IMG/VR virus record: IMGVR_UViG_3300014059_000009
Length of the DNA stretch: 20,000 nucleotides
DNA from: an uncultured virus (IMG/VR IMGVR_UViG_3300014059_000009)
Lineage: Duplodnaviria; Heunggongvirae; Uroviricota; Caudoviricetes
Reading direction: 5' to 3' (one strand)
Shown: in pieces, positions 1 through 20,000 of the stretch
Position numbering within the stretch: the stretch's first letter is position 1
Layout of the letters: the number at the start of each line of letters is the position of its first letter
Translations under genes and position numbers: made by a program
Notes under the pieces: model-generated
What the model was told of the DNA's origin: nothing
Seen by the model: only the letters and a program-made list of their open reading frames with translations
Databases searched by the model: none

Positions 1-93
1 GTTCGCCGCGCCAACGGCTCGCTGAGCCAGCATGCAACCTTGGCTGACGCGAAAGAAGCCATCACGATCATGGTTGATGTGGCGGAGGCGTGA
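1..93 (+). CDS. 3' end of a hypothetical protein (partial)
   Basis: Open frame from position 1 (VRRANGSLSQHATLADAKEAITIMVDVAEA*) ending at TGA 91-93, immediately before the next small gene. Confidence 0.45.
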   Translation, partial: VRRANGSLSQHATLADAKEAITIMVDVAEA

Positions 94-101
94 TCGGACT
101 G

Positions 102-263
102 ATGACCCCCGCAAACGAACGCAAAGCCAAGGAGCGCGAAGCCAAGCGCGCAGCCGGGTTGATAAAGGTGGAAGTTTGGGTGCCGGTTTGTGAGGCAGAC
201 AAGATCAAGGCGCTCGCCGCCAAGATGAAGCCGAAGGCACCGAAGGCAACCACAACCGCTTGA
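102..263 (+). CDS. Small basic protein (53 aa), possible ribbon-helix-helix / DUF3018-like DNA-binding protein
   Basis: Hand translation [53 protein letters not shown]. The basic helix followed by GLxxVEVWVP resembles small RHH/antitoxin-like phage proteins. GGAGG at 84-88; alternative in-frame GTG start at 90. Shorter than any ORF in the supplied track. Confidence 0.6.
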
Positions 264-301
264 CATTTCGTCCGTTCGTGTGTCCACTCCCATCATCGAG
301 A

Positions 302-341
302 CGAACCGCGCCCGCCAGGATCACCCTGCGCGGGCGCTTCG
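302..341 (+). promoter_or_regulatory. GC-rich stem-loop in the late-operon leader (possible attenuator/terminator)
   Basis: GCGCCCGC (308-315) pairs with GCGGGCGC (330-337); inner CAGG/CCTG and outer CGAA/TTCG pairs. Only a weak T-tract follows. TTGACA lies upstream at 260-265. Confidence 0.45.
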
Positions 342-397
342 CATTTCACCCCACCCACAACAGGAGCACCACCGCGACGGCGGGCGGTGACGAACGC

Positions 398-946
398 ATG
401 GCGGCACCAGCAGGCAATCGCTTCTGGGAAGCTCGCTCATCGCATGGGCGGGCACCCATCTTCGCCTCGCCGGAGGAACTGTGGTCCGCCTGCCTCGAAT
501 ACTTCGAATGGGTCGAATCAAATCCTCTGTATGAGGCGAGGCCGTTCGCTTATCAGGGGGTCGTCGTTCAGGAGCCGGTCGCCAAGATGCGGGCGATGAC
601 CATCATGGGTCTGTGCAACTTCCTTGATATCAGCGTTGACGCTTGGGCGCTGTATCGCGGTCGGGAAGATTTTATCGGCGTCGTCTCACGAGCCGAACAA
701 ATCATGCGGCAACAGAAGTTCGAGGGCGCATCAGCCGACTTGCTCAATCCGAACATCATCGCCCGTGATCTTGGACTTGCTGACAAGCAAGAGCAAAGCG
801 GCACGATCCAGCATCAGGTGACAGCGGATGACGCTTTTGCAACCTTCATCGCAACTCTGGGCGGCCATGCATCCGCACCAGCAGGCGGCGGTGATGGCGA
901 GGGCGAAGTGGCAGGCGAGAGCGAGGCCCAACCAGATCACGCCTGA
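398..946 (+). CDS. terS: Terminase small subunit, P22 gp3-like DNA-packaging protein
   Basis: [44 protein letters not shown]...[10 protein letters not shown]...[22 protein letters not shown] closely matches P22 gp3 as I recall it. True start taken as ATG 398 (GGTGA at 386-390), not the TTG at 260. Confidence 0.93.
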
Positions 947-2132
947 TGGCGACTGGCTGACATGGGTCATCCTCGCCGGTCGCGGCTGGGGCAAGACAAG
1001 AACGGGGGCAGAGGACTCGGCTTGGGCTGGAATGGCAAACCCCGGCTGGCGGATTGCAGTGGTTGCCCCGACAAGCGCGGATGCGCGGGACACCTGCATC
1101 GAAGGGGACAGCGGGCTTCTCAACGTCCTGCCGCGTGAGGCGGTGCAGACGTGGAACCGCAGCCTTGGCGAACTGATCCTGATCAACGGGACGAGATACA
1201 AGGCCTTCTCAGCAGATGAACCGGAACGCCTTCGCGGCCCGCAGCACCACCGAGCATGGGCCGATGAGCTTGCCGCGTGGCGCTATCCTGAGGCATGGGA
1301 CCAGCTCATGTTCGGCCTGCGGCTTGGGGATCACCCGCAGGCGGTTGTGACGACGACGCCCAAACCAACACCACTGGTCAAGACATTGGTGGCGGCCAAG
1401 ACAAGCTTTGTGACGCGGGGCAGCACATTCGACAACGCAGCGAACCTTGCGCCGTCTGCGCTTGCGATGCTGCGCGAGAAATACGAGGGGACGCGGCTTG
1501 GACGACAGGAGCTTGAGGCAGAAATTCTTGGAGATCTTCCAGGAGCCCTATGGAGTCTCGCCAACCTCGACGCCTACCGGCTTAGAGAAAGCCCAGAGCC
1601 TGGCCGCATCGTTGTTGCCGTCGATCCCGCCGTCACTGCAACCGAAGCAAGCGACGAACACGGAATCATTGTGGCCGGACTGGCTGACCAGCGCGGCCTT
1701 GTCCTTGAAGACGCATCGCTTTCAGGCAGCCCCAACGAATGGGCCAAGCGGGCAGTCAGCCTCTACCGCAGTTGGAATGCCGACTGCATCGTGATCGAGG
1801 TCAACCAGGGCGGCGACATGGTGGCGCATACCATCCGCACCATTGATCCGAATGTGAAGATCAGGGAAGTCCGGGCATCGCGCGGCAAGCACGTCCGGGC
1901 CGAGCCTATCGCGGCGCTGTATGAGCAAGGCCGCGTTGCACATGTGGGATCGTTCCCCGTGCTGGAAAACCAGATGACGCAGATGACAACCAACGGCTTT
2001 GAGGGCGAAGGCAGCCCCGACCGCGTTGATGCGCTGGTCTGGGCCATGACGGACCTGTTCCCCGGCATGACTGAGCGCGCGCCCGACCCGGCGCGGTATG
2101 CAATTCCGAAAAAGCGCGGCTGGATGAGGTAA
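828..2132 (+). CDS. terL: Terminase large subunit (Terminase_6-type ATPase plus RNase H-like nuclease)
   Basis: Walker [16 protein letters not shown], Walker B RAWADE, coupling motif VTTTP, nuclease motifs VVAVDPA and [19 protein letters not shown] at 816-821. Confidence 0.95.
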
Positions 2133-2136
2133 CTAA

Positions 2137-4095
2137 ATGGCCGACGCCGATAAAGACGCCATCATCAAGCTTGCCAACGCCCGCATGAATGAGGCGTATT
2201 CGGCTGACCAGCCCCACCGCGAACGCGCGCAGGATGATCTGAAAAACGTCATCGGCGACCAGTGGCCGCAGGACGAACGGCAGGAGCGCGAGAGCGAAGG
2301 CCGCCCGTGCCTGACCATCAACATTCTTGCCCAGAACGTGCGTCAGGTGACAGGGCAGATCAGGTCGCTCAACCCGGCCATCAAGGTCACTGCAGCCGAC
2401 AGCGCGGCGAACAAGGACACCGCCGAAGTCATTGAGGGCATGATCCGGCACATCGAGAACAAGTCCGATGCGTCCAGCATCTATGAGGCGGCGACGGAAA
2501 GCGCGGCGGCCTCTTCTATCGGTTACTGGCGCGTTCGGGCCGACTACGCCGAAGGGGACACCTTCGACCAGGAGTTGCGGATCGAGCGGGTGTTCAACCC
2601 CTTCGCTGTTTTTCTGGACCCGTTCGCGAAAGACCCCACCCGCAAGGACGCGCGGTATGGGTTCATCGTGGCGGAAATGCCGAAGGAAGACTTCGAGGCG
2701 GAGTATCCCGACGCGCAGGTGATGGACATCACCGGGGATCACCGCATCCCGAACTTCGAGCAATGGGCCACGGCAGAGCGTGTCGTGGTGGCCGAATACT
2801 TCTGGATCGACCACAAAGAACACGAAATCGGGTTGCTGCCCTCCGGTCAGGTGATCAAGGGTCCGTTTCCCAAGGGCATCCAGATCGGCAAGAAGCGCAC
2901 AGTGCGGACGCCGCAGGTGATGTGGGCCAAGGTGACCGGGGCCGAGGTGCTGGAAGGCCCTACGGAATTCCCGTGCAGCTACATCCCCATCGTCGCCGTG
3001 ACGGGCGAGGAGTGGCACCTCGGCGAGGAATCGTACCGGTCCAGCGTGATCCGGTTCGCAAAAGACCCGCAGCGGATGTTCAACTATGCCGCCTCGACGG
3101 ATGCGGAGGTGACTTCAGCGCAGCCCAAAGCGCCGTTCATGGTGTCTACGCAGCAGATCAAGGGCTTTGAGGATATCTGGGCGGAAATGGGGGTGAAGAA
3201 CCGCCCGTATCTGCCATACAACCCCGATCCCGAGGCCGGGATGCCGCAGCGGATTAACCCGCCGGTTGCATCCCAAGCCCTGCAGCTGCAAATGCAGATG
3301 GCGGCGGAGAACATCAAGCGCACGACCGGCATCTACGACGCCAGCCTGGGCGCGCGGTCCAACGAAACCAGCGGCAAGGCGATCCTGGCGCGCAAGGAAG
3401 AGTCGCAGAACTCAACCTCGATCTATTCGGACAACATGGTCAAGGCGATCACCCACACCGGCTGCATCCTCGTGGACATGATCCCGCGCATTTACGACAC
3501 GCAGCGGATCGTTCGGGTGCTCGGCGAAGATGGCCAGGAGAAGATGGAGACGATCAACAAGCTGGTGATGACGGCTCAAGGCCCCGCGACGATGAACGAC
3601 ATGACCGCTGGCCGGTATGACGTGAACGTATCGGTCGGCCCGTCCTATTCGGCGAAGCGCGAGGAAACGCGCGATGGCTTGCAGGCGCTGTTGCAGGCGG
3701 TTCCCGGCGCGGCACAACTCATTGGCGACCTGTATGTGTCGTCAATGGATTGGGAACACGCCGACCGGGCCGCTGAACGGATGCGCAAGATGTTGCCCCC
3801 GGGTGTTGCCGAGGAGTCCGAAGAGGACATGACGCCGGAGCAGATGCAGGCCAAGCAGCAGCAGATGATGCAAGCGCAGCAAGAAGCGCAGATGCAGCAA
3901 GAGGCGCAACAGATTGCCAAGGCGAAAGCCATCGCCGAGGTGAAAGAGGCGGAAGCCAAGGCCCGCAAGGCCGAAGCCGAGGCGCAAAAGACCGAACTGG
4001 AGGTCGCGATTATGAGCGGCCAGGTTCGGCAGATGGTCGAGGGCGCAGTTGCCCAGACCGCACACGCCATGACCCTGCAACACGCGGGCATGTAA
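2137..4095 (+). CDS. Portal protein, P22-type
   Basis: 652 aa directly after TerL. Motifs GDQWP..., RPCLTIN, IRFAKDPQRMFNY, SNETSGKAILAR, YDTQRIVRVLGEDG, GRYDVNVSVGPSY; Q/A/E-rich C-terminal coiled coil (barrel). Confidence 0.93.
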   Translation: MADADKDAIIKLANARMNEAYSADQPHRERAQDDLKNVIGDQWPQDERQERESEGRPCLTINILAQNVRQVTGQIRSLNPAIKVTAADSAANKDTAEVIEGMIRHIENKSDASSIYEAATESAAASSIGYWRVRADYAEGDTFDQELRIERVFNPFAVFLDPFAKDPTRKDARYGFIVAEMPKEDFEAEYPDAQVMDITGDHRIPNFEQWATAERVVVAEYFWIDHKEHEIGLLPSGQVIKGPFPKGIQIGKKRTVRTPQVMWAKVTGAEVLEGPTEFPCSYIPIVAVTGEEWHLGEESYRSSVIRFAKDPQRMFNYAASTDAEVTSAQPKAPFMVSTQQIKGFEDIWAEMGVKNRPYLPYNPDPEAGMPQRINPPVASQALQLQMQMAAENIKRTTGIYDASLGARSNETSGKAILARKEESQNSTSIYSDNMVKAITHTGCILVDMIPRIYDTQRIVRVLGEDGQEKMETINKLVMTAQGPATMNDMTAGRYDVNVSVGPSYSAKREETRDGLQALLQAVPGAAQLIGDLYVSSMDWEHADRAAERMRKMLPPGVAEESEEDMTPEQMQAKQQQMMQAQQEAQMQQEAQQIAKAKAIAEVKEAEAKARKAEAEAQKTELEVAIMSGQVRQMVEGAVAQTAHAMTLQHAGM

Positions 4096-4115
4096 CCCCT
4101 TTAAGCGAGGAACCG

Positions 4116-4922
4116 ATGGAAGACGAAAGCGCGGCAGCCCTTGTGGCCGCCCCTGAACCCGTTGTCACAGAAGCGCCGAAGGGCGAAGAAGCAGGGCAGG
4201 TTGAAACCCCGCCCGCCGAGGGGCAACCCGAGGAGAAGAGTGAGTCAGCCAAGCGCCGCGAACGCGAGAAAGCGTACCGGGCGCGGTTGCAGACCGAAGC
4301 CGCCGAAGCGAAGGCCGAAGCCGAACAGGCCAAGGCGCGTCGTCAGGCAATTCTGGACGCGGCAAAGCAGGAAGCCCCGCCGAAGGAAGACGATTTCCCT
4401 GATCCGATTGAATTCGCCGCCGCCAAAGCAATTTGGGGCGCGGAGCAACGGCTGACGGCGCGAGAAGCGAAGAATGCCGGTGATGCGGCGAAAGCCGCTG
4501 AGGACAAGGCGGAGGAAATTGGCAAGCGTGACCGCGCAATCCTGGAGCAATCCTGGGCTGCGGCGCGCGAAGAGGCCAAGACCAGATACGCGGATTTCGA
4601 GACGGTCGCGCTGACGGGGTGGGAACCTTCGCCAGCCATGACCGACCTGATCCTCACGTCTGACGTTGGCCCGGATGTTGCCTATCACCTCGGCCAGAAC
4701 CGCGCGCTGGCCGCGCAGATCGCAGCAATGAGCCAGGTGGAAGCCGCAAGGGCGATTGGCCGCATCGAGGCCAGCATCGTCGCGCCGAAGCCGCGAACCG
4801 AAACCAAGGCCCCCGATCCGATCAACCCCGTGCGGGGATCGGCGGCGGCTGGCCGCAACCCTGACACCATGTCCTACGTCGAGTGGGTCAAGTGGCGTGA
4901 GGGCGGTGGCAAAATCACCTGA
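4116..4922 (+). CDS. Scaffolding protein
   Basis: Between portal and coat; acidic, Ala/Glu-rich and helical, with GPDVAYHLGQN and KAPDPINPV motifs. SD GAGGA upstream. Confidence 0.85.
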   Translation: MEDESAAALVAAPEPVVTEAPKGEEAGQVETPPAEGQPEEKSESAKRREREKAYRARLQTEAAEAKAEAEQAKARRQAILDAAKQEAPPKEDDFPDPIEFAAAKAIWGAEQRLTAREAKNAGDAAKAAEDKAEEIGKRDRAILEQSWAAAREEAKTRYADFETVALTGWEPSPAMTDLILTSDVGPDVAYHLGQNRALAAQIAAMSQVEAARAIGRIEASIVAPKPRTETKAPDPINPVRGSAAAGRNPDTMSYVEWVKWREGGGKIT

Positions 4923-4934
4923 GGAGGGTGAACA

Positions 4935-6167
4935 ATGGCTAACAGCTTCTTCACAGTGGCGGCCATCTCGAAAGAGCTGGTCCGCCTGATGGAAAACGAC
5001 CTCGTTCTCGGCAAGTCGGTTGGCACCGACAATCTGGAAAACGAGACCGTCAAGTCCGGTGGCGCGGTCAAGGTGCGCCGCCAGATGCAATACCTCGGCC
5101 AGGACAACAACCTCGATCTGTCGGCCTTCTCGGAAGACGTGACCGAGGGCACCGTCACCGTGACCCTCGACCAGACCTGGTCGAACAAGGTCAGCATCAG
5201 CGCCATCGACCGGACGCTCTCGTTCGACCGCTATTCGCAGCAAATCCTGCAACCGATGGCGCGGCGCGCGGCGGAAAAGGTCGAGGCGTCCATCGCGGCC
5301 CTCTATCCCGCGTTCTACTGGTTCGACGGCACCCCCGGCACCATTCCCGCCACCTATTCGGCGGTTGCCGATGCGGGGGCGATCTTCACCGATGGCGGCA
5401 ACACCATCAGCGGACGCCTCGGGTTCCACAGCCCGGCATGTTCGGCCAAGCTGGCCGCGCTGATCCAGGGCACCTACGTGGACGGCAATAACAAGAAGGC
5501 CCTCGAAATGGCCAAGGTTGGCCGCTACGCCGGTTTCGACAACTATGAAACCGTCTTCGCGCCGACCCACACCGTCGGCCCGCTGGGCGGCACCCCGCTG
5601 ATCAACGGCGGCGCTCAGGCCGTGACCTACGCCGCCGCCAAGGACACTTGGTCGCAATCGCTGATCACCGATGGCTGGACCGCCGCTGCGGCTGCCCGCC
5701 TGAATGCCGGTGATGTGTTCACCATCGCGAACGTCTTCGCGGTGAACCCGAATACGAAGCAATCGACCGGGCGGCTCCAGACCTTCACCGTTCTTGCCAA
5801 CGCAAGCTCGGACGGCGCGGGCAACCTGACCGCGACGATTTCGCCCCCGATCATCACCTCGGGCGCGTTCCAGACCGTCAACGCGGTCCCCGCCGACAAC
5901 GCGGCCATCACGATCAAGACCGGCACGGCGGCCACGGCCTACCGTCAGTCGCTCCTGATCGACCCGCAGGCAATCGCGCTGGTTTCCCGCCCGCTGGACA
6001 TCCCGTCGGGTGAGGGCCTGAAGACCAGCACGGTGTCTGGCGAGTTCGTCACCATGTCGGTGTCGAGCTGGGTGGATGGCAACACGCTGGCCGAGAACAT
6101 GAGATTCGATATGTTGTGGAAACCTATCGTTCTTGATCCTCGTCGCGGCATGAGGTTGACAAACTAA
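4935..6167 (+). CDS. Major capsid (coat) protein, P22 gp5 family
   Basis: 410 aa after the scaffold, MANSFFT start, LNAGDVFTIANVFAVNP insertion-domain motif. Very strong GC3 bias; SD GGAGG upstream. Confidence 0.92.
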   Translation: MANSFFTVAAISKELVRLMENDLVLGKSVGTDNLENETVKSGGAVKVRRQMQYLGQDNNLDLSAFSEDVTEGTVTVTLDQTWSNKVSISAIDRTLSFDRYSQQILQPMARRAAEKVEASIAALYPAFYWFDGTPGTIPATYSAVADAGAIFTDGGNTISGRLGFHSPACSAKLAALIQGTYVDGNNKKALEMAKVGRYAGFDNYETVFAPTHTVGPLGGTPLINGGAQAVTYAAAKDTWSQSLITDGWTAAAAARLNAGDVFTIANVFAVNPNTKQSTGRLQTFTVLANASSDGAGNLTATISPPIITSGAFQTVNAVPADNAAITIKTGTAATAYRQSLLIDPQAIALVSRPLDIPSGEGLKTSTVSGEFVTMSVSSWVDGNTLAENMRFDMLWKPIVLDPRRGMRLTN

Positions 6168-6184
6168 GGCTCCGCCTTAAGAAT
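6156..6184 (+). promoter_or_regulatory. Putative sigma70 promoter for the HNH gene, with the -35 inside the last coat codons
   Basis: TTGACA (6156-6161), 17-nt spacer, AAGAAT (6179-6184, 4/6 match to TATAAT). Confidence 0.6.
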
Positions 6185-6189
6185 CAAGC

Positions 6190-6249
6190 GGCTAGGCATC
6201 GACTTGCAGGTCTTTGCCTAGCCTCACCAAACCAGACCGTTGGAGGGTC
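6190..6249 (+). promoter_or_regulatory. Structured 5' leader of the HNH gene (two hairpins, the second covering the RBS)
   Basis: GGCTAGGCA (6190-6198) pairs with TGCCTAGCC (6215-6223), with inner GACT/GGTC and loop TGCA. GACC (6235-6238) pairs with GGTC (6246-6249), enclosing SD GGAGG (6242-6246). Confidence 0.55.
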
Positions 6250-6253
6250 CAAA

Positions 6254-6781
6254 ATGGCTAAGGAAAACCTACCTACTATTTCTGTCGTGCGCAACTTGCT
6301 CCGCTATGAGCCGGATACCGGGAAACTGTTCTGGTTGCCGCGCGGCGGGGGCCGGTTTGACAAACTCTTTGCAGGCAAGGAAGCCTTCACCGCAACTGAT
6401 CCGGGCGGCTACAAATACGGGTCGCTTCAGTCCCATACGATGCGAGCGCATGTGGTCGCGTGGGCGCTGGCCTATGGAAAATGGCCTGATGGCCACATCG
6501 ACCACGAGAACGGTATCCGAGAAGATAACAGGCTGAAGAACCTGAGCCTTGGGACGCAAGCCCAGAACAACAGGAACGCCAAGCGCCGCAATGACAACAA
6601 GAGCGGCGTCGTGGGCGTGATTTGGTTCCCGAAAATGAGCATGTGGCGCGCCTACATCAACGTAAGCGGGTCTTGGAAGCACATCGGGTATTTCGACACA
6701 AGAGAAGCCGCCGCAATAGCGCGCAAGGCTGCTGAAGCACAATACGGGTTCCACAAGAACCACGGGAGATCGTCCCCATGA
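6254..6781 (+). CDS. HNH homing endonuclease with C-terminal AP2 DNA-binding domain
   Basis: LLRYEPDTGKLFW N-terminus; HNH_3 motif AHVVAWALAYGKWPDGHIDHENGIREDNRLKNL; AP2 motif NKSGVVGVIW...WRAYI...KHIGYFDTREAAAIARKAAE. Overlaps the next gene by ATGA. Confidence 0.92.
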   Translation: MAKENLPTISVVRNLLRYEPDTGKLFWLPRGGGRFDKLFAGKEAFTATDPGGYKYGSLQSHTMRAHVVAWALAYGKWPDGHIDHENGIREDNRLKNLSLGTQAQNNRNAKRRNDNKSGVVGVIWFPKMSMWRAYINVSGSWKHIGYFDTREAAAIARKAAEAQYGFHKNHGRSSP

Positions 6782-7149
6782 CGACAGCGCGAGATATCGT
6801 TGAGTCCGCCTTCCGCAAGATCGGGGTGGTCGCGAGTGATGAGCCTATGACCGCTGACCAAGCGGACAACGGGATCAACGCGCTAAACCGCATGATGCAC
6901 GGCTGGCTTCTGGACGGCATCGACATCGGCCACATCGACCTTGATCTGGCTGACGTGTTCACGATGGAGCCGCAGTTCGAGGAGGGGTGCGTCTACCTTC
7001 TCGCCGAACGGCTTTCCCCCGACTACGAAGCCCCGGTCAACTTCAGCACTTCCGATTTCAAGAAGCGGCTGTCTGCGGCCTACCTGATCATTCCCGACAG
7101 CAAGTTCGACCGGACGCTGACACGCCGCCGGAGTTTCTGGAATGCCTAG
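6778..7149 (+). CDS. Head-to-tail adaptor, P22 gp4-like
   Basis: MTTARDIVESAFRKIGV...ADNGINALNRMMHGW...LAERLSPDY; 123 aa, immediately before the gp10-like gene. Confidence 0.85.
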   Translation: MTTARDIVESAFRKIGVVASDEPMTADQADNGINALNRMMHGWLLDGIDIGHIDLDLADVFTMEPQFEEGCVYLLAERLSPDYEAPVNFSTSDFKKRLSAAYLIIPDSKFDRTLTRRRSFWNA

Positions 7150-8497
7150 GGTCGAGTTTGCGGGCCAATCCGCCAGGGATGCCGACAACCCGGCTGGCAA
7201 CCCTTCGCGGCTGATCAACGGATACCGTGAGCCGATGGTGGCTGGTGGCCGCTCCGGGGCCGTCCTGCGGGCTGTGCCGGGGATGGCCGATTTCGCCGAG
7301 GTCGGCGATGTATTTGTCCGCGCCATGTCGAATTTTGACGGGGGCATCATGGCCATCGTCGGCACGAACCTTCACCGGATCGAAACAGACGGCACCGTGA
7401 CGCTGATCGGCGACGTGGATGCGACAGACGCCATCGCCGGGCTGGACCAAAGCACGGGTTATGTCGTGGCCGTTGCGGGCCGGAAATACTGGCATTGGAA
7501 CGGCACGACGCTTGCGACTGTGGTGGCCGGAAACGTGCCGAACCCGGCATCCGTCGCCTATCTGGGCGGCTATGTCATCGTGTCAGACTACGGGACGCGC
7601 GTGTTTGGATGGTCGGCGCTGGCCGATCCTACGACATGGAGCGGGCTGGACTTCGCAAGCGCAGAAATCACCCCAGACCCGATTATCCGGCTGATCGCAT
7701 TCAAGGACGCGCTTTACGTCTTCAAGGCTACAGGCTTTGAACGTTGGGCGGTGACCGGCCTATCTGGACCGGACGCTTTCCAGCGCATCGGCGGCGCGCA
7801 AGAGGAACCGGGGCTTGCTGCCTATGGCCTGATCGTCACGTTCCCGAACGGACTGTCCTATGTCGGTTCGGATGGGCGGGTCTATGTGTTTGGGGTCGGG
7901 CCGATTTCGACACCGCCGGTGGAAGTGGCGATTGAACGCCTCGGGCCGAACCGGATGTTCTACTATGAACAGCGGGGACATGGGTTCATCTGCATCGCCT
8001 TCGATGAAACCTTTGCCTGGTGCTATGACACGGCGACCGGGGAATGGCACGAGCGGGCGCAGAGCGACATGCCGTGGCAGGCGCGCGCCTCGGTCAAGGT
8101 CGGAACAGCTTGGTATGTCGGCACGGATTCCGGGAAGATTGCCCAACTGACAGGCCGGTGCGCCGACTTTGGCGACCCGATGGTGCGGCGCTACGTTTCG
8201 CGGACGCTTGATGCGGGCGAGCGGTTCACCGTGGCGAAGATCGAGGCATTCCCGCGCATCGAGGGGGATACTCAAGGCGACGGCGACACGACCGAGGCCA
8301 AGGTCACGTTGGAAATGTCGCGCGACGGCGGGTTCACATACGGCAATCCGAAGGATCGCAGCGTCGGGGCGGTCGGGGCCTATGAAACGCGACTGACATG
8401 GCGGGCCTTGGGGCAGTTTCGCAAGGCAACCATGCAGTTGTCTATTTCGTCCACAACCGACATTCCGCTTCTCTCTGAAATCGACGTGGCGCTCTGA
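7142..8497 (+). CDS. Tail hub / packaged-DNA stabilisation protein, P22 gp10-like
   Basis: 451 aa, beta-propeller-like. Motifs LDFASAEITPDPI, YEQRGHGF, WCYDTATGEWHER, SRDGGFTYG...GAVGAYETRLTWRALG. Confidence 0.9.
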   Translation: MPRVEFAGQSARDADNPAGNPSRLINGYREPMVAGGRSGAVLRAVPGMADFAEVGDVFVRAMSNFDGGIMAIVGTNLHRIETDGTVTLIGDVDATDAIAGLDQSTGYVVAVAGRKYWHWNGTTLATVVAGNVPNPASVAYLGGYVIVSDYGTRVFGWSALADPTTWSGLDFASAEITPDPIIRLIAFKDALYVFKATGFERWAVTGLSGPDAFQRIGGAQEEPGLAAYGLIVTFPNGLSYVGSDGRVYVFGVGPISTPPVEVAIERLGPNRMFYYEQRGHGFICIAFDETFAWCYDTATGEWHERAQSDMPWQARASVKVGTAWYVGTDSGKIAQLTGRCADFGDPMVRRYVSRTLDAGERFTVAKIEAFPRIEGDTQGDGDTTEAKVTLEMSRDGGFTYGNPKDRSVGAVGAYETRLTWRALGQFRKATMQLSISSTTDIPLLSEIDVAL

Positions 8498-8982
8498 TGC
8501 TGAAACTACGGACAGACACTGCCTATGTCGGGCAGGACGGCAAGCTGACGCAGGCGGGCGTGGAGGCTATCCAGGGGCAGCTGGATTCCATCGTTTCGAG
8601 CATTTCTGGCATCGGCGGCTTTACATTGGCCAATTTCGCCCCGGCGGCAATCGTGACGGCACCCGAAACCATCGTGGCAAACTACGTTGATACAGCTCTC
8701 CCGACGAGCGCGGCTGTCAAGGACTACGCGGATGCGACGGTCATGCCGACCACGGCGGCGGCGGCGGTGGATGCTATCGGCGCATATGCCATGTTGAGGC
8801 AGACGACGACCAACACACCGCGAAACCCCGGCGATACATTGGCTGGCGCAAATCTTCGATACGAGAGTGTTGCGGGCAACGGTGCCGGTGGCGCTCCTCC
8901 GGGAACATGGATGCTGTGCGGGTCCATCATATCGGGCGCGGGCAACACCACGAACACTTCGCTATGGCGGCGGATTTCCTAG
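8497..8982 (+). CDS. Tail needle / short fibre-like protein (gp26 position)
   Basis: Follows gp10-like via TGATG. Short heptad region plus a C-terminal fibre-tip-like motif (GANLRY...GTWMLCG...SLWRRIS). Confidence 0.55.
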   Translation: MLKLRTDTAYVGQDGKLTQAGVEAIQGQLDSIVSSISGIGGFTLANFAPAAIVTAPETIVANYVDTALPTSAAVKDYADATVMPTTAAAAVDAIGAYAMLRQTTTNTPRNPGDTLAGANLRYESVAGNGAGGAPPGTWMLCGSIISGAGNTTNTSLWRRIS

Positions 8983-8991
8983 GGTGATGAA

Positions 8992-9348
8992 ATGATCCAA
9001 CTTCCGCCCATGAAAATCGCTCAAGGCGAGCCTTTTGGCTATGATTTCACCGTCGAAGGGCAAAACTGGACCGGATACACGGGAACAGCGACGTTCAAGC
9101 GATCCCTGAAGGCTGTTGCGGGCGTCAACTGGTGGCTCATGACGCAAGAGGAGCCGATTGTCACGGTTTCCGTCGTGGCAGATGCCACCGGGCTGGTTCA
9201 GATCGCCCTGACGAAAACGCAAACGGCTGATTTCCCGACGCTGGACCGTCAGGGATACTTCCGGCAGGCGGTTTGCCAGGTGACGATGACCAGCGGCGCT
9301 GATGTGCAGACGTTCCAGGCCCGCGTTCTAGTGGCTGCGGCGGCGTGA
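8992..9348 (+). CDS. Hypothetical virion protein, beta-sandwich (BppU N-terminal-like)
   Basis: IAQGEPFGYDFTV...WTGYTGTATFK...ATGLVQIALTKTQTADF pattern; fills the gap in the operon. SD GGTGA upstream. Confidence 0.55.
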   Translation: MIQLPPMKIAQGEPFGYDFTVEGQNWTGYTGTATFKRSLKAVAGVNWWLMTQEEPIVTVSVVADATGLVQIALTKTQTADFPTLDRQGYFRQAVCQVTMTSGADVQTFQARVLVAAAA

Positions 9349-9713
9349 TCCGCACCCTGACGGCACAAGAGGCGGTGCCTTTCTTCTGGCACCCCTATCA
9401 CGGGGACATTTCGACCGAGGACTGGATGCAATTCCGCGCCTGTGAGGGCGTTTGCGGGGCATTTCACCAGCATCTGTGGCCCGGCGTGTGGATGGTCCAT
9501 GTCGGGATGCTGAAAGACGCCAGAGGGCGCGGCGACAGGGCTGCAAGGGCCATTCTGCAGGCGTTCTCGGCAGAGGTCGGGGCCGAGCGGATCATCGGAT
9601 GGGTTCGGGAAGACAACCGGGCGGTTTTGGCGATGAGCCGCCGCGTCGGCTTTGAAATCGATGGCCGGTTGCCCCTCGCGGTGCCGGTCGCCTTGTTAGG
9701 TTGGAGGCCCTGA
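9345..9713 (+). CDS. GNAT-fold protein, P22 gp14/DUF2824-like
   Basis: VHVGML...RIIGWVREDNRAVLAMSRRVGFEIDG (GNAT NxxAxxxxxxxGF motif). Position just before the gp7-like gene; GTGA coupling. Confidence 0.75.
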   Translation: MIRTLTAQEAVPFFWHPYHGDISTEDWMQFRACEGVCGAFHQHLWPGVWMVHVGMLKDARGRGDRAARAILQAFSAEVGAERIIGWVREDNRAVLAMSRRVGFEIDGRLPLAVPVALLGWRP

Positions 9714-10580
9714 ATGGGTGCAGTAGCAGCAATCGGCGGCGCTCTTGTCCAGGCAAGCGCCGCGAAAAAGGCAGCCAAGGCGCAGACCAGCGCGGCCAAC
9801 AAGGACATCGCATTCCAGAAGGAAACGCGAGACCTGATCCGTAGCGATCTGGGCGTCTATCGCGAGGGTGGCGATCTGGCGCAGCGGGCGCTTGATTTTG
9901 AACTTGGGCTTGGGGCGCGTCCGACATTTGGCGGGACTGCGCCGCAGATCGAAACCTATTCGATTCCCGGAACGCCGCAGAATGTCTCGGTCAACGGGGG
10001 AAGCAACGGGCTTTCCGCCAAGACCGTCACCGGGTCGCCGACTACGGGGTATCGGGTTAACGGCCAGACATTCACGACGATGGCCGAGGCGCAAGCCTAT
10101 GCGGACGCCAACCGAACCGGCGGCACCGAATATGGCGGCTACACCAAAACGCCGGGTTATGACTTCCGGCTTCAGCAAGGACAGGACAGCCTTCAGTCCG
10201 GGGCGGCGGCGCGGGGCGGGCTGTATTCCGGCGCTGCCATGCGCGACCTGATGAAGTTTGGGCAGGACTACGGATCGAACGAATACGGGAACTACCTGTC
10301 CCGCCTCGGGGCGCGGGCCGATACTGGCATGGGCGCGGCGCAGATGAGCGGGCAGGCTTCGCAGCAGGCAGCGGCGGGCGTGTCGAACGCTCTTGGCAAC
10401 ATCGGCAACGCTCAAGCCGCCGGGGCCATCGGACAGGCGAACGCATGGACCGGCGGGGCGCAGAACCTCGCGGGCCTGTGGAACTACCAGAAGAACATGG
10501 GGGGGCAGACCGGGGCCAACGGCAACGGCAGCTTCTTCAACGGACTGTTTGGCGGCAATGGGCTGGGAGGCTTTAGCTGA
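9714..10580 (+). CDS. DNA ejection (pilot) protein, P22 gp7-like
   Basis: Hydrophobic Gly/Ala N-terminus then AAKKAAKAQ; TPGYDFRLQQG...AAARGGLYSGA...YGNYLSRLG; Gly/Asn-rich tail. Confidence 0.85.
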   Translation: MGAVAAIGGALVQASAAKKAAKAQTSAANKDIAFQKETRDLIRSDLGVYREGGDLAQRALDFELGLGARPTFGGTAPQIETYSIPGTPQNVSVNGGSNGLSAKTVTGSPTTGYRVNGQTFTTMAEAQAYADANRTGGTEYGGYTKTPGYDFRLQQGQDSLQSGAAARGGLYSGAAMRDLMKFGQDYGSNEYGNYLSRLGARADTGMGAAQMSGQASQQAAAGVSNALGNIGNAQAAGAIGQANAWTGGAQNLAGLWNYQKNMGGQTGANGNGSFFNGLFGGNGLGGFS

Positions 10581-11215
10581 TGACAGGCAACGATTGGCTG
10601 AAATATTCCAACCAAGGGGCCACGAGAAACGATCCTCTGGACCCCGCGCTTATCGGCGCCATGAGTTTCCTCGGCGACATGGGCATCACGATGGACGTGA
10701 TTTCCGGCGGGCAGGAAGCGGCAGGAGAAGGTGGCGCGCGCACCGGGTCTGTCCGCCACGACCACGGCGGCGCTGGGGATGTGGACTTCTACAAGGACGG
10801 TCGGAAGCTCGACTGGAACAACCCGAACGACATGCCAATCCTTGTGCAGATCATTCAGACGGCCAAGGCCAACGGCGTAACCGGCATCGGCGCTGGCGAT
10901 GATTACATGGGGGCTGGCCGCTTCCATGTCGGCTTTGGCAACCCCGGCGTCTGGGGTGCGGGCGGCAAGGGTGCGAATGCGCCTGCCTGGCTTGTGGCGG
11001 CCTATAACGGCGCGCCCGCCGGGAAGGTTCCTTCCCCCGGCAACGCAACGCCTTGGCAGCCGCAGGGCCAACAGAATGCGCTGGCGGGGCCGTTTGGCGT
11101 TCAGGGGCAATCCGCGCAGAACACCCTCGCGCAGCAGCCGCAATTCCAATGGACCGACATGCGCAGCGACCCTGCCATGTTCATGAACCGCCGCAACAGC
11201 TTGGCGATGGGGTGA
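10580..11215 (+). CDS. Putative virion-associated peptidoglycan peptidase (LAS/M15-like Zn peptidase) with low-complexity tail
   Basis: VISGG...SVRHDHGGAGDVD (H-x6-D) and GIG...RFHVG. P/Q/A-rich C-terminus; TGATG coupling to the gp7-like gene. Confidence 0.65.
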   Translation: MTGNDWLKYSNQGATRNDPLDPALIGAMSFLGDMGITMDVISGGQEAAGEGGARTGSVRHDHGGAGDVDFYKDGRKLDWNNPNDMPILVQIIQTAKANGVTGIGAGDDYMGAGRFHVGFGNPGVWGAGGKGANAPAWLVAAYNGAPAGKVPSPGNATPWQPQGQQNALAGPFGVQGQSAQNTLAQQPQFQWTDMRSDPAMFMNRRNSLAMG

Positions 11216-11219
11216 CGAC

Positions 11220-12422
11220 ATGACGCTGAACGCTGGCATCATCCTCGGCGGCCAAACCCCGGACATCCTCGGCGCGATGGACAAGGGCCGGGCGATGGCC
11301 GAGAGCCAGATCAACCTGAACCGCCAAAACGCGCTTGCCGAGCTTTACCGGACGCAGGGGGCACAGATTGCGGCGGGGGACCAGGCCGCGCTGAACGCAC
11401 TGGCGCAGTTTGATCCGAACGCTTCGCTGGGGGTGCAGCAAAACCGGCTGGGCATCCAGGCGCAGCAACAGGATCTCGAATTCAGTGCCGAAAAAATGCA
11501 GATGCTGCGCGACGAAAGCAAGCGCGAGGCCGCTGCCGCCCTGACGGCACAGGCCGACAAGCTGACAGCGGAGCAACTGGCGGCGGAACAGAAAGCCCTG
11601 TCAGATGCCCTTTCCGGTGGTGCGTTCTTTTACCAGAACAAGGACAAGGCGGGCTATGATGCCTTCCTCACATCCAAGGGGCTGGACCCGGCGGAATTCC
11701 CGTTTGAGAGCTTCCCGGCTCATGCCGCGACGGTGGAGGGTGTTCTTGAGGCTATGAAGGCATTCCAGCCCGCAGAGGCGGCGAAACCGCTCACGGAGGC
11801 CGCGCAACTCAAGGCTGACCTAGATGCAGGGCGCATTGATCAGGCCACCTATGAGTCCGAAATGGCCCGCCGCGCACCGAAGGGGAGCAAGATTTCCTTC
11901 GACCCGGCGACCGGGGCCATGACCATTGAGGAGGGCGTGGGGGTCGGCGGAGAGTCGGCGACATCCGGGGATGCGCTGCGGACTTCCATGACCGACGCGC
12001 AGAACGTCATCAGCCTGATTGACGAAATTGCCAAAGACAAGGCCCTTCCCGGCGTGACCGGGGCTTATGAAGGCGGCGGTGGCAACAACGTTGATGAATT
12101 CGGCTTTGGTCGCCGCGCCTATTACGGCGACAAGGGCTTGGCCGTGATCCAGAAGATTGCCCAACTGCAAGGCAACGCATGGCTTGGCGCGCGCGCGCTA
12201 CTCAAGGGCGGCGGGGCAATCACCGACTATGAAAGCCGGAAGGCCGAAAGCGCTATGGCCACGCTTTCACGGGCGCAGGGTGATGCGGAATTCAAGGCCG
12301 CGCTGAAAGACCTGAAGGACGCAATTCGCGATGGTATGGCGAAACTCAACGGGGCGGGTGGTTCCGGTTCGCAGGCGGGCTTTGATCAGGCAGAGATTGA
12401 CGCCCTAATGAATGGGCCATGA
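11220..12422 (+). CDS. DNA ejection protein (gp20 position)
   Basis: 400 aa, Ala/Gln-rich and helical, with LKGGGAITDYESRKA near the C-terminus; lies between gp7-like and gp16-like genes. Confidence 0.7.
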   Translation: MTLNAGIILGGQTPDILGAMDKGRAMAESQINLNRQNALAELYRTQGAQIAAGDQAALNALAQFDPNASLGVQQNRLGIQAQQQDLEFSAEKMQMLRDESKREAAAALTAQADKLTAEQLAAEQKALSDALSGGAFFYQNKDKAGYDAFLTSKGLDPAEFPFESFPAHAATVEGVLEAMKAFQPAEAAKPLTEAAQLKADLDAGRIDQATYESEMARRAPKGSKISFDPATGAMTIEEGVGVGGESATSGDALRTSMTDAQNVISLIDEIAKDKALPGVTGAYEGGGGNNVDEFGFGRRAYYGDKGLAVIQKIAQLQGNAWLGARALLKGGGAITDYESRKAESAMATLSRAQGDAEFKAALKDLKDAIRDGMAKLNGAGGSGSQAGFDQAEIDALMNGP

Positions 12423-12555
12423 CCGCCAGCGAATAGCGCGCCAGGACAAACGTGAAAAACGCGGTGCAGGCGAAGGCAAGGCCAAGATCGCCCACCGCGT
12501 ACCAGAACGCCAAGAAGTAGACGGCCAGAATGGCCCAGAGCCAACGCAAGCGCAT
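12346..12555 (-). CDS. Small antisense membrane protein (69 aa, two predicted TM helices)
   Basis: MRLRWLWAILAVYFLAFWYAVGDLGLAFACTAFFTFVLARYSLAVMAH... Its hydrophobic part occupies the 153-nt gap (12423-12575) in an otherwise tightly packed + strand operon. Confidence 0.6.
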   Translation of the reverse strand: MRLRWLWAILAVYFLAFWYAVGDLGLAFACTAFFTFVLARYSLAVMAHSLGRQSLPDQSPPANRNHPPR

Positions 12556-12561
12556 CCCCGC

Positions 12562-12590
12562 AGTATAGGTGATTCATGGCAACTGTGGAA
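12562..12590 (-). promoter_or_regulatory. Putative promoter for a leaderless antisense transcript
   Basis: On the minus strand: TTCCAC (12590-12585), 17-nt spacer, TATACT (12567-12562), then 6 nt, then ATG at 12555. Confidence 0.5.
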
Positions 12591-14741
12591 GAAGTTCTCG
12601 CCAAGGCTGATGCTTGGGAAAAGGCTGGGAAGCCGGAGAACGCCGCCAAGCTGCGCGCTTATGCAGAAACCCTGCCTAAAGCCGCCCCGAAATATGACGC
12701 GGCGACAGTCGAAGCGAAGGCGGCGGAATGGGAAAAAGCTGGCCAGCCCGAGAAGGCTGCGAAGTTGCGCGAGTTCGCGACAACGCTCCCCAAGCCAGAT
12801 ATGCCGAAGGTTGATCCCATCAAGGAAGGCCCGGTCGCAGTGGTCCCCGGTGCTGCACAAGCGCAGACCGAAGAACAGATGCGCGCCAGCCGGTTCGCGC
12901 AGTTCGAGGAAGCAAACCCTGCGCTGAAAGGCCGCTTCACCGTCGAGAATTTCCCCAGCGTCGGCGAAACGGTATTTTCGGGCGGCGGTGGCGGCAAGTC
13001 AGGCGGCGCGCGCTACACGGTCAAGGGCTACGTGGGAGGCGGCAAGGAAGACACCTTCGGCGACACCGCCGCCGCGATGGTGGAAGGCCCCGTCGCTGGA
13101 ATGAAAGCCTTCGCTGGCGGCCTCTCTGGCGGCCCCAGCCCGTCGCGCGACTATCTCGCCAATGACCCGCTGACCAAAAACCTGCCCGGCCCGGTTCTCA
13201 CCGGCCTTGGCGCCTTCGGCGACCTGGGTGGAGCGGGGCTTTCCGCTCTCGGCGCTGGCATTTCGGGGGCTATCGGTCTCGGGGCGGAACTTGTGCCGGG
13301 GCAAGGCGCAACCGACGAGCGGAAGCTTGCGGAAGACCTGACCGGAATGACGATGTTCGCGGTGCCGGAACTGGCGGGCGCGTCGTCTATCCCAGCCAGA
13401 ATGGCCGCTGCGGCCCCCAAGGCCGCGCCGGTCGTGGCAAAGGCCGCGCCGAAGATGGCCGAGGACGTAGCGGCGGCTGATCGCCTCGGCATCCCCGTCA
13501 TGCGCAGCGACGTGAAGCCCCCGTCAACGGCTATCGGGAAGGTGGCGCAGCGCGTCGGCGAAAGCATCCCTTTTGCCGGGACAGCTGGAATGCGGGCCAA
13601 GCAATTCAAGGCCCGCGCGGCGGCTGTTGCTGATTTCGTGCGGGAATATGTCGGAGACACGATCCTGCCCGCAATCGACAGCGTGACTTCGGCCATGCTG
13701 GAAAAGCGCAGCGCCGACCTAAAGCGTTTCGCCGGAATGAAGACTGCCGTTGTCGAGAAGTTGAAGGAAAAGGGCGCGGTCCCGGTTCCGAAGGCGACGG
13801 CGGAAATCGACAAGCAGATTGCGAACCTGAAGGCGCAACGCCTCGGCGAGTTGGACCCCGTCATCGCCAAGTTGGAGGACTTCAAGCGCAGCCTCGCGGA
13901 TCAGCCACTGGACGTGCTGGAGAAGAACCGCAAGGCCGTTGGCAGCGCTTTCGCTGATCCGGGGCTGGCGAATATTCGTGACGCGGGGGAGAAGGCCCTG
14001 TCGGCGATTTACGGGCCTCTGCGGGACGATATTTCGGCTTTTGTGAAGTCCGCGGGTGGTGCGGATGATCTGGTGAAGTGGCAGCGGGCCAATTCGCAGC
14101 TTTCCGACATGGCGGGGCAACTGAAAAATGGGGCGCTGAAAAGCGTCCTGACCAAGGGCGAAGCGACGCCGGAAACCGTGCGGCAGATGCTTTTCAGCCA
14201 AAAGCCTTCGGACGTGAAGCGGCTGGCGGAAAACCTGCCCGAAAACGGCAAGGCGGCGGCGCGGACAGCCATTGTCCAGGAAGCCATCGCCAAGTCCGGC
14301 GGGATCGAGAACATCAGCGTCGAGCGGTTTGTGAACGCGCTGGAGCGGTTTAACACGCAGATCGGGGTATTTTTCAAGGGCGACGATCTGGAAGCCGCAA
14401 CCGGGCTTCTGCGGGCGCTGAAACTGACGGAACATGCCAGCAAGGCCGGGGCCGCGCCGTTGACCGGGGCGCAGAACGTGCCAGCCGCGATCACGCTGAT
14501 GCTGTCCAGCTTCACCGGCGGCAGCATCGTCGGGACTTCGGCTGCATTGGGCACCATTGGCACCATCGCCCGGATTTACGAAAGCACGGGCGTCAAGACC
14601 GCGCTTCGCCGCCTCGGAAAGATGCAGGGGCCGAAAGCGGAAGCGACTGGTCTCAAGATGCTTGATGACGCGATCAAGAAGGCGGGCGTCCCCGCTTCGA
14701 CACAAGCGGCAAACGTGCCGATGGCCGTCGGCCAAAACTAA
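12576..14741 (+). CDS. DNA ejection protein, P22 gp16-like
   Basis: 721 aa. SDVKPPSTAIGKVAQRVGESIPFAGTAGMRAKQ and GEATPETVRQMLFSQKPSDVKRL resemble P22 gp16 segments as I recall them; expected position. Confidence 0.8.
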   Translation: MATVEEVLAKADAWEKAGKPENAAKLRAYAETLPKAAPKYDAATVEAKAAEWEKAGQPEKAAKLREFATTLPKPDMPKVDPIKEGPVAVVPGAAQAQTEEQMRASRFAQFEEANPALKGRFTVENFPSVGETVFSGGGGGKSGGARYTVKGYVGGGKEDTFGDTAAAMVEGPVAGMKAFAGGLSGGPSPSRDYLANDPLTKNLPGPVLTGLGAFGDLGGAGLSALGAGISGAIGLGAELVPGQGATDERKLAEDLTGMTMFAVPELAGASSIPARMAAAAPKAAPVVAKAAPKMAEDVAAADRLGIPVMRSDVKPPSTAIGKVAQRVGESIPFAGTAGMRAKQFKARAAAVADFVREYVGDTILPAIDSVTSAMLEKRSADLKRFAGMKTAVVEKLKEKGAVPVPKATAEIDKQIANLKAQRLGELDPVIAKLEDFKRSLADQPLDVLEKNRKAVGSAFADPGLANIRDAGEKALSAIYGPLRDDISAFVKSAGGADDLVKWQRANSQLSDMAGQLKNGALKSVLTKGEATPETVRQMLFSQKPSDVKRLAENLPENGKAAARTAIVQEAIAKSGGIENISVERFVNALERFNTQIGVFFKGDDLEAATGLLRALKLTEHASKAGAAPLTGAQNVPAAITLMLSSFTGGSIVGTSAALGTIGTIARIYESTGVKTALRRLGKMQGPKAEATGLKMLDDAIKKAGVPASTQAANVPMAVGQN
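12594..12794 (+). repeat. Tandem protein-level duplication (period 38 aa) at the gp16-like N-terminus
   Basis: VLAKADAWEKAGKPENAAKLRAYAETLPK versus VEAKAAEWEKAGQPEKAAKLREFATTLPK. Confidence 0.85.
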
Positions 14742-14762
14742 CCCACACGCAGGAGCCTTTTC

Positions 14763-15941
14763 ATGGCAAACCAGCTCATCCTCGGGCGGGCGCTTGACGC
14801 CAATGGCTACATCGCGCCTGGTGCGAAGGCCGCGATCTATGCGGATGGCACGTCCACGCTGATCTCGGTCTATTCCGACAGCGCGGGAACCGTGGCAGCG
14901 ACCAACCCGATTGTCGCCGATGCCGATGGCTTTTGGCCTCAGCGATTTGTGACCGAGGATGCCAAGGCGGTTGTTACCACTTCGGCGGACGTGGCGCTTT
15001 ACACGCTGGACCCATGCCCGACTTCTCAGGGCACGGGGGCGGCGGCTTCCGCTGTCAGTTTCTCCCCAACGGTCGATCTTCCGCAGACCAACGTGCAGGA
15101 TGCGATTGAAGCGGCAGCCGCCCTGTCGATCACTGGTGTCTCGGCCTTCGGGTTGGGCGTGACGGGCAACTCGGGGCTAATTGCCAACTTGGATGCGACC
15201 GGCGTGGCTTCTGGATCGTATCGGTTCGACGGCACCACGACCGGCACCTTTCCGACCGGGGTCGCCGCGTCAGACACTGGCATTATCGAGACGTGGCGCG
15301 AAACGTCATCCTCGGCGGTGATGTGGCTCTACCCGGATGCGACACCTGACAGGGCCTTCTTCCGGCGCATGGCTGCTTCCGCTTGGGGGTCGTGGCGGCA
15401 GGTCTACCTTGCCACGGCCAGCGGCTCCACCCAGACGATCTGGCTGCCTGCCGGATCATTTACTCCGACCACGACCAACGGAGCGGCCTACGCCTCGCAG
15501 GAACTGGCGACAAATGATGTGATGGTTGCGGGCTACGACTTCAGTGCCAGCGACCGGCAGAACGTCCAAACCATGATCGCGATGCCGAAGTCGTGGAACG
15601 AAAGTGCGGTCACTGCGCAGGTGCTGTGGAAGGATGCCACGACCGCTGGGGCGGGTGACGTGATCTGGGGCGTCCAGTGCCTTGCGGTTGGAAACGATGA
15701 CGCAATGGATGCTGCATTCGGATCGGGCATCACCTCGACCGACACATTCATCACTGCCGGAGACCTGCACATCGCCCCGACGACTGCGGCAATCACGGCT
15801 TCTGGCTCTCCTGCTGAAGGCGACCTGCTGATCGTGCAGGTATACCGTGACGCGGCGGCAGGCGGGGACACCTACACCCAGCTCGCGCGGTTTATCGGTG
15901 TCCGCCTGTTCTACACGATTAACGCCGGGGAAGATAACTGA
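14763..15941 (+). CDS. Tail fibre/spike with N-terminal virion-attachment domain and pyocin-knob-like module
   Basis: N-terminus LDANGYIAPGAKAAIYADGTST..VYSD....NPIVADADG is typical of podovirus RBP anchors; NLDA...GSYRF...TFP...FFRR...WGSWRQV is a knob-like motif. SD AGGAG upstream. Confidence 0.75.
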   Translation: MANQLILGRALDANGYIAPGAKAAIYADGTSTLISVYSDSAGTVAATNPIVADADGFWPQRFVTEDAKAVVTTSADVALYTLDPCPTSQGTGAAASAVSFSPTVDLPQTNVQDAIEAAAALSITGVSAFGLGVTGNSGLIANLDATGVASGSYRFDGTTTGTFPTGVAASDTGIIETWRETSSSAVMWLYPDATPDRAFFRRMAASAWGSWRQVYLATASGSTQTIWLPAGSFTPTTTNGAAYASQELATNDVMVAGYDFSASDRQNVQTMIAMPKSWNESAVTAQVLWKDATTAGAGDVIWGVQCLAVGNDDAMDAAFGSGITSTDTFITAGDLHIAPTTAAITASGSPAEGDLLIVQVYRDAAAGGDTYTQLARFIGVRLFYTINAGEDN

Positions 15942-16612
15942 TGCTCCGGGTGAATCAGCTTTCGGGGTTCGGAGGGCAGGCGAACTCAGGAATTACGATC
16001 ACCACGGGGGCGGCGTCGAACACAAATACCCCCAGCTTCACGGTGGACCTCGGTCCGCCTGGGCCAAAGCAAGTCCTTTGCGCGTTTGCCTGCCACGACA
16101 CAGCAGGCAGTGTGCCGTGGACATGGGGGACCGGATCGGTTGGCGGCGAAGCGTTCACCTACGTCAAGACCGGCACCCAGGAAAATGCCGGGAACGGTGG
16201 CGCTTTCACGGGCGGCGCTACTGTCCGCGCCCTCACAACGTCTCTCGGCGGGACGCAAACGGTCTCCATTCCCATGACATGGGGCGGCACAATGAACGCG
16301 ACGGCCATGCTGGCCATTGTTGTTCGCGGGGTTAGCCCGACGGCACTGTCCTATGACGGCGGCAACAATCAAGGCGGGGTGGGGCCAGGGAATGACGTTA
16401 CGCTGAACACTGCGGGCGCGCGAATAGTGATCTGTGCCGCTGCGGCTCTGGCATCGCCGCCCGGCAGCTTTCAAGGGCCTGGGGTGGAAGTCACGGCCTA
16501 CACCAGTGGAAACATATCTCTCGGATATGACCTCGGACCGGCGGGGGGGGCATCGGATACCTATTCCTTTGCAGGTGGCAAATACGTTATTTCTGGGGCT
16601 GCCTTCGGATGA
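15941..16612 (+). CDS. Tail-associated hypothetical protein (Gly/Thr/Ser-rich, beta)
   Basis: MLRVNQLSGFG start; TGATG coupling to the fibre gene. Confidence 0.65.
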   Translation: MLRVNQLSGFGGQANSGITITTGAASNTNTPSFTVDLGPPGPKQVLCAFACHDTAGSVPWTWGTGSVGGEAFTYVKTGTQENAGNGGAFTGGATVRALTTSLGGTQTVSIPMTWGGTMNATAMLAIVVRGVSPTALSYDGGNNQGGVGPGNDVTLNTAGARIVICAAAALASPPGSFQGPGVEVTAYTSGNISLGYDLGPAGGASDTYSFAGGKYVISGAAFG

Positions 16613-16992
16613 TCCGTAACGCGCTGGCGGCCATAGCGGCGGCAAACAGCCTCGCCGGTCAACCGAGTGTTATCCTCGCCAGCAGCCCAACGACCCACGC
16701 AGACGGGTCGATTACATGGAACCCCCCGAAACGATACGACCACGCTTTCGACGGCAAGGAGACGATTCGCCGCCTGCCACAATCCGAAGTGCCGGAAGCC
16801 TGCAAGAAATTGTTCAAGGACGCCGGTCTGGATATCGAAGTCGGCCCAAACCAGAAGGGCTGCGGTGTCTACCGGGGCAAGAACGGCATCATCATCGTGA
16901 TTGACCGACCATTCATGGGGGCAACCCCGGAAGCGGTCATCCGCCACGAGCGCGGCCACCTGAACGGCTGGCCATCCGACCACAGAGACTGA
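16609..16992 (+). CDS. Small protein with possible signal peptide and C-terminal HExxH zincin motif
   Basis: [18 protein letters not shown]-terminus, two Cys, IIIVID strand, then [20 protein letters not shown] coupling. Confidence 0.65.
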
Positions 16993-16999
16993 GGTTCCA

Positions 17000-17479
17000 A
17001 TGACCGTCATCGTTCCATCGCGCCCCGCCCGCCCCATTCGCGTGGACGGGGGCGGGCGCATTCCCGCAGGCGGCACGACGGGGCAGGCCCTCGTCAAGTC
17101 GGCTGACGCCGACTATGCGACCACATGGGCAACCGCCTCTGGTGGCGGCGGTGTGACCGACGGCGACAAGGGCGACATCACGGTGTCGGGGTCGGGCGCG
17201 GCCTGGACCATCGACGCCGGGGCCGTGACGGTTTCGAAAATGGCGAACCTCGCCGCCAGCACGATCCTTGGCAACAACACCGGCGGCGCGGCGGCACCTA
17301 TCGCCCTGTCTGCGGCGCAGGCGACCGCGCTTCTCGACACGTTCACCAGCGGCGCGAAGGGCCTCGCCCCGGCGTCCGGGGGCGGGACGACCAACTTCCT
17401 GCGCGCTGATGGCACTTGGGCCGCTCCGTCTGGTGGTGGCGGTGGCGGCGCTCCGCAAATTCTCTCATGGGTGATCTGA
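17000..17479 (+). CDS. Tail fibre-related protein
   Basis: [38 protein letters not shown] and [12 protein letters not shown] fibre-shaft motifs. SD GAGG upstream. Confidence 0.7.
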
Positions 17480-17480
17480 C

Positions 17481-18668
17481 ATGCTGAACCTTACCTCGAC
17501 TTCGGACGTTGTGCGTGTCGTCACTTCGGCGGCATCGCAGATCGAGGTCCATGCGTCCTATGTGGATTGGAACGGAACCGCAGTCACGCCGGGCCGGACG
17601 AACACGGCTGCGATCACGACCGCTACGACTACAACCGTCGTCCCCTCACCGGGCGCGAGCGTCCAGCGGAACCTGAAGCACCTGAACATCACGAATGACC
17701 ATGCGTCGGCCTCCTGCACGGTCACGGTGGAGCATTTCGATGGCACCACGGCGTCCGAACTGATCGAGGTCATCCTTCTGCCCGGCGAAAACATGGTGTT
17801 CGGAGAGGACGGGCGATGGACGCACTACGATGCCAACGGCGCGACCTACCCACCTGCGGGCAAGGGGGCATATAACGGGTTTACGGTCCCGTTCATGAAG
17901 AGCAGCACGGCGGCGGACACGGTCGGGTTCTGGTATTGCACCAGCAAAGACGCCGGGTATCCCGGTGCGTGGGCGCCCGGAACTCCGGGCATCAACGGGC
18001 GTGTGACGGACGGGACGGCAGCGGGCGATGCGGGCTGCATCCCGATCAAGAACCCAGCGGTGGGCGCGAACTACCTCACCGAGTTGCTGATGGGGTCGTC
18101 CACGCTGCACTACAACATGTTCTTTGACTGCCTTTGGGTCAACTCCGGCCTTGTGGTTACGACCACCACGGCCCAAGCAATCGTCACGCCGACGCTCCCC
18201 GCTCGAGATGTGAACGGCACGACGAACGGCGAAGGCTGCATGATCGGCCTATTGTTTACCGCAGCCGCCACCAACGCGGCAGTGATCCAGAACAGCACGG
18301 TCAGCTACACGAACTCCGGCGGAACCGCAGGCCGTACCGCCACCCTGACCGCGCTCGCTGGAGGCCACATCCCAGCCACCCCGACAGTCGGGACAATCGT
18401 CTGGTTCAGCCTGCAGGCTGGCGATACTGGCGTTCGGTCCATCGAGAACATCACGCTCAACACATCACTCGTCACGGGTTCCGTCTCGCTTCTCATCGCC
18501 CGCGACGTAGCCAGCATCGGCCCGACAGTGGCCAACATTCCGGCGACGCGCACCCTGAGCGCCCCCGGTGTCCGCCTCTACAACAGCACATGTATGCTGC
18601 ACTGCATACTGGCCTCGGCGACGACGATCACGTTCTTCAACGGCGAGCTGACGGTGCAAGAGAAGTGA
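17481..18668 (+). CDS. Putative structural / receptor-binding protein (Thr-rich, beta)
   Basis: 395 aa ORF starting 1 nt after the previous stop; composition and position fit the tail block. Confidence 0.65.
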   Translation: MLNLTSTSDVVRVVTSAASQIEVHASYVDWNGTAVTPGRTNTAAITTATTTTVVPSPGASVQRNLKHLNITNDHASASCTVTVEHFDGTTASELIEVILLPGENMVFGEDGRWTHYDANGATYPPAGKGAYNGFTVPFMKSSTAADTVGFWYCTSKDAGYPGAWAPGTPGINGRVTDGTAAGDAGCIPIKNPAVGANYLTELLMGSSTLHYNMFFDCLWVNSGLVVTTTTAQAIVTPTLPARDVNGTTNGEGCMIGLLFTAAATNAAVIQNSTVSYTNSGGTAGRTATLTALAGGHIPATPTVGTIVWFSLQAGDTGVRSIENITLNTSLVTGSVSLLIARDVASIGPTVANIPATRTLSAPGVRLYNSTCMLHCILASATTITFFNGELTVQEK

Positions 18669-18970
18669 CCCTCACCCCATCCAGCCAACGCAACGACCCC
18701 CTGGCTTGGGCCGGAAACCAATGCGGGCACATGGCGATAGGCTTCGGCCTGTCGCTGGTGGTCGGCCCGGTGGTTGCCGCGCTGGCCTATTTCATCGCAT
18801 GGGAAGTGCTTTACCAGATGCGGCGTCTCGGGGGCGGCTGGCGGGACAGCGTGGCGGACTCGCTCTTCGTCACGGTGGGGGCGTTGCTGGCGGCGTATCC
18901 GGCGTTCCAGGTGCATATCTTCGCGGGGTTCGCGGTGATGCTGGTGATTGGCGCGGGGTATCGCAGATGA
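18665..18970 (+). CDS. Membrane protein (101 aa)
   Basis: GTG start overlapping the previous TGA (3' part of track ORF 18134..18970); 3-4 hydrophobic segments; polar motifs NQCGH, WE, DSVADS. Confidence 0.65.
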   Translation: MTLTPSSQRNDPLAWAGNQCGHMAIGFGLSLVVGPVVAALAYFIAWEVLYQMRRLGGGWRDSVADSLFVTVGALLAAYPAFQVHIFAGFAVMLVIGAGYRR

Positions 18971-19377
18971 ACAGCCGCGTTCTGCGCCGCGTCCTGAAGC
19001 TGGACTATCTTTCGCAGCCGTCGCTGGAAAACGACCAGTGGGCGCTGATCTTCGTCGGGTCGCTGTTCTGGTGGATGGCATCTTGGCGGCCAGAGGCTTT
19101 CGACGCGGGCATCTACGGGCACTTCGCGTTGCACTTCCAAGCCGAGGCTTGGGCAATGGCAATGATGGCCCCTGCGGCCCTTGTGCTGATCGGGCTGCAA
19201 AACCCGGTCAAGCGTTGGATGGTCGCGGTGGGGGCCGCGTTGCAGATCGTCCAGTTCGGGGCCTTGGGGTATTCGGCAATCTTCACGGGGGGCGAGCCGA
19301 TCATCGGGGTTTTCTGTTGGGTCTTCTTTGCCCGGCAGTATGTCCGGTTGATGTGGAGCGCGGTGAATGGATGCTGA
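18967..19377 (+). CDS. Membrane protein (136 aa, about 4 TM), lysis-cassette associated
   Basis: ATGA coupling at 18967 (3' part of track ORF 18706..19377); MNSRVLRR...; four hydrophobic stretches. Confidence 0.65.
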   Translation: MNSRVLRRVLKLDYLSQPSLENDQWALIFVGSLFWWMASWRPEAFDAGIYGHFALHFQAEAWAMAMMAPAALVLIGLQNPVKRWMVAVGAALQIVQFGALGYSAIFTGGEPIIGVFCWVFFARQYVRLMWSAVNGC

Positions 19378-19579
19378 ACTTTTTGGGCAACTCACCACGG
19401 CGCTAGGCGGGCCGGGGGCAGTCATTTTCCTATGGTGGTATATGAGCCGCCCCGCCGTTTCGGAAAAGAAGGAAGACCCGGCCAAGGCTGCGGCTGAAGA
19501 CATTCGGGCAATCAAGGAAATCCTGCACGAGCTTTATGCGGACGTGCAGGTTCTTTTGGATAGGACATCGAGGAAATGA
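19367..19579 (+). CDS. Holin-like small membrane protein
   Basis: 70 aa, one TM (ALGGPGAVIFLWWYM) plus a charged coiled-coil tail; directly before the endolysin. SD GGAG upstream. Confidence 0.55.
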   Translation: MDAELFGQLTTALGGPGAVIFLWWYMSRPAVSEKKEDPAKAAAEDIRAIKEILHELYADVQVLLDRTSRK

Positions 19580-20000
19580 CCATCATCGAAGCCCGCAAGG
19601 CGAGTCTGCTGTTCCGCGTGAAACAGTTCGGCGGCCCTCTGAACGAACCTGCCATCTTGGCGCAGTTTCTCGCCCAAGTCATGCACGAAAGCGGCGGCCT
19701 GCGGTATGTCCGGGAAATCTGGGGGCCGACCAAGGCGCAGAAGGGCTATGAGGGCCGGGCCGATCTGGGGAACGTGAAGCCCGGTGACGGCAAGCGGTTC
19801 ATGGGCCGTGACGTTATCCAGGTGACGGGTCGGGCGAATTACCGGGCGCTGTCCAAGTGGGCCGGTTTCGACTTCGAAGCGAAACCAGAGGCGCTGGAAA
19901 GCCCGGAATGGTTGGGCATCGGGGCGATCTGGTATTTCCTCACCCGCAAGGGGCTTCTCGACTACGCCCGCGCCGGGAATATCGAGATGGTGACGCGCCG
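19576..20000 (+). CDS. Endolysin, glycoside hydrolase family 19 (partial; runs off window)
   Basis: Hand translation MTIIEARKASLLFRVKQFGGPLNEPAILAQFLAQVMHESGGLRYVREIWGPTKAQKGYEGRADLGNVKPGDGKRFMGRDVIQVTGRANY...EMVTR. Shows the GH19 motifs FLAQxxHES, LGN..GDG and IQxTGRxNY. Confidence 0.92.
   Translation, partial: MTIIEARKASLLFRVKQFGGPLNEPAILAQFLAQVMHESGGLRYVREIWGPTKAQKGYEGRADLGNVKPGDGKRFMGRDVIQVTGRANYRALSKWAGFDFEAKPEALESPEWLGIGAIWYFLTRKGLLDYARAGNIEMVTR

Follow-up and report, generated by a model that had tools for sequence, protein, structure and literature searches.

The 674-nt block at positions 6102-6775 of the window is, in the reading towards which we lean somewhat, a free-standing HNH(HNN)-AP2 homing cassette that was acquired by intronless homing and that displaced the coat 3' end together with the coat-gp4 terminator. 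The window is the whole 20,000-nt stretch of DNA analyzed here, an IMG/VR contig from a wastewater phage; it represents a head-tail module of the P22-like type. Judged from its sequence, the recoded coat tail that is inherited with the nuclease gene probably resists cleavage, and the cassette is probably an example of homing genes sparing their own genome while attacking rivals. The relevant features are as follows.

4935..6167, + strand: gene for the P22-type major coat protein, 410 aa (Pfam PF11651, E=3e-42; phrog_283)
6048..6101, + strand: left homology arm, within the coat stretch that is most nucleotide-conserved among diverged relatives
6102..6775, + strand: mobile block, 674 nt (alignment with L004-L006; unitigs in X5 and X9)
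6102..6167, + strand: recoded tail of the coat gene, comprising 21 codons and the stop, protein unchanged (15-16 nt differences from HNH-less alleles; GC 0.44; GC3 11/21)
6156..6184, + strand: sigma-70-like promoter candidate TTGACA-17-AAGAAT, with its -35 on the Leu-Thr codons of the coat gene and its -10 inside the cassette
6190..6223, + strand: leader hairpin with a 9-bp outer and a 4-bp inner stem and no T-run after it (folding compared with shuffles)
6242..6246, + strand: Shine-Dalgarno sequence GGAGG, 7 nt ahead of the HNH start codon (read from the sequence)
6254..6781, + strand: free-standing HNH (HNN-type) and AP2 homing-endonuclease gene, 175 aa, intact
6764..6769, + strand: GGGAGA within the HNH 3' end, a ribosome-binding site for gp4 supplied by the cassette (read from the sequence)
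6778..7149, + strand: gp4-like head-tail adaptor gene, the right homology arm, without recoding (PF11650, phrog_637)

Edges of the mobile block

The coat protein matches the PF11651 profile over its full length (residues 1-408). Three near-identical relatives, L004-L006, encode coat proteins that are 99.5-100% identical to that of the window and have a gp4 that is 90-99% identical, and the HNH gene is absent from them. Their coat and gp4 genes are separated by a spacer of 52-53 nt with an 11-bp terminator, and their coat ends are GC3-rich. Genomes that are near-identical elsewhere differ in whether they carry the cassette. The cassette extends from exactly 6102 to 6775 and substitutes for 118 nt, namely 66 nt of native coat tail and a 52-nt intergenic region with the terminator. 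The original prediction had placed the start of a mobile unit near 6102, where the alignment with the relatives indeed has a sharp breakpoint; the deletion of the coat terminator, which L004-L006 keep, had been missed. On the other side, gp4 differs from that of L004 at 4 of 372 nt, the first difference being at 6795, and this right flank is not shifted.

A near relative was not found among GenBank phages, where the sole match comprised 103 nt, and species genomes yielded two loci, the closest of which is a 62% relative in a Pelagimonas MAG, without an HNH gene at the locus. The window stretch occurs in 14 DNA runs, three of which were examined; beyond its possible source, it is present in 10 DNA runs from 8 studies. 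HNH+ and HNH-less forms coexist in sludge, river and freshwater samples. Both alleles were found side by side in the assembly unitigs of all three DNA runs examined. The unitigs spanning 6072-6805 in X5 and 6075-6805 in X9 show 0 differences to the window, with depths of 41 (about 118-128 in the flanks) and 10 (about 22 in the flanks), respectively. Unitigs branch at 6102-6105 and at 6775 in these two of the three runs, a placement that presumes 31-letter words for these contigs. Because the X5 and X9 branches fall at both of its ends, we conclude that the unit 6102-6775 moves as one block. In X6, the depths were 39 for the HNH+ and 30 for the HNH-less allele, and over 919 positions the HNH+ unitig has 15 differences to the window. 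In X5 and X9, which come from other studies, the block is invariant and the flanks are variable.

These phages often differ from each other in clustered patches, such as 6014-6074 in comparison to L004 and 8271-8400 in gp10, and the block could in principle be an ordinary recombination patch or an assembly chimera that is independent of the HNH gene. We regard this as highly improbable, since the same block was recovered with 0 differences in single unitigs of two runs from other studies, branching at both ends, and the end of the patch would coincide exactly with the start of the cassette. In addition, the recoded tail is found on no other IMG/VR contig (0 matches in an exact search), and a scan for the coat peptide NMRFDMLW in any codon spelling detected an AT-shifted tail in no other locus.

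Rewriting of the coat end

The GC3 of the 389 coat codons upstream of 6102 is 0.866, compared with 11/21 downstream. As initially counted, three codons between 6003 and 6101 end in A/T (GGT, TCT and GAT), of the last 21 codons 18 are degenerate and 10 of these do so, including AGA, AGG and two TTG, and the reading frame is intact through the tail (RFDMLWKPIVLDPRRGMRLTN). Of 5658 stretches of 21 codons in 20 genes of the window, 149 (2.6%) have a GC3 as low or lower, so the composition of the tail by itself is unusual and not unique. Comparison with relatives bore out that the switch at 6102 is abrupt, with a divergence far above chance: the window differs from L005 at 9 of 1167 nt upstream of 6102 and at 16 of 66 in the tail (Fisher p=1e-15). 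The proposal of a synonymous replacement also proved right, since all tail changes in the alignment with L004-L006 are synonymous; 13 of the 18 degenerate codons are altered.

Measured against the consensus of the relatives, 12 of 14 changes are from GC to AT, and all three G/C runs of at least 3 nt are gone. The tail is at least 14/63 nt away from each of the tails of 20 relatives, and the mean tail distance among the nine relatives with at least 73% coat identity is 8.7. From body to tail, GC3 drops by 0.35 in the window and by at most 0.19 in 29 relatives. An AT-rich coat end is absent from the near-identical relatives without the HNH gene (0/3), as expected at the outset, and a comparable drop was seen in 0/29 tails examined. 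Recoded and native tails share identical runs of 8 nt at most. On this evidence the recoded tail appears too diverged to recombine with the native tail, which would mean that it is inherited together with the nuclease gene.

The left arm is identical to that of HNH-less L005 over 6039-6101, the last difference before the break being at 6038. The 11 most conserved 21-codon stretches of the coat gene all start within 6048-6081. Homing targets usually fall in strongly conserved sequence, and the native coat end, which lies where the gene is most conserved at the nucleotide level, is a plausible target. In the mechanism that we propose, the predicted enzyme would nick or cut the conserved native coat 3' end of HNH-less competitors during co-infection, at or just to the right of 6102. 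Repair would then copy the cassette out of the HNH+ genome, and the rewritten tail would shield this carrier genome from cutting. Sequence between the cut and the gene would be obligately co-converted, which would yield a step-like boundary.

Alternatively, the tail might be an old linked flank without a role in immunity, with the enzyme targeting the conserved terminator or intergenic region that the insertion destroyed; we find this doubtful, although it deserves serious weight. The tail would then have drifted synonymously to A/T through mutation bias with no homogenizing recombination as the coat body kept exchanging with HNH-less phages, a course of events that we likewise consider rather improbable. 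Mosaic exchange is frequent among these phages, relatives with as little as about 60% coat identity retain the terminator hairpin, and the synonymous distance of the tail, 14, is little above the 11-12 found between relatives of 73-86% coat identity. Moreover, an AT shift is also seen in the HNH gene (GC 0.57, GC3 0.70; AGR in 4 of 14 Arg codons vs 26 of 296 in the background), and the GC3 of the tail (11/21) is not clearly distinct from that of the HNH gene (0.70). However, decay of linkage predicts a gradient, yet 16/66 is followed by 0/63; the gp4 side, which is linked equally, shows no shift, and in no sampled relative is the coat body as AT-rich as the recoded tail.

A different HNH cassette, type B, was found at the same site and with the same leader in L009, L010, L046 and L047. 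The type B nuclease protein (L009/L010) is 44% identical to that of the window. This cassette takes the place of the spacer and nothing else, and the coat tail next to it shows no AT shift (GC3 0.90, 3/66 nt from L012); both observations favor a linked flank. Since the type B tail lacks the shift, a terminator or intergenic target could serve type B cassettes and might do so here too, and recoding is not general to HNH+ alleles at this site. A breakpoint confined to HNH+ genomes had been anticipated; none is present in HNH-less relatives, but the HNH+ tail of type B is not recoded, so this expectation held for the former only. For type B, a near-identical HNH-less relative with a complete tail was not found, L013 ending inside the coat gene. 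The gp4 start of a type C locus (L012) looks re-spelled, with AGA for CGC; a close relative of this locus was not found.

The reading of a homing cassette with a protective tail has a supporting parallel in an unrelated capsid family, in which an HNH-AP2 gene directly follows the capsid gene in 7 of 80 loci. The last 30 codons are AT-shifted by 0.13-0.41 in these seven HNH+ loci, in comparison to a mean shift of 0.04 in the 73 loci without HNH (p=5.5e-5). When only distinct tails were counted, 6 HNH+ against 49 HNH-less, the difference was retained (p=1.3e-5). That 7/7 HNH+ tails of a second capsid family are shifted the same way speaks against a linked flank. Across 79 loci with HNH-AP2 relatives, adjoining genes show a weak shift at their ends (p=0.085 for upstream tails and p=0.013 for downstream heads). 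Dense synonymous rewriting might be a general heritable part of homing cassettes that renders the carrier uncuttable, abolishes homology and embeds expression signals; we put this forward tentatively and with more doubt than conviction. A low-GC3 patch in terL (1476-1560) was considered as a window-specific rewrite and rejected, since it is partly common to 88% and 83% relatives.

The nuclease and known homing systems

An HNH-AP2 gene coupled to gp4 had been predicted, and the stop codon of the nuclease gene overlaps the gp4 ATG (6778) as ATGA. The HNH_3 match (PF13392) is above the curated cut-off, with the catalytic His/Asn positions and all invariant residues intact, and the nuclease domain has an I-HmuI-like fold. 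The AP2 profile (PF00847) scores 22.3 bits, below the cut-off of 33.3; the domain consists of a three-stranded sheet packed on a helix and is superposable on solved AP2 domains. A search of PDB chains by sequence gave no meaningful match to the 175-aa protein. I-HmuI, an HNH endonuclease that nicks DNA, is encoded within an intron of Bacillus phage SPO1 (PDB 1u3e); unlike in I-HmuI, the C-terminal DNA-binding part is here an AP2 domain and the gene is free-standing, not intronic. The AP2 domain of one HNH-AP2 protein reportedly binds G/C runs, a point that carries no evidential weight here.

The nuclease reading frame lies between conserved genes and is present or absent in close relatives, as is usual for a free-standing homing gene. 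MobE, SegF and SegG of T4-like phages are likewise located between conserved essential genes and absent in close relatives, and flanking DNA is co-converted in T4-like intronless homing. The presumed target in these systems lies in a neighboring conserved gene, and for MobE it is proposed that nick-site polymorphisms spare its own genome (PMC2790892), which resembles the arrangement proposed here. In contrast to the T4-like systems, the cassette resides in a P22-like podovirus whose host bacterium is GC-rich, and its enzyme carries a DNA-binding domain of the AP2 type. Polymorphisms are densely packed in the tract (13/18 degenerate codons); they are strictly synonymous and known from sequence alone. 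The tract abuts the nuclease gene instead of lying hundreds of bases off, and the insertion replaces a terminator.

The domain order is the same as in the HNH-AP2/HNN-AP2 genes of Xanthomonas phages Xp10, OP1 and Xop411 and in the 'IPA-HNH' of ICP1, and the protein shares with phage HNH-AP2 genes the boxes HR..AW, WP, DNR, NL and N without Cys dyads (PMC2248197). Such genes are described, in a second account, as dispersed and free-standing and as often adjoining capsid, terminase or polymerase genes (PMC10448857). Unlike in these two accounts, to the extent that they are available, the rewritten end of a neighboring gene travels here with the nuclease gene. Among literature titles and abstracts, we found no synonymous rewrite beside a phage homing endonuclease, although one could still be in print.

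The two alleles constitute a natural matched pair: versions of one phage that have or lack the nuclease gene and that are one 674-nt block apart. The native and rewritten 66 bp offer a precise and cheap test of whether a carrier escapes its own nuclease. A role in shaping the mosaics of phage genomes is ascribed to free-standing homing endonucleases, whose targets, to our knowledge, have been determined for no more than a handful of T4 enzymes. If the link between a rewritten end and a nuclease is general, as in the second capsid family, target sites could become predictable from sequence. The rewritten tract would then be a footprint of the target for thousands of uncharacterized HNH genes of phages and giant viruses, and the abolished homology would keep tail and nuclease gene inseparable by recombination.

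Predicted expression signals in the cassette

The cassette exchanges a terminator for a promoter-like site and a hairpin, and it brings a gp4 ribosome-binding site and the ATGA coupling; the native GGTGA-type gp4 site of L004-L006 is missing from the window. The predicted arrangement of TTGACA (6156-6161), 17 nt and AAGAAT (6179-6184) holds, with 10/12 hexamer matches and a -35/-10 spacing within 16-18 nt. That the cassette built this candidate promoter is correct in part: the cassette contributed the -10 and the spacing, but the -35 is mostly native coat sequence, reading TTGACC in HNH-less L004-L006 and TTGACA in L012 and L001, which do not have this cassette.

These signals raise the alternative that the rewrite is regulatory: after loss of the terminator and the gp4 signal, selection would have remade the coat end as a promoter, with ACC to ACA completing TTGACA, and the A/T-richer upstream region may loosen mRNA structure for HNH/gp4 expression. 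The site is the sole sigma-70-like match within 4000-9000, it is kept in type B (L010) and it is missing in HNH-less L004. In T4, the promoters of some free-standing endonuclease genes are located within the 3' end of the gene ahead of them, and the same source also describes hairpins near the ribosome-binding site and embedded signals of the downstream gene, as in the cassette (PMC2988022). Nevertheless, we consider a regulatory origin unlikely, since the hexamers are affected by just one of the 15-16 changes, in type B this promoter-like site accompanies a GC-rich tail of the native kind, TTGACA is native in L012 and L001, and chance alone gives one such match per 5 kb (1.0 expected in shuffles).

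The leader hairpin (6190-6223), also part of the original prediction, folds better than 200/200 shuffles (z -2.5) and is identical in L010; Rfam gave no match within 5900-7000. It would form the 5' end of any transcript beginning near 6190. RNA run X15 (contigs) contains the HNH-less allele, with a cover of 0 at 6174-6719, and has no bearing on expression. I-TevI represses its own expression and, by analogy, it is possible that the homing enzyme still binds the rewritten site, which overlaps the candidate promoter, and thereby represses itself.

A leader-pattern search of IMG/VR and metagenomes found no further type A copies or intermediates; outside the window, the pattern is confined to type B contigs (2 from IMG/VR and 4 from metagenomes, two being the same records). 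The sequence AACCAGACC was dropped as a family leader signal, as it occurs in 3/84 leaders and is absent from L010. The leader motif ACCAAACCAGACCG is common to the window and L242, and L211 has AACCAGACCG only.

Gene setting and nuclease-free relatives

The parent IMG/VR virus record comprises 36.8 kb, part of which is covered by the window. The module found here consists of P22-like head and tail genes:

small terminase and large terminase
portal (PF16510, E=8e-180)
scaffold
4935-6167, coat protein (PF11651)
6254-6781, HNH_3+AP2 protein, 175 aa
6778-7149, gp4-like adaptor
gp10-like protein
ejection proteins

HNH gene and gp4 are coupled through ATGA, in which stop and start codon overlap. 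In the tail module, a small ORF (9345-9713) has a borderline match to GNAT acetyltransferases (25.1 bits, cut-off 25.4).

The nuclease matches HNH_3 with 57.1 bits (cut-off 24.8) and phrog_99 with E=7e-58; its AP2 match (22.3 bits) lies under the cut-off of 33.3. Altogether, 521 homologues were found. Leaving aside two near-identical entries (one 99% identical over the full length, the other 100% identical across 58% of the query), no homologue exceeds 53% identity. All 13 invariant positions in an alignment of 41 are retained, including H66, D83, H84, N92 and N105. In Foldseek the predicted structure (pLDDT 90.8) comes closest to I-HmuI (E 3e-3), and a sequence search of the PDB showed no chain matching the nuclease.

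A scan of IMG/VR with the coat protein yielded 36 loci. In the relatives L004, L005 and L006 the coat protein is 99.5-100% and gp4 90-99% identical to that of the window, and the HNH gene is absent. Here, coat stop and gp4 are separated solely by a spacer of 52-53 nt, which contains a GC-rich terminator hairpin of 11 bp and its T-run. Since this terminator is kept in relatives down to ~60% coat identity, the HNH-less arrangement came first and the cassette was gained later.

Nucleotide differences between the coat gene of the window and those of three HNH-less relatives
Relative; 1167 nt before 6102; final 66 nt
L005; 9 (last at 6038); 16
L004; 27; 15
L006; 19; 15

For L005 the contrast before and after 6102 is highly significant (Fisher p=1e-15). 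The tail differences are 100% synonymous, leaving the 21 residues the same as in all three relatives. The right flank shows no such divergent tract: over the 372 nt of gp4 there are 4 differences from L004, beginning at 6795. The heterologous block thus spans 6102-6775, 674 nt in place of 118 nt, and this alignment bears out to the base the original prediction of a mobile unit that starts near 6102 and carries a synonymous coat end. Comparison with six diverged relatives revealed that nucleotide conservation within the coat gene peaks in the region of the native coat end: the 11 best-conserved 21-codon windows start at 6048-6081, with the tail window at rank 44 of 350.

Composition of the recoded tail and the leader

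The counts of codon bias, promoter hexamers and coupling made earlier were all correct on recount. Coat GC3 is 0.866 in the 389 codons before 6102, compared with 11/21 after it. Equally low or lower values occur in 149 of 5658 21-codon windows from 20 genes of the window, showing that the tail composition taken alone is unusual, not unique. The lowest GC3 (6/21) lies at 1476-1560, at a conserved motif of the large terminase; this patch is probably not a window-specific rewrite, being partly common to the 88% and 83% relatives.

The GC content is 0.44 in the recoded tail, 0.56 in the leader, 0.57 in the HNH gene and 0.645 in the coat body. Arg is encoded by AGA or AGG at 2 of 4 positions in the tail and at 4 of 14 in the HNH gene, versus 26 of 296 across the remaining genes. 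A body-to-tail GC3 drop comparable to that of the window (0.35) was not found in any of 29 relatives' coat genes, the largest there being 0.19. The window's tail differs at 14 or more of 63 nt from each of 20 relatives' tails, compared with a mean mutual difference of 8.7 among the nine relatives with at least 73% coat identity. Relative to the consensus of these nine, 12 of 14 changes run from G/C to A/T. All three runs of three or more G or C in the native tail are gone, and the longest identical run between native and recoded tail is 8 nt.

The only sigma-70-like match in 4000-9000 is TTGACA-17-AAGAAT at 6156-6184; shuffled sequences give 1.0 such match. The leader hairpin (6190-6223) folds better than all of 200 shuffles. 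The proposal that the cassette built its own promoter needs correction: the candidate -10 box comes from the cassette and the -35 box is completed by a single change among the 15-16, but a near-consensus -35 box pre-exists in relatives, TTGACA being native in L012 and L001 and TTGACC in L004-L006.

Alleles and further insertions at the coat-gp4 junction

The region 5700-7100 is present in 14 DNA runs at 0.89 or more of sampled words. Four of these may be the source; the other ten belong to eight sludge, river and freshwater studies dated 2023-2025. One RNA run and three of the DNA runs were compared with the window as contigs.

Unitigs at the junction in three DNA runs (depth in brackets)
X5; left shared unitig ends at 6101 (128); cassette 6072-6805 (41; 0 differences); deeper unitig resumes at 6796 (118)
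X9; left unitig 5939-6101 (11) and second variant 5939-6104 (11); cassette 6075-6805 (10; 0 differences); flanks sum to ~22
X6; HNH+ unitig 5981-6899 (39; 15 differences, two displayed); alternative 5981-6148 (30; 12 differences); left shared unitig not resolved

If these contigs were built from 31-letter words, as we assume, the unitig ends in X5 and X9 map the branch points to positions 6102-6105 and 6775. In X6, the difference count of the alternative unitig is about that expected for a native tail. HNH+ and HNH-less alleles therefore co-exist in all three DNA runs, and in two of them the block including the recoded tail is invariant with variable flanks. The RNA run (X15) contains the HNH-less allele only, with a loose end after 6165 that continues into the terminator; its cover over the HNH gene is nil and uninformative. 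Another contig of this RNA library enters gp4 at 6777 from sequence without a match to the cassette or to the native spacer and may represent a further insertion type.

A second cassette, type B, replaces the spacer in the same way in L009, L010 and the metagenome contigs L046 and L047. Its HNH-AP2 gene (L010:4234-4829, 167 aa) is 44% identical to that of the window (tblastn). The leader from TTGACA through the first three codons (~105 nt) is roughly 92% identical by hand count from the alignment and includes the -10 box, spacing, hairpin and RBS; beyond it the genes diverge. Conservation of the leader far exceeds that of the genes that follow it. The type B coat tail shows no AT shift (GC3 0.90), and 3 of its 66 nt differ from the L012 tail. 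L012 itself carries a third HNH-AP2 gene (1481-1999, 172 aa) after an intact coat terminator, which uses the old gp4 start site and overlaps a new one. Recoding thus accompanies one cassette type, not all, and the junction is a hot spot, since different HNH-AP2 cassettes occupy it.

Further observations concern the same region. The first gp4 codons of L012 look re-spelled (AGA for CGC), with no close nuclease-free relative for comparison. In L020 (1352-1620) and L016 (2116-2393), coat terminator and gp4 lie ~270 nt apart owing to further insertions at this junction; reading the L020 insert by eye showed a short ORF. L010 has an additional basic ORF of 64 aa (5223-5417) between gp4 and gp10, which is absent in the window, where gp4 and gp10 overlap.

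The step at 6102, the lack of a shift on the gp4 side and the conserved native coat end point to the coat 3' end as the place of the nuclease target. On this reading, the rewritten tail would be an uncuttable allele of this target and, located between cut and gene, would be obligately co-converted. Because identity runs never exceed 8 nt, recombination cannot part it from the nuclease gene. The main rival explanation, suggested by type B, places the target in the deleted terminator region, the tail being merely an old linked flank. The A/T direction is the one expected from mutation bias, either with selection favouring any change or with the linked tract escaping homogenising recombination. 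The cassette anatomy fits the pattern described for T4 intronless homing (PMC2988022, PMC2790892). Cleavage, immunity, homing and promoter activity of the cassette are what we infer from sequence; as originally predicted, these functions are plausible and were partly overstated. The near-identical HNH+ and HNH-less genomes constitute a natural experiment, a very clean case open to direct testing.

Gene ends next to HNH-AP2 genes at other loci

Across 79 loci that carry HNH-AP2 relatives, the ends of genes next to the nuclease gene were compared with other gene ends. The shift is -0.072 (n=32) versus -0.021 (n=215) for upstream tails (p=0.085) and -0.091 (n=27) versus -0.026 (n=220) for downstream heads (p=0.013); nuclease-adjoining ends are slightly AT-shifted. 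The strongest shifts adjoin capsid, portal, polymerase and helicase genes.

One of these strongest cases belongs to an unrelated capsid family, phrog_9953 (L172:1417-3067, L210-L289), in which an HNH-AP2 gene lies 58-95 nt past the capsid gene in 7 of 80 loci. The HNH genes inspected belong to at least three distinct types, each cassette with its own leader hairpin. The last 30 capsid codons are shifted by -0.13 to -0.41 in all seven HNH+ loci, compared with an average of -0.044 for the 73 HNH-less loci (Mann-Whitney p=5.5e-5; distinct tails, 6 versus 49, p=1.3e-5). In one HNH-less locus (L282:2400-2520) the AT shift of the capsid tail (0.50 versus 0.85 in the body) equals that of HNH+ tails; this may be a resistant or nuclease-lost allele.
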